In this document: piece after piece, positions 1-64,000 of the stretch
Layout: every line of letters starts with the position of its first letter
Position numbering within the stretch: the first letter of the stretch is position 1
Made by a program: the position numbers and the translations under genes
Notes under the pieces: generated by a model
What the model saw: the letters and a program-made list of their open reading frames with translations, nothing else
Told to the model about the DNA's origin: nothing
Databases searched by the model: none
Assembly: GCF_003334785.1 (NCBI RefSeq)
Contig: NZ_QOWV01000004.1
Strand: one strand, 5' to 3'
Length of the DNA stretch: 64,000 nucleotides
Source of the DNA: Escherichia coli
Lineage (GTDB): Bacteria > Pseudomonadota > Gammaproteobacteria > Enterobacterales > Enterobacteriaceae

Positions 1-9215: not shown

Positions 9216-9696
9216 TTTCGCCACTCCTGCGACCAAACAGCAGGGCGCGACGCCCTGCGTGTGGTACATCCGGATTCGTGACTGGCAGCGAAAGGATCAT
9301 TCGTGCGCAGTCATCCGTCAGGCGTTGGCCCTCTTCAATCGACATGCTGTGCGAAAGCGGCGACATCAGCGAACAGGAGAGATATTGCGAAACACCGTCC
9401 AGTTCGCCAACGGTAAAGGTCATAGTGCCATACGGCAGTTGCAGACCAATTTTTTCACTCACTTTGCGCAGCGGCCAGAGTTGATCCGGGCCGGGGAAGA
9501 TAACTGCACTCAGCATCCACGGGGTGATCACACACCCCGTCCACTGACCTTCGAACAGCGTAAAATCAGAAACATACACCGGCATTGAAGGATGCAGAAA
9601 AGAGAGATCGTGCATCGAACGCCGGGCAATTTCTTCAAACGCTGCCTGTACTTGCGCCTTCGGGGAGGTCTGGAAACCTGCTATCTCTTCAGTCAT
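9208..9696 (-). CDS. hybE: Hydrogenase-2 operon protein HybE
   Basis: 162 aa from internal Met MTEEIAGFQTSPKAQ... Confidence 0.92.
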   Translation of the reverse strand: MTEEIAGFQTSPKAQVQAAFEEIARRSMHDLSFLHPSMPVYVSDFTLFEGQWTGCVITPWMLSAVIFPGPDQLWPLRKVSEKIGLQLPYGTMTFTVGELDGVSQYLSCSLMSPLSHSMSIEEGQRLTDDCARMILSLPVTNPDVPHAGRRALLFGRRSGENA

Positions 9697-10183
9697 GAAT
9701 CGCCTCCCGTGGGATGGCTTCCACGCCAGATTCACGCAGCGCAGCCAGAACCTGCTCAAGCGCAGGTTCAATCATTGCTTCAACCGTCGGCGTTAAGCCG
9801 ATGTGTGGCTCCAGCGATTCCGGGATCACGCCGACCAGGGTCAGCTTTTTCGGAAACTCGCCGGTGAAGCGCAGGGCCGACAAGACGTCGGCCAGGCCAA
9901 GCTGATGCGGAGAGATTTTGTTGGTAAACAACGCCGGAACTTCTTCATCCCGCAGGATCATCATCGTTCCCGGCGCGTTCTTTTTCGAGACAATGGCATC
10001 CGCAATAATCAAATGATCGCGATTTGCCATGTCGCCAAGCAGCTCCATTCCCGCCGTGCCGCCATCGAGGATCTCAACATAATCCGGCAGAATGTATCGT
10101 TGCTCTAACGCTTCGACAATCCGCACACCGATGGCTTCATCGGTCAGCAAAATATTGCCGACCCCTAAGACTAAAATACGCAT
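9689..10183 (-). CDS. hybD: Hydrogenase 2 maturation endopeptidase HybD
   Basis: 164-aa ORF MRILVLGVGNILLTDEAIG... Confidence 0.95.
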   Translation of the reverse strand: MRILVLGVGNILLTDEAIGVRIVEALEQRYILPDYVEILDGGTAGMELLGDMANRDHLIIADAIVSKKNAPGTMMILRDEEVPALFTNKISPHQLGLADVLSALRFTGEFPKKLTLVGVIPESLEPHIGLTPTVEAMIEPALEQVLAALRESGVEAIPREAIHD

Positions 10184-11886
10184 TACAGAACCTTCACTGA
10201 AACCACTTCGTTGCCGTCAGCATCCACTACGTGTACCGCACAGGCCATGCACGGGTCAAAGGAGTGAATGGTACGCACCACTTCCAGCGGTTTATTCGGA
10301 TCGGCAACCGGTGTACCCACCAGCGACTGCTCGTAAGGACCGACGTCATCATTGAAGTTACGCGGACCAGAGTTCCAGGTTGATGGAACAACCGCCTGGT
10401 AGTTGCTGATGATACCGTCTTTAATAACCATCCAGTGAGAGAGCATACCGCGCGGCGCTTCGAGGAAGCCAACACCTTTGAATTCACCCGTTGCCGGAAT
10501 GTTCGGCTTCACAAAGGTGGTGTGATCGCCTTTGCCGATATTGGTGATCAGTGCACTGTATTGGTTTTGCAGGATATCCTGCAATTCACAGCAGTGAACG
10601 GTACGACCAATAATACGGCCCAGCGTGGAGTGCAGCTGTGCCACTTCCAGCGTGTTGCCAGTCAGTTTCTGATAAATCGCAACGATTTCATTCAGTTTGT
10701 TCTGGGTAGATTCGCGACCTGCCGCCAGTTTCACCAGCATATTAGCCAGTGGCCCCACTTCTACCGTTTTGCCGTAGAAAGTCGGTGATTTCACCCAGGA
10801 ATATTTCCCGTCGTCAGACCAACCATCATAAGCCGGAATGGTGGTGCCTTCCCACGGTGCCTGCGGCGCTTCGTCTTTATACCAGGAGTGCTTCGCGCTT
10901 TCCTGAATGCCTTTGATCAGGTATTCATCGGAATGAGAAGTGATCGGACGATACGAGGACAGATCCGCATTCTCAATGTAGCCGCCCGGGAACAGGAAGC
11001 TGCCGTTTTTACTGTCGGTCGGGAATTCCGGCACGCTCAGGTAGTTCACCGCACCTTTACCGCGTGTCAGCCATTCCGGGTAGAACGCGGCAATAACTGC
11101 GGTATCAACCTTATAAACCTGCTCAACAAAGTCGCTCAGTTTGTCGATGAAAGACTTGATGTACATCAGGCGCTCAAGGTTCAGCACGCCCAAACCGTCG
11201 AGGTTGATCGGGTTCGCGACACCACCTACCGCCAGGTTCTGAATGTGCGGCGTTTTACCGCCCAGCAGCGCCACGACGCGGTTAGCGTCACGCTGGCACT
11301 CCAACGCTTGCAGGTAGTGCGCTACCGCAATCAGGTTCACTTCCGGCGGCAGTTTCATCGCCGGATGACCCCAGTAGCCATTAGCGAAAATACCCAACTG
11401 ACCGCTGGCAACCAGATCTTTGATCTTGTTCTGAACTTTGGTGAACTCTTCCGGACTGTTCAGGTGCCAGGTCGAAACGCCTTTCAGCATTTCGGAGGCT
11501 TTGGTTGGGTCAGCTTGCAGTGCAGAAGTGATGTCCACCCAGTCCAGCGCCGAAAGCTGATAGAAATGAACAATATGGTCATGCGTGGTGTGCGCAGCCA
11601 GAATGATGTTACGGATGTATTGCGCGTTAACCGGAACGTCGATATTCAGCGCACTTTCTGCCGCACGAACGGAAGACAGCGCGTGAGTGGTAGTACATAC
11701 GCCACAGATACGTTGCACAATCATCCATGCATCGCGCGGATCGCGGTTTTTCACGATCTCTTCCATGCCGCGCCACATGGTACCGGAAGCCCATGCTTTC
11801 GAAACGACGCCATTTTCGATTTCGCAATCGATGCGTAAATGCCCCTCAATACGGGTTACCGGATCAATAGTAATTCTCTGGCTCAT
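10183..11886 (-). CDS. hybC: Hydrogenase 2 large subunit (Ni-Fe)
   Basis: 567-aa ORF, N-terminal RIEGH and C-terminal DPCMACAVH motifs. Confidence 0.97.
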   Translation of the reverse strand: MSQRITIDPVTRIEGHLRIDCEIENGVVSKAWASGTMWRGMEEIVKNRDPRDAWMIVQRICGVCTTTHALSSVRAAESALNIDVPVNAQYIRNIILAAHTTHDHIVHFYQLSALDWVDITSALQADPTKASEMLKGVSTWHLNSPEEFTKVQNKIKDLVASGQLGIFANGYWGHPAMKLPPEVNLIAVAHYLQALECQRDANRVVALLGGKTPHIQNLAVGGVANPINLDGLGVLNLERLMYIKSFIDKLSDFVEQVYKVDTAVIAAFYPEWLTRGKGAVNYLSVPEFPTDSKNGSFLFPGGYIENADLSSYRPITSHSDEYLIKGIQESAKHSWYKDEAPQAPWEGTTIPAYDGWSDDGKYSWVKSPTFYGKTVEVGPLANMLVKLAAGRESTQNKLNEIVAIYQKLTGNTLEVAQLHSTLGRIIGRTVHCCELQDILQNQYSALITNIGKGDHTTFVKPNIPATGEFKGVGFLEAPRGMLSHWMVIKDGIISNYQAVVPSTWNSGPRNFNDDVGPYEQSLVGTPVADPNKPLEVVRTIHSFDPCMACAVHVVDADGNEVVSVKVL

Positions 11887-13061
11887 GCTTTGCTCGCCTC
11901 ATGACGATTATGATCGTTTTGTTTTAAAGGAGGAAGTATCGGCAGTAGACGAATGAGTACGATGTAAGCGCAAATCTCAATAGCCACAAAACCAATAGAA
12001 ATCAACAGTTCTTCCCAGGTCGGGAAGTAGGCGTAACCGCCGCCCGGGTTGAATGCCACCAGCGAATAGGTCAGACGCCAGGTTGCACAACCTAACAGTG
12101 CGCTCAGTGCTGACAGGAACAGCATGCGGGAATCATTACGCAGCTTCGCCACACGCAGAACGACCAGCGGGAAGAGCATCAGCAGGACTTCAATCCAGAA
12201 CATCACGGAGTAGAAGTCACCGGCAAACGCTAACGACAGCTTGTCGCGATAGATAAGCTCGCCAAAGCGCAGCACGATGAAAATCGCCAGCAACACACTG
12301 ATGGTGTTGGTCAGCTTAACAAACAGACTCTTTTCATCCGGACCGTTGCCACGCAGACCCGCCTGCACCAGCGAACCTTCAAAGATGACAATCGAGAAGC
12401 CCATGATGAACGCCGTCAGCAGCGAGAACAGCGGCAACATTTCATAGCTCTGCCACAACGGATGCACCTTGTAGCCCGCCGAGATCATCAGCGACCCCAT
12501 TGAAGACTGGTGCATGGTCGGCAGCAGCGCACCGAGCGCGATGATGAAGAACATCACCTTGTTTAGTCGCTGTAGCGACACCTTCCACCCCAGACGTTCA
12601 AACAGTGCCGGAGCAAACTCCAGTGCCATCACGCCGATATAGATGGTCATACAGACCGCCGTCTCGAACAGTACCGAGTTCACGTTGAAGTGACCCGGAA
12701 TGTAGAAGTACGGCAGGTTCCAGTAGCGACCCACGTCGATAGTGATCGACAAGCCACCCAGTGAGTAACCAAACAGACTCGCCAACAGCGCCGGACGCAC
12801 CAGCGGATGGTATTGCCCACGGTTAAAGACGTATACCGCCCACGCCAGCGCCCAGCCGCCACAGGCAAAGCCGGTGCCAATCAGCAGGTCAAACGCGATC
12901 CACACGCCCCACGGGAAGCCGCCGTTCAGGTCAGAGACAGAGCCCAGACCGAACACCAGACGCTTCACAATCAGGAGCATACAGATGACGATTAACGGTC
13001 CAAAAATCATGACCGGTTTACTGATGATTTTGCCGCCCAGCGGTTGTGGATCATGACTCAT
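11883..13061 (-). CDS. hybB: Hydrogenase 2 membrane subunit HybB
   Basis: 392-aa polytopic membrane ORF in operon position. Confidence 0.95.
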
Positions 13062-14037
13062 GATCGTCTCCTCCGTCGTGATGGTCGTTTTTGGTGTTGC
13101 GACGAACCAGCACGGTTAAGCCCGCCAGCACAGCCAGTGGTAGCATCATGCCTTTATACAGGGTGTGTTGAATATTTTCGGAACGCGCACCGGTAGAAAG
13201 ATCGTCCAGTTTCGGCAGGTCGAGATTTTCATAAGGCACACCCGTCAGTACCAGAACCTGAGTACCGCCGCCCTCTTTCTCGCCGTACAGATGCGGATAA
13301 TATTTCGGCACCGTATGCAGGTAAGTGTCGCCAGATTTCAGCGTCTGACGCGGATAGTGGTATTCGCTGCCAGGCTTCAGCGCCAGACGTTTTTTCGCCT
13401 CCGCCATCAGCTCTTCACGCGTACCGAAAATCACCGCGCCCGCCGGGCACACTTCTACGCAGCCAGGTAGACCGCCTTTATCGAGACGTTCCACACCTTT
13501 CTGGTTGCACAGCTCGCACTTATGCAGCGCACCAAACGGGTTGTTGTAGTCGTACTTCGGCACGTTGTACGGACAGGCGACCATGCAGTAACGGCAGCCG
13601 GTGCACACATCTTTGTCGTAATGGACAATGCCGGTTTTCGGATCTTTTTTCAGTGCAGAGACCGGGCACACAGAGACACAGTTCGGATCGACGCAGTGCA
13701 TACACTGTTTCTTAATGTACGCGTAGCCGTTCTCCTCCTGGTCTTTGTTGACCCCTGTGCCGCTGGTCCACACCTGAATGATGTTATTGGTATACGGCGA
13801 CAGTTTGTCGTTGTTCGACCAGGTCTGTTCCCCTTGCGGGTTACGTTCAGGGAAATTGATATCCTGACACTTGGTGACGCAAGCCTGGCAGCCTACGCAC
13901 AAGGTCGAGTCGTACAACATCCCCAGCGATCCCGGAATTGGCGGGCGGTTTTCAGCAGCCGCATGACTGACAGACGGCAGCGCGCCCGTCAGCAATGCCC
14001 CGCAGGAGGCTGCTTTAATAAAATTACGTCTGTTCAC
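13051..14037 (-). CDS. hybA: Hydrogenase 2 iron-sulfur ferredoxin-type subunit HybA
   Basis: 328-aa ORF, twin-arginine signal (NRRNFIK), multiple CxxCxxCxxxCP clusters. Confidence 0.95.
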
Positions 14038-14039
14038 GG

Positions 14040-15158
14040 TTATTCTCCCCGTGAGTCAGCGTTATCTTTCTTTTGCTGACGACCCAGTTCACGCACCGCC
14101 ATCACGCTGACACCGGCAACCAACCCAACCACACCGCCGAGCAAACCAATAGCGCCTGCAGAGACGTTGCCGCCCTCTTTAGCGTTAACATCCGGTTTCT
14201 GTGAACGCGGAGTTTGATTTTCGACGTTGGCAAGCTGATGGATGCCTTTATGGAAGCCGATACCTTCTTCGTTACAGCCATAGCACGGGTGACCAATCGC
14301 CACCGGCCACACACCGCCAACATCGCAGAATTGCAGCGTTGAGCAGTTGCCGTAAGTTTCTGGCCCTTTACAGCCGAGGTGGTACAGGCACCAGCCTTCG
14401 CGGTGGCCTTCATCACCGAACTCTTTGGCAAAACGACCAGCATCGAAGTGCGGGCGACGTTCGCAGTGTTCGTGAATCAGACGGCCATAGGCGAAGGTCG
14501 GACGGTTTTTGTCATCCAGTTTCGGCGGTTTGCCGTAAGTGATGATGTGCGCAACGGTCGCGAGGAAGTTGTGCGGGTTCGGCGGGCAGCCCGGAATATT
14601 GATAACGGTTTTGCCTGGCAGAACTTCTTGCAGGCTGACTGCGCCAGTTGGGTTAACTCCAGCTGCGGCAACACCGCCCCACGCAGAGCAGGAACCGATA
14701 GCGATAATGGCTGCTGCGCCTTCCGCCGCTTTGCGGATGTGATCCACAATCGGCTCACCGGCAACCATGCAATAAATACCGTTATCTTTTAATGGGATGG
14801 AACCATCCACCACTAACACATACTGCCCTTTGTACTTCTCGAGAGCGTTATGTTTGTTCTCTTCGACCTGATGACCGAAGGCGGCGGAAAGCACTTCGTG
14901 ATACTCCAGAGAGATAGTCTCCAGTACGAGGTTTTCTACCGTTGGATGCGTTGCACGAAGCAGAGATTCCGTACAACCGGTGCACTCCTGCGCGCCAATC
15001 CAGATAACTGGCGGACGCTGCGGGTTAGTAACCGATTCGGCCATCTCTGCAGCGGCTTTGCTACTTAACCCCATGGTGGCGGCTAATGCTGCACAAAGCT
15101 TCATGAAATCACGACGGTTAATGCCGTGAGAATGGATGAGGGTGTTATCTCCAGTCAT
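14040..15158 (-). CDS. hybO: Hydrogenase 2 small subunit HybO
   Basis: 372-aa ORF, twin-arginine signal (INRRDFMK). Confidence 0.95.
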
Positions 15159-15346
15159 TTATAGTTATTCCGTTGCGAAGACCTGGCATATATTTTGCCT
15201 CAATCGCAAAATCAATAATGCGATCGATGCGCCATTTACCACACATTTATTATGGTTATCGATATCATGATACTGCGGCGGGGCGCTAAAACGAAGGGAA
15301 GAAGCATTAGTGTAATTAATTAAAGCAAGATAATACGTATGTTTGA

Positions 15347-15634
15347 TCAATTTTCGAGGCGATAACCGGCCATAAAAAAGCGCAACGTAGAACAGGAATT
15401 ATTCTCACGAAAGAAATCCATTACCATCTCTTTATCCAGTCCATAGCGGCGCGTCAGAATACCCGCTTCCCAGGCGCTAAGCTGGCGATCTCCGGTCTTT
15501 TCGTACATCCGGTGTGAGTAGCCTAATACAAAACCGCGTTTATAATCGGCACAGAATTTTGTCACATTAACCGCACTGTCGGCATGCGTTGCTTTTAATC
15601 CCGCCATTAAGCCTTTACCAAAATGGTTATTCAT
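15347..15634 (-). CDS. yghW: DUF2623-family protein YghW
   Basis: 95-aa [20 protein letters not shown]... Confidence 0.9.
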
Positions 15635-15752
15635 CGTTCACCTCATTCGCTATATATTGTCATATATAGCGATATTTTAGGCAAAGAACGACTTTTGCGC
15701 ACGCTATTTTTTCATGCTTGTTTAAGACGTAATCCCGTAAGAGATAAACCTA

Positions 15753-16637
15753 TCAGGAGAGATATTTATCGAACCATTTCAGTGTCCTTTGCCAGGCAAG
15801 ATCGGCGGCAGATTTGTCATAACGGGGCGTGGAATCATTATGGAATCCGTGATTAACCCCCGGATAGATATACGCCTCATAAACCTTATTATTGGCTTTC
15901 AACGCCGCCTCGTAAGCAGGCCAGCCCTCGTTGATTCGGGTGTCCAGTTCCGCGAAGTGGAGTAGTAAAGGCGCTTCAATCTTCGCCACATCGGCAGTGG
16001 GTGCCTGACGACCATAAAACGGCACCGCGCAGGCCAGTTCCGGATACGCGACAGCCGCCGCGTTCGATACGCCACCGCCATAGCAAAATCCGGTAATACC
16101 CACTTTGCCTGTCGCTTGCGGATAGCGTTGCATAAACTCAATTGCGGCAAAGAAATCATTCATCAGTTTGTTGGATCAACCTGCTGTTGCAGCTCACGAC
16201 CTTTATCATCATTTCCCGGATAACCTCCAACGGAACTTAAGCCGTCAGGTGCCAGGGCGATATACCCCGCCTTCGCCACTCGCCGTGCCACATCTTCGAT
16301 ATACGGATTCAGTCCACGATTCTCATGCACCACCACTACGGCTGGCGTTTTGCCGCTCATCTTTGCGGGCTTCACCAGATAACCCCGCACCTCGCCGTGA
16401 CCATTTGGCGAAGGATACGTGATGTACTCAGCAACAATTTCCGGGTCGGTAAACTCTACCTGAGTCGCCAGCGCATAATTTGGCTTGAGCAAATCAAACA
16501 ACGCTAATGCCGTCATCCCGCCTACCGCACTTCGCCGCAAGGTTGAGGAACTCACGTTTCGAGATTTTCCCGTGAGCGTAATAGTCATAGTAATCCAGCA
16601 ACTCTTGTGGGAAATCTTTGGCGGTTAAACGCGGCAT
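15753..16637 (-). pseudogene. yghX: Dienelactone hydrolase-family gene yghX, disrupted by two frameshifts
   Basis: Three consecutive segments in minus frames 2/1/2 (16494-16682, 16163-16588, 15753-16163) each encode sensible dienelactone hydrolase sequence. Confidence 0.85.
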
Positions 16638-16793
16638 CGTTGCACTCCTCAGTTGGTGTTTTTTTAAGCAAAGCATAAGCACGTGTTTTTGCCCAGTTTT
16701 TCGTCACTCTGTGAGCCAGACTACGGGATACGCGCTGGCGAATCGCTAAACTAGAAACATTGTTTCGAAATTGAACGGTGGAAAGGAGAGGTC

Positions 16794-17834
16794 ATGGTCT
16801 GGTTAGCGAATCCCGAACGTTACGGGCAGATGCAATACCGCTATTGCGGAAAAAGTGGTTTACGCCTGCCCGCGTTATCGCTCGGTTTATGGCACAATTT
16901 CGGTCACGTTAACGCGCTGGAATCACAGCGTGCGATCCTGCGTAAAGCGTTTGATTTGGGCATTACGCACTTTGATTTAGCCAACAATTACGGGCCGCCT
17001 CCAGGAAGCGCAGAAGAGAACTTTGGTCGCCTGCTGCGGGAGGATTTTGCCGCTTATCGCGATGAACTGATTATCTCTACCAAGGCTGGCTACGATATGT
17101 GGCCCGGCCCTTACGGCTCTGGCGGTTCACGTAAATACCTGCTCGCCAGCCTCGACCAAAGCCTGAAGCGTATGGGGCTTGAGTATGTCGATATCTTTTA
17201 CTCTCATCGCGTCGATGAAAATACGCCGATGGAAGAAACCGCCTCTGCGCTGGCTCATGCGGTACAAAGCGGTAAGGCGCTGTATGTCGGGATCTCCTCT
17301 TACTCGCCAGAGCGGACGCAAAAAATGGTCGAGTTGCTGCGCGAGTGGAAAATTCCGCTGTTAATTCATCAACCTTCGTACAATTTACTGAACCGCTGGG
17401 TGGATAAAAGCGGCCTGCTGGATACCCTGCAAAATAACGGCGTGGGCTGTATTGCCTTTACTCCTCTGGCTCAGGGATTGCTGACCGGAAAATATCTCAA
17501 CGGCATTCCGCAAGATTCACGGATGCATCGTGAAGGGAATAAAGTTCGTGGTCTGACACCGAAAATGCTTACCGAAGCCAACCTCAACAGCCTGCGCTTA
17601 TTGAATGAAATGGCACAGCAGCGTGGACAATCAATGGCGCAAATGGCGTTAAGCTGGTTGCTGAAAGATGATCGCGTGACGTCGGTATTGATTGGTGCCA
17701 GCCGCGCGGAGCAACTAGAGGAGAACGTGCAGGCGCTGAATAATCTGACATTTAGCACCAAGGAGCTGGCGCAGATTGATCAGCATATCGCCGATGGCGA
17801 GCTGAATCTGTGGCAGGCGTCTTCCGATAAATGA
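16794..17834 (+). CDS. gpr: L-glyceraldehyde 3-phosphate reductase (aldo-keto reductase)
   Basis: 346-aa ORF MVWLANPERYGQMQYRYCGKSGL... Confidence 0.95.
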   Translation: MVWLANPERYGQMQYRYCGKSGLRLPALSLGLWHNFGHVNALESQRAILRKAFDLGITHFDLANNYGPPPGSAEENFGRLLREDFAAYRDELIISTKAGYDMWPGPYGSGGSRKYLLASLDQSLKRMGLEYVDIFYSHRVDENTPMEETASALAHAVQSGKALYVGISSYSPERTQKMVELLREWKIPLLIHQPSYNLLNRWVDKSGLLDTLQNNGVGCIAFTPLAQGLLTGKYLNGIPQDSRMHREGNKVRGLTPKMLTEANLNSLRLLNEMAQQRGQSMAQMALSWLLKDDRVTSVLIGASRAEQLEENVQALNNLTFSTKELAQIDQHIADGELNLWQASSDK

Positions 17835-17873
17835 CCTGTTAATAACGGGCGCGCGAACCGCGCCCGAATCAGA

Positions 17874-18437
<564 letters not shown>

Positions 18438-18558
18438 TCAACATATACGTTAAACCTTTGTCGCATAATTCTGAGGTTTAGGGATCTTCCTGGTTCCCTT
18501 ATCAACGCATCGAGAACGTCTACCCTTAAAGGACGTTGAACCTGAAGGGAGAAAAACG

Positions 18559-19443
18559 ATGTCTCATTTAAAAGACCCGACCACGCAGTATTACACTGGT
18601 GAATATCCCAAACAGAAACAACCGACGCCAGGCATCCAGGCGAAGATGACACCGGTACCGGATTGCGGCGAGAAAACCTATGTTGGTAGCGGTCGCCTGA
18701 AAGATCGTAAAGCACTGGTGACAGGGGGCGATTCCGGAATAGGTCGCGCTGCCGCCATCGCTTACGCGCGTGAAGGGGCTGACGTGGCGATCAGTTATCT
18801 TCCCGTGGAAGAAGAAGACGCTCAGGATGTGAAAAAGATCATTGAAGAATGCGGACGCAAAGCCGTTCTGCTGCCAGGCGATTTAAGCGATGAGAAATTT
18901 GCCCGTTCGCTGGTTCACGAAGCGCACAAGGCGTTAGGCGGGCTGGATATTATGGCGCTGGTCGCCGGGAAACAGGTTGCCATTCCGGATATTGCAGACC
19001 TCACCAGCGAACAGTTTCAAAAGACCTTTGCCATTAACGTTTTCGCGCTGTTCTGGCTAACCCAGGAAGCGATCCCCCTGCTACCGAAAGGTGCAAGTAT
19101 CATCACCACTTCGTCAATCCAGGCATACCAGCCAAGTCCGCATTTACTGGACTATGCGGCTACGAAGGCGGCGATTCTGAACTACAGCCGTGGCTTGGCA
19201 AAACAGGTCGCGGAGAAAGGTATTCGGGTGAATATTGTCGCGCCAGGCCCGATCTGGACAGCACTGCAAATTTCCGGCGGACAAACGCAGGATAAGATCC
19301 CGCAGTTTGGTCAGCAAACGCCGATGAAACGTGCGGGGCAACCGGCGGAACTGGCCCCTGTATATGTTTATCTGGCAAGTCAGGAGTCGAGCTACGTCAC
19401 CGCAGAAGTGCACGGCGTGTGCGGCGGCGAGCATTTAGGTTAA
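18559..19443 (+). CDS. yghA: NAD(P)-dependent short-chain dehydrogenase YghA
   Basis: 294-aa ORF with [11 protein letters not shown]ossmann motif. Confidence 0.95.
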
Positions 19444-19447
19444 AAAA

Positions 19448-19476
19448 ATGCCCGGTTGTGAAAAGCAACCGGGCAT
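19448..19476. terminator. Bidirectional hairpin terminator between yghA and exbD
   Basis: atgcccggttg-tgaaaag-caaccgggcat flanked by A-run upstream (T-run on minus strand). Confidence 0.6.
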
Positions 19477-19504
19477 CATTGTGAATTCACTCTTACCTGA
19501 TGTG

Positions 19505-19710
19505 GCGAAAACGCCTTATCCGCCTACAAACGCATGAAGATTCAACATGTTGCAATAGATTTTGTAGGCCTGATAAGCGTAGCGCATCAGGCATTGAGCA
19601 CCTAATGCCGGATGCGTCGTGAACGCCTTATCCGGCCTACAAACGCACGAAGATTCAACATGTTGCAATAGATTTTGTAGGCCTGATGAGCGTAGCGCAT
19701 CAGGCAATTC
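19505..19710. repeat. BIME/REP cluster: two tandem ~84-bp units
   Basis: Units 19511-19592 and 19623-19706 near-identical, each containing inverted REP-like arms gcctacaaa / tttgtaggc. Confidence 0.85.
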
Positions 19711-19714
19711 TACT

Positions 19715-20140
19715 TTACTTCGCTTTGGCGGTTTCTTCGCCGACCAGACCTATCTTCAGGTAACCCGCCTGATGCAGCGTATCCATTACCTTCATCAACG
19801 TCTCGTAATCGACGGTTTTGTCCGCTCGGAAGAAGATGGTGGTGTCTTTCTTGCCTTCGGTTAACGCATTCAACGCCGTAATCATTGTTTCATCGGTGAC
19901 CGGATCGTTACCGATAAACATCGAGTTGTCTGCCTTCACCGACAGATAAACCGGTTTTTCCGGGCGCGGCTGCGGCGTGCTGGTAGAAGCAGGCAAGTTC
20001 ACCTTCACATCTACCGTCGCTAACGGTGCCGCCACCATAAAGATAATCAGCAGAACCAACATCACGTCGATAAACGGCGTCACGTTGATATCATGCATTT
20101 CGCCGTTATCGTCGAGGTTTTCGTTAAGATGCATTGCCAT
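19715..20140 (-). CDS. exbD: TonB-system biopolymer transport protein ExbD
   Basis: 141-aa ORF MAMHLNENLDDNGEMHDINVTPFIDVMLVLLIIFMV... Confidence 0.97.
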   Translation of the reverse strand: MAMHLNENLDDNGEMHDINVTPFIDVMLVLLIIFMVAAPLATVDVKVNLPASTSTPQPRPEKPVYLSVKADNSMFIGNDPVTDETMITALNALTEGKKDTTIFFRADKTVDYETLMKVMDTLHQAGYLKIGLVGEETAKAK

Positions 20141-20146
20141 CGGATA

Positions 20147-20881
20147 TTATCCTGCGCGTAATTTTTGTGCGACACGAACCGGATGCGCAGCGGCGCTGGC
20201 TTCCAGATCCAGGTCACGGCTTTGCAGCAACAATACCTGCGCTGCAACATCACCCAGCATCGCTTTAAAGCCGCCAATCTGGCGTGCAAATACGTTATAG
20301 ATAACGACCGCAGGAATCGCTGCCACGAGGCCGATTGCCGTTGCTAACAGAGCTTCTGCGATACCCGGCGCAACGACTGCCAGGTTAGTGGTCTGCGTTT
20401 GCGCGATACCAATAAAGCTGTTCATGATGCCCCAGACCGTACCAAACAGACCAACGAACGGAGAAATCGCGCCGATGGTTGCCAGATAGCCGTTACCGCG
20501 GCCCATTTGACGACCCACTGCGGCGACCCGACGCTCCAGACGGAAGCTGGTACGTTCTTTAATACCTTCGTTATCGTCGCTGCCTTCTGACAGTTCCAGC
20601 TCATTCTGCGCTTCATTGAGCAAATGCAGGCTTAAGCTTTTGCTACCAAAATCAGCGGCGATATCGTTGGCCTGGTTTAAGGAACGCGCTTCAGCCAGCA
20701 GTTGCTGCTCGCGCTTAAGGCGACGCTTCTGATTGAAGAACTCTACGCTCTTACTGAAGAAGATTGCCCAGGTGACTACGGAGGCCAAAATAAGCCCAAT
20801 CATCACGCACTTAACGACAATATCGGCGTGCTGATACATACCCCAGACGGAAAGGTCCGTCTGCATTAAATTATTACCCAC
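20147..20881 (-). CDS. exbB: TonB-system biopolymer transport protein ExbB
   Basis: 244-aa ORF, MotA/TolQ/ExbB family. Confidence 0.97.
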   Translation of the reverse strand: MGNNLMQTDLSVWGMYQHADIVVKCVMIGLILASVVTWAIFFSKSVEFFNQKRRLKREQQLLAEARSLNQANDIAADFGSKSLSLHLLNEAQNELELSEGSDDNEGIKERTSFRLERRVAAVGRQMGRGNGYLATIGAISPFVGLFGTVWGIMNSFIGIAQTQTTNLAVVAPGIAEALLATAIGLVAAIPAVVIYNVFARQIGGFKAMLGDVAAQVLLLQSRDLDLEASAAAHPVRVAQKLRAG

Positions 20882-20943
20882 TGTGTATCTCCAGGACGCA
20901 AGTCACAAAATCTGCGCATAATAATATCAAAACGACGTCGAAT

Positions 20944-20962
20944 TGATAGTCGTTCTCATTAC
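20944..20962 (-). promoter_or_regulatory. Possible Fur box in exbB promoter region
   Basis: tgatagtcgttctcattac matches 13 of 19 positions of the Fur consensus by eye; exbBD is Fur-regulated in E. coli (established knowledge). Confidence 0.3.
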
Positions 20963-21096
20963 TATTTGCATACTGCCGTACCTTTGCTTTCTTTTCCTTG
21001 CGTTTACGCAGTAAAAAAGTCACCAGCACGCCATTTGCGAAAATTTTCTGCTTTATGCCAATTCTTCAGGATGCGCCCGCGAATATTCATGCTAGT

Positions 21097-21116
21097 TTAG
21101 ACATCCAGACGTATAA
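21097..21116 (+). promoter_or_regulatory. Putative MetJ operator (tandem met boxes) upstream of metC
   Basis: agacatcc agacgtat tandem 8-mers resembling AGACGTCT just upstream of the metC start. Confidence 0.45.
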
Positions 21117-21132
21117 AAACAGGAATCCCGAC

Positions 21133-22320
21133 ATGGCGGACAAAAAGCTTGATACTCAACTGGTGAATGCAGGACGCAGCAAAAAATACACTCTCGGCGC
21201 GGTAAATAGCGTGATTCAGCGCGCTTCTTCGCTGGTCTTTGACAGTGTAGAAGCCAAAAAACACGCGACACGTAATCGCGCCAATGGAGAGTTGTTCTAT
21301 GGACGGCGCGGAACGTTAACCCATTTCTCCTTACAACAAGCGATGTGTGAACTGGAAGGTGGCGCAGGCTGCGTGCTATTTCCCTGCGGGGCGGCAGCGG
21401 TTGCTAATTCCATTCTTGCTTTTATCGAACAGGGCGATCATGTGTTGATGACCAACACCGCCTATGAACCGAGTCAGGATTTCTGTAGCAAAATCCTCAG
21501 CAAACTGGGCGTAACGACATCATGGTTTGATCCGCTGATTGGTGCCGATATCGTTAAGCATCTGCAGCCAAACACTAAAATCGTGTTTCTGGAATCGCCA
21601 GGCTCCATCACCATGGAAGTCCACGACGTTCCGGCGATTGTTGCCGCCGTACGCAGTGTGGTGCCGGATGCCATCATTATGATCGACAACACCTGGGCAG
21701 CCGGTGTGCTGTTTAAGGCGCTGGATTTTGGCATCGATGTTTCTATTCAAGCCGCCACCAAATATCTGGTTGGGCATTCAGATGCGATGATTGGCACTGC
21801 CGTGTGCAATGCCCGTTGCTGGGAGCAGCTACGGGAAAATGCCTATCTGATGGGCCAGATGGTCGATGCCGATACCGCCTATATAACCAGCCGTGGCCTG
21901 CGCACATTAGGTGTGCGTTTGCGTCAACATCATGAAAGCAGTCTGAAAGTGGCTGAATGGCTGGCAGAACATCCGCAAGTTGCGCGAGTTAACCACCCTG
22001 CTCTGCCTGGCAGTAAAGGTCACGAATTCTGGAAACGAGACTTTACAGGCAGCAGCGGGCTATTTTCCTTTGTGCTTAAGAAAAAACTCAATAATGAAGA
22101 GCTGGCGAACTATCTGGATAACTTCAGTTTATTCAGCATGGCCTACTCGTGGGGCGGGTATGAATCGTTGATCCTGGCAAATCAACCAGAACATATCGCC
22201 GCCATTCGCCCACAAGGCGAGATCGATTTTAGCGGGACCTTGATTCGCCTGCATATTGGTCTGGAAGATGTCGACGATCTGATTGCCGATCTGGACGCCG
22301 GTTTTGCGCGAATTGTATAA
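21133..22320 (+). CDS. metC: Cystathionine beta-lyase
   Basis: 395 aa from internal Met [20 protein letters not shown]... Confidence 0.97.
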
Positions 22321-22459
22321 CATTGCCACTTTTGGACAATTTTGCAGACATTTTATTGTGAAAAGTCTTAAATTGTTGCGTCCGGGATCAAGGCGTCCCG
22401 GACGATTCAGGAGTACAATAGGCAGATAAAGGCTTAAACGCTGTTCCACAGGAAAGTCC

Positions 22460-23119
22460 ATGGCTGTTATTCAAGATATCATCGCTGCGCTCTGGCAACA
22501 CGACTTTGCCGCGCTGGCGGATCCTCATATTGTTAGCGTTGTTTACTTTGTCATGTTTGCCACGCTGTTTTTAGAAAACGGCCTGCTGCCCGCCTCATTT
22601 TTGCCAGGCGACAGCTTGTTGATACTGGCAGGCGCATTGATTGCCCAGGGGGTTATGGATTTTCTGCCTACGATTGCGATTCTGACCGCCGCAGCAAGTC
22701 TGGGCTGCTGGCTAAGTTATATTCAGGGGCGCTGGTTAGGGAATACCAAAACGGTGAAAGGCTGGCTGGCACAGCTTCCTGCTAAATATCACCAGCGCGC
22801 CACCTGCATGTTTGACCGCCACGGTCTGCTGGCGCTGCTGGCTGGACGTTTTCTTGCATTTGTCCGTACGCTGCTGCCAACCATGGCGGGAATTTCCGGT
22901 CTGCCAAACCGCCGCTTCCAGTTTTTCAACTGGTTAAGTGGATTGCTGTGGGTCAGCGTGGTAACCAGTTTTGGCTATGCCTTAAGTATGATTCCGTTCG
23001 TTAAACGCCATGAAGATCAGGTAATGACGTTCCTGATGATCCTGCCAATTGCCTTGTTAACCGCTGGCTTGTTAGGCACGCTGTTTGTGGTGATTAAAAA
23101 AAAATACTGTAACGCCTGA
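22460..23119 (+). CDS. yghB: DedA-family inner membrane protein YghB
   Basis: 219-aa [25 protein letters not shown]... Confidence 0.93.
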
Positions 23120-23158
23120 CGATTTTCCCCGTTCCCGGTTGCTGTACCGGGAACGTAT

Positions 23159-24115
23159 TTAATTCCCCTGCATCGCCCGCATTCTTGCCGCATCTTCCCC
23201 CGGCGTCACACCGAAGTAACGTTTAAACTCACGGCTAAATTGCGATGCGCTTTCATAGCCGACGCGCATCGCTGCTGCGCTGGCCTTCATGCCGTCATGG
23301 ATGATCATCATCCGCGCCTTATGCAGACGGTAATTCTTCAAATACTGCAACGGCGAGGTACTGGTGACAGACTTAAAATTATGGTGGAACGCCGATACGC
23401 TCATGTTGGCTTCTGCCGCCAGTTGCTCGACGCTCAGGTTTTCGGTGTATTTATTCTCAATCCGTTTCAGCACGCGGCTAATCAGACTGAAGTGAGTCTG
23501 GCGACTGACCAGCGCCAGTAACGCGCCGCCGCAAGGTCCGGTCAGCACGTAGTACAGAATTTCGCGGATGATCTGTTTGCCGAGAATACGCGCATCCAGT
23601 GGTCGCTCCATCACGTCGAGTAACCGCTCCGCCGCGCATAAAATCTCTTCTGATAACGTGGTGGAGTTAATCCCGCTGGCTGCCATCGACGGCTGGAAAT
23701 GCTCATCTTCGCCAATGTCCATCAACAGTTCCTGTAACTGCAAAATATCGACATTGAGACGCAACCCTGCCAGCGGCACCTCTGACGTGGCATAGGTTTC
23801 GCACTCAAACGGCAACGGCACCGTCAGCAGCAGGTATTCATTGGCATCATAACGAAACACGCGTTCATTGATATAACCGATTTTATGCCCGGAAAAGAGA
23901 ATTATGATGCCAGGCTCGTACATCACCGGTGTACGTGCGAAAGGCGTCTCGCCATACAACAAACGCACATCGGGCAACAGTTCTGACAAACTATTTTCTT
24001 TATTTTTCAGTTTATTAACTTTATCCGCCAGCAAGCGGCAAATCTCTTCACGTTTCATATCGCGTAATTTCTTAGGAATAATGCGGCAATTTGATTGTGC
24101 GCAATTTTGTAGCAT
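23159..24115 (-). CDS. yqhC: AraC-family transcriptional activator YqhC
   Basis: 318 aa from internal Met [13 protein letters not shown]...; C-terminal AraC helix-turn-helix; divergent from yqhD. Confidence 0.93.
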
Positions 24116-24251
24116 TTCTCCAGCACTCTGGAGAAATAGGCAAGACATTGGCAGAAATGAGCATTGAGAGCCAGGGCGCTGGCGATCACAATGAAAAACA
24201 TCAGGCAGATCGTTCTCTGCCCTCATATTGGCCCAGCAAAGGGAGCAAGTA

Positions 24252-25415
24252 ATGAACAACTTTAATCTGCACACCCCAACCCGCATTCTGTTTGGTAAAG
24301 GCGCAATCGCTGGTTTACGCGAACAAATTCCTCACGATGCTCGCGTATTGATTACCTACGGCGGCGGCAGCGTGAAAAAAACCGGCGTTCTCGATCAAGT
24401 TCTGGATGCCCTGAAAGGCATGGACGTGCTGGAATTTGGCGGTATTGAGCCAAACCCGGCTTATGAAACGCTGATGAACGCCGTGAAACTGGTTCGCGAA
24501 CAGAAAGTGACTTTCCTGCTGGCGGTTGGCGGCGGTTCTGTACTGGACGGCACCAAATTTATCGCCGCAGCGGCTAACTATCCGGAAAATATCGATCCGT
24601 GGCACATTCTGCAAACGGGCGGTAAAGAGATTAAAAGCGCCATCCCGATGGGCTGTGTGCTGACGCTGCCAGCAACCGGTTCAGAATCCAACGCAGGCGC
24701 GGTGATCTCCCGTAAAACCACAGGCGACAAGCAGGCGTTCCATTCTGCCCATGTTCAGCCGGTATTTGCCGTGCTCGATCCGGTTTATACCTACACCCTG
24801 CCGCCGCGTCAGGTGGCTAACGGCGTAGTGGACGCCTTTGTACACACCGTGGAACAGTATGTTACCAAACCGGTTGATGCCAAAATTCAGGACCGTTTCG
24901 CAGAAGGCATTTTGCTGACGCTAATCGAAGATGGTCCGAAAGCCCTGAAAGAGCCAGAAAACTACGATGTGCGCGCCAACGTCATGTGGGCGGCGACTCA
25001 GGCGCTGAACGGTTTGATTGGCGCTGGCGTACCGCAGGACTGGGCAACGCATATGCTGGGCCACGAACTGACTGCGATGCACGGTCTGGATCACGCGCAA
25101 ACACTGGCTATCGTCCTGCCTGCACTGTGGAATGAAAAACGCGATACCAAGCGCGCTAAGCTGCTGCAATATGCTGAACGCGTCTGGAACATCACTGAAG
25201 GTTCCGATGATGAGCGTATTGACGCCGCGATTGCCGCAACCCGCAATTTCTTTGAGCAATTAGGCGTGCCGACCCACCTCTCCGACTACGGTCTGGACGG
25301 CAGCTCCATCCCGGCTTTGCTGAAAAAACTGGAAGAGCACGGCATGACCCAACTGGGCGAAAATCATGACATTACGTTGGATGTCAGCCGCCGTATATAC
25401 GAAGCCGCCCGCTAA
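24252..25415 (+). CDS. yqhD: NADPH-dependent aldehyde reductase YqhD
   Basis: 387 aa from Met [22 protein letters not shown]... Confidence 0.97.
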
Positions 25416-25519
25416 GCTTTTTACGCCTCAAACTTTCGTTTTCGGGCATTTCGTCCAGACTTAAGTTCACAACACCTCACCGGAGCCTGCTCCGGTGAGT
25501 TCATATAAAGGAGGAACGT

Positions 25520-26347
25520 ATGGCTAATCCAACCGTTATTAAGCTACAGGATGGCAATGTCATGCCCCAGCTGGGACTGGGCGTCTGGCAAGCAAGTAAT
25601 GAGGAAGTAATCACCGCCATTCAAAAAGCGTTAGAAGTGGGTTATCGCTCGATTGATACCGCCGCGGCCTACAAGAACGAAGAAGGTGTCGGCAAAGCCC
25701 TGAAAAATGCCTCAGTCAACAGAGAAGAACTGTTCATCACCACTAAGCTGTGGAACGACGACCACAAGCGCCCCCGCGAAGCCCTGCTCGACAGCCTGAA
25801 AAAACTCCAGCTTGATTATATCGACCTCTACTTAATGCACTGGCCCGTTCCCGCTATCGACCATTATGTCGAAGCATGGAAAGGCATGATCGAATTGCAA
25901 AAAGAGGGATTAATCAAAAGCATCGGCGTGTGCAACTTCCAGATCCATCACCTGCAACGCCTGATTGATGAAACTGGCGTGACGCCTGTGATAAACCAGA
26001 TCGAACTTCATCCGCTGATGCAACAACGCCAGCTACACGCCTGGAACGCGACACACAAAATCCAGACCGAATCCTGGAGCCCATTAGCGCAAGGAGGGAA
26101 AGGCGTTTTCGATCAGAAAGTCATTCGCGATCTGGCAGATAAATACGGCAAAACCCCGGCGCAGATTGTTATCCGCTGGCATCTGGATAGCGGCCTGGTG
26201 GTGATCCCGAAATCGGTCACACCTTCACGTATTGCCGAAAACTTTGATGTCTGGGATTTCCGTCTCGACAAAGACGAACTCGGCGAAATTGCAAAACTCG
26301 ATCAGGGCAAGCGTCTCGGTCCCGATCCTGACCAGTTCGGCGGCTAA
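25520..26347 (+). CDS. dkgA: 2,5-diketo-D-gluconate reductase A / methylglyoxal reductase
   Basis: 275-aa aldo-keto reductase ORF MANPTVIKLQDGNVMPQLGLGVW... Confidence 0.97.
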   Translation: MANPTVIKLQDGNVMPQLGLGVWQASNEEVITAIQKALEVGYRSIDTAAAYKNEEGVGKALKNASVNREELFITTKLWNDDHKRPREALLDSLKKLQLDYIDLYLMHWPVPAIDHYVEAWKGMIELQKEGLIKSIGVCNFQIHHLQRLIDETGVTPVINQIELHPLMQQRQLHAWNATHKIQTESWSPLAQGGKGVFDQKVIRDLADKYGKTPAQIVIRWHLDSGLVVIPKSVTPSRIAENFDVWDFRLDKDELGEIAKLDQGKRLGPDPDQFGG

Positions 26348-26546
26348 CATGCAAATTCTCCCGGTGGCGGTAATGTTCCGCTACCGGACTTTTCAGAAAT
26401 CATTTATTCCCCTCGCGTCCCGCCCGTTGTTACTCTTCCTTGTTCAGGAATGCCAAATATAAGGACATCATCATGCAGAGCCGGAAGCTCTTAAAAGAAC
26501 AACTCATCTATATCCGGGATAAACGCAACGGAGAGGTGAAAAACAG

Positions 26547-27473
26547 ATGAAAATAATACTTCTGTTTTTAGCAGCCCTGGCAAGTTTTACCGTACACGCA
26601 CAGCCCCCCTCACAGACCGTAGAACAAACAGTCCGGCATATTTATCAGAACTATAAATCAGATGCCACTGCCCCTTATTTTGGTGAAACCGGAGAGCGGG
26701 CGATAACTTCTGCGCGTATTCAACAGGCGCTTACCCTGAACGACAATCTTACGCTGCCGGGCAATATTGGCTGGCTGGATTATGATCCGGTTTGTGATTG
26801 TCAGGATTTTGGCGATCTGGTGCTAGAAAGCGTTGCGATAACCCAAACTGACGCCGATCATGCCGATGCCGTTGTGCGCTTTCGTATCTTTAAAGATGAT
26901 AAAGAAAAGACCACGCAGACACTGAAAATGGTGGCGGAAAATGGTCGTTGGGTCATTGACGATATTGTCAGCAATCATGGCAGCGTCTTACAAGCAGTTA
27001 ATAGCGAGAATGAAAAAACGCTGGCCGCTTTAGCTTCGTTGCAAAAAGAACAGCCGGAAGCCTTTGTTGCCGAACTCTTTGAACATATTGCTGATTATAG
27101 CTGGCCGTGGACGTGGGTGGTTTCCGACTCTTACCGCCAGGCGGTTAATGCCTTCTATAAAACCACCTTCAAGACGGCCAATAATCCCGATGAAGATATG
27201 CAAATAGAACGGCAATTTATTTACGACAATCCGATCTGTTTTGGCGAAGAGTCGCTATTTTCACGCGTTGATGAAATTCGAGTCCTGGAGAAAACCGCCG
27301 ATTCCGCCCGCATTCATGTTCGTTTTACGCTGACCAATGGCAACAACGAAGAGCAAGAACTGGTTTTACAGCGGCGCGAAGGCAAGTGGGAAATCGCTGA
27401 TTTTATCCGCCCGAACAGCGGCAGCCTACTTAAGCAGATTGAGGCAAAAACTGCCGCCAGATTAAAGCAATGA
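26547..27473 (+). CDS. yqhG: DUF3828-family periplasmic protein YqhG
   Basis: 308-aa ORF with signal peptide. Confidence 0.9.
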   Translation: MKIILLFLAALASFTVHAQPPSQTVEQTVRHIYQNYKSDATAPYFGETGERAITSARIQQALTLNDNLTLPGNIGWLDYDPVCDCQDFGDLVLESVAITQTDADHADAVVRFRIFKDDKEKTTQTLKMVAENGRWVIDDIVSNHGSVLQAVNSENEKTLAALASLQKEQPEAFVAELFEHIADYSWPWTWVVSDSYRQAVNAFYKTTFKTANNPDEDMQIERQFIYDNPICFGEESLFSRVDEIRVLEKTADSARIHVRFTLTNGNNEEQELVLQRREGKWEIADFIRPNSGSLLKQIEAKTAARLKQ

Positions 27474-27523
27474 GCTGAATTAAATAACAATTAGCCGGAA
27501 CAATAAATAAAAGGGAACACTAT

Positions 27524-27781
27524 ATGAAAACGATTTTCACCGTGGGAGCTGTTGTTCTGGCAACCTGCTTGCTCAGTGGCTGCGTCAATGAGCAAAAGGT
27601 CAATCAGCTGGCGAGCAATGTGCAAACATTAAATGCCAAAATCGCCCGGCTTGAGCAGGATATGAAAGCACTACGCCCACAAATCTATGCTGCCAAATCC
27701 GAAGCTAACAGAGCCAATACGCGTCTTGATGCTCAGGACTATTTTGATTGCCTGCGCTGCTTGCGTATGTACGCAGAATGA
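27524..27781 (+). CDS. yqhH: Lpp-like lipoprotein YqhH
   Basis: 85-aa ORF, lipobox LLSGC, Lpp-like coiled coil. Confidence 0.9.
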
Positions 27782-27823
27782 TAAAAAAATCCCCGGTAGC
27801 GTGTCAGTTGCCGGGGATATTTT

Positions 27824-30043
27824 TTAACGTCCAACCGCCGCTTTAGGCCGTTTCTTCGCACCAGCATTCACCGGACGAGATTGCGTAGACGACGCTTTTT
27901 TTGCCGTAGCAGGCGTCTGACGCTGGGTCGCCATCGGCGTATGTTTCGTCAACGCCGGACGGGTATTGCGGTTCTGGCGACGAGCTTCACGCATCTCTTC
28001 AATGGTTGGCGCAGGCACTAAGCAATCGCGACGGCTGCCAATCAGATGCTTTTTGCCCATCGCTTCCAGCGCCTGGCGGATTAACGGCCAGTTTGCCGGA
28101 TCGTGGTAACGCAACAACGCTTTATGCAAACGACGCTGTTTGTCGCCCTTCGGTACGAAGACGTCTTCGCTCTTATAACCAATCTTCGCCAGCGGGTTTT
28201 TCCCGGTGTAATACATGGTGGTTGAGTTCGCCAGCGGCGACGGATAGAAGTTCTGCACCTGGTCGAGGCGGAAGCGGTGCTTTTTCAGCCACAGCGCCAG
28301 ATTCACCATATCTTCATCACGCGTACCGGGGTGCGCGGAGATGAAATAGGGGATCAGATACTGCTCTTTACCTGCCTGTTTTGAGTAAGTATCGAACAGC
28401 TCTTTAAAGCGGTCATAGCTGCCCATGCCCGGCTTCATCATCTTCGATAACGGCCCTTCTTCGGTATGTTCCGGGGCAATCTTCAGATAACCGCCGACGT
28501 GATGGGTCGCCAGTTCTTTGATATAGCGCGGATCTTCTACGGCTATGTCATAACGCACACCAGAGGCAATCAGGATCTTTTTAATGCCTTTCAGATCACG
28601 CGCACGGCGATAGAGGTTGATCGTTGGTTCGTGGTTCGTGTCCATGTGCGGACAAATATCCGGATAAACGCACGACAAACGGCGACAAGTTTGTTCAGCG
28701 CGTGGCGATTTGCAGCGCAACATATACATGTTGGCAGTTGGCCCACCAAGATCGGAAATCACGCCCGTAAAACCTGGAACGGTGTCGCGGATCGCTTCGA
28801 TCTCATTAATGATCGAATCTTCGGAACGGCTCTGAATAATGCGCCCTTCGTGCTCGGTGATAGAACAGAAAGAGCAGCCGCCAAAGCAGCCACGCATAAT
28901 GTTGACCGAAAAACGGATCATTTCGTAAGCCGGAATACGGGCATTGCCATAGGCCGGATGTGGCACGCGCTTGTATGGCAGCGCAAAAACGCTGTCCATC
29001 TCTTCGGTAGAAAGCGGAATAGCAGGCGGGTTGATCCACACATAGCGGTCGCCGTGTTTTTGCATCAATGCGCGGGCACAGCCTGGGTTGGTTTCGTGGT
29101 GCAGAATACGCGAAGCATGGGCGTACAGCACTTTATCGCCCTTCACTTTCTCGAAAGAAGGCAGCAACACGTAGGTTTTTTCCCACGGTTTCGGGCGCGG
29201 TGGCTGCACGGTTACGGCTTTGGCTTCCTGCTTTTTCGGTGCCACCGGTTTGTTATCCGCGCACGGCAAATCTTCACCATACGGATGCGGGATTGGGTCG
29301 ATTTTTCCAGGGGTATCAAGACGGGTGGAATCCACGCCGCTCCAGCCAGGCAGCGCCTCTTTCACGATAATCGCGGTATTACGCACATCGCGGATTTCAC
29401 TAATTGGCTCGCCCATCGCCAGACGATGCGCCACTTCCACCAGCGGACGCTCACCGTTACCAAACATCAGCATGTCGGCTTTCGAATCCACCAGCACGGA
29501 ACGGCGCACGGTATCGGACCAGTAATCATAATGCGCGGTACGGCGCAGACTAGCCTCAATACCGCCGAGGATCACCGGTACATCTTTCCACGCCTCTTTA
29601 CAACGCTGGGTATAAACCAGTGTGGCGCGATCCGGGCGCTTACCCGCGACGTTATCCGGCGTGTAGGCATCGTCATGACGTAAACGGCGATCGGCGGTAT
29701 AACGGTTGATCATCGAATCCATGTTGCCAGCAGTAACACCGAAAAACAGATTCGGTTTACCCAGACGCATAAAGTCGTCTTTGCTGCTCCAGTCCGGCTG
29801 GGCGATGATCCCGACGCGAAAGCCCTGCGCTTCCAGCATACGACCGCAAATCGCCATCCCGAAGCTTGGGTGATCGACATACGCGTCGCCAGTAACCAAA
29901 ATGATGTCGCAGCTATCCCAGCCAAGTTGATCCATCTCTTCACGAGACATCGGCAAAAACGGTGCCGGTCCAAAACAGGCGGCCCAGTACTGCGGCCAGG
30001 AGAACAGGTCGCGATCCGGTTGGATCAGGGAGATAGAGCTCAT
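27824..30043 (-). CDS. ygiQ: Radical SAM superfamily protein YgiQ
   Basis: 739-aa ORF with CxxxCxxC cluster (CFGGCSFC). Confidence 0.95.
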
Positions 30044-30153
30044 TTTGCTTCCAGAAATGATAAAAAAATAATCAAAGGCCGGGGATTATAAGCCGGAACG
30101 AAAGAGAAATCGAAAGGTATTCCATACTCGCCCTCCTCGGGCGAGTATGAAGA

Positions 30154-31566
30154 TTACGGTACCGGATTGACCAACAGTTGCCCAATCGAGCCACGGTCCG
30201 CCATTTCCAGCGTCTGACTGTTGAAGTAGAACGGGAAGTGCGCCCAGGAAGGCTGACCGAAATAAACAAGCAGCTCCACTTGTCCGTCAACCCAAACGGT
30301 ATCTTTCCAGCCTCTGTCTTCCGGGAACGGCATCGCGCCATTCACGTTACGGATCTGGAACATTACGCCTTCAATATGGAACGCTTGCGGCTCGTCCGCG
30401 CGTACCGTCCAGCGTTCCCACGTTCCTTGCTGCGCGGTGACATCAATACGGTTGACGTCCCACAGCTGTCCATTAATACCCGGGTCATCACCCAGACTGA
30501 TATCGCGACTGCGAATTGGCGAACCAGCCATGATTTCAGTTGGCAGCAAGCGCATCGGAAGACTGTCTGTGACCAGCGGCAGAAGGCCGGTTGGGCGCAG
30601 CGTTAGCACCAGGGTAGAAACCAGAATACTGGATGGCTCAAAGAAGCCACGAATACGATCAACAATGCTCGCCGCTTCGCCACAGGTGATCGACACTTCA
30701 TCGCCGTTGCTCATATCCACCAGAATCTCGCGGCGCTCGCCCGGTGCCAGCGAAAGTTGCTTCACCGATACAGGAGCAGGCAGGAATCCCTGATCGCCAG
30801 AAATCACATGTAACGGGCGACCATCGTTCATCTGTAGTTGATAGCGACGAGAGTTCGACGCGTTCAGCAGTCGCAAGCGCACCCAGCCACGCGAGACTTC
30901 AACGTACGGGCTTTGTACACCGTTAACCAGCAGCGTATCACCAACAAAGCCGCCGCTTCCCGGTTCGTTGTATTCTGGCGTACCAAAGTTATCCAGCCGT
31001 TTATCCTGGATAATGACCGGAAAATCATCCACACCATAATGGTTGGGGATAGGCAGCGACTTGCTGACTTCATCTTCCACCAGCCACATTCCGGCAAGGC
31101 CGTTATAGACCTGCTGAGCCGTGCGGTTGGGAGTATTGGCGTGATACCACAGAGTAGCTGCGTTCTGGCGAATGGGCAGTACGGGTGCCCAGTCAGCGTT
31201 TGGCGACATCATCCGTGCCGGACCGCCCATCAGCGGGCCTGGTACCTGTAGCCCGGCCACCGTCATTGAGACATTTTCTGTCAGGCGGTTGCTGTAAATA
31301 AGCTTAACATCGTCGCCCTTCCAGACGCGGATAGTCGGCCCCAGGTAACGACCATTGATTCCCCAGACCGACGCGCGTGTCCCTGGCGTAAATGACCAGT
31401 GCGCACGTTGTACAGTCATAAACAGCGGTTGCCCACGGCGAGATTCAAGTAGCGGCGGAACGGGTAGCGGTTGCTGTTGCCCGGCTGCGCTGGCCTTCAG
31501 GGGAACAGCGCCTGCACAAAGTGCAATCCCCGATGCCTGAATGAACTGACGCCGACTGAGTGACAT
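30154..31566 (-). CDS. ftsP: Cell division protein FtsP (SufI), multicopper oxidase-like
   Basis: 470-aa ORF, twin-arginine signal (SRRQFIQASG). Confidence 0.97.
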   Translation of the reverse strand: MSLSRRQFIQASGIALCAGAVPLKASAAGQQQPLPVPPLLESRRGQPLFMTVQRAHWSFTPGTRASVWGINGRYLGPTIRVWKGDDVKLIYSNRLTENVSMTVAGLQVPGPLMGGPARMMSPNADWAPVLPIRQNAATLWYHANTPNRTAQQVYNGLAGMWLVEDEVSKSLPIPNHYGVDDFPVIIQDKRLDNFGTPEYNEPGSGGFVGDTLLVNGVQSPYVEVSRGWVRLRLLNASNSRRYQLQMNDGRPLHVISGDQGFLPAPVSVKQLSLAPGERREILVDMSNGDEVSITCGEAASIVDRIRGFFEPSSILVSTLVLTLRPTGLLPLVTDSLPMRLLPTEIMAGSPIRSRDISLGDDPGINGQLWDVNRIDVTAQQGTWERWTVRADEPQAFHIEGVMFQIRNVNGAMPFPEDRGWKDTVWVDGQVELLVYFGQPSWAHFPFYFNSQTLEMADRGSIGQLLVNPVP

Positions 31567-31640
31567 ATTTGCTCCATGTAAAACTGGCTAAAGTAATACC
31601 GTGCAGGAAAGTGTTCCCCGCAAAAATACAGATTGCCGAC

Positions 31641-32378
31641 TTAAACTTTTCCGGCGGCTTCGCGTTCTGCGACTTCTTTATCGAGCTCGGCGATTTTTTG
31701 TTCCATTATCGAACGACAATGGGCAGCCAGCTCACGAACCTGATCTTTGCCATACTGACTGACGTCAATTGGCGGCAGCATTTCGACAATCACCAGACCG
31801 TTGTGCAGTCGATTAAGATTAATCTTATTCGAAGTTGTAGAGACGCACACGGGAATAATCGGGACGCCCGCCGCAATTGCCGCGTGAAATGCTCCAGTCT
31901 TGAACGGTAGCAGGCCGCGACCACGGCTGCGGGTTCCTTCCGGGAACATCCAGATGGAAATACGGCGTTTTTTGAAGTGATTCACTACTTCCGCAATGGT
32001 GCCGTGAGCTTTAGTGCGATTGTTTCTGTCGATCAATAAGTTGCCGGTTAACCAGTACAACTGCCCGAAGAAGGGGATCCACAGCAAGCTCTTTTTACCT
32101 ACCGTCACCGTCGGCGGTTGCACGATGTTCGATGCTGTCACCATGTCATAGTTGTTCTGGTGGTTAGCGATATAGATAGCATTGCCGTAGCTTTCAGCGT
32201 CTGTAGGTTTACGGCACTCAACTTTCAGGCCAAACAGCGGCGCAAGACGGCCAAACATATGCCCAAAGGTGGCCACATGTTTCGGGTTACGCGGGCTGAA
32301 AAGGCAGTAAATGGAGCCGAATACACAGACTAAGATGCTGTAAATCACGGTAATAATAAGACGAAAGATATATAGCAT
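31641..32378 (-). CDS. plsC: 1-acyl-sn-glycerol-3-phosphate acyltransferase
   Basis: 245-aa ORF with HxxxxD acyltransferase motif (ANHQNNYD). Confidence 0.97.
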   Translation of the reverse strand: MLYIFRLIITVIYSILVCVFGSIYCLFSPRNPKHVATFGHMFGRLAPLFGLKVECRKPTDAESYGNAIYIANHQNNYDMVTASNIVQPPTVTVGKKSLLWIPFFGQLYWLTGNLLIDRNNRTKAHGTIAEVVNHFKKRRISIWMFPEGTRSRGRGLLPFKTGAFHAAIAAGVPIIPVCVSTTSNKINLNRLHNGLVIVEMLPPIDVSQYGKDQVRELAAHCRSIMEQKIAELDKEVAEREAAGKV

Positions 32379-32611
32379 AACACCCTCTGAAGGTCTGAGA
32401 GACTGGCATTGTACGTCACCTGAAATCAGGTTAGGGCATTGTTAAAAGCCGCTCTCTGGAAAAGCGTATTGTTAATCGCAACGCATGAATAAACAACGGT
32501 TTCAAGGGAATTTTTATCGTTTCCGGGGGTTGAATACGCTGCCGGATGACGACTTAACGTTTCATCCGGCGTTCCTTGCAAGCGGGAGGAAACAGCGCCC
32601 TCCCCGGCATA

Positions 32612-34870
32612 TTACTCTTCGCTATCACCGCTGCTGGCACGGCGAGGAGAGTCGATCTCAACACGATCGATACGCTGCAAACCGCGCATCAACGTACCGC
32701 GGCGTCCACGTTCGCCAGTGACTTTCTGTAACTCTTCCGGGCGCAGTTTAATTTTGCGTTTCCCAACATGAATGGTCAGCGTGCTTTGCGGCGGCAGAAC
32801 GTACAATTGCGCCAGACCATCTTCTCCACGCGCGGCTTCTGCCGATGGAATGTTGATAATCTTGTTGCCTTTGCCCTTCGACAGCTGCGGCAGATCACTT
32901 ACCGGGAACATCAACATACGGCCTGCCTGAGTGATTGCCAGCAGCATATCGGAAGCATCTTCAATCACCACCGGCGGCATAACATGGGCATTTTCCGGTA
33001 AGGTGATCAAAGCCTTACCTGCACGGTTACGCGCCACCAGATCGTTAAAGGTGCAGACGAAACCGTAACCCGCATCGGAAGCCATCAGCAGTTTCTGATC
33101 GTCGCTTTCCATCAGCATATGGTCAACGGTCGCCCCAGGCGGCAACGTTAATTTGCCGGTGAGCGGCTCGCCCTGACCACGCGCCGACGGCAGCGTAATC
33201 GGGTCAATGGCATAGCTACGACCGGTGGAATCAACAAACACTACCGGTTGGTTGCTCTTACCTTTCACCGCCGCTTTGAAGCTATCACCCGCTTTATAAT
33301 TCAGGCCCGGCGCGTCGATATCATGGCCTTTAGCGCTGCGTACCCAGCCCATCTGCGACAGCACAATGGTGACAGGTTCAGACGGCAGCATGTCGTGCTC
33401 GCTCATCGCTTTCGCTTCTTCGCGTTCCTGCAACGGCGAACGACGATCGTCACCGTAGGCTTGCGCGTCTGCCTGCAGTTCTTTCTTCAGCAGGTTATTC
33501 ATTTTACGCTCGGAAGCCAAAATGCCCTGCAACTGGTCGCGCTCTTTTTCCAGTTCACTCTGCTCACCGCGAATCTTCATCTCTTCCAGTTTGGCAAGAT
33601 GACGCAGTTTCAGTTCGAGGATCGCTTCCGCCTGGGTTTCCGTAAGGCCAAACCGCGACATCAGCGCCGGTTTCGGTTCATCTTCATTACGAATGATCTC
33701 AATCACTTCGTCGATATTGAGAAACGCCACCAGCAAACCTTCGAGGATATGCAGGCGCTTGAGGACTTTCTCCAGACGATAGTTCAGTCGGCGGCGCACG
33801 GTATCGCGGCGGAACACCAGCCATTCGGAGAGGATTTCCAGCAGGTTTTTCACCGCCGGACGACCATCCAGACCGATCATATTAAGGTTAATACGATAGC
33901 TCTTTTCCAGATCGGTGGTAGCGAAGAGGTGGTTCATCACCTGATCCATATCCACGCGGTTGGAACGCGGCACAATCACCAGGCGGGTCGGGTTCTCGTG
34001 GTCAGATTCATCGCGCAGATCGTCAACCATCGGCAGCTTTTTGTTGCGCATTTGCGCAGCAATTTGCTCCAGTACGCGCGCACCTGAAACCTGATGCGGC
34101 AATGCGCTGATAACCACCGCGCCATCTTCTTTCTTCCACACCGCGCGCATACGCACTGAACCACGTCCGTTCTCGTAGATTTTACGGATCTCGGCGCGCG
34201 AAGTGATAATTTCCGCTTCAGTCGGATAATCCGGCCCCTGCACGATATCCAGCAGCTGATCGAGCGTGGTTTTCGGCTGGTCGATTAATGCGATTGCCGC
34301 CTGAGCCACTTCACGCAGGTTATGCGGTGGAATATCGGTCGCCATGCCGACGGCAATACCGGTGGTGCCGTTAAGCAAAATGTTTGGCAGACGGGCAGGT
34401 AGCATTTTCGGCTCCTGCAAAGTGCCGTCGAAGTTTGGCACCCAGTCAGCCGTCCCCTGCCCCAGCTCGCTCAATAGCAGCTCGGAATATTTCGACAACC
34501 GGGATTCGGTGTAACGCATTGCCGCGAACGATTTCGGATCGTCCGGCGCGCCCCAGTTCCCCTGACCATCAACCAGCGGATAACGGTAAGAGAACGGTTG
34601 CGCCATCAGGACCATCGCTTCATAACAGGCGCTATCGCCGTGCGGATGGTATTTACCCAGTACGTCACCGACGGTACGGGCCGATTTTTTAAATTTGGCG
34701 CTGGCATTCAGGCCCAGTTCAGACATCGCATACACAATGCGGCGCTGAACAGGTTTCAGACCATCACCAATAAACGGCAACGCACGGTCCATGATCACGT
34801 ACATGGAGTAGTTTAAGTAGGCGTTTTCCGTAAATTCATGTAGCGCAAGGCGCTCTGCCATATCGCTCAT
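32612..34870 (-). CDS. parC: DNA topoisomerase IV subunit A
   Basis: 752-aa [35 protein letters not shown]... Confidence 0.98.
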
Positions 34871-35007
34871 TAATTCTGATTCCTCAACTTATTCGCCAGC
34901 CTTCAAAGGGGCAATATTGCCGGAGATACTACATTATCTGCCGCGTCGAGTCACAGGAGATCAGCGTGAATAGCGCCGCCGGACGTGCTCCGACGGCGAT
35001 AAAGGCA

Positions 35008-36615
35008 TCAATGTGCCTTGATATACAACTCTTTGCTGTAGACATAATCCTGGGGATTATGCAGCGGAAAACCGCCAACGTAGGGTTTAAGCAGTTTGAT
35101 TAACGGCTGATAGTAGATAGGAATCAGCGGTGCCTGTTGGTTGATGATCACTTCTGCCTGCTGATACAACGCATTACGCTTTGTCGCATCAGTGATCTGC
35201 GTGGCCTGGTTTAGTAAGGCGTCATACTGCGCATTTTTCCAGTGACCGACGTTTTCTTCACTATCGCTTTTGAGCGTGTTCAGGAAGCTGGAAGCATCAT
35301 TGTACGTCGCATCCCACGACTGCCGAGACAGCATGAAATCACCGGCTCGTCGGGCATCAAGATAGGTTTTCCACTCCATTGTGCGCAGCGTCACCTGTGC
35401 ACCCAGCCATTTTTTCCATTCGGAAGACAACGCTATCGCGGTCTTTTCATGCAGATCGTACTTGTTGTAGAACAGCTCAAAGCGTAGCGGATGAGAGGCG
35501 TCGTATCCCGCCTGTTTCAGCAAGGCTTTTGCCATCGCGACGCGCTCACTCATTGGCTTTTGCAGTTCATCGAACGTCGTCGCGCTAAAGCCTTTTACCT
35601 CTGGCGGCGTCAGCGTGGTTGCGGGCGTTCTCAACCCCAGTACCTTTTGCGCAATAAGCTGTCGATCAACCGTAAGATATAGCGCCCGACGCACTCGCAC
35701 ATCGTTAAATGGCGGTTTCTCAAGGTTGAAGTTGTAATATTCGCTGTTCAGACGCGGAATAATTCGTAGCTCGCCAGGCAGTGATTTTTCAATGGCGGGA
35801 ATTTGCTGCGCCGGAACCCAGGTGAGATCGACCTCTCCCGCGCGATAGCGGTTATAGCCGGTGACCGAATTATCTAGCGCCAGATACTCAACCTGTTGCA
35901 ATACTGTATGTTGCGCATCGCGGTACTTTGGATTTTTGCGTGCAGTAATCTTTTCGTTAACTACCCACTGATCAAGCACAAAGGCACCGTTGTAAACCAT
36001 GTTCTCTGGCTTACTCCAGCTATCGCCATGTTTAGCGATGACATGATGAGGAACCGGGAACAGCGTCGGCCAGGCGAGCATCGTCGTGAACCAAGGAACC
36101 GGCTGCTCAAGCGTAACTTCAAGAGTACGATCATCCGTCGCTTTGACACCCAGCGATGTAACATCTGCTTTACCCGCAACAATAGCTGCGGCATTGTTAA
36201 TGTGCGCCTGTGCCAGATAGCCAGCAAAAGGGCTTGCCGTTTTCGGGTCAACCGCGCGCTGCCAGCCGAGGACAAAATCCTCTGCCGTCAGAGGCTGACC
36301 GTCGGACCACTGCAAACCGCTACGCAGATGGAAAATATAGCGCTTGCCGCCGTCCAGTATCTCCCAGCGTTCAGCCTGAGCGGGCTGCACCTGGCCTTCA
36401 CCGTCCATCCATACCAGACCTTCAAACAGATCCAGCACAATCTGCGCGGCAGTATTCTCCTCCACCTTTTGCGGGTCGAGCGTACCTGGGTCGCTATGAT
36501 TGTTGTAACGAAAGACTTGTTGCGGGGCGAGCGGTGTGTTGGCGGGAACGTCAGCAGCGTAGAGAGGAGCCGCACTTACCAGGCTGACCAGCCATAATAA
36601 ATTTCGCGTATACAT
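35008..36615 (-). CDS. ygiS: Periplasmic substrate-binding protein YgiS (oligopeptide-binding family)
   Basis: 535 aa from internal Met MYTRNLLWLVSLVSAAPLYA... Confidence 0.93.
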   Translation of the reverse strand: MYTRNLLWLVSLVSAAPLYAADVPANTPLAPQQVFRYNNHSDPGTLDPQKVEENTAAQIVLDLFEGLVWMDGEGQVQPAQAERWEILDGGKRYIFHLRSGLQWSDGQPLTAEDFVLGWQRAVDPKTASPFAGYLAQAHINNAAAIVAGKADVTSLGVKATDDRTLEVTLEQPVPWFTTMLAWPTLFPVPHHVIAKHGDSWSKPENMVYNGAFVLDQWVVNEKITARKNPKYRDAQHTVLQQVEYLALDNSVTGYNRYRAGEVDLTWVPAQQIPAIEKSLPGELRIIPRLNSEYYNFNLEKPPFNDVRVRRALYLTVDRQLIAQKVLGLRTPATTLTPPEVKGFSATTFDELQKPMSERVAMAKALLKQAGYDASHPLRFELFYNKYDLHEKTAIALSSEWKKWLGAQVTLRTMEWKTYLDARRAGDFMLSRQSWDATYNDASSFLNTLKSDSEENVGHWKNAQYDALLNQATQITDATKRNALYQQAEVIINQQAPLIPIYYQPLIKLLKPYVGGFPLHNPQDYVYSKELYIKAH

Positions 36616-36747
36616 GGTATTCCTTACCGGAGAAATTATAAGCCCAACAACAATACGCCTGTGGCATTGTTCGCTCAAACTTATCGCGAGTGATTTGGCT
36701 CACACTCCGGTAAAGAAAAAAGCGAGTTGCCCCCGCTTTTCCATTAA

Positions 36748-37143
36748 TTAACGGATTTCATTCAATAGTTCTGGATGCTTATCCAGAACACGTAAAAGTT
36801 TGATTGTGGAAGGATGAGGTTGGGCATTGCCTTTTTCGTAACGCGAAAACGCATTTACACCTCCCCCAAAAATTTCGCTTGCCTCTTTTTGGGTAAGAGA
36901 GAGCTTTTTTCGAACCTTCACTATAAATTCAGGTGCCACTGTTTCGGCATTCACCGAAGCCCGAAATGCCTTTACTTGCGCCATGAAAGCATCTGACTCT
37001 TCTTTATTCATGATGCTCTCTTCGCAATGGACACAATATAAACCGTGGATACCTTTCAATACTGTTTTTCGTCCACGGAAGGTGTATGGAATATCTTTAA
37101 TGCCAGAAACCATTTCTCCCTGGTGGCAAACCGGACATTTCAT
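36748..37143 (-). CDS. mqsA: Antitoxin / transcriptional regulator MqsA
   Basis: 131-aa ORF with N-terminal zinc ribbon (CPVCHQGEM...CVHCEES) and C-terminal HTH. Confidence 0.97.
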   Translation of the reverse strand: MKCPVCHQGEMVSGIKDIPYTFRGRKTVLKGIHGLYCVHCEESIMNKEESDAFMAQVKAFRASVNAETVAPEFIVKVRKKLSLTQKEASEIFGGGVNAFSRYEKGNAQPHPSTIKLLRVLDKHPELLNEIR

Positions 37144-37144
37144 A

Positions 37145-37441
37145 TTACTTCTCCTTAAACGAGACGATCAGTACGTCATGAATTACCGTAATTTTAAGAT
37201 AAACCTGGCCTGTAACAAGCCTGGGTCTGTAAACATCCTGTCAGATAGTATGATCAGAGTAGGTGGTCATGCTTTTATAAAAGTCGCTCTCTGATAATCC
37301 AATGATAACATTACACATACCATCAAAATCCAAACCTAACTCATCTGCATTTAACAGGGCACTACGTGTTGTACGAACTTGCCCGGCATTGACAAGTTTT
37401 TTAACCTGACTCAAACGTGTATGTGGTGTGCGTTTTTCCAT
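37145..37441 (-). pseudogene. mqsR: mqsR toxin gene interrupted by in-frame TGA at codon 67
   Basis: Open for 66 codons (MEKRTPHTRLSQVKK...SDHTI), then TGA (plus-strand tca 37241-37243); the same frame continues to encode QDVYRPRLVTGQVYLKITVIHDVLIVSFKEK before the natural stop. Confidence 0.85.
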
Positions 37442-37469
37442 AACCCCCGCCTCCCTGTTACTTTAGTTA

Positions 37470-37516
37470 TAACCTAAAAGGTTAATTACAGCAATGAAAA
37501 AGCACCTAAAAGGTTA
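37470..37516. promoter_or_regulatory. mqsRA promoter operator palindromes (MqsA binding sites)
   Basis: Two copies of ACCT-AAA-AGGT (37472-37482 and 37504-37514) upstream of mqsR. Confidence 0.8.
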
Positions 37517-37645
37517 GTTAGATGTACGGAGATAGTGACCACACAAAACGTATTCTTTAAGGAAAGTGATTGACCATATAAGAAAGTGGCGCATTAGTAG
37601 CGCCAGTTTGAAGCAGGAATTTATAAGGGAAGCTGGAGTCAGGCA

Positions 37646-38128
37646 TCACGCCAACGGCACATAAACATCCGTTTCCAGTCGCTGCTCTGTCACCCCTTCG
37701 GCAAGATTGGTGTAGTGAAACAGAATCGGTGCTTTACGCATTTTCTCGCCGCTTGCAGGCAGCCAGTGGCGAATGATGCCCCATACCGTGTGTGAAATAT
37801 CGTCCAGCTCGCCAACGTGGCGGGCCACGGCATAACGTCCACCGGTAAGTTCACCATTGCTCACACCATAACGATTATCGGGAATCGGTTCGCTAACGCT
37901 GCCGCAGATATCAAAGCGAAACGCTTCCGGTGCGGTGGTGGCAGGGTCGTCCCAGGCGACGCCAAAAGTCTGGCTTTGGTTAACAGGAGAAAGCCCCGTC
38001 TCTTTACGCCACATGATAAATTTCGCCACGCTGTAGTTGAGCAATTCAGGGCTACAGCGGTGCGGCAACATCGCCACAGGTATTGATGGGAAATCGATAA
38101 TGTTTACATCCAGTGTCAGGTTTGTCAT
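37646..38128 (-). CDS. ygiV: GyrI-like domain protein YgiV
   Basis: 160-aa ORF MTNLTLDVNIIDFPSIPVAMLPH... Confidence 0.92.
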   Translation of the reverse strand: MTNLTLDVNIIDFPSIPVAMLPHRCSPELLNYSVAKFIMWRKETGLSPVNQSQTFGVAWDDPATTAPEAFRFDICGSVSEPIPDNRYGVSNGELTGGRYAVARHVGELDDISHTVWGIIRHWLPASGEKMRKAPILFHYTNLAEGVTEQRLETDVYVPLA

Positions 38129-38180
38129 TTTGCCTCCCTGCGAAATTATTCCCGGGAACGCGTCCCGGGAGCGGTAACAA

Positions 38181-38573
38181 TTACGGATTTACTTTGCGGA
38201 TCTGTTTGACGTCAATTTCAACAGAATTCCAGTCTTTATCGACTTCACCCTGAATCTCAACCGTATCTTTCGGCGTCACCGTCACGCCGTTCCAGCGTTT
38301 GTGGTCGATATCAACATTGATAGTACCGCTGGCATCTTTGAACACGTAGAGATCGTCAGAGATGCGTTCAACGATATTGCCGCGCAGGGTTACCCAGGTG
38401 TCGTCACGCAGGGATTTTGCGCTTTCTACAGTCGTTACGCTGCCGTTCGGCCCCTGGAATCCTCCGGCCTGACTTTGCGTTGCCGATGGGCCAGAAAAAC
38501 CGCCCTGCTCTGCTGCCATCACCGGTGCGCTGCACAGGGCCATTACTGCGATTACTGCTGCGAATTTTTTCAT
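38181..38573 (-). CDS. ygiW: Periplasmic OB-fold (BOF) stress protein YgiW
   Basis: 130 aa from internal Met MKKFAAVIAVMALCSAPVMA... Confidence 0.92.
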   Translation of the reverse strand: MKKFAAVIAVMALCSAPVMAAEQGGFSGPSATQSQAGGFQGPNGSVTTVESAKSLRDDTWVTLRGNIVERISDDLYVFKDASGTINVDIDHKRWNGVTVTPKDTVEIQGEVDKDWNSVEIDVKQIRKVNP

Positions 38574-38724
38574 GTTTATTACTCCCTTTAATGTCTGTTT
38601 CCGAGCATTTAACAAGATAGTCCTTAACAACTTCTTAAGGGAAAAAAATAAAATTTAGTGCTGTACAGAGCGCGTTACAACACGGTTTACTGGCAGCAAA
38701 TACGGTTATCGCAGGGATGAAAAA

Positions 38725-39384
38725 ATGCGAATTTTACTGATAGAAGATGACATGCTGATTGGCGACGGCATCAAAACGGGCCTTAGTAAAATGGGTTTTA
38801 GCGTCGACTGGTTTACACAAGGTCGTCAGGGAAAAGAGGCGCTTTATAGCGCACCTTATGATGCGGTGATCCTGGATTTAACCTTACCAGGCATGGATGG
38901 TCGCGATATTTTGCGCGAATGGCGAGAAAAAGGTCAGCGTGAGCCGGTACTGATCCTGACCGCGCGCGATGCGCTGGCGGAACGTGTAGAAGGGCTGCGT
39001 CTGGGAGCTGACGATTATCTGTGTAAACCTTTTGCGTTGATAGAAGTCGCCGCCAGGCTGGAAGCTCTGATGCGCCGAACCAACGGCCAGGCCAGCAACG
39101 AGCTGCGCCACGGTAACGTCATGCTCGACCCCGGCAAACGTATCGCCACGCTGGCTGGCGAACCCTTAACACTGAAACCAAAAGAATTTGCCCTGCTGGA
39201 ATTACTGATGCGTAACGCTGGTCGGGTACTGCCGCGCAAACTGATTGAAGAGAAACTGTATACCTGGGACGAAGAGGTCACCAGTAATGCCGTTGAAGTG
39301 CATGTGCATCATCTGCGACGCAAACTCGGTAGTGATTTTATTCGTACCGTGCATGGTATTGGTTACACATTAGGTGAGAAATGA
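38725..39384 (+). CDS. qseB: Two-component response regulator QseB
   Basis: 219-aa OmpR-family [18 protein letters not shown]... Confidence 0.97.
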
Positions 39385-40730
39385 AATTTACCCAACGTCT
39401 TAGTCTGCGCGTCAGGCTGACGCTAATCTTTTTAATTCTGGCCTCGGTGACCTGGCTGCTTTCCAGCTTTGTCGCCTGGAAACAAACAACGGATAACGTC
39501 GATGAATTGTTCGACACCCAACTGATGCTGTTTGCCAAGCGGTTAAGTACGCTCGATCTCAACGAAATCAACGCGGCGGATCGCATGGCACAGACGCCAA
39601 ATAGATTAAAACACGGTCATGTTGATGACGATGCGCTGACCTTTGCCATCTTTACCCACGACGGCAGAATGGTCCTTAATGATGGCGATAACGGAGAAGA
39701 TATTCCCTATAGCTATCAACGGGAAGGTTTTGCTGACGGGCAACTGGTCGGTGAAGACGATCCTTGGCGTTTTGTCTGGATGACCTCACCTGATGGCAAA
39801 TATCGCATCGTTGTTGGCCAGGAATGGGAATACCGTGAAGACATGGCGCTGGCGATTGTTGCCGGGCAATTGATCCCGTGGCTGGTCGCACTGCCGATTA
39901 TGTTAATCATCATGATGGTACTACTGGGTCGTGAACTCGCGCCGCTGAACAAACTGGCGCTGGCACTACGTATGCGTGACCCTGACTCGGAAAAACCACT
40001 AAACGCGACTGGCGTACCCAGCGAAGTGCGGCCACTGGTTGAGTCGCTAAATCAACTGTTCGCCCGCACACATGCGATGATGGTTCGTGAACGACGCTTT
40101 ACCTCCGACGCAGCTCACGAACTTCGTAGCCCGTTAACGGCGCTGAAAGTGCAAACCGAAGTTGCGCAGCTCTCTGACGATGATCCGCAGGCGCGGAAAA
40201 AAGCACTGCTCCAATTACATTCCGGGATCGATCGCGCTACTCGTCTGGTTGATCAACTGCTCACGCTATCGCGGCTGGACTCACTGGATAACCTTCAGGA
40301 CGTCGCGGAGATCCCGCTTGAAGATCTCCTGCAATCGTCGGTGATGGATATTTACCACACGGCGCAGCAGGCGAAAATTGACGTGCGACTGACACTCAAT
40401 GCCCACAGCATCAAACGCACCGGGCAACCGCTATTGCTAAGTTTGTTGGTGCGAAATTTGCTGGATAACGCCGTGCGCTACAGTCCACAGGGCAGCGTGG
40501 TAGACGTCACGCTGAATGCTGATAATTTCATCGTGAGGGATAACGGCCCCGGTGTGACACCAGAGGCACTGGCGCGAATTGGCGAACGCTTCTATCGCCC
40601 ACCCGGACAAACCGCTACCGGCAGCGGGCTTGGGCTATCGATTGTCCAGCGAATCGCCAAATTGCATGGCATGAATGTTGAATTTGGGAATGCGGAACAA
40701 GGTGGATTTGAGGCGAAGGTAAGCTGGTAA
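39381..40730 (+). CDS. qseC: Two-component sensor histidine kinase QseC
   Basis: 449-aa ORF overlapping qseB stop; HisKA and ATPase motifs. Confidence 0.97.
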
Positions 40731-40775
40731 CTTCTCTGTCTATGAGAGCCGTTAAAACGACTCTCATAGATTTTA

Positions 40776-41108
40776 CTAATAGCAAAATATAAACCGTCCC
40801 CAAAAAAGCCACCAACCACAAACCAGACAAATACCGAGCGAGAATACATATACCCAAAACTCGAACATTTCCCGCATAAAGAGTTTTCTTAAGATAAGAA
40901 TAATAAGTGGCGTAAGAAGAAAAAATGCTGCAATCATTGCTTGCAATATACGATCTTCGCCTGAAACGGAAGGTATACTGCAAATATTTCCTCCCGACTC
41001 AAGCATCCAGTCATACTTATTGAAAGCAAAAAAAGAATCTATTAACCAATAAGTAAGCATTATATATAGCAATGCTTCAAATATTGTTTTAATTTTCTGC
41101 TTTAACAT
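40776..41108 (-). CDS. ygiZ: Inner membrane protein YgiZ
   Basis: 110-aa hydrophobic ORF. Confidence 0.85.
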   Translation of the reverse strand: MLKQKIKTIFEALLYIMLTYWLIDSFFAFNKYDWMLESGGNICSIPSVSGEDRILQAMIAAFFLLTPLIILILRKLFMREMFEFWVYVFSLGICLVCGWWLFWGRFIFCY

Positions 41109-41426
41109 ATATCAGTACGCTCATAAAAATCCATTTATAATTATCAACATGACACGTTGATACTTTCATCTTTTACTTATTCAAAGCCATATTTTCAATC
41201 CCCAAAAAAACCGAACCAAACGTGTAAATTATTCCGGTGCGAGTAAGAATTATGAGGAATGGCTATCAGTATTGTCATTTTCAGAAAATATTTATCCTGC
41301 ATCGGTGAGTCAGAGTAAGATCAGACTTTTGCTAAATTCGCAAAAGACTTTGCACATTTTGCTAATTTCACCGTACCGCTCTGTGACGTACTATAGTCGG
41401 CAAACGTCTCACCTTGAGGTTAAAAA

Positions 41427-42008
41427 ATGAGCAACATCCTGATTATCAACGGCGCGAAAAAATTCGCCCACTCCAATGGTCAACTGAACGACACCCTGAC
41501 CGAAGTCGCGGATGGCACACTGCGCGACCTTGGGCATGATGTCCGCATCGTTCGCGCCGACAGCGACTACGATGTCAAAGCGGAAGTACAAAACTTTCTC
41601 TGGGCTGATGTGGTGATCTGGCAGATGCCAGGCTGGTGGATGGGCGCGCCGTGGACAGTGAAAAAATACATTGATGATGTATTCACCGAAGGTCACGGGA
41701 CGCTGTATGCCAGCGATGGTCGTACCCGCAAAGATCCGTCGAAAAAATACGGTTCCGGCGGCCTGGTACAGGGCAAAAAATATATGCTTTCTCTGACCTG
41801 GAACGCACCAATGGAAGCCTTCACCGAAAAAGATCAGTTCTTCCACGGCGTTGGCGTTGACGGTGTGTATCTGCCGTTCCATAAAGCAAACCAATTCCTC
41901 GGTATGGAACCGCTGCCGACATTTATCGCTAATGACGTGATAAAAATGCCTGATGTTCCCCGCTATACTGAAGAATATCGCAAGCATCTTGTGGAAATTT
42001 TTGGTTAA
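41427..42008 (+). CDS. mdaB: NADPH:quinone oxidoreductase MdaB
   Basis: 193-aa ORF MSNILIINGAKKFAHSNGQLNDTL... Confidence 0.97.
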   Translation: MSNILIINGAKKFAHSNGQLNDTLTEVADGTLRDLGHDVRIVRADSDYDVKAEVQNFLWADVVIWQMPGWWMGAPWTVKKYIDDVFTEGHGTLYASDGRTRKDPSKKYGSGGLVQGKKYMLSLTWNAPMEAFTEKDQFFHGVGVDGVYLPFHKANQFLGMEPLPTFIANDVIKMPDVPRYTEEYRKHLVEIFG

Positions 42009-42038
42009 CTAGAGCTCAGGCTTTAGAAGGAGTTAACC

Positions 42039-42353
42039 ATGCTTACCGTAATCGCAGAAATCCGTACTCGTCCTGGTCAACATCACCGTCAGGCGGTATT
42101 GGATCAGTTTGCTAAAATCGTTCCAACCGTACTGAAAGAAGAAGGTTGCCACGGCTATGCGCCAATGGTGGATTGCGCAGCTGGCGTGAGTTTCCAGTCT
42201 ATGGCACCGGATTCTATCGTGATGATTGAGCAGTGGGAAAGCATCGCGCATCTTGAAGCGCATCTGCAAACCCCGCACATGAAGGCGTATAGCGAAGCCG
42301 TAAAAGGTGACGTGCTGGAGATGAATATCCGTATTCTGCAGCCAGGGATTTAA
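42039..42353 (+). CDS. ygiN: Quinol monooxygenase YgiN
   Basis: 104-aa ORF MLTVIAEIRTRPGQHHRQAVLDQF... Confidence 0.95.
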   Translation: MLTVIAEIRTRPGQHHRQAVLDQFAKIVPTVLKEEGCHGYAPMVDCAAGVSFQSMAPDSIVMIEQWESIAHLEAHLQTPHMKAYSEAVKGDVLEMNIRILQPGI

Positions 42354-42400
42354 TCCTGCCTTGTTTGCCCGGCCATCCTGACCGGGCAATGTTCTTTCCT

Positions 42401-44296
<1,896 letters not shown>

Positions 44297-44321
44297 TTAA
44301 GTTAGTAATTCGAGTTGATCG

Positions 44322-44903
44322 TCAGAGATGGTGCAGACCAAGAAAATCGACGATCGGGTTGAAATAATCTTCGAAGCCCGTGAATGCGTGGTTGCCGCCT
44401 TCTATGACAGTCTGGCGGCAGGAAGCGTAGTACGCCACCGCCTGGCGGTAATCCAGCACTTCATCTCCCGTCTGTTGCAGCAGCCAGATCAAATCCGGCG
44501 CTTCCAGCGGGTCAATCTGCATGACTTTAAGATCGTAAATATGGCGTGACTCTAGCACATATTGCTGCCCGGTGTAGGGGTTCTCGTTCTGACCGAGATA
44601 GTCCGTCAGCAGTTCAAACGGGCGCACCGCCGGGTTTACCACCACTGCGGGCAGCATAAAACATTGTGACAACCAGGTGGCGTAATATCCCCCCAGTGAC
44701 GAACCGACAATACCCAGCGAATCACCGCCATGTTCCAGGACAATGGATTCCAGCAGCTCTGCCGCGTCGGAAGGATACGGCGGCAACTGCGGAATGATCA
44801 TCTCAACGTCAGGGTGATGTTCCGCCAGCCAGTTTTTTAACAAGCTCGCTTTTGCAGAGCGCGGCGAGCTGTTGAAACCGTGTAAATAAAGAAGCGTAGA
44901 CAT
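44322..44903 (-). CDS. yqiA: Esterase YqiA
   Basis: 193-aa [22 protein letters not shown]... Confidence 0.95.
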
Positions 44904-45730
44904 CAGTAGCCTTCTGAAGCGGTATCAGGTTGGAAACGTGTGTCCGCCAGGCGATGCACCTCGGTGGTCAGCGTGCCATCAGCATGTAACTCGAGAGTAC
45001 GCCAGCCGGGCGCGATGGTATCCAGCGTAAAGTTGGAACAGTGCGGCTTAAACTGCACACAGGTCGACGGCGTTGCCAGCAGGCGGCGACCATTCCAGTC
45101 GAGATCCAGCTCCTGATGAATATGACCGCACAGCAAGTATTTGACGTGCGGAAACTTCGCCAGCACGGTATCCAGTTCGCCCGCGTTACGCAGACTGTGT
45201 TGATCGAGCCAACTACAACCCGCAGGTAGCGGATGATGATGCAGCAGCAGCAACGTATGGCGTTCTGGCGCATCGGCCAGTTTACGTTCCAGCCACTCAA
45301 GCTGAAACTCGCTCAGCTCACCGTGCGGCACGCCAAACACCTGGCTATCCAGCAACAGGATTTGCCATTGCTCACCAATAAACACGCGCTTCGCCGGGGA
45401 GATACCCGCATCCTGTAACGCGCTGTACATCGCGGGCTGGAAATCGTGGTTGCCCGGCAGCCAGACGCAGGGCGCACGAAAACTTGCGATGCCTTCAGCG
45501 AAATGCTGATAGGCCGCAGAGGATTGATCCTGCGCTAAATCACCTGTCGCGACAATCAGGTCGAATTCGTGCTGGTGTGGCCGAATCGCCTCCAGCACCG
45601 CCTGGTAACTCTCCCAGGTGTTTACCCCTAACAGGGCTTCGTGCTTTTGTGCAAACAGGTGAGTGTCGGTAATTTGTAAAATCCTGACTCTGGCCTCACC
45701 AGCCAGAGGAAGGGTTAACAGGCTTTCCAA
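44903..45730 (-). CDS. cpdA: 3',5'-cyclic AMP phosphodiesterase
   Basis: 275-aa metallophosphoesterase ORF. Confidence 0.97.
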
Positions 45731-45754
45731 ATGGTGTCCTTAGGTTTCACGACG

Positions 45755-46177
45755 CTAATAAACCGGAATCGCCATCGCTCCATGTGCTAAACAGTATCGC
45801 AACCAGTCCGCTAAAAACTGATTAATTTGATGCTTTTCGTCGCGTTGATGCAACTTTTTATTAGGATAATCATACCGCGCTTTGAAGCGAAAAATCTGCT
45901 GGCTTGAACACACTTCAGCCACCATCGCGTCATGATACAGACGCACCGTCATTGACGGAAGGCTCCAGTAACTGATCGCGGGCGCAGTCTGTTCTATTGT
46001 CACCAGGGTAGTGTATCGGGTCGATTCCACAATCGTCAGCCGATATTGTGCGTTTGCCACCTGATAGCTTACAGTTTCGCCGGGTGCGTCATTGCGCGGT
46101 AACAAACGGCGCAATTGTGAAAAGTTCATCTCGCACAGGCGCATCATTTCAGGAAAGTCAGGTGTGTAACGCTTCAT
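45755..46177 (-). CDS. yqiB: DUF1249-family protein YqiB
   Basis: 140-aa ORF in nudF-yqiB-cpdA-yqiA operon position. Confidence 0.9.
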
Positions 46178-46807
46178 TTATGCCCACTCATTTTTTAACG
46201 CTTGATGATGCAGCTGCAGCCATTGCAAAGCGATGACCGACGCTGCGTTGTCGATTTTCCCCTCTTCTACCCACTGGTATGCCTGTTCCCGGCTTACCAC
46301 ATGAACGCGAATATCTTCGTTTTCATCAGCCAGACCGTGAATACCGCTTGCGGTCGTGGCGTCCACTTCGCCCACCATAATTGACGAACGCTCACTGGTG
46401 CCCCCCGGGCTTGCCAGGAAACTTAACACCGGTTTGGTCCGTTTGACTATCAGTCCCGCCTCTTCAATCGCTTCGCGACGGGCAACATCTTCCACACTTT
46501 CACCCTCTTCAATCATCCCGGCAACCATCTCCAGTAGCCAAGGGGTTTCGCTGGTGTCGTACGCGGCAATCCGAATCTGCTCAATCAGCACAACTTCATC
46601 ACGCACTGGGTCAAAGGGTAGCAAGACTGCGGCGTGACCGCGCTCAAAAATTTCCCGCCGCACCTCATGACTCATTTGCCCGTTGAATAGACGATGACGA
46701 AATCTATAAAGATCTAATGAAAAAAAGCCGCGATAAAGTGTTTCTCGTGCAATAATTTCTACATCGTTTTTGCCAAATGTAACGGGCAGGTTGTCTGGCT
46801 TAAGCAT
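46178..46807 (-). CDS. nudF: ADP-ribose pyrophosphatase
   Basis: 209-aa ORF with Nudix box ([22 protein letters not shown]). Confidence 0.97.
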
Positions 46808-46915
46808 TGTTAATGTCCTGGCACTAATAGTGAATTAAATGTGAATTTCAGCGACGTTTGACTGCCGTTTGAGCAGTCATGTGTTAAATTGAGGCACATT
46901 AACGCCCTATGGCAC

Positions 46916-46936
46916 GTAACGCCAACCTTTTGCGGT
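46916..46936 (+). promoter_or_regulatory. Putative MarA/SoxS/Rob binding site (marbox) in tolC promoter
   Basis: atggcacgtaacgccaacc resembles the marbox consensus (GCAC...GC.AA); position upstream of tolC. Confidence 0.45.
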
Positions 46937-47011
46937 AGCGGCTTCTGCTAGAATCCGCAATAATTTTACAGTTTGATCGCGCTAAATACTGCTTCACCAC
47001 AAGGAATGCAA

Positions 47012-48493
47012 ATGAAGAAATTGCTCCCCATTCTTATCGGCCTGAGCCTTTCTGGGTTCAGTTCGTTGAGCCAGGCCGAGAACCTGATGCAAGTTTATCA
47101 GCAAGCACGCCTTAGTAACCCGGAATTGCGTAAGTCTGCCGCCGATCGTGATGCTGCCTTTGAAAAAATTAATGAAGCGCGCAGTCCATTACTGCCACAG
47201 CTAGGTTTAGGTGCAGATTACACCTATAGCAACGGCTACCGCGACGCGAACGGCATCAACTCTAACGCGACCAGTGCGTCCTTGCAGTTAACTCAATCCA
47301 TTTTTGATATGTCGAAATGGCGTGCGTTAACGCTGCAGGAAAAAGCAGCAGGGATTCAGGACGTCACGTATCAGACCGATCAGCAAACCTTGATCCTCAA
47401 CACCGCGACCGCTTATTTCAACGTGTTGAATGCTATTGACGTTCTTTCCTATACACAGGCACAAAAAGAAGCGATCTACCGTCAATTAGATCAAACCACC
47501 CAACGTTTTAACGTGGGCCTGGTAGCGATCACCGACGTGCAGAACGCCCGCGCACAGTACGATACCGTGCTGGCGAACGAAGTGACCGCACGTAATAACC
47601 TTGATAACGCGGTAGAGCAGCTGCGCCAGATCACCGGTAACTACTATCCGGAACTGGCTGCGCTGAATGTCGAAAACTTTAAAACCGACAAACCACAGCC
47701 GGTTAACGCGCTGCTGAAAGAAGCCGAAAAACGCAACCTGTCGCTGTTACAGGCACGCTTGAGCCAGGACCTGGCGCGCGAGCAAATTCGCCAGGCGCAG
47801 GATGGTCACTTACCGACTCTGGATTTAACGGCTTCTACCGGGATTTCTGACACCTCTTATAGCGGTTCGAAAACCCGTGGTGCCGCTGGTACCCAGTATG
47901 ACGATAGCAATATGGGCCAGAACAAAGTTGGCCTGAGCTTCTCGCTGCCGATTTATCAGGGCGGAATGGTTAACTCGCAGGTGAAACAGGCACAGTACAA
48001 CTTTGTCGGTGCCAGCGAGCAACTGGAAAGTGCCCATCGTAGCGTCGTGCAGACCGTGCGTTCCTCCTTCAACAACATTAATGCATCTATCAGTAGCATT
48101 AACGCCTACAAACAAGCCGTAGTTTCCGCTCAAAGCTCATTAGACGCGATGGAAGCGGGCTACTCGGTCGGTACGCGTACCATTGTTGATGTGTTGGATG
48201 CGACCACCACGTTGTACAACGCCAAGCAAGAGCTGGCGAATGCGCGTTATAACTACCTGATTAATCAGCTGAATATTAAGTCAGCTCTGGGTACGTTGAA
48301 CGAGCAGGATCTGCTGGCACTGAACAATGCGCTGAGCAAACCGGTTTCCACTAATCCGGAAAACGTTGCACCGCAAACGCCGGAACAGAATGCTATTGCT
48401 GATGGTTATGCGCCTGATAGCCCGGCACCAGTCGTTCAGCAAACATCCGCACGCACTACCACCAGTAACGGTCATAACCCTTTCCGTAACTGA
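47012..48493 (+). CDS. tolC: Outer membrane efflux channel TolC
   Basis: 493 aa from Met MKKLLPILIGLSLSGFSSLSQA... Confidence 0.98.
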   Translation: MKKLLPILIGLSLSGFSSLSQAENLMQVYQQARLSNPELRKSAADRDAAFEKINEARSPLLPQLGLGADYTYSNGYRDANGINSNATSASLQLTQSIFDMSKWRALTLQEKAAGIQDVTYQTDQQTLILNTATAYFNVLNAIDVLSYTQAQKEAIYRQLDQTTQRFNVGLVAITDVQNARAQYDTVLANEVTARNNLDNAVEQLRQITGNYYPELAALNVENFKTDKPQPVNALLKEAEKRNLSLLQARLSQDLAREQIRQAQDGHLPTLDLTASTGISDTSYSGSKTRGAAGTQYDDSNMGQNKVGLSFSLPIYQGGMVNSQVKQAQYNFVGASEQLESAHRSVVQTVRSSFNNINASISSINAYKQAVVSAQSSLDAMEAGYSVGTRTIVDVLDATTTLYNAKQELANARYNYLINQLNIKSALGTLNEQDLLALNNALSKPVSTNPENVAPQTPEQNAIADGYAPDSPAPVVQQTSARTTTSNGHNPFRN

Positions 48494-48500
48494 TGACGAC

Positions 48501-48520
48501 GACGGGGCTTCGGCCCCGTC
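48501..48520 (+). terminator. Hairpin downstream of tolC
   Basis: gacggggc-ttcg-gccccgtc perfect stem; weak T-tract. Confidence 0.4.
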
Positions 48521-48640
48521 TGAACGTAAGGCAACGTAAAGATACGGGTTATCTGCCGCATTCTTCCCCCTTCTCGCTTCAATTTCGACCAGCCATCCTC
48601 TATTCTGATGGGTATTTACCACTGGTCCCGGAAGACAAAA

Positions 48641-49312
48641 ATGAAACGGACAAAATCCATACGCCACGCATCGTTCCGCAAAAACTGGAGCGCACGCCAT
48701 CTGACACCAGTCGCTCTCGCGGTTGCCACTGTTTTTATGCTGGCTGGCTGTGAAAAGAGTGATGAAACAGTGTCTCTCTATCAAAATGCTGACGACTGTT
48801 CAGCTGCAAACCCAGGCAAAAGCGCCGAATGTACCACCGCGTACAACAATGCGCTGAAAGAAGCCGAACGTACTGCGCCGAAATACGCCACCCGTGAAGA
48901 CTGTGTTGCTGAATTTGGTGAAGGTCAGTGCCAGCAGGCACCAGCCCAGGCTGGCATGGCACCAGAAAACCAGGCGCAGGCCCAGCAATCCAGCGGGAGT
49001 TTCTGGATGCCGCTGATGGCCGGTTACATGATGGGGCGTCTGATGGGCGGCGGCGCGGGATTTGCACAGCAGCCGCTGTTCTCCTCGAAAAACCCAGCCA
49101 GTCCGGCTTACGGTAAATATACCGACGCGACGGGTAAAAACTATGGCGCAGCCCAGCCAGGCCGCACCATGACCGTACCGAAGACGGCAATGGCACCAAA
49201 ACCGGCGACCACCACTACCGTTACCCGTGGCGGTTTTGGTGAATCTGTTGCCAAACAAAGCACTATGCAGCGTAGTGCAACCGGTACCTCTTCTCGTTCA
49301 ATGGGTGGCTGA
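48641..49312 (+). CDS. ygiB: DUF1190-family lipoprotein YgiB
   Basis: 223 aa from internal Met [16 protein letters not shown]...; lipobox LAGC. Confidence 0.92.
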
Positions 49313-49317
49313 TACCG

Positions 49318-50478
49318 ATGGAAAGAGTCAGTATTACCGAGCGCCCGGACTGGCGTGAGAAAGCCCACGAATACGGTTTCAATTTTCACACCATGTACGG
49401 CGAGCCGTACTGGTGTGAAGATGCTTACTACAAGTTGACCCTCGCCCAGGTTGAAAAGCTGGAAGAAGTCACCGCCGAACTGCACCAGATGTGCCTGAAA
49501 GTGGTGGAAAAAGTGATCGCCAGCGATGAGCTGATGACCAAATTCCGCATTCCAAAACACACCTGGAGTTTTGTGCGCCAGTCATGGCTGACGCACCAGC
49601 CATCGCTTTATTCGCGTCTTGATCTGGCGTGGGATGGCACTGGTGAACCTAAACTTCTGGAAAATAACGCCGATACGCCAACGTCACTATACGAGGCGGC
49701 GTTCTTTCAGTGGATCTGGCTGGAAGATCAGCTTAACGCCGGTAACTTGCCGGAGGGCAGCGACCAGTTTAACAGTCTGCAAGAAAAACTGATCGATCGC
49801 TTCGTTGAGCTGCGTGAACAGTATGGCTTCCAGTTGCTGCATCTCACCTGCTGTCGCGACACGGTGGAAGATCGCGGAACCATTCAGTATTTGCAGGACT
49901 GCGCAACGGAAGCTGAAATTGCTACTGAGTTCCTCTACATCGATGATATCGGGTTAGGTGAAAAAGGTCAGTTCACGGATTTACAGGATCAGGTAATTTC
50001 CAACCTGTTCAAACTGTATCCGTGGGAATTTATGTTGCGTGAGATGTTCTCAACCAAGCTGGAGGATGCAGGCGTACGCTGGCTGGAACCGGCGTGGAAG
50101 AGCATTATCTCCAACAAGGCACTTCTACCGCTACTGTGGGAGATGTTCCCGAATCACCCGAACCTGCTGCCCGCTTATTTTGCGGAAGATGATCATCCGC
50201 AAATGGAAAAATATGTGGTTAAACCGATCTTCTCCCGTGAAGGCGCAAACGTGTCGATCATTGAGAACGGCAAAACCATTGAAGCAGCGGAAGGTCCGTA
50301 TGGCGAAGAAGGGATGATTGTTCAGCAATTCCACCCGTTACCGAAATTCGGCGACAGCTATATGCTGATTGGTAGCTGGCTGGTGAACGATCAACCCGCC
50401 GGAATTGGCATTCGTGAAGACCGTGCATTGATCACCCAGGATATGTCTCGGTTTTATCCACATATTTTTGTTGAATAA
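49318..50478 (+). CDS. ygiC: Glutathionylspermidine synthase-like ATP-grasp protein YgiC
   Basis: 386-aa ORF, paralogous to Gss synthetase domain. Confidence 0.95.
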
Positions 50479-50486
50479 GCCACGAT

Positions 50487-50510
50487 ACCGGATGGCACTC
50501 GCCATCCGGT
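50487..50510. terminator. Bidirectional hairpin between convergent ygiC and ygiD
   Basis: accggatggc-actc-gccatccggt perfect stem. Confidence 0.5.
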
Positions 50511-50515
50511 AATTG

Positions 50516-51331
50516 TTAGCCTATCTGCACCGACAGCATACTCAGGCTGCCCATTTCTATACCCTCAACCGGAATGGTAATTGGCTCCTGCCCATCCCAC
50601 GCACCTAACACATACAACAACGGCAAATAATGCTCTGGCGTTGGGTTCGATAACGTGCCACCTTCATGGTCGAGGTAATTCACCAGAGGATGTTGTTCCA
50701 CTGGCCCTTGCCACGTCAGATTCGCTTTCACATACTCATTAAACGACGTCGCCCACGGATACGGTGAACTATCACCGTGCCACTTCACTGTGCGCAGGTT
50801 ATGCACCACGTTACCGCTGGCGACCAACATTATTCCTTCATCTCGCAGCGCTGCCAGTTTGCGCCCCATTTCGAAATGCCAGGCGGCAGGTTTGCTACTG
50901 TCGATACTCAACTGCACCATCGGGATATCAGCGTCAGGATACATCTTAATCAGCACGCCCCACGAGCCGTGGTCAAAGCCCCAGGCTTCTTTATCCAGCG
51001 TCACCGGGATCGGCGCTAACAGCTCAACCAGACGCTGTGCCAGCGCAGGCGAACCCGGAGCAGGATAATGCGTATCGTACAGCGCCTGCGGGAAGCCACC
51101 AAAGTCATGAATCGTGGGCGGCGTCTCCATCGCGGTCACTCCTGTTCCACGGGTAAACCAGTGAGCCGAAACCACCACAATCGCTTGCGGGCGTGGCAAT
51201 GTCATCCCCAACTTCTGCCAGCTGCGGGTATACAAATTATCTTCCAGCACGTTCATCGGACTACCGTGACCTAAAAACAATGCTGGCATACGTGTTGAAG
51301 ACATGATGATATCCTTAACTAAAGGTGTCAT
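50516..51331 (-). CDS. ygiD: Extradiol dioxygenase-family protein YgiD (DOPA dioxygenase-like)
   Basis: 271-aa ORF; annotated start may be an internal Met. Confidence 0.92.
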   Translation of the reverse strand: MTPLVKDIIMSSTRMPALFLGHGSPMNVLEDNLYTRSWQKLGMTLPRPQAIVVVSAHWFTRGTGVTAMETPPTIHDFGGFPQALYDTHYPAPGSPALAQRLVELLAPIPVTLDKEAWGFDHGSWGVLIKMYPDADIPMVQLSIDSSKPAAWHFEMGRKLAALRDEGIMLVASGNVVHNLRTVKWHGDSSPYPWATSFNEYVKANLTWQGPVEQHPLVNYLDHEGGTLSNPTPEHYLPLLYVLGAWDGQEPITIPVEGIEMGSLSMLSVQIG

Positions 51332-51446
51332 TTTGATATCCTCACAATACGCTTGTTCGGCGGAGTAAGAACCCGGATAACAATGATGATGATCATCAGT
51401 TATTTTGACGATCTGCCTGAAGGTGAAGATTTATAAGGAGTTGTCG

Positions 51447-52220
51447 ATGTCAGTACCTCTCATTCTGACCATACTGGCGGGGGCAGCCACGTTTATTGGC
51501 GCGTTTCTCGGCGTTCTCGGGCAAAAACCCTCGAACCGCTTACTGGCGTTTTCGCTAGGTTTTGCGGCGGGGATCATGTTGCTCATCTCATTAATGGAAA
51601 TGCTTCCTGCCGCACTAGCAGCTGAAGGAATGTCGCCTGTGTTGGGTTATGGAATGTTTATCTTCGGTCTGCTTGGCTATTTTGGCCTGGACCGCATGTT
51701 GCCACATGCTCATCCGCAGGATTTAATGCAAAAATCGGTGCAGCCGTTGCCAAAATCGATCAAGCGCACAGCCATTCTGCTCACTCTCGGCATCAGTCTG
51801 CATAACTTCCCGGAAGGGATTGCCACCTTTGTCACGGCGAGCAGCAACCTGGAGCTGGGATTTGGCATCGCACTGGCCGTCGCGTTGCACAATATCCCTG
51901 AAGGTCTGGCAGTGGCAGGCCCGGTTTATGCGGCAACGGGGTCTAAACGCACCGCGATTCTGTGGGCGGGGATTTCTGGACTAGCAGAAATTCTTGGTGG
52001 TGTGCTGGCGTGGTTAATCCTCGGTAGCATGATTTCCCCGGTGGTCATGGCGGCAATCATGGCGGCGGTTGCAGGAATTATGGTGGCGCTCTCGGTTGAT
52101 GAATTAATGCCGCTCGCCAAAGAGATTGACCCTAATAATAACCCCAGCTATGGCGTACTATGTGGAATGTCAGTGATGGGATTCAGTTTAGTGCTGCTAC
52201 AAACGGCGGGAATTGGTTAA
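51447..52220 (+). CDS. zupT: Zinc transporter ZupT (ZIP family)
   Basis: 257 aa from internal Met [22 protein letters not shown]... Confidence 0.97.
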
Positions 52221-52277
52221 AAACAACATCAGAAGTTGTCCAGCGCATGGACAACTTCTGCCAGCTTCACGAAAGCC

Positions 52278-52448
52278 TTATTCTACCTTTTCGGCTGTCT
52301 CTTCTCTCGTACTGTTTAAGTATTTGTTCCGCGCTTCAAGCAGTGCGTCTCTGTCCTGGCGAAACGCCCGACAATAACGTTTCAAATGCAGGAAATAACC
52401 CACCACAACCAGAGCAATCAATACAATCCAGTACCAGGCGATAAACAT
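52278..52448 (-). CDS. Candidate small membrane protein (56 aa)
   Basis: ATG preceded by AAGGGTAAAAGG ribosome-binding site; one predicted TM helix (FIAWYWIVLIALVVVGYFL) and a charged C-terminal tail; own AT-rich upstream region. Confidence 0.5.
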   Translation of the reverse strand: MFIAWYWIVLIALVVVGYFLHLKRYCRAFRQDRDALLEARNKYLNSTREETAEKVE

Positions 52449-52649
52449 CCTTTTACCCTTAATATTTAACAATACTAAACATTTAGCGTATAAATTTCAC
52501 ATATCCTTTTTCGGATATATTCATATGGTCGCATAATAACGGAACAATTATATGATTTTGATCATAATGAAAAAGAATGCCTGATATTAATGAAATTTTC
52601 TCATAGAAAGAGAAGCGGAATTAACATCTTGCATAGCAGGGAAAAATAA

Positions 52650-52677
52650 AAACCGAAGCCTGCTACAACTTCGGTTT
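52650..52677 (-). terminator. Rho-independent terminator of ribB
   Basis: aaaccgaag / cttcggttt stem followed by T-run on the minus strand. Confidence 0.7.
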
Positions 52678-52709
52678 CTTGATTAAGGCAGTAAATTAAG
52701 CAGCGGTTT

Positions 52710-53363
52710 TCAGCTGGCTTTACGCTCATGTGCCTGACGGTATGCCACCAGGTCTTCAATAGTCACGAGCGCCATATTGTGTTTATTGGCAAACTCAATA
52801 CACTCTGGTGCACGCGCCATCGTGCCATCGTCATTAGTCAGCTCACACAGTACACCAGCCGGTTTAAAGCCTGCCAGCGTCATCAGATCAATAGTTGCTT
52901 CAGTATGACCGCCACGCGTCAGTACACCACCTGCCTGAGCGCGAAGTGGGAAAACGTGGCCAGGACGATTCAGATCTGACGGTTTTGCGCCATCGGCAAT
53001 CGCTGCGCGAACGGTCGTAATACGGTCAGCGGCAGAAACACCGGTAGTCACACCTTCAGCTGCTTCAATGGTCACGGTAAAACCGGTGCCATAGGCGCTG
53101 GTGTTATTTTCTACCATCATTGGCAGATCGAGTTGTTTACGGCGATCTTCAGTAATGCACAGGCAAACAATACCGCTACCGTGGCGAATGGTCAGCGCCA
53201 TCTGCTCAACAGTCATGGTTTCTGCCGGGAAGATCATATCACCTTCGTTTTCACGGTCTTCATCATCAAGCACCATTACACCGCGTCCTTCACGCAGCGC
53301 AGCCAGTGCATTTTCAACACGTTCGAAAGGCGTACCAAAAGAGGAAAGTAGCGTCTGATTCAT
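52710..53363 (-). CDS. ribB: 3,4-dihydroxy-2-butanone 4-phosphate synthase
   Basis: 217-aa [45 protein letters not shown]... Confidence 0.98.
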
Positions 53364-53630
53364 GGTAAAAAAACCTCACTAAAATTATGGTTACCAGAAT
53401 CAGGGCAGTCTTAGGAGTGGCGGCATATAGCCAAAATAACGTGAGCGGGTCCATGCCCGACAGAATCGTTACTCTCTCCCATCCGGACTCTAACCGTCGG
53501 CCCCGGAATTACACCGGATCTGCTGTCCTTTGAGTTCGCACCCAAAGCGCTCGCGGGCTTTCAACTGAGTTGATTTACCGCCGGTGGGGAATTTCGCCCC
53601 GCCCTGAGAATAAGCGGATTCACTATAACG
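53364..53630 (-). promoter_or_regulatory. FMN riboswitch (RFN element) in ribB 5' leader
   Basis: Minus-strand leader contains the conserved core ...ttctcagggcggggcgaaattccccaccggcggtaaatcaactcagttgaaagcccgcgagcgctttgggtgcgaactcaaaggacagcagatccggtgtaattccggggccgacggttagagtccggatgggagagagt (aptamer about 53470-53625). Confidence 0.85.
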
Positions 53631-53736
53631 CTAATGATTAGCGGCAGCAACGCATAGCTTCACATAATTCTGGTTTATGACTTACCCTTATCGCACTACA
53701 ATGGCACTCAACACCTATCAGTACAGGGAAACTACA

Positions 53737-54027
53737 ATGATTGACCCGAAAAAAATTGAGCAAATCGCTCGCCAGGTTCACGAATCAATGCCTAAAGGAA
53801 TCAGGGAGTTCGGGGAAGATGTGGAGAAAAAAATCCGCCAAACCCTACAAGCGCAGCTGACGCGCCTCGACCTTGTAAGCCGTGAAGAGTTCGACGTCCA
53901 AACGCAAGTCCTGTTACGGACTCGTGAAAAACTGGCGCTGCTTGAACAAAGAATCAGCGAACTGGAAAATCGCAGTACTGAGATCAAAAAGCAGCCAGAT
54001 CCAGAGACTCTCCCCCCAACGCTGTAA
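53737..54027 (+). CDS. ubiK: Ubiquinone biosynthesis accessory factor UbiK (YqiC)
   Basis: 96 aa from internal Met [21 protein letters not shown]... Confidence 0.93.
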
Positions 54028-54310
54028 ACATTCGTCTTTAATGCACTGTAAATTATGAATTAATCCTCTAATTTATAGTGCTTTCTATTACCTTATCGCG
54101 TAATCCCATTCAGAAAACCATCACAAAAATGAATGAGTACAATTGAAAGTATAATTGCAATGTATTTTTTAAGTTTTACTTAATCGATATTTAGATAAAC
54201 TAATTTTATAAAAAACACAAAATAAAATATCATATTTCAATGATTAGTAGTCCTTAAATAACAGTTACTAATCATTCTCTTTTCTACTTATCTTTATATA
54301 AAGGAATATT

Positions 54311-54862
54311 ATGTCCGCTTTTAAAAAGTCACTTCTTGTTGCTGGCGTAGCAATGATTCTTTCCAATAACGTGTTTGCTGATGAAGGTCACGGTATTGTT
54401 AAATTTAAAGGTGAAGTTATCTCTGCTCCATGTTCTATTAAACCAGGTGACGAAGATTTAACTGTAAATCTGGGTGAAGTAGCAGATACCGTACTGAAAA
54501 GCGATCAGAAATCTTTGGCTGAACCTTTCACTATTCACCTGCAGGACTGCATGCTGAGTCAGGGTGGAACTACTTATTCAAAAGCGAAGGTTACTTTCAC
54601 TACAGCAAATACCATGACGGGTCAGTCTGATCTTCTGAAAAATACCAAAGAAACTGAAATCGGCGGCGCCACTGGCGTTGGCGTACGTATTCTGGACAGC
54701 CAGAGCGGCGAAGTAACTTTAGGTACTCCGGTAGTAATTACGTTCAACAATACCAACAGCTATCAGGAACTGAATTTCAAAGCTCGTATGGAATCCCCAA
54801 GCAAAGATGCCACCCCGGGCAACGTTTACGCTCAGGCTGACTACAAGATTGCTTACGAGTAA
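54311..54862 (+). CDS. ygiL: Fimbrial major subunit-like protein YgiL
   Basis: 183-aa ORF with signal peptide, fimbrial subunit C-terminal motif; AT-rich upstream region. Confidence 0.92.
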   Translation: MSAFKKSLLVAGVAMILSNNVFADEGHGIVKFKGEVISAPCSIKPGDEDLTVNLGEVADTVLKSDQKSLAEPFTIHLQDCMLSQGGTTYSKAKVTFTTANTMTGQSDLLKNTKETEIGGATGVGVRILDSQSGEVTLGTPVVITFNNTNSYQELNFKARMESPSKDATPGNVYAQADYKIAYE

Positions 54863-54912
54863 TCGCATTTGGCCGGGTTCGCCCGGCCACATCATTAACG
54901 GATTAATGATAA

Positions 54913-57426
54913 GTGGATCAGATGTATAAAAAATTAAAATTAACCACAATAAGCGAATTGATTAAAAATATTTATTGTTCATTATCCGTTATCATCATTG
55001 GTTGTGCGTCAGCTTATGCCGTTGAATTCAACAAAGATTTAATCGAAGCCGAAGATCGTGAAAACGTTAACCTTTCCCAATTTGAAACTGATGGCCAATT
55101 ACCCGTCGGCAAATATTCACTAAGTACTCTGATTAATAATAAGAGGACGCCAATCCACCTTGACCTCCAATGGGTATTAATTGATAACCAAACTGCAGTT
55201 TGCGTGACACCAGAGCAATTAACATTATTAGGATTTACTGATGAATTTATTGAAAAAACTCAGCAAAACCTGATCGATGGTTGTTACCCTATCGAAAAAG
55301 AAAAACAAATTACAACTTATCTCGATAAAGGGAAAATGCAATTATCCATATCTGCACCTCAGGCATGGTTAAAATACAAAGATGCAAACTGGACGCCTCC
55401 TGAACTTTGGAATCATGGTATTGCTGGGGCATTTCTTGACTACAATTTATATGCCTCTCATTATGCACCACATCAGGGCGATAATTCGCAAAATATAAGT
55501 TCCTATGGGCAGGCTGGGGTTAATCTTGGGGCCTGGCGCCTGCGTACTGATTACCAGTACGATCAGTCATTTAACAATGGCAAAAGCCAGGCGACCAACC
55601 TGGATTTTCCGCGTATTTATTTGTTTCGCCCAATCCCAGCAATGAATGCAAAACTAACTATAGGTCAATACGATACTGAATCCTCTATTTTCGACTCTTT
55701 CCATTTTTCTGGCATTTCGTTGAAAAGCGATGAGAATATGTTACCGCCAGACCTACGTGGTTACGCACCGCAAATCACGGGTGTCGCACAAACGAATGCA
55801 AAGGTCACTGTCTCACAGAACAACCGTATTATTTATCAAGAAAATGTTCCTCCAGGCCCATTTGCTATTACCAATTTATTCAATACATTACAGGGGCAAC
55901 TTGACGTCAAGGTTGAAGAAGAGGACGGACGCGTTACGCAATGGCAAGTTGCATCTAATAGTATTCCTTATCTGACGCGTAAAGGGCAGATTCGCTACAC
56001 CACTGCTATGGGTAAACCGACCAGCGTTGGTGGTGATTCCTTACAACAACCCTTCTTCTGGACTGGTGAATTCTCATGGGGTTGGCTGAACAATGTATCC
56101 CTGTATGGTGGTTCAGTTTTAACAAACCGTGATTATCAATCTCTGGCTGCCGGCGTTGGTTTTAACCTTAACTCATTAGGTTCATTATCTTTTGATGTCA
56201 CACGATCTGATGCTCAGTTGCATAATCAGGATAAAGAAACGGGTTATAGCTACCGCGCTAACTATTCAAAACGTTTTGAATCTACCGGTAGCCAGCTCAC
56301 TTTCGCTGGTTACCGTTTCTCTGATAAAAACTTTGTGACAATGAATGAATATATCAATGACACTAACCATTACACGAATTATCAGAATGAAAAAGAGAGT
56401 TATATTGTCACGTTTAACCAGTATCTTGAATCATTAAGGTTAAATACATACGTAAGTTTGGCTCGTAATACTTACTGGGACGCCAGCAGTAATGTGAATT
56501 ATTCATTATCACTTAGCCGCGATTTTGATATCGGGCCATTAAAAAACGTCTCCACTTCTCTAACATTTAGCCGAATAAACTGGGAAGAAGACAACCAGGA
56601 TCAACTGTACCTAAATATTTCGATTCCCTGGGGAACTAGTAGAACATTGAGCTATGGTATGCAACGAAATCAGGATAATGAGATTTCGCATACTGCTTCG
56701 TGGTATGACTCTTCCGATCGAAATAATTCCTGGAGCGTTTCTGCTTCAGGCGACAATGATGAATTCAAAGATATGAAAGCGTCACTACGCGCCAGTTATC
56801 AGCATAATACCGAGAACGGTCGACTCTACCTCTCCGGTACATCACAGCGAGACAGTTATTATTCTCTGAATGCCAGTTGGAATGGTTCATTCACTGCGAC
56901 TCGCCACGGTGCCGCTTTCCACGACTATAGCGGTAGTGCTGACTCGCGTTTTATGATCGACGCAGACGGCACTGAAGATATTCCGTTGAACAATAAACGC
57001 GCGGTAACTAATCGGTATGGCATCGGAGTTATTCCATCAGTCAGCAGTTACATAACAACATCATTAAGTGTTGATACCCGAAATCTGCCAGAAAATGTGG
57101 ATATCGAAAACTCGGTTATCACCACCACCTTAACCGAGGGTGCTATTGGCTACGCCAAACTTGATACCCGCAAGGGCTACCAAATCATAGGGGTTATTCG
57201 CCTGGCAGATGGTAGTCATCCACCACTGGGGATTAGCGTAAAAGATGAAACCAGCCACAAAGAATTAGGACTGGTTGCTGATGGCGGCTTTGTATACCTC
57301 AACGGCATTCAGGATGATAACAAACTTGCTTTACGCTGGGGTGACAAATCTTGTTTTATTCAACCACCCAATAGCAGCAACTTAACCACCGGAACGGCTA
57401 TTTTACCGTGTATTAGCCAAAATTAA
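54913..57426 (+). CDS. yqiG: Fimbrial outer membrane usher YqiG, uninterrupted
   Basis: 837-aa continuous ORF, usher family; no insertion sequence present. Confidence 0.92.
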   Translation: MDQMYKKLKLTTISELIKNIYCSLSVIIIGCASAYAVEFNKDLIEAEDRENVNLSQFETDGQLPVGKYSLSTLINNKRTPIHLDLQWVLIDNQTAVCVTPEQLTLLGFTDEFIEKTQQNLIDGCYPIEKEKQITTYLDKGKMQLSISAPQAWLKYKDANWTPPELWNHGIAGAFLDYNLYASHYAPHQGDNSQNISSYGQAGVNLGAWRLRTDYQYDQSFNNGKSQATNLDFPRIYLFRPIPAMNAKLTIGQYDTESSIFDSFHFSGISLKSDENMLPPDLRGYAPQITGVAQTNAKVTVSQNNRIIYQENVPPGPFAITNLFNTLQGQLDVKVEEEDGRVTQWQVASNSIPYLTRKGQIRYTTAMGKPTSVGGDSLQQPFFWTGEFSWGWLNNVSLYGGSVLTNRDYQSLAAGVGFNLNSLGSLSFDVTRSDAQLHNQDKETGYSYRANYSKRFESTGSQLTFAGYRFSDKNFVTMNEYINDTNHYTNYQNEKESYIVTFNQYLESLRLNTYVSLARNTYWDASSNVNYSLSLSRDFDIGPLKNVSTSLTFSRINWEEDNQDQLYLNISIPWGTSRTLSYGMQRNQDNEISHTASWYDSSDRNNSWSVSASGDNDEFKDMKASLRASYQHNTENGRLYLSGTSQRDSYYSLNASWNGSFTATRHGAAFHDYSGSADSRFMIDADGTEDIPLNNKRAVTNRYGIGVIPSVSSYITTSLSVDTRNLPENVDIENSVITTTLTEGAIGYAKLDTRKGYQIIGVIRLADGSHPPLGISVKDETSHKELGLVADGGFVYLNGIQDDNKLALRWGDKSCFIQPPNSSNLTTGTAILPCISQN

Positions 57427-57432
57427 TTCAGG

Positions 57433-64000: not shown

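What the first reader, a model, noticed from the sequence alone, without database searches (positions are those of the whole stretch)
15753..16637. Dienelactone hydrolase gene yghX disrupted by two frameshifts
Three consecutive segments in different minus-strand frames (2, 1, 2) each encode sensible hydrolase sequence: [36 protein letters not shown], then ...[13 protein letters not shown]...[33 protein letters not shown]..., then MNDFFAAIEFMQRYPQATGKVGITGFCYGGG.... The shifts lie near 16520 and 16165. The gene is therefore decayed, consistent with its pseudogene status in K-12 as I remember it.
Basis: partly seen in the sequence, partly recalled or inferred. Interest (0 to 1): 0.25.

Follow-up and report, generated by a model that had tools for sequence, protein, structure and literature searches.

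The report
Frameshifted yghX hydrolase pseudogene
This is the well-known decayed copy of the E. coli hydrolase gene yghX, broken by two small real deletions; it is ordinary, except that its first fragment is the peptide studied in K-12 as the "small protein" YqhI.

Summary
Window 15753-16637 (minus strand) is yghX, lying between gpr and yghW. It is split into three pieces, and each matches consecutive parts of the YghX-family profile (E 5e-15, 2e-69, 5e-78).

Alignment to intact alleles places the two lesions:
- A 2-bp deletion (GAAG[TA]TGCGG) between window 16530 and 16529.
- A 1-bp deletion (CCAA[C]CAAAC), leaving the single C at window 16170.

Neither lesion sits in a homopolymer run. The coding sequence is identical to K-12, where RefSeq marks it "frameshifted".

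These are not sequencing errors. Of 5426 complete E. coli genomes, about 1197 carry both deletions and about 306 carry only the 2-bp one. No genome was found with only the 1-bp deletion, so the lesions are nested and the 2-bp deletion came first.

The intact protein (295 aa, structure PDB 4ZV9) is a dienelactone-hydrolase-fold enzyme with a conserved Tat-like N-terminal leader. The frameshifts separate Glu106 (piece 2) from the Cys186-Asp233-His264 triad (piece 3).

Piece 1 (47 aa) is exactly the published K-12 small protein YqhI: 36 native leader residues plus an 11-residue frameshifted tail.

Verdict: already known, low interest.

The parts
15753..16637 (-). Whole yghX pseudogene (885 nt; the intact gene is 888 nt and encodes 295 aa)
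   Evidence: The coordinates equal the RefSeq 'YghX family hydrolase, frameshifted' CDS in identical alleles. Aligned to intact alleles.
16645..16650 (-). Shine-Dalgarno-like GAGGAG, 7 nt upstream of the ATG. The 160 nt upstream are identical to those of the intact O157 allele.
   Evidence: Sequence read. Upstream comparison. Function is inferred, not tested.
16494..16637 (-). Piece 1, the yqhI ORF (47 aa plus stop). Codons 1-36 (16530-16637) are the native YghX N-terminus. Codons 37-47 (16497-16529, [11 protein letters not shown]) are a frameshifted tail.
   Evidence: The translation is identical to the published YqhI sequence (PMC6001520) and to b4755 in NC_000913.3. Pfam PF23678 'YqhI-like' matches residues 1-36 of intact YghX.
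16529..16530 (-). Lesion 1: junction of a 2-bp deletion (TA or AT lost from GAAG-TA-TGCGG; intact codon 37, TAT). It lies at the start of the hydrophobic core of the leader.
   Evidence: Alignment A1. Coordinates computed.
16166..16528 (-). Piece 2: native residues 38-157 read in the +1 frame, ending ...DPT-N-stop (TGA 16163-16165). It contains Glu106 (the ClcD Glu36 equivalent) and the first half of the alpha/beta-hydrolase domain. It has no native start codon.
   Evidence: NF041440 profile positions 34-155, E 2e-69. Glu106 mapped by alignment to ClcD chain 4u2c.
16170..16170 (-). Lesion 2: the single C left from CC after a 1-bp deletion (CCAACCAAAC > CCAACAAAC; intact codon 157/158)
   Evidence: Alignment A1. 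Coordinates.
15753..16163 (-). Piece 3: native residues Met160-Ser295 plus stop. It contains the full catalytic triad Cys186 (GFCYGG), Asp233 and His264. Its ATG overlaps the stop of piece 2 (TGATG).
   Evidence: NF041440 profile positions 158-292, E 5.1e-78. Triad mapped against ClcD Cys123/Asp171/His202.

Best explanation
This is a recently inactivated gene (a unitary pseudogene) for YghX, a Cys-His-Asp alpha/beta-hydrolase of the dienelactone hydrolase fold.

The intact enzyme carries a conserved N-terminal leader of about 58 residues that looks like a twin-arginine (Tat) export signal.

In one E. coli lineage, a 2-bp deletion in codon 37 first cut the leader off from the enzyme. That left two things: a 47-codon ORF (YqhI) behind the still-active start signals, and a leaderless ORF that still covers the whole enzyme domain.

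Within that lineage, a second deletion of 1 bp at codon 157/158 then split the enzyme domain itself. It separated Glu106 from the Cys186-Asp233-His264 triad. The window carries both lesions, so no functional hydrolase can be made.

What is shown:
- The lesions, their positions and their reality.
- Their nesting across genomes.
- The identity of piece 1 with YqhI.
- The fold and catalytic residues.

What is inferred:
- Tat export of the intact protein.
- Loss of all enzymatic function.
- That YqhI is a by-product of the decay and not an evolved small protein.
For: Identity and lesions:
- The three pieces hit consecutive parts of NF041440.
- Alignment to intact alleles shows only a -2 and a -1 deletion, plus one SNP, relative to the nearest intact allele, HH97.
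- The CDS is identical to K-12, where it is annotated 'frameshifted' and as pseudogene b4658.

Reality and order of the lesions, by junction-specific probes over 5426 complete genomes:
- Both deletions: 941.
- About 256 more carry both deletions plus a G>A SNP 4 nt from junction 1 that blocked the probe. Examples are L010 and L011.
- Only the 2-bp deletion: 306, including strains HS and ATCC 8739.
- 1-bp deletion with an intact site 1: 0.

Function lost:
- The repaired protein scores 587 bits against a cutoff of 460 for NF041440, and Pfam DLH E 3.3e-48.
- It is near-identical to PDB 4ZV9 over residues 59-294.
- Glu106, Cys186, Asp233 and His264 align with ClcD Glu36, Cys123, Asp171 and His202.
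- Cys186 and His264 are near-invariant and Asp233 is invariant across 28 diverse homologs.

Leader:
- The consensus LYDxYxH-x4-RRxFL, then an Ala/Gly-rich hydrophobic stretch, then AxA, is conserved in homologs of 37-68% identity.
- TIGR01409 (TAT signal) scores 16.4 and 15.8 bits against a cutoff of 16.7 in two RR-bearing homologs.
- The 4ZV9 construct starts just after the AxA motif.

Piece 1 is still expressed in K-12:
- YqhI is listed among the small proteins identified in the epitope-tagging study PMC6001520.
- A preprint (PMC11429745) states that it was validated by genomic epitope tagging and that it is induced at low Mg2+.
- yghX mRNA is detected in RNA-seq (PMC9746237).
Against: Nothing contradicts pseudogene status. 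The caveats are:
- Translation of pieces 2 and 3 was not tested. Piece 3 starts with the native Met160 in a TGATG stop-start overlap, which could allow some re-initiation.
- The E. coli leader has KR, not RR, and does not hit the TAT-signal model. Export by Tat is therefore an inference.
- The site-1 probes cannot seed in CFT073-type backgrounds. 'No genome with only the 1-bp deletion' therefore holds only for backgrounds the probes can read.
- The genome collection is enriched in K-12 laboratory derivatives, so the percentages are not natural frequencies.
Confidence: 0.94

Rival explanations
1. Sequencing or assembly error: the source strain really has one continuous 888-nt ORF.
For: Single-base indels are the commonest assembly error. 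No reads are available for this window.
Against: The identical two lesions are present in 941 genomes, plus about 256 more with a nearby SNP, out of 5426 independently sequenced complete genomes. These include many K-12 resequencings. Neither site is a homopolymer run. A 2-bp loss from GTATG is not a typical platform error.
Confidence: 0.01
2. Programmed or leaky recoding: ribosomes shift +1 near the rare AGG-CGG codons just after lesion 1, then shift -1 near A-AAC-TGA at lesion 2, and so still make some full-length enzyme.
For: In the YqhI frame, the codons after the junction are TGC GGT AGG CGG. From general knowledge, not tested here, tandem rare Arg codons can provoke +1 slippage. Piece 2 ends at a stop codon directly after the lesion.
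Against: Two independent, differently directed shifts would both be needed. Neither site has a canonical slippery motif (no X XXY YYZ heptamer, no CUU UGA type site). The lesions are recent deletions in a gene that is a plain single ORF in about 72% of the genomes counted. They are not conserved features. YqhI is listed at 47 aa, that is, terminated in frame (PMC6001520).
Confidence: 0.02
3. The fragments have functions of their own. YqhI (piece 1) could be a newly born functional small protein acting in the low-Mg2+ response, and/or pieces 2 and 3 could be translated and reassemble into an active split enzyme.
For: YqhI is made in K-12, and its ribosome footprints rise at low Mg2+. A yqhI deletion lowers growth yield at low Mg2+ (PMC11429745). 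Piece 3 has an ATG in a TGATG stop-start overlap.
Against: - The deletion phenotype was not complemented by plasmid-borne YqhI, and the authors conclude it is not directly due to the protein.
- The 11-residue tail varies between strains: CGRRDD, CSRRDD and CSGRDD.
- Piece 2 has no native start codon.
- From general knowledge of the fold, the split falls inside the alpha/beta-hydrolase core.
- The ORF does not exist as a separate unit in the roughly 72% of counted genomes that lack the 2-bp deletion.
Confidence: 0.05

Closest known systems
yghX pseudogene of E. coli K-12 (b4658; RefSeq/PGAP 'YghX family hydrolase, frameshifted')
   Same: The 885-nt coding region is identical, with the same two deletions and the same neighbours gpr, yghW and hybO.
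   Different: No difference within the gene. There is one SNP 48 nt upstream (window 16685: C here, T in K-12). The window as a whole is not K-12, because its left end carries an island end and a truncated pitB. The curated MG1655 record draws b4658 over pieces 2+3 only (836 nt). PGAP draws all 885 nt.
Intact YghX of E. coli O157:H7 and other strains (WP_001302757.1, WP_001137768.1; crystal structure PDB 4ZV9, 'uncharacterized protein')
   Same: Same locus. The nearest intact allele, HH97, differs from the window allele only by the two deletions and one SNP. The structure covers residues 59-294.
   Different: The intact gene is a single 295-codon ORF. Its substrate and physiological role are still unknown.
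Dienelactone hydrolase ClcD (carboxymethylenebutenolidase, Pseudomonas; PDB 1DIN, 4U2C)
   Same: Same Pfam family (PF01738). The Cys-Asp-His triad and the Glu36 equivalent align.
   Different: The sequence relationship is distant (E about 4e-15). YghX has an extra N-terminal leader of about 58 residues that ClcD lacks. No chlorocatechol pathway context was seen around yghX in the window's gene map, so the EC 3.1.1.45 label is a family name and not a shown activity.
Small protein YqhI (b4755, UniProt YQHI_ECOLI; Pfam PF23678 'YqhI-like')
   Same: Piece 1 is identical to the published 47-aa sequence.
   Different: It is not an independent gene family. Residues 1-36 are the N-terminus of YghX, and PF23678 is recorded on every full-length YghX homolog listed. 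Residues 37-47 are out-of-frame read-through created by the 2-bp deletion.

Membership tests
YghX family hydrolase (NCBIfam NF041440) | Whole-protein score above the curated cutoff (460 bits) | tested here: not met
   The window's pieces score 55, 234 and 262 bits separately. So this is a disrupted member of the family and does not encode a member protein.
YghX family hydrolase (NCBIfam NF041440) | Orthologous position and near-identity to intact yghX alleles | tested here: met
   Same gpr-yghX-yghW-hybO context. Only the two deletions and one SNP separate it from the intact HH97 allele.
Dienelactone hydrolase family (Pfam PF01738) | Full-length DLH domain match | tested here: met
In the window the domain is split at residue 157/158.
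Dienelactone hydrolase family (Pfam PF01738) | Cys-Asp-His catalytic triad (ClcD Cys123, Asp171, His202) and the Glu36 equivalent | tested here: met
   Cys186, Asp233, His264 and Glu106 align to these residues in chain 4u2c. They are conserved in 28 homologs. In the window, Glu106 is on a different piece from the triad.
Dienelactone hydrolase family (Pfam PF01738) | Dienelactone (carboxymethylenebutenolide) hydrolysis | not testable with these tools
   No activity data were found. PDB 4ZV9 is deposited as 'uncharacterized protein'.
Pseudogene (frameshift-inactivated gene) | Reading frame disrupted relative to intact orthologues | tested here: met
   A -2 deletion at 16530|16529 and a -1 deletion at 16170.
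Pseudogene (frameshift-inactivated gene) | The lesions are genuine and not sequencing artefacts | tested here: met
   The same junctions occur in 941, 306 and about 256 independent complete genomes.
Pseudogene (frameshift-inactivated gene) | No functional product | not testable with these tools
   Inferred from separation of catalytic residues and loss of the leader. Piece 1 is nevertheless translated in K-12 as YqhI.
Tat (twin-arginine) signal peptide, for the intact N-terminus | S/T-R-R-x-F-L-K motif, followed by a hydrophobic region and an AxA cleavage site | tested here: inconclusive
   E. coli has S-K-R-E-F-L (KR), a hydrophobic stretch, and A-L-A at residues 56-58. Most distant homologs have RR. 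TIGR01409 scores 16.4 and 15.8 bits against a cutoff of 16.7 in two homologs, and gives no hit for E. coli.
Tat (twin-arginine) signal peptide, for the intact N-terminus | Tat-dependent export and cleavage | not testable with these tools
   The only indirect hint is that the 4ZV9 construct starts at about residue 59.
Small protein YqhI | Exact 47-aa sequence MPRL...[11 protein letters not shown] at this locus | tested here: met

The most novel reading that the evidence does not exclude
The 47-aa YqhI peptide could have acquired a physiological role in the lineage that carries the 2-bp deletion. YqhI is the n-region and Tat-like motif of a lost export signal, plus a random 11-residue tail. The role might be in the low-Mg2+ response, or might work by titrating a factor that binds the leader. 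That would make it a datable, within-species example of a small protein born from gene decay.
Probability: 0.05. Interest if true: 0.45.

Novelty: already known. Interest (0 to 1): 0.12.

Why it matters
It matters little for biology at large. yghX is a textbook K-12 pseudogene, and metabolic engineers routinely use it as a neutral integration site.

Two practical points follow from this analysis.

1. The 'small protein' YqhI is annotated as a separate gene in the MG1655 reference and is studied as a stress-induced small protein. It is in fact the amputated leader of YghX. It exists as a separate ORF only in the roughly 28% of the complete genomes counted here that carry the 2-bp deletion. Its uncomplemented deletion phenotype should be read in that light.

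2. The nested one-lesion and two-lesion alleles give a clean marker of stepwise gene decay, and of recombination (the mosaic allele in EcN_Sk), within E. coli.

Tried and rejected
1. Subtracting exact 60-mer counts (1248 vs 1197) to infer nesting. This was misleading, because a G>A SNP 4 nt from junction 1 hides about 256 double-deletion genomes. Composite junction probes and direct inspection resolved it.

2. A haplotype with the 1-bp deletion only. None was found.

3. An AC/GT dinucleotide at -16/-15, next to the ribosome-binding site, at first seemed linked to the pseudogene. Intact O157 also has AC, so it is ordinary polymorphism.

4. The promoter/terminator consensus scan gave nothing above chance, and no minus-strand promoter upstream of yghX (2 found, 1.8 expected). 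Evidence for expression therefore comes only from the literature.

5. The TAT-signal HMM on the E. coli leader gave no hit, and two homologs fell just below the cutoff. Tat export is therefore kept as an inference.

6. Searching with the 47-aa YqhI returned only short fragments, so that search alone cannot show where the motif lives. The PF23678 annotation on all full-length homologs, and the Pfam hit, do show it.

7. The Rfam scan found no RNA family inside or beside yghX.

Full report
**What is in the sequence**

On the minus strand of window 15753-16637 there are three successive open pieces.
- Piece 1 starts at the ATG at 16637 and runs for 47 codons to a stop at 16494-16496.
- Piece 2 lies inside the ORF 16163-16588.
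- Piece 3 starts at the ATG at 16163 and ends at the stop at 15753-15755.

This is not chance. Each piece hits the NCBIfam model NF041440 (YghX family hydrolase) over consecutive profile positions. The positions are 1-35, 34-155 and 158-292, with E-values 5.1e-15, 2e-69 and 5.1e-78.

**Identity of the locus**

A megablast of the region against 5426 complete E. coli genomes matches all of them, always under a feature named yghX. The neighbours are gpr (yghZ) upstream on the other strand, and yghW and hybO downstream.

In K-12 and in strains identical to the window, RefSeq marks the 885-nt CDS as 'frameshifted'. In O157:H7, HH97, 2A and CFT073 it is an intact 888-nt gene encoding 295 aa.

The window's coding sequence is identical to K-12. 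The only nearby difference is one SNP 48 nt upstream (window 16685).

The window itself is not K-12. Its first 3.9 kb carry the end of an island and a truncated pitB, and are 100% identical to chicken isolates.

**The lesions**

Alignment with three intact alleles shows exactly two indels.
- A 2-bp deletion in intact codon 37, GAAG[TA]TGCGG, with its junction between window 16530 and 16529.
- A 1-bp deletion at codon 157/158, CCAA[C]CAAAC, leaving the single C at window 16170.

Neither lies in a homopolymer run. Apart from these indels, the window allele differs from the nearest intact allele (HH97) by one substitution. The inactivation is therefore recent.

**Are the lesions real?**

I built composite probes: 44-46 nt centred on each junction, so that every 28-nt megablast seed must span a junction. 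Records covering at least 80% of a probe pair were counted.
- Both deletions: 941 genomes.
- The 2-bp deletion with an intact site 2: 306 genomes. One search shows these include strains HS and ATCC 8739.
- An intact site 1 with the 1-bp deletion: 0 genomes.

Exact 60-mers gave 1248 genomes for lesion 1 and 1197 for lesion 2. The roughly 256 genomes that have lesion 2 but were missed by the site-1 probes are explained by a G>A SNP 4 nt after junction 1. Two sampled members (L010, L011) carry both deletions plus that SNP.

The totals are therefore about 1197 genomes (22%) with both lesions and about 306 (5.6%) with only the first. I found none with only the second. The lesions are nested, and the 2-bp deletion came first. 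Sequencing error is excluded.

Two caveats apply. CFT073-type alleles cannot be read by the site-1 probes. The collection is also rich in K-12 laboratory derivatives.

**Other independent damage at the locus**
- An IS1 insertion in strain J6 (H1).
- An insertion annotated with an integrase-core protein in an O127:H6 strain (H284).
- A near-complete loss in NCTC9041 (H40).
- An in-frame loss of one Val codon in an O157:H16 strain that is still annotated as intact.
- EcN_Sk, a Nissle-type strain, carries the K-12-type double-deletion allele with a patch of 2A/CFT073-type SNPs at alignment columns 352-447. This shows spread by recombination.

**What the intact gene encodes**

The repaired protein scores 587 bits on NF041440 against a cutoff of 460. 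It has a full Pfam DLH domain over residues 84-294 (E 3.3e-48) and a 'YqhI-like' PF23678 match over residues 1-36. It is almost identical to PDB 4ZV9, an 'uncharacterized protein' whose chain covers residues 59-294.

Alignment to ClcD (chain 4u2c) equates YghX Glu106, Cys186, Asp233 and His264 with ClcD Glu36, Cys123, Asp171 and His202. Asp233 is invariant, and Cys186 and His264 are near-invariant, in 28 homologs of 36-68% identity.

In the same alignment the N-terminal ~58 residues show a conserved pattern: LYDxYxH-x4-RRxFLxR, then an Ala/Gly-rich hydrophobic stretch, then AxA. His22 and Arg28 are near-invariant. This is the layout of a twin-arginine signal peptide with a long conserved n-region.

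Three points limit that reading.
- E. coli and its close relatives have KR (S-K-R-E-F-L).
- The TAT-signal model TIGR01409 falls just under its cutoff in two RR-bearing homologs (16.4 and 15.8 bits against 16.7).
- The model does not hit the E. coli sequence at all.

Tat export of the intact enzyme is therefore my inference and has not been shown. No substrate is known. The 'carboxymethylenebutenolidase' label is a family name.

**Consequences of the lesions**

Lesion 1 falls right after Lys36, at the start of the hydrophobic core of the leader. It terminates translation from the native start after 47 codons.

In strains with lesion 1 only, an ORF still covers the entire enzyme domain. It is 278 aa, or 254 aa counted from the native Met42. 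Gene callers have predicted 254-aa proteins from such alleles.

Lesion 2, present in the window, breaks that ORF between residues 157 and 160. Glu106 and the first half of the alpha/beta-hydrolase core end up on piece 2, which has no native start. The Cys-Asp-His triad ends up on piece 3.

Piece 3 begins with the native Met160 in a TGATG stop-start overlap. Whether it is translated is unknown.

**Piece 1 is YqhI**

The 47-aa product of piece 1 (MPRL...LAAK + [11 protein letters not shown]) is letter-for-letter the small protein YqhI listed by VanOrsdel et al. 2018 (PMC6001520). That study located it between 'yghX_2' and gpr, and reported only a domain match to a glycosyltransferase superfamily.

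It is annotated as gene b4755 in NC_000913.3, where it overlaps the pseudogene b4658 by 95 nt. It also has a UniProt entry, YQHI_ECOLI.

A preprint on Mg2+-starvation small proteins (PMC11429745) reports several things:
- increased ribosome footprints at low Mg2+;
- that YqhI was among the proteins previously validated by genomic epitope tagging;
- a growth-yield defect of the yqhI deletion that was not complemented by plasmid-borne YqhI.

A full-text search for 'yghX' did not return that preprint.

My reading is that YqhI is the amputated leader of YghX: 36 native residues plus an 11-residue out-of-frame tail. It is made because the promoter and ribosome-binding site are untouched; the 160 nt upstream are identical to those of the intact O157 allele. 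The tail varies between strains: CGRRDD, CSRRDD and CSGRDD. The ORF does not exist separately in the genomes that lack lesion 1. PF23678 is recorded on every full-length YghX homolog listed.

**Rivals**

- Sequencing error is excluded by the population data.
- Recoding would need a +1 shift and then a -1 shift at sites without canonical slippery motifs, in a gene that is a plain ORF in most strains. I give it about 2%.
- A function for the fragments cannot be excluded. This could be a neo-functional YqhI or a split enzyme. The failed complementation and the variable tail argue against it. I give it about 5%.

**Comparison with what is known, and verdict**

This is the known yghX pseudogene. 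Its locus is used as a neutral integration site in many metabolic-engineering papers. Novelty: already known.

This analysis adds four things:
- the exact lesions;
- their order and frequency across E. coli;
- the mapping of catalytic residues onto the fragments;
- the point that the annotated small protein YqhI is a by-product of the first frameshift.

Interest is low.

Noticed in passing
window 1-5268: The window is not K-12. Positions 1-3870 do not align with the phylogroup-A reference record used. They carry the end of an island (JAB/RadC-like protein, DUF987, YeeU-type antitoxin, CbtA toxin, DUF4942) followed by yghD. pitB (3823-5268, minus strand) is truncated at its 3' end, and collinearity breaks at 3871. 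This stretch is 100% identical to chicken isolates Z1323CEC0007/8, where pitB is annotated as incomplete.
   Followed up: partly
window 15647-15672: A perfect 11-bp inverted repeat, TCGCTATATAT-n4-ATATATAGCGA, lies between the yghX stop and the yghW start. It overlaps the spacer and -10 element of the yghW promoter listed as TTGCCT-17-GACAAT in PMC3946193. It looks like an operator, but no regulator was identified.
   Followed up: partly
L004 (OZ040091) 1613-2449; also strains HS and ATCC 8739: About 306 genomes carry only the 2-bp deletion and keep a 278-aa ORF (254 aa from native Met42) that covers the whole hydrolase domain without its leader. This could yield a cytoplasmic enzyme if it is translated.
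   Followed up: partly
L007 (EcN_Sk, NZ_CP172017.1) 1115-1999: This Nissle-type strain carries the K-12-type double-deletion yghX allele, with a ~100-nt patch of 19 2A/CFT073-type SNPs at alignment columns 352-447. It is a recombination mosaic inside a pseudogene.
   Followed up: partly
L012 (O157:H16 Res13-Lact-PEA12-26), intact gene positions 301-303: An in-frame 3-nt deletion removes one Val of the VVVV run just before His105-Glu106. The gene is still annotated as intact, at 294 aa.
   Followed up: no
P0301 (Klebsiella pneumoniae, 48 aa), P0337 (K. michiganensis, 41 aa): Other enterobacteria have short ORFs that start like YghX/YqhI and then go out of frame at a slightly different point in the leader. 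This suggests independent truncations of the same gene near the same place.
   Followed up: no
window 55688-55696: The fimbrial usher gene (yqiG region) is uninterrupted in the window at the site where strain P21_SE1_04.20 has an IS903B insertion flanked by a 9-bp duplication.
   Followed up: no
window 62312-62461, 62687-62836, 53467-53615, 25418-25481, 8521-8597, 19567-19637: Ordinary RNA elements were found by Rfam: two SIB antitoxin RNAs (with ibs toxin genes in the annotated relative), the FMN riboswitch upstream of ribB, ES173, and naRNA4/REP-type repeats.
   Followed up: no

Follow-up and report, generated by a model that had tools for sequence, protein, structure and literature searches.

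Tandem BIME-1-like modules of REP222 between yghA and exbD vary from zero to two units among Escherichia coli genomes

The yghA–exbD intergenic region

The window examined here is a stretch of 64,000 nucleotides of Escherichia coli DNA (contig NZ_QOWV01000004.1) in which yghA (18559–19443, plus strand) and exbD (19715–20140, minus strand) are convergent and separated by an intergenic gap of 271 bp. Both open reading frames end in TAA, at 19441–19443 for yghA (so named in matching genomes) and at 19715–19717 on the minus strand for the gene annotated exbD. MG1655-derived records match a 451-bp query across the locus at 100% identity. In K-12 no annotated gene separates yghA (b3003) from exbD (b3005), and a repeat_region feature is absent from the NC_000913.3 annotation of this gap.

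A hairpin with a 12-bp stem and an A7 tract at its left occupies 19447–19477, and the array described below lies next to it, as had been predicted. A terminator acting in both directions is expected to have a GC-rich hairpin with a U-run after it on either transcribed strand; here the U-run is seen on the exbD (minus) strand only. The hairpin nevertheless figures among mapped terminators, as a bidirectional one serving exbB:exbD:yghA, at MG1655 3150546–3150582 (bioRxiv 10.64898/2026.03.23.713779, supplement), which corresponds to window positions 19443–19479, and in that listing the terminator is adjoined by REP222. In alleles where the array is missing, A7 and TTTTTATTT flank the hairpin symmetrically to give a textbook bidirectional terminator; in filled alleles the REP block takes the place of the T-tract on the yghA side (19478–19490), and this replacement may explain why yghA transcripts run into REP222. 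The hairpin itself was considered as a REP and rejected, as it fits the Y and Z consensus sequences poorly, and weak Rfam matches to STnc310, Thr leader and EF3314_EF3315, all lying on it, are far under their gathering scores.

Two head-to-tail units with a 113-bp period

The original prediction held that two nearly identical units of about 84 bp are present between yghA and exbD, at 19511–19592 and 19623–19706. These segments are indeed identical in 80 of 84 aligned columns, the differences being the substitutions T/C at 19535/19648 and A/G at 19575/19688 and a 1-nt indel. At 39 nt, the longest exact direct repeat is far above chance when set against 300 dinucleotide shuffles (mean 8.5, maximum 12). 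The duplication thus stands, but the unit is larger than proposed: the homology extends about 15–17 nt leftward of these segments into the left half of the Y unit, which is decayed in the first copy, and the array consists of two head-to-tail units with a period of 112/113 bp spanning 19494–19705. A repeat search recovers it as two direct repeats, 19522–19593 against 19635–19706 (72 nt, 97%) and 19496–19522 against 19608–19634 (27 nt, 81%), and over the full period 95 of 114 columns are identical. The inverted arms gcctacaaa (19522–19530) and tttgtaggc (19561–19569) are likewise present as described, but they enclose a gap of 30 nt and not a core of about 40 bp. Tandem Repeats Finder returned no rows for the array, because two copies with a 113-bp period are outside its scoring range.

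Open reading frames of 40–81 codons overlap the array mechanically, at 19500–19622 (plus), 19516–19707 (minus) and 19619–19864 (plus), and could be read as small protein-coding genes, with the repeat then a chance similarity or a by-product of coding. That reading is for practical purposes refuted: shuffled sequences yield exact repeats of at most 12 nt where 39 nt are found, the block is missing from 29% of genomes with the flanking genes intact, and the sequences fit the non-coding REP consensus at a place where K-12 annotates no gene.

Anatomy of the array

Scoring against the Y and Z1 consensus sequences quoted in PMC11208160 resolves four palindromic units (PUs). PU1 (19494–19527, plus strand) is a decayed Y unit, matching the consensus at 30 of 35 positions, with a 1-nt deletion and a weak hairpin. 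It is followed by a 36-nt L spacer (19528–19563, plus strand), which can be aligned to its counterparts in paralogous Y-L-Z1 elements, and by PU2, a Z1 unit on the minus strand (19563–19592; 29/30). A 13-nt linker, ATTGAGCACCTAA (19593–19605, plus strand), joins the heads of PU2 and PU3 and falls within the Rfam match discussed below. PU3 (19606–19640, plus strand) is a near-consensus Y unit (33/35) with ATCCGGCCTAC at 19630–19640, and it is followed by the L spacer of unit 2 (19641–19676, plus strand), with an IHF-like site at 19653–19665, and by PU4, the second Z1 unit (19676–19705, minus strand; 28/30), whose stem begins 9 nt past the exbD stop codon. Alignment of two-unit, one-unit and empty alleles defines a 233-bp block, 19481–19713, that is missing from the empty-site allele, with boundaries ambiguous by 1–3 nt. 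The distal flank bears some resemblance to the 3′ end of exbD, but this likeness is weak and the DNA A-rich, too little to support a target-site duplication.

Stable hairpins form on both strands at PU2, PU3 and PU4, with energies of −12.9 to −17 kcal/mol (z −3.2 to −5.2); the PU4 hairpin gives −15.3/−16 kcal/mol, and PU1 is weak at −9.6/−8.8 kcal/mol compared with −17/−15.5 for PU3. The 83-nt stretch containing the inner inverted pair (19561–19643) folds as a hairpin of −42.3 kcal/mol (z −6.9), and on either transcript the whole array can form one long hairpin of −111 to −113 kcal/mol (z about −8). When a 99-nt unit is used as a query it matches a median of at least 40 places per genome.

Each L spacer contains a putative IHF site, ATTCAACATGTTG (19540–19552 in unit 1), which matches WATCAANNNNTTR at 12 of 13 positions in both units; this assignment comes from consensus matching, and the aligned L motifs of the paralogs fit equally at 12/13 in the same positions. 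A 10-bp palindrome in the L spacer lies at 19544–19553 and 19657–19666. Three of four sampled paralogs have it as CAATATATTG, the 2013C-4282-type allele as CAACATATTG and K-12 as CAACATGTTG. Its two substitutions are symmetric, so that the palindrome is restored; about 1000 two-unit genomes break it again in unit 2 (CAACCTGTTG). The symmetry may be due to chance, since the changed positions correspond to the N4 of the IHF consensus.

The array is REP222, built of BIME-1-like modules

The feature is REP222, which is already catalogued in E. coli K-12: EcoCyc-derived tables list exbB, exbD and yghA with 'REP222, 5 REPs' (REPt222a-e; PMC10100675), compared with which we count four typable palindromic units and one non-REP hairpin. 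The prediction of a REP/BIME array is therefore correct, in that four palindromic units match the published consensus sequences; they fold as stem-loops, lie in an extragenic position at 3′ ends, and belong to a high-copy family.

Each 113-bp unit consists of a Y unit and an inverted Z1 unit arranged tail to tail across an L spacer, as in the elements called BIME-1, RIB or RIP. This architecture (Y, L with an IHF site, Z1) is credited to Boccard & Prentki 1993 and Oppenheim et al. 1993 in the account given by PMC2817692, which also makes the general statements linking BIME-1 with IHF and BIME-2 with gyrase. The likeness extends to the spacers themselves, which align with the elements at gldA–yijF, gyrB–yidB, rnpB–yhaC and mscK–rsmS and keep a CAA-N4-TTGAAT core resembling an IHF site. 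REP222 differs from a standard BIME-1 in having two modules and four PUs instead of a single module, in carrying a locus-private CAACATGTTG in L where paralogs have CAATATATTG, and in the decay of its outer Y unit. It is not a BIME-2, since its Z units fit Z1 (29/30 and 28/30) and match Z2 at just 28/37, and its tail-to-tail spacer is the 36-nt L motif whereas BIME-2 has the short S. The array is thus better filed as an atypical BIME of tandem BIME-1-like units, in the wording of PMC2817692.

REP222 also shares features with BIME-2 and atypical BIME arrays such as REP325, namely alternating inverted PUs in tandem, a short head-to-head linker and action as a 3′-UTR element; REP325 has six repeats, however, and REP222 has two. 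Like REPINs, REP222 comprises inverted REP pairs that form long hairpins, occur in many copies and are polymorphic for presence or absence, but in contrast to the REPIN/RAYT system its changes in copy number are explained by homologous recombination between its own units.

The inner Z1-linker-Y inverted pair (19567–19637, minus strand) is a REP doublet and matches the Rfam model of naRNA4, RF02564, at 61 bits, a marginal pass over the gathering score of 59.5; the plus strand scores 44.9 bits, and naRNA4 is the sole Rfam family over its gathering score in this region. The minus-strand sequence is sense for the exbD 3′ UTR, and a slightly supra-threshold match there might indicate a dedicated small RNA of the naRNA4 type, a HU-binding nucleoid organiser, encoded at this site. 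We regard this as highly improbable. The naRNA4 RNA is itself just a Z2-linker-Y REP pair from REP325, so any REP doublet scores on its model; the Z unit of the doublet here is Z1 where naRNA4 has Z2; a stronger match (92.6 bits) is present elsewhere in the window at 8521–8597; and a search for a promoter-like site at the array found none. In addition, REP325/naRNA4 was reported to be without measurable effect on nucleoid compaction and to act locally as a 3′-UTR element (bioRxiv 10.64898/2026.03.23.713779). The match reflects the generic resemblance between REP doublets.

The element at 8521–8597 is a Y-linker-Z2 REP doublet (naRNA4 92.6 bits on the plus strand, 60.1 on the minus) and also bears a target sequence for IS621 at 8590–8600. 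Other Rfam features of the window at gathering thresholds are two SIB antitoxin RNAs (62312–62461 and 62687–62836), an FMN riboswitch (53467–53615) and the ES173 sRNA (25418–25481).

Copy number among E. coli genomes

That the copy number may differ between strains had been anticipated, and comparison of 5426 complete E. coli genomes bears this out, with zero, one or two units present. Alleles were distinguished with junction-specific probes of 46–55 nt, in which each arm flanking the junction was shorter than 28 nt, and with a query made of one unit, of which two-unit genomes cover no more than 72%. The inner Z1-linker-Y junction is present in 3672 of the 5426 genomes. The empty-site junction, with a 38-bp intergenic region containing the hairpin only, is found in 1571 (29%); single units of the K-12 type occur in 106 (2%), and an older type of single unit (2013C-4282/E69-like) in 16 (0.3%). 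About 60 genomes fall outside these classes. A probe for the four-PU array of strain SCPM-O-B-8794, described below, found none in the complete E. coli genomes. Among the strains with two units are K-12, C41(DE3), ATCC 8739, O157:H7, O111, O121 and O145; UPEC and O2:K2:H1 isolates are among those with the empty site.

In 3605 genomes the 451-bp query is covered to 80% or more. Such coverage does not by itself tell one unit from two, since pieces that overlap are merged; from this figure we estimate about 3500 intact two-unit arrays (~64%) and about 170 or more that are interrupted. One of the 3672 junction-bearing genomes has two inner junctions, which could represent a three-unit array or a duplicated locus. 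Counting places matched by an L-spacer probe suggested some 1150 single-copy genomes, and we rejected this class as an artefact, as a common unit-2 SNP, CAACCTGTTG, removes the 28-nt seed; AQ15 and W150 have normal two-unit arrays.

The two units are of local origin

Genomes without the array match unit 2 best at one of its Y-L-Z1 paralogs, with only 83–89% identity, at gldA–yijF, gyrB–yidB, rnpB–yhaC or mscK–rsmS. Alignment with these paralogs shows that the L spacers of both units have in common a set of private states, AAAC, GAAG, CAACATGTTG and one extra T. A probe of 44 nt designed on this variant of L matches 3766 genomes, at no more than two places per genome, always on the chromosome and at this locus only, and the number is close to that of the 3672 junction-bearing and 106 single-unit genomes together; sought in the empty-site genomes, the variant was never found. 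Since these L variants are private to the locus and common to both units, we conclude that the units are of local origin, and the proposal that they are related by duplication is upheld.

The 13-nt sequence joining the units does not derive from the flanks; it is a generic inter-PU motif, and strain SCPM-O-B-8794, whose array at this site is built differently, has it between a Z2 and a Y unit with 11 of 13 positions conserved. The expansion was therefore not a plain slippage duplication of flank-to-flank DNA, and template switching, exchange with another BIME or RAYT-mediated events are possible routes. A more radical alternative is that two BIME-1-type elements inserted independently side by side. 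Both the linker and the left half of the Y unit depart from what a flank-to-flank tandem duplication predicts, the same linker is present in another array architecture in another lineage, and RAYT transposases are thought to mobilise REP elements (PMC2817692). Independent insertion is nonetheless very unlikely, as at least five L-spacer states are common to both units and missing from all sampled paralogs, the L variant is at no other locus in the 5426 genomes, and the nearest paralog is at most 89% identical compared with 97% between the units over 72 nt. Local duplication is the reading we favour.

Single-unit alleles

The K-12-type single-unit alleles are chimeras, with unit-1 sequence on the left and unit-2 sequence on the right. 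Strains 98202 and 23713 combine the unit-1 T (19535) with the unit-2 G (19688), and strain SL124 combines the unit-1 Y unit with the unit-2 C and G, so that at least two crossover intervals are represented. The G in Z1 is derived relative to both the Z1 consensus and the outgroups. Judged from these sequence junctions, the K-12-type single-unit alleles are recurrent deletion derivatives of the two-unit array, the recurrence following from the presence of at least two different crossover points among them.

The opposite polarity, with the K-12-type single unit as ancestor of the two-unit array, has in its favour that a single module is the state in E. albertii, E69 and 2013C-4282-type alleles, and that the number of mutational steps is similar under either polarity. 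We nevertheless consider it unlikely: it leaves the chimeric structures with their two or more crossover points to be accounted for, it would demand that unit 1 reverted to the consensus A whereas the single units carry the derived G, and K-12-type single units are rare (106 of 5426 genomes). Deletion from the two-unit array is preferred.

Filled and empty haplotypes in Escherichia

To place the array in a deeper history we searched species-representative genomes with a codon-degenerate exbD pattern, which retrieved 16 loci. At the corresponding position E. albertii carries a single decayed Z1-L-Y module, and the flanks are homologous on either side. One intact module is present in strain E69, and strain SCPM-O-B-8794 has the order Z1-short spacer-Y-linker-Z2-L-Y, whereas in Escherichia sp. 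MOD1-EC7003 the site is empty. The presence of one unit at the same site in E. albertii indicates that occupation is old and predates the E. coli/E. albertii split. In E. albertii NBRC 107761 just the last ~25 nt of yghA appear to lie beside the hairpin before the sequences diverge, and yghA seems to be truncated or missing at this position in E. albertii.

Outside the genus, a Y-like hairpin with a T-run after it lies behind exbD in Salmonella diarizonae and in one of three Citrobacter amalonaticus genomes, and the terminator in these species resembles a Y PU (GCCGGGTAAGGCG...CCCGGC, then the T-run); Kosakonia, Shimwellia and Rahnella have unrelated terminators there. On these resemblances, the presence of a REP-like hairpin downstream of exbD may predate the genus Escherichia.

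All empty alleles read AAA-TAA-AAATG and all filled alleles AAG-TAA-AG..AATT, and these signatures hold over flank haplotypes whose divergence reaches 3% within E. coli and about 5–6% between species. Because they are constant across the flank haplotypes, the empty and filled alleles constitute two old haplotype classes. One might go further and propose that the polymorphism has been kept across Escherichia by selection, not by drift or recombination, with module number (0, 1 or 2) acting as a lineage-specific dial; this we regard as quite unlikely. If true, REPs would set the output of ExbB/ExbD and YghA through 3′-UTR stability, convergent read-through and the hairpin 9 nt past the exbD stop codon.

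IS621 insertion and RNA decay

IS621 is an IS110-family element with a bridge-RNA recombinase. Its 11-nt target, ATCAGGCCTAC with a CT core, has been reported together with natural IS621 sites in REPs (PMC11208160), and it is present exactly, on the minus strand, at 19564–19574 in PU2 and 19677–19687 in PU4. In NZ_CP073360.1 (724300–727400) IS621 has inserted in PU2 at ATCAGGC|CT|AC, with CT on both sides and the array otherwise intact, an ordinary instance of the published behaviour of the element from which it differs in no respect. A locus-oriented junction probe for this or a very similar insertion matched 316 records (355 genomes) at 80% coverage or more, which is an upper bound only, because IS621 copies in other Z1 units can reach the same coverage; subtraction of the other counts gives about 170–235 genomes with IS621-interrupted arrays, a few percent of the total.

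The RNA covering the array is known from earlier work on yghA. Northern blots revealed a full-length RNA of ~1000 nt and a REP-containing intermediate of ~300 nt, with half-lives of 2.8 and 6.2 min respectively, and both were more stable in the presence of NaF, after inactivation of RNase E and when the degradosome scaffold was lost (PMC10100675). REPs have been argued to be local, context-dependent terminators and stabilisers in 3′ UTRs, and convergent gene pairs with a REP between them have higher expression; genome-wide there is no general gain in half-life for genes with terminal REPs (all bioRxiv 10.64898/2026.03.23.713779), so that stabilisation, where it occurs, depends on context. Ribosomes are reported to stall, and translation termination to be slowed, where a REP lies no more than 15 nt from a stop codon (Liang et al. 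2015, as cited in PMC12306157).

Taken together, these observations are very probably best explained by REP222 being two tandem modules of the BIME-1/RIB type that arose by local duplication, undergo recurrent loss and have a 3′-UTR role. In the sequence of events that we propose, one Z1-L-Y module would have been at the site before the E. coli/E. albertii split and would then have been duplicated locally within E. coli; the 97%-identical copies recombine and repeatedly delete back to one, and a separate, old empty-site haplotype persists in 29% of genomes. As others have demonstrated, the array is transcribed as 3′-UTR RNA and its hairpins yield the long-lived ~300-nt yghA intermediate, which is cleared with the help of RNase E and the degradosome. 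By analogy with other members of the family, the hairpins may hinder 3′-to-5′ exonucleases and reduce read-through of both convergent transcripts, each L spacer would offer a predicted IHF site, and the Z1 hairpin 9 nt past the exbD stop would be within the ≤15-nt range for slowed termination. The Z1 units serve as natural landing sites for IS621, as the insertion in NZ_CP073360.1 exemplifies.

As an element REP222 is ordinary, in that its class, the decay of yghA RNA, the proximity of the terminator and the preference of IS621 are all published. What this analysis adds is the census at the level of one locus, which provides a possible natural allelic series for the effects of REPs on a convergent gene pair, and the finding that occupation of the site is older than the E. 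coli/E. albertii split.

In the IS621-bearing record NZ_CP073360.1, the exbB product (WP_000527844.1) is named 'tol-pal system-associated acyl-CoA thioesterase', apparently through misannotation of ExbB.

Follow-up and report, generated by a model that had tools for sequence, protein, structure and literature searches.

The window analysed here, a stretch of 64,000 nucleotides from Escherichia coli, contains the gene order ygiV-mqsR-mqsA-ygiS and thus the same locus as the one encoding the type II toxin-antitoxin (TA) pair MqsR/MqsA of K-12 (YgiU/YgiT, b3022/b3021; PDB ID: 3HI2). The order is toxin-first, the reverse of the common TA order, with mqsR located upstream of mqsA and adjoining it. 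Based on translation and on comparison with K-12, mqsR is a pseudogene located at 37145..37441 on the minus strand, consisting of 98 codons plus a stop, in which codon 67 is changed from TGG to TGA. When read on the minus strand from 37441 to 37145, the gene runs ATG GAA AAA ... CAT ACT ATC TGA CAG GAT ... AAG GAG AAG TAA, and the full 297 nt of the frame (37145-37441) translate as MEKRTPHTRLSQVKKLVNAGQVRTTRSALLNADELGLDFDGMCNVIIGLSESDFYKSMTTYSDHTI, a stop, QDVYRPRLVTGQVYLKITVIHDVLIVSFKEK and a second stop. The premature TGA (Trp67stop, or W67*) occupies 37241..37243 (-), with 37241 as the mutated base. The list of open reading frames contains a 66-amino-acid ORF at 37241..37441 (-) that terminates in this TGA, and the residual N-terminal stretch of 66 codons (MEKRTPH...SDHTI) covers 37244..37441 (-). 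This stretch keeps Lys56 and the β-strand 2, while Gln68, Arg72, Tyr81, Lys96 and Lys98 are gone. The 31 sense codons after the TGA, together with the native TAA (37145..37240, minus strand), are the same as in the wild type and are now untranslated. The native TAA is found at 37147-37145, followed by a single T at 37144 and by the ATG of mqsA at 37143-37141, leaving an intergenic gap of 1 nt. An initial annotation of this DNA had described a frame open for 66 codons that reaches a TGA and then continues in the same frame to the native stop, 1 nt before mqsA, giving a toxin without its C-terminal third. Both the ORF list and the translation bear out this arrangement, the ORF ending after residue 66 of 98.

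It had also been proposed that the stop arose by a single TGG to TGA change at a position with tryptophan in the wild-type protein. The sequence of the crystallised MqsR (PDB 3HI2 chain B) reads ...HTIWQDV..., which identifies Trp67 as the wild-type residue. The K-12 locus has Trp67 as well, so that a stop at this codon is not a property of wild-type MqsR. Of the 98 codons of mqsR, 97 are identical to those of K-12 and PDB 3HI2_B (E = 1.8e-62, with W67 restored). A segment of 6,951 bp with the locus at its centre shows no difference between the window and the E. coli strains H3 and NCTC9087. Relative to K-12 MG1655, this segment has three differences, of which a single one, at window position 37241, falls within mqsRA. 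At this position the minus strand has A in the window and G in K-12, the third base of codon 67. Compared to K-12, 296 of the 297 bases of mqsR are shared, and MqsA, both operator palindromes and the mqsR-mqsA junction are identical. In contrast, codon 67 of the window is TGA instead of TGG and the product ends after Ile66, without Tyr81 and the C-terminal part of the β-sheet. The single change is confirmed as the sole difference from K-12 across mqsRA, but the position assigned to it in the initial annotation needs correction. The changed base had been given as 37242, whereas the two alleles differ at 37241, the third codon position, with T on the plus strand of the window and C in K-12. A search for C at 37242 as the sign of a TGG codon was also mis-specified, as 37242 is a plus-strand C, corresponding to the middle G of the codon, in both alleles.

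A comparison with the mqsR alleles of other E. coli genomes had been suggested, and it finds that the TGA recurs. A 61-mer probe centred on the SNP was run on 5,426 complete E. coli genomes and matched 2,298 of them, indicating the presence of mqsRA in ~42% of complete E. coli genomes by this probe. The TGA was found in 16 of the 2,298 mqsR-bearing complete genomes (0.7%), as counted in the ≥99% identity band of the probe, which represents an exact match across the SNP; 14 of the 16 match at 100% over the full probe. The two carriers below 100% are most likely HSP425 and OZ547038. In HSP425, the TGA is accompanied by an IS2 element ~20 bp away, which clips the 61-mer probe. The sources of the carriers include human faeces and urine, swine, chicken, lettuce, coriander and wastewater, with the sampled carriers originating from Mexico, China, Viet Nam, Switzerland (import product) and Brazil, and one NCTC reference strain included. 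PGAP labels mqsR as 'pseudo, internal stop' in every carrier examined (H3, NCTC9087, B2, STK39-3-E, EC529 and HSP425). Two of the alleles labelled in this way, AOY60_RS19930 in H3 and EL105_RS03455 in NCTC9087, are identical in DNA to the window. There is no difference from H3 and NCTC9087 within the locus, and the window departs from them only in the distant flanks, with a variable island at 1-3100. The exact 66-amino-acid product is present on at least 1,000 contigs in a public protein collection (NCBI, ENA, MGnify, JGI, Logan). Deposited proteins with this same product have been named, for instance, 'mRNA interferase MqsR [Escherichia coli KTE161]' (BEB03555.1). The W67* allele is therefore already catalogued in RefSeq annotation and has been deposited many times as a 66-amino-acid protein. 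A paper describing the W67* allele was not found in the literature on mqsR pseudogenes and premature stop codons.

The recurrence of the allele bears on whether the TGA could be a sequencing or assembly error, or could be subject to programmed recoding by selenocysteine insertion or a suppressor tRNA. Nothing beyond the existence of the in-frame TGA itself speaks for these explanations, to which we assign practically no probability. As 16 complete genomes that were assembled independently share this base, as do at least 1,000 contigs, a sequencing error is rejected and the confirmation by raw reads that had been recommended becomes unnecessary. With respect to a suppressor tRNA nearby, ARAGORN detected zero tRNA genes within the 64-kb window. 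Furthermore, the wild-type codon is a plain TGG with identical flanks, including the downstream sequence, which indicates that no dedicated recoding signal has evolved; selenocysteine insertion or other recoding is rejected on this basis.

The effect of the truncation on the toxin can be predicted from published work on MqsR. RNA cleavage by MqsR has a strict requirement for Lys56 and Tyr81 and is abolished by K56A and Y81A, and the substrate site of the enzyme is lined by Arg72, Lys96 and Lys98 (PMC9636575). Toxicity in vivo is lost with the substitutions K56A, Q68A, Y81A and K96A (PMC2791442). An uninterrupted ORF with both of the catalytic residues is absent from the window, Lys56 being kept and Tyr81 being located past the stop. 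Because the ORF ends before Tyr81, mqsR here is a pseudogene of the MqsR family of RelE-like ribonucleases and not a functional member. Judging from the published structure and mutagenesis, the 66-residue product should be inactive as an RNase, since it is without Tyr81, Gln68, Arg72, Lys96, Lys98 and the C-terminal part of the β-sheet. The growth-arresting, GC-specific cleavage of mRNA is likewise predicted from the mutagenesis data to be absent. No in-frame ATG, GTG or TTG was found after codon 67 in the 3′ remnant of mqsR. A C-terminal fragment is therefore not expected, and a restart of translation past the TGA was rejected as a source of toxin sequence.

The MqsR fold consists of a six-stranded sheet with the strand order β1-β3-β4-β5-β6-β2, and MqsA pairs onto β2 (PMC2791442). 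We estimate that the strands β4 to β6 are lost from the truncated MqsR. As these strands join β3 to the MqsA-binding β2, the fragment would probably be unfolded and degraded. It could be considered, on the other hand, that the 66 residues form a stable protein which retains some non-catalytic role, for example in binding MqsA via β2 and modulating the binding of the operator. Most of the residues of the primary interface (Val22-Thr25, Arg26, Leu29, Asp33, Phe39 and Asp40) and some of those of the secondary interface (Thr60, Ser62 and Asp63) are indeed located within residues 1-66 (PMC2791442). However, β6, which holds β2 in place, is missing, and the interface residues Ile92, Ser94 and Gln68 are gone as well (PMC2791442). 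With half of the central sheet missing, folding of the fragment is unlikely, and there is no evidence of selection on it. We consider a stable and functional fragment to be extremely improbable.

The antitoxin gene mqsA is intact, as had been stated before, and is located at 36748..37143 (-). It encodes a protein of 131 amino acids that is the same as the K-12 MqsA (WP_000650107.1); this accession was assigned by way of carrier genomes that have the same DNA as the window at mqsA. The identical mqsA (WP_000650107.1) is found in every carrier examined. Both of the ACCT-AAA-AGGT operator sites that had been noted are also present, as ACCT-N3-AGGT palindromes in the operon promoter. The palindrome ACCTAAAAGGT has two occurrences, compared to 0.04 expected by chance, neither of them assigned to a strand. 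The MqsA operator palindrome 2 is at 37472..37482, at a distance of 31-41 nt upstream of the mqsR ATG, and palindrome 1 is at 37504..37514. A probable operon promoter, pRA, can be read from the sequence at 37466..37494 (-), consisting of TTGCTG (37494-37489), a 17-nt spacer with operator 2, and TATAAC (37471-37466); the consensus promoter scan did not detect it. A putative Shine-Dalgarno sequence of mqsA, AAGGAG, can also be read at 37151..37156 (-), 7 nt upstream of the ATG and within codons 96-97 of mqsR.

Most of the mqsA transcription in K-12 starts at pA1 and pA2, two constitutive promoters that are located within mqsR and have transcription start sites (TSSs) 111 nt apart (PMC6918082). 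Their combined strength exceeds that of the operon promoter, which is autoregulated (PMC6918082, Fraikin et al. 2019). pRA itself is active at about the background level, and the promoters of mqsA provide an excess of MqsA (PMC6918082). In the window, the promoter scan gave a promoter-like TTGTTA-16-TAAAAT at 37191..37218 (-), downstream of the TGA. This site at 37218-37191 is probably the pA1 of Fraikin et al., and the 111-nt spacing of the TSSs points to TATCAT at 37302..37307 (-), upstream of the TGA, as a candidate for the -10 box of pA2. The SNP at 37241 falls between these putative pA1 and pA2 elements and outside their hexamers. A hairpin resembling a terminator, with the sequence GGCTTGTTACAGGCC and a T-rich tail after it, is located at 37207-37221 on the minus strand, ~20 nt past the premature stop in the stretch that is now untranslated. 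The terminator scan yielded 2 sites compared to 1.1 expected, which is not above chance. Polarity caused by the hairpin at 37221-37207 was rejected, given the chance level of the scan and the position of the putative pA1, from which transcripts would in any case begin past the hairpin.

MqsA would still be made in this lineage, as neither the Shine-Dalgarno sequence of mqsA nor the promoters inside mqsR would be affected by the SNP. Expression of the antitoxin and autorepression via the two intact operators should continue. Brown et al. are said to have reported in J Biol Chem in 2013 that MqsR destabilises the MqsA-DNA complex and is not a corepressor. Repression would therefore be tighter, if anything, once the toxin is absent. 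Without MqsR to titrate MqsA or to destabilise its complex with DNA, MqsA would keep the operon promoter repressed, and the locus would then amount to a solo antitoxin/autorepressor with no toxin activity. The claim in the initial annotation that MqsA would act only as a regulator holds in part. Autoregulation of its own promoter is well supported, but a wider role is not, as Fraikin et al. 2019 could not confirm the role of MqsA as a global regulator (PMC6918082). We infer that the phrase should best be read as describing an autorepressor with no toxin left to neutralise.

The identity of the stop codon allows for a further alternative. UGA is the leakiest of the stop codons, and the premature stop of mqsR is UGA followed by C, a context that Poole, Brown and Tate reportedly found in 1995 to be the weakest for termination in E. 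coli. In K-12 derivatives, Trp-tRNA competes with RF2 for UGA, and the resulting read-through is ~2% at 37 °C, rising to ~4% at 25 °C (PMC10570021). Because tryptophan is the original residue, read-through would give the exact wild-type MqsR, an outcome that no nonsense change other than TGG to TGA would have. It can thus be envisaged that the stop is leaky, with Trp-tRNA(CCA) reading the UGA-C often enough to sustain a down-tuned but functional MqsRA in the lineage. However, the read-through figures were obtained with K-12, whose RF2 carries the weak Thr246, whereas RF2 in the carrier NCTC9087 has Ala246, with which read-through should be lower. In addition, pRA activity near background and an excess of MqsA make it unlikely that a few percent of a very low level of toxin would matter. 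The IS2 insertion of HSP425, past the stop and with no loss of mqsA, also fits with this region being dispensable. We regard a functionally leaky stop as improbable, and the read-through level is probably negligible. The idea of W67* as a 'dimmer switch', in which the allele would not be a knockout but would leave a trace of active MqsR that possibly varies with stress or temperature, is in our assessment very unlikely. If true, it could explain why the rest of mqsR is still intact in a lineage that has persisted and spread.

The reading that we favour, with high confidence, is that W67* is a natural loss-of-function allele of mqsR with a single origin, a true pseudogene that would leave a solo antitoxin/autorepressor behind. 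The evidence for a single origin comes from local haplotypes of 25-40 kb. Over window positions 25000-49999, the carriers H3, LR-64-2 and NCTC9087 are exact matches, and the nearest genomes with TGG (EC416, ETEC4090, PSJ-16, NCTC9100 and others) have 1 mismatch in 25 kb. This one mismatch must be the SNP itself because these genomes are without the TGA, and it follows that the ancestral TGG haplotype still exists. A sub-lineage of carriers, formed by B2, STK39-3-E and EC529, has six more SNPs in common in 40 kb. One of the six, at window position 37466, is present in 4 of 2,296 genomes, all of them TGA carriers (B2, STK39-3-E, EC529 and P377). It is a minus-strand C to A change that turns the probable -10 hexamer of the operon, just downstream of operator 2, from TATAAC into TATAAA at its last base, and could represent neutral drift after toxin loss or altered promoter strength. 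In HSP425, the IS2 is inserted at the window-equivalent position 37215-37220, within the 3′ part of mqsR that the TGA leaves untranslated and right at the -35 box of the putative pA1, and mqsA is intact. The same 1.3-kb insertion is seen for OZ547038 in the 25-kb comparison. Since these derived changes are nested among the carriers, they argue for a single origin followed by diversification and more decay. In most carriers, the 3′ remnant of mqsR has no more point mutations, an observation that is uninformative on selection at such low divergence. We propose that a G to A transition turned the TGG of Trp67 into TGA on a K-12-like chromosomal haplotype, and that the mutation arose once and was passed down in an E. 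coli lineage that is now widely dispersed and in which the pseudogene is starting to decay further.

Other disruptions of mqsR are found on the TGG background. Strain 203740 has an IS1 in mqsR at the window-equivalent position 37313-37321 (~codons 41-43), and CUPF09 has an IS1 at the 5′ end of mqsR at the window-equivalent position 37431-37438, just past the start codon; mqsA is intact in both. IS1 at the mqsR locus was observed in at least 11 genomes, and the other genomes annotated with a split mqsR probably have IS1 inside mqsR, as in 203740. Similar to the window, the disruptions in 203740 and CUPF09 inactivate the toxin or cut it off from its promoter and leave mqsA (WP_000650107.1) intact. 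In contrast to the window, they are IS insertions on a TGG background and represent independent events in other lineages. In strain 203740, ygiV beside mqsR is also flagged 'internal stop'.

Loss of the toxin with the antitoxin kept is the usual route of decay for chromosomal TA loci, and toxin-first is the sole viable order of loss, as losing the antitoxin first would be toxic. The window is comparable to this decay toward an orphan (solo) antitoxin, in which loss begins with the toxin and the antitoxin/repressor stays. It differs from the general case in being at the earliest stage, with one point mutation and the rest of the gene intact. Examples of solo antitoxins are provided by orphan higA genes (PMC7232551).

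Several features outside the locus were recorded during the comparison with carrier genomes. No exact match to window 1-24999 was found among the complete genomes in the collection because the first ~3 kb are the end of a divergent island. Window 1-3100 represents the edge of a variable prophage-like island (a cbeA/cbtA type IV TA neighbourhood in H3). Identity to H3 is only 91-93% over this part, which also contains indels, in contrast to the near identity of the remainder of the window. From ~3,100 on, the window tracks H3, with about nine differences over the remaining ~22 kb of the comparison. Beside the island, pitB of H3 is annotated as incomplete with its C-terminus missing (roughly window 3900-5300), and yghX of H3 is annotated as frameshifted (roughly window 15750-16640). 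At window ~54922-57271 and beyond, the fimbrial usher gene beside ygiL is labelled 'pseudo, internal stop' in three carriers whose DNA in this region has one base different from the window, and the window probably holds a second nonsense pseudogene there. At codon 80 of parC (window position 34632), the carrier sub-lineage with the 37466 SNP has Ser80Ile (AGC to ATC), the classic fluoroquinolone-resistance substitution; the window has the wild-type Ser80 and Glu84.

The window contains an ordinary toxin pseudogene beside an intact mqsA, at the classic and already known MqsRA locus, and in this respect the finding matters little beyond careful annotation. A role in phage defence was rejected for this locus, as the protective MqsRAC is a different, chaperone-containing system, and classic MqsRA has no documented role in defence (Vassallo et al. 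2022). The allele marks a segregating E. coli lineage, at ~0.7% of mqsR-bearing complete genomes, that is without functional MqsR and has kept MqsA. Together with the IS1 and IS2 disruptions, W67* fits the view that natural strains can do without the toxin of chromosomal MqsRA (compare Fraikin et al. 2019). The strains of this lineage would serve as natural mqsR-null, mqsA-positive controls for the disputed claims concerning MqsR in persistence, biofilm and bile tolerance, and MqsA as a regulator.

Follow-up and report, generated by a model that had tools for sequence, protein, structure and literature searches.

The 56-codon open reading frame (ORF) that lies between zupT and ribB in the 64,000-nt stretch of Escherichia coli DNA analysed here (the window; contig NZ_QOWV01000004.1) is the already annotated gene yqiD (b4756). 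We make this identification with high confidence, and the ORF is a rediscovery rather than a new gene. The gene has been annotated since a small-protein screen in 2018 and is already known; what we add is: (i) the unification of published observations into one transcription unit; (ii) a family-wide protein motif; (iii) a control region with a palindrome; and (iv) a population and phylogenetic survey, none of which would surprise a specialist. yqiD is a monocistronic minus-strand unit composed of an upstream module of ~120 nt, the ORF and its own terminator, which abuts the 3′ end of zupT. The pattern of substitutions indicates that the ORF is under strong purifying selection. The likeliest mechanism for the protein is that of a bitopic inner-membrane modulator acting through a cytoplasmic helix, with ZupT as a speculative partner. 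The features of the locus are collected in Table 1.

Table 1. Features of the yqiD transcription unit, in window coordinates
Feature	Position	Strand	Basis
yqiD CDS (b4756), 56 codons + TAA stop	52278..52448	-	ORF list, MG1655 annotation
Predicted transmembrane (TM) helix, codons 2-22, FIAWYWIVLIALVVVGYFLHL, N-terminal side uncharged	52383..52445	-	Hydropathy, AlphaFold2
Basic juxtamembrane helix (predicted cytoplasmic), codons 23-42, KRYCRAFRQDRDALLEARNK, best-conserved protein segment	52323..52382	-	Alignments
Hydrophilic charged tail, codons 43-56, sequence and length variable	52281..52322	-	Alignments
Shine-Dalgarno (SD) core AAGGG, 7 nt from ATG	52456..52460	-	Sequence
Conserved A/U-rich leader, -60 to -1	52449..52508	-	Column entropy
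16-bp perfect palindrome TATGATCAAAATCATA, -118 to -103, candidate regulator site	52551..52566	.	Conservation
Putative -10 hexamer CATATG (K-12), inferred	52522..52527	-	Invariant A-T-A, SELEX peak
yqiD intrinsic terminator, 13-bp stem 52260-52230 + T-run reaching the zupT stop codon	52220..52260	-	Terminator scan

Identity of the ORF and published evidence

A 56-aa ORF had been predicted between zupT and ribB from the sequence, with no strand given. It is present on the minus strand, where the sequence and the ORF list give a 56-codon frame plus TAA that begins at an ATG (52448-52446), ends at a TAA (52280-52278) and translates as MFIAWYWIVLIALVVVGYFLHLKRYCRAFRQDRDALLEARNKYLNSTREETAEKVE (56 aa). 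Its bases are an exact DNA match to RefSeq MG1655 yqiD (b4756, 3183381-3183551, "protein YqiD"; YP_009518818.1 and WP_000469266.1), and protein identity is 100% over 56 aa. The window is K-12 MG1655 sequence: a 3.2-kb piece of NC_000913.3 (3182300-3185500) occurs in it as an exact substring, and the position in NC_000913.3 equals the window position plus 3131103. RefSeq E. coli genomes name the product 'protein YqiD' as well. The flanking genes are zupT (51447-52220, plus strand), which is convergent with yqiD, and ribB (53363-52710, minus strand).

Experimental evidence for the gene comes from several published sources. VanOrsdel 2018 (PMC6001520) placed yqiD between zupT and ribB at 3183381-3183551, with 56 aa of identical sequence, and demonstrated synthesis of the protein by chromosomal SPA tagging and immunoblotting, the tagged protein being detectable in LB cultures. 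According to the same paper, YqiD had earlier been an unassigned positive of a ribosome-profiling screen with tetracycline-arrested ribosomes. Two of the checks proposed along with the original prediction, ribosome occupancy and an epitope-tagged fusion, thus have positive answers in print. Bilusic 2014 (PMC4152368) described an RNA of ~320 nt, "ig-ribB-zupT", that co-immunoprecipitated with Hfq and was confirmed by Northern blotting; its level dropped in hfq and RNase III (rnc) mutants, and the authors listed it as a "bona fide sRNA" candidate while remarking on a putative 56-aa ORF within it. The ~320-nt yqiD RNA is thus, on published evidence, bound by Hfq and dependent on Hfq for its stability. 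A 2025 preprint reports that yqiD expression is altered by natural variants 5′ of the gene, with concordant activity of this region in a GFP reporter. Finally, in enteroaggregative E. coli (EAEC) strain 042, an ORF labelled 'DUF4051', Orf3334, was up-regulated in an aar mutant. Strain 042 has the divergent form of yqiD immediately following zupT, at a place where one number is missing from the RefSeq tag series; Orf3334 is very probably yqiD.

Coding constraint and choice of start codon

The length of the ORF is by itself not beyond chance: when the 489-nt spacer is shuffled, 16% of the products contain a frame of at least 56 aa, and there are 166 ORFs of this length or more in the window. It is conservation, together with the published experiments, that lifts this one above chance. 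We compared the orthologous DNA of both E. coli alleles, of E. albertii and Salmonella, of four Citrobacter lineages and of a metagenome-assembled contig (L008). In the gap-free alignment of codons 1-42, pS between species is 0.45-0.94, which is near saturation, as against a pN of 0.03-0.25, and omega (core dN/dS) is 0.03-0.25 wherever dS is computable. Synonymous positions are thus saturated while the protein core is kept, which is how the proposed examination of synonymous sites turned out. Among 27 Escherichia, Salmonella and Citrobacter loci, the variable columns at codon positions 1, 2 and 3 number 18, 13 and 37 of 41, respectively. Every other frame, the three antisense frames included, has stop codons in K-12. 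For an overlapping plus-strand ORF of 94 aa, coordinate arithmetic puts the third positions on the least variable codon position of yqiD.

A longer reading of 64 aa from an upstream in-frame TTG was considered and rejected, because a 1-nt indel between the TTG and the SD/ATG side breaks the frame in other species and the longer reading is therefore not conserved.

Distribution and alleles

Within E. coli, yqiD is near-universal and exists as two deeply diverged alleles. The CDS was found in 5425 of 5426 complete genomes; a K-12-type allele (>=95% identity) accounts for 4432 genomes, with full-length matches in 32 of 32 sampled rows, and the divergent allele for a further 987. An intact CDS annotation was present in all sampled K-12-type rows and in seven of the eight sampled divergent rows. 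In at least one natural isolate, yqiD has been removed by an IS1-associated deletion, and the gene is thus dispensable in that isolate.

On a wider scale, 100,044 species were scanned with one genome each, and 37 loci with yqiD orthologues were obtained. These belong to Escherichia, Citrobacter, Salmonella, Intestinirhabdus, Kosakonia, Phytobacter and Pseudocitrobacter, together with one strain labelled 'Enterobacter sp.', and no family member was detected by the scan outside these seven named genera and that strain. All 37 species-level genomes have an intact, ATG-initiated ORF of 51-74 aa. Frame-disrupting variation, which had been named as an observation that would speak against a coding ORF, was seen neither in these genomes nor in the rows sampled from the 5425 E. 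coli genomes. When 1.84 billion representative proteins were searched exhaustively with a profile, there were only 25 matches, all of them members of the same small family or its fragments or chimeras. The YqiD family is therefore very small and enterobacterial.

Anatomy of the protein

At 56 aa, and with a single predicted TM helix, YqiD fits the definition of a small bitopic protein. One hydrophobic helix followed by a charged tail had been predicted, and this description holds: the Kyte-Doolittle maximum is 2.43, at residues 2-20, and residues 23-56 contain 9 K/R and 7 D/E. AlphaFold2, supplied with an alignment of the family, models residues 2-55 as a single continuous helix; mean pLDDT is 74, and values are 85-88 over residues 1-20. 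Of the claim that the ORF encodes a single-pass membrane protein, the part concerning a translated 56-aa protein stands, and membrane insertion is a prediction from hydropathy and the structural model. There are no charges before the TM helix, whereas K23, R24, R27 and R30 follow it, so that by the positive-inside rule an N-out/C-in topology is predicted. It is quite likely that YqiD is a bitopic protein of the inner membrane in this orientation; one or two N-terminal residues would then be periplasmic and the C-terminal ~34 residues cytoplasmic. No report of a membrane localisation, topology, binding partner or phenotype for YqiD was found in the searchable literature.

Conservation is unevenly spread along the protein. 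Among 17 close homologues, the invariant residues are M1, I3, W5, Y6, W7, Y18, H21, K23, R24 and A28, and also R30, D32, R33, D34, A35 and L36. Over the whole family (30-50% identity), only M1, A28, R30, R33 and A35 are invariant, with I3, W5, W7 and R24 nearly so. In the TM segment, W5, Y6 and W7 are invariant or almost so in the homologue alignments. There are no conserved columns beyond K42, and total lengths range from 51 to 74 aa. The sole part conserved across the whole family is (K/R)R-x-x-(K/R)-A-x-R-x-x-R-x-A. Because conservation sits in the juxtamembrane helix and the aromatic cap, these two elements, the latter being the N-terminal end of the TM segment, would appear to be what determines function, and not the tail or the bulk of the TM segment. 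Such a pattern would fit a small protein that docks onto a second protein on the cytoplasmic side of the membrane, and it points to no particular partner.

Database searches with YqiD gave no characterised relative above threshold in Pfam, NCBIfam, PDB, PADLOC or PHROGs. NCBIfam returned sub-threshold matches only, and the weak Pfam-A matches, to DUF2621 (i-E 8e-4), DUF6526 and DUF4381, look like composition-driven TM matches. The best PDB sequence match had E = 0.3, PADLOC gave none, and the PHROGs matches had E >= 0.019. The 'DUF4051' label carried by homologues appears only in some source names and in the EAEC 042 paper and is absent from the Pfam-A scan output; that family may have gone from the Pfam library.

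Control region, promoter and terminators

The 12 bases preceding the ATG are AAGGGTAAAAGG, and the longer 5′ context reads TTAAGGGTAAAAGG. The ORF had been credited with a properly spaced ribosome-binding site, and an AAGGG core does end 7 nt before the ATG; AAGG(G) is kept at this position in all Escherichia, Citrobacter and Salmonella loci. A second AAGG was rejected as the SD, since it touches the ATG and is too close. The region upstream had also been described as AT-rich, as a possible promoter and as bounded by the ribB terminator. All three descriptions agree with what we find: the 252 nt upstream are 70% A+T as against 50% for the window, the promoter is backed by the published GFP reporter activity and by a SELEX peak for the RpoS holoenzyme (below), and a terminator-like hairpin (52679-52648) follows ribB.

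Among 26 distinct upstream regions, column entropy is 0.25-0.65 from -60 to -1 and ~0.3 over the palindrome (about -120 to -101), and rises to 1.3-1.6 upstream of -120; third codon positions, used as a yardstick, have 0.98. These values suggest a conserved upstream module of ~120 nt that is sharply bounded, with the palindrome TATGATCAAAATCATA as its 5′ edge. The palindrome occurs once in the window, against 0.08 occurrences expected by chance. In Escherichia, Citrobacter, Salmonella and Intestinirhabdus, each locus has a version of it, ATGATC[AG]AAATCAT, at -114 to -118; among the 37 species-level genomes, the Kosakonia and Phytobacter loci are without it. The string has no occurrence in the searchable literature.

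The consensus dyads are TGTGA-N6-TCACA for CRP and TTGAT-N4-ATCAA for FNR, and a canonical class II site for either is centred at -41.5 from the transcription start. The half-sites of the palindrome can be written as TATGA-N6-TCATA or, equivalently, as ATGAT-N4-ATCAT, and match 8 of 10 positions of the CRP and of the FNR consensus each. The deviation from consensus is symmetric and is conserved in all loci of the clade. If the inferred -10 (52527-52522) is used, the centre of the palindrome is at about -43.5 from the start, compared with the canonical -41.5. A class II site of the CRP/FNR-family type is a lead only, suggested by these resemblances. Readings of the upstream repeats as Zur, Fur, ArcA, PhoP or OmpR-type sites were set aside, as spacing or half-sites misfit; the repeat TGTTT-N5-TGTTA, for example, has a period of 10 bp and not 11, and there is no TGTTATA-N-TATAACA.

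An A-T-A at -78 to -76 is invariant and fits positions 2-4 of a -10 element, which reads TATATG in most relatives and TATAGT in C. freundii; no conserved -35 was found in the aligned upstream regions. A start near -67, as this -10 implies, gives a transcript of ~294 nt to the terminator, compared with ~320 nt on the Northern blot. The alternative K-12 hexamer TATAAT (52552-52547) gives an RNA of ~318 nt, a slightly better fit, but it is not conserved, Salmonella and C. freundii being without the critical A at position 2. Positions in the older E. coli coordinate system are offset by ~1977-1978 bp, the difference in length between U00096.2 and U00096.3. In a genomic-SELEX study with the RpoS holoenzyme, Shimada 2017 (PMC5493296) reported a peak at 3181642, in the zupT>/<ribB spacer, which was classed as 'type C', that is, downstream of both flanking genes and with no gene to explain it. 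With the shift applied, the peak falls at window position ~52515-52518, 67-70 nt upstream of the yqiD ATG; SELEX-chip resolution is coarse, and the peak places a polymerase-binding site within the yqiD upstream region and no finer. As a cross-check of the shift, the neighbouring peak 154 then lies correctly inside the ubiK/ygiL spacer.

Transcription would then begin ~67 nt 5′ of the ATG. The promoter, its -10 being weak and a -35 lacking, would be one that the sigma-S holoenzyme recognises in vitro, and a factor bound at the palindrome, which is centred ~43 bp upstream, probably helps or represses it. We give about an even chance to this arrangement, in which a promoter of the sigma-S/sigma-70 type is modulated through the palindrome. 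A scan for promoter-like sites inside the ORF gave none on either strand.

At the 3′ end, strong hairpins of different sequence occupy the same position as the terminator in E. whittamii, E. albertii, the divergent E. coli allele, Salmonella and several Citrobacter. On the zupT strand, the shared hairpin is without a T-run. The leader showed little sign of structure: its single-sequence fold has z = -1.47, which is not significant, and alifold with 27 leader sequences gave -1.24 kcal/mol and only a weak A-U/G-U stem over the start codon. Rfam, searched with both strands of 52150-53700, gave no family except the FMN riboswitch. It is plausible that an Hfq-dependent sRNA regulates yqiD post-transcriptionally through the conserved leader. 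One candidate, pairing of Spot 42 with the yqiD SD region, was rejected; in duplex prediction, a crude test on long sequences, it scored z = -0.93 relative to shuffles, and unrelated initiation regions did equally well or better.

Genomic neighbourhood

Downstream of yqiD, 36 of the 37 species-level genomes have zupT in convergent orientation, the gap being -17 to +75 nt, and zupT also adjoins yqiD in all metagenomic loci that have enough flank, distant members included. The exception is Pseudocitrobacter, where zupT-ygiD is missing from the site and an intact YqiD-like ORF abuts ygiC. The upstream neighbour varies: it is ribB in 21 genomes, at 166-983 nt; Salmonella and some Citrobacter have assT-dsbL-dsbI there, and E. 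albertii and ~990 E. coli genomes a fimbrial operon. Because vertical descent in a syntenic region would itself produce the zupT adjacency, it is weak evidence of a functional link among such closely related genera.

Possible functions of yqiD

There are several possible scenarios for what the locus does. The mechanism that we favour has YqiD binding and modulating a larger membrane protein, as other enterobacterial small membrane proteins do. The basic helix with its family-wide motif may be the part through which it acts on that protein, a proposal that follows from our analysis and that we hold tentatively; the tail would be a variable spacer. A more specific version would make YqiD an accessory or regulatory subunit of ZupT, or a metal-responsive element, with the TM segment docking on ZupT and a Cys/His-containing juxtamembrane segment sensing or transmitting the metal status of the cytoplasm. 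This hypothesis is motivated by the adjacency to zupT, which is retained while the upstream neighbour changes, and by the frequency of Cys/His at residues 18-31, where most members have one to four (CHMKRYC in Citrobacter and Salmonella, H21/C26 in E. coli). We judge it unlikely, since ygiC-ygiD-zupT-ribB is syntenic in these related genera anyway, yqiD and zupT are convergent and not co-transcribed, and Pseudocitrobacter keeps a YqiD-like ORF at a site from which zupT-ygiD is absent. The idea of a metal site at H21/C26 is further weakened in that neither residue is invariant across the family (Kosakonia, Phytobacter and Pseudocitrobacter-type members differ), and one member, P0117, is without Cys/His in the segment. 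Moreover, if ZupT is widespread beyond the few genera in which the scan detected the YqiD family, it cannot generally require YqiD. A composite proposal is in our view rather improbable: YqiD might be a dedicated ZupT partner or metal-homeostasis factor that is stationary-phase or regulator-controlled and adjusts metal uptake by way of the basic helix with its Cys/His residues, with an Hfq-bound mRNA that is perhaps a riboregulator too. If true, it would provide a new pair of small protein and transporter, comparable with MntS, which acts on MntP, and MgtS, which acts on MgtA, and ZupT would be the first bacterial ZIP transporter known to have a protein regulator.

The remaining scenarios do not involve a membrane protein that modulates another. 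It is conceivable that the ~320-nt transcript works chiefly as an sRNA that base-pairs in trans with the help of Hfq, or that it has a dual function; the leader would then be the seed and the peptide secondary. The co-immunoprecipitation with Hfq, the destabilisation without Hfq and the "bona fide sRNA" candidacy (Bilusic 2014, PMC4152368) would be expected of such an RNA, as would a strong terminal hairpin with a U-run and a non-coding leader more conserved than synonymous sites. Yet association with Hfq is also found for mRNAs that are the targets of sRNAs, and these too can be less stable in its absence; the sequence of the 3′ UTR and terminator is not conserved, and neither an Rfam match nor Spot 42 pairing better than chance was obtained. 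Above all, the ORF is under strong purifying selection at the protein level, and the peptide is therefore not incidental; we consider this reading highly unlikely. A membrane-damaging peptide of the type I toxin kind, checked by an antisense RNA such as zupT read-through, has only a very slight probability. YqiD is indeed a short hydrophobic peptide with one predicted TM helix, occlusion of the start codon by the long conserved leader is a weak prediction, the dependence of the RNA level on RNase III could indicate an antisense duplex, and read-through would be compatible with the hairpin without a T-run on the zupT strand. Against this, the tagged protein accumulates in ordinary LB cultures, the long conserved polar helix is atypical for pore-forming toxins, and neither an antitoxin RNA family nor a PADLOC match was found; in addition, a single-copy, syntenic gene that is vertically inherited in at least seven genera under purifying selection is unlike typical type I toxin genes. 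That the ORF is a functionless chance frame in the spacer has virtually no probability and is already refuted: the shuffled spacers and the lack of a match to a characterised family would allow it, but the frame is conserved and intact under purifying selection across genera, is present in nearly every complete E. coli genome and is translated in vivo.

Relation to known systems

Our preferred reading, a bitopic modulator of a larger membrane protein, is in line with what is known of MgtS, MgrB, AcrZ, MntS, CydX, KdpF and PmrR, which like YqiD have fewer than 60 aa and one TM helix. With proteins of the MgtS/MgrB/AcrZ type, YqiD further shares a short charged cytoplasmic segment, its own transcription unit, an origin in small-ORF screens and restriction to enterobacteria; it differs from them in having no sequence similarity and no known partner or inducing signal. 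Also unlike these proteins, YqiD has its conserved part in a polar helix of unusual length (~20 residues) rather than in the TM segment.

Three published observations, namely an Hfq-bound 'intergenic sRNA', an orphan sigma-S peak and the YqiD protein, thus belong to one transcription unit. A reading of raw sequence had in this case recovered a genuine, experimentally validated small gene. New handles for YqiD are the basic juxtamembrane motif, the palindromic operator candidate and the bounded 120-nt control region, and further ones are the near-universal presence in E. coli, the two diverged alleles and the nearly invariant zupT neighbourhood.

As an RNA, the yqiD transcript resembles SgrS/SgrT, Spot 42/SpfP and AzuCR, in that it is bound or stabilised by Hfq, ends in an intrinsic terminator with a U-tail and encodes a small protein. 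It differs from them in that the ORF takes up more than half of the transcript and is itself constrained, and in having no known base-pairing target. In the MG1655 annotation, SpfP lies inside spf. With the type I toxins Ibs, Ldr, Hok, TisB and ShoB, yqiD has in common a small hydrophobic peptide and a long leader; it is set apart by being single-copy and syntenic, by a product that is detectable in normal growth, by the long charged helix and by the lack of an antitoxin RNA in our searches. In strains EcPF5 and 042, the corresponding region has Ibs toxin genes at a distance of ~9-12 kb.

Allelic divergence and rearrangement at the yqiD locus

Within E. coli, yqiD exists as two deeply diverged alleles (window 52278-52566; compared loci L002, L012 and L055, E. 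coli EcPF5 and 042). The K-12-type allele is carried by about 4430 E. coli genomes and the second (WP_001296421.1) by about 987. Approximately 70% of core synonymous sites differ between the two, and the 3′ part is less alike than are the promoter and 5′ part. Divergence begins directly after the zupT stop codon. ZupT (WP_001295627.1) is identical in UMNK88 and EcPF5, despite the diverged yqiD alleles alongside. There is also a recombinant allele, represented by P0013.

On the other side of the gene, K-12 has its chaperone-usher fimbrial operon at one site, and EcPF5 and 042 have a fimbrial operon at another (see table); E. albertii similarly has one between yqiD and ribB. The upstream junction of yqiD is thus a rearrangement point. 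Insertion elements have also entered the locus. In E. coli FCI23, an IS1 element occupies the expected place of yqiD and the first fimbrial genes (L003 2572-3500), so that yqiD has been naturally lost there, and strain S30 (match H1) has an IS1 insertion inside the 601-nt zupT-yqiD-ribB stretch. Overall, the yqiD coding sequence is without a match in 1 of the 5426 complete E. coli genomes.

Coordinates of features associated with yqiD and ribB
Feature	Coordinates	Strand	Remarks
7-codon mini-ORF in yqiD leader	window 52462-52485	minus	-37 to -14 from ATG
Fimbrial operon (ygiL-yqiGHI region), K-12	window 54311-59257		between ubiK and glgS
Fimbrial operon, EcPF5 and 042	L012 8479-13453		between yqiD and ribB
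FMN riboswitch RF00050, ribB leader	window 53467-53615	minus	120.9 bits; matches RefSeq annotation
Sub-threshold STnc240 match, ribB stop and terminator region	window 52641-52711	minus	29 bits versus gathering score of 55

Linkage to zupT, chimeric proteins and Cys/His residues

Among the 37 species-level genomes with an intact yqiD orthologue, linkage to zupT is broken only in a Pseudocitrobacter MAG, where a YqiD-like ORF is kept between assT and ygiC (L052 2501-2656; also L016) at a site that is without zupT and ygiD. Two predicted proteins are chimeric. In P0124 (L015 1499-1876), ZupT residues 1-70 are joined in frame to a YqiD-like C-terminus, which would fit either an inversion between convergent zupT and yqiD or a misassembly of the 2-kb contig. 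In P0103, on a contig of 739 bp, a UbiK N-terminus is joined to a YqiD C-terminus.

At the membrane-cytoplasm boundary (residues 18-31), most members of the family alignment (A4) have one to four Cys/His residues: Citrobacter and Salmonella, for example, carry CHMKRYC, Kosakonia H..C..C.H patterns and Phytobacter H..C....C. The positions shift among members, and one member has none in this segment. Although the compared sequences are not independent of each other, the pattern hints at a chemistry of metals or thiols.

Putative yqiD promoter, leader and RNA matches at ribB

A SELEX study of the RpoS holoenzyme reported an orphan peak of 'type C' between zupT and ribB, at 3181642 in old coordinates (PMC5493296). 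This position converts to window ~52515-52518 and coincides with the inferred yqiD promoter; the orphan peak would thus be explained by yqiD, then an unannotated gene.

The leader contains a mini-ORF (AUG UUU AGU AUU GUU AAA UAU UAA), whose stop codon overlaps the yqiD SD. Most loci of Escherichia, Salmonella and the C. freundii group preserve its frame and stop. With its AUG missing in E. albertii and the C. amalonaticus/sedlakii group and no SD of its own, the mini-ORF is probably untranslated.

Besides the FMN riboswitch in the ribB leader, the ribB stop and terminator region matches the Salmonella sRNA family STnc240 below threshold; this region may be a 3′-UTR-derived RNA of ribB.
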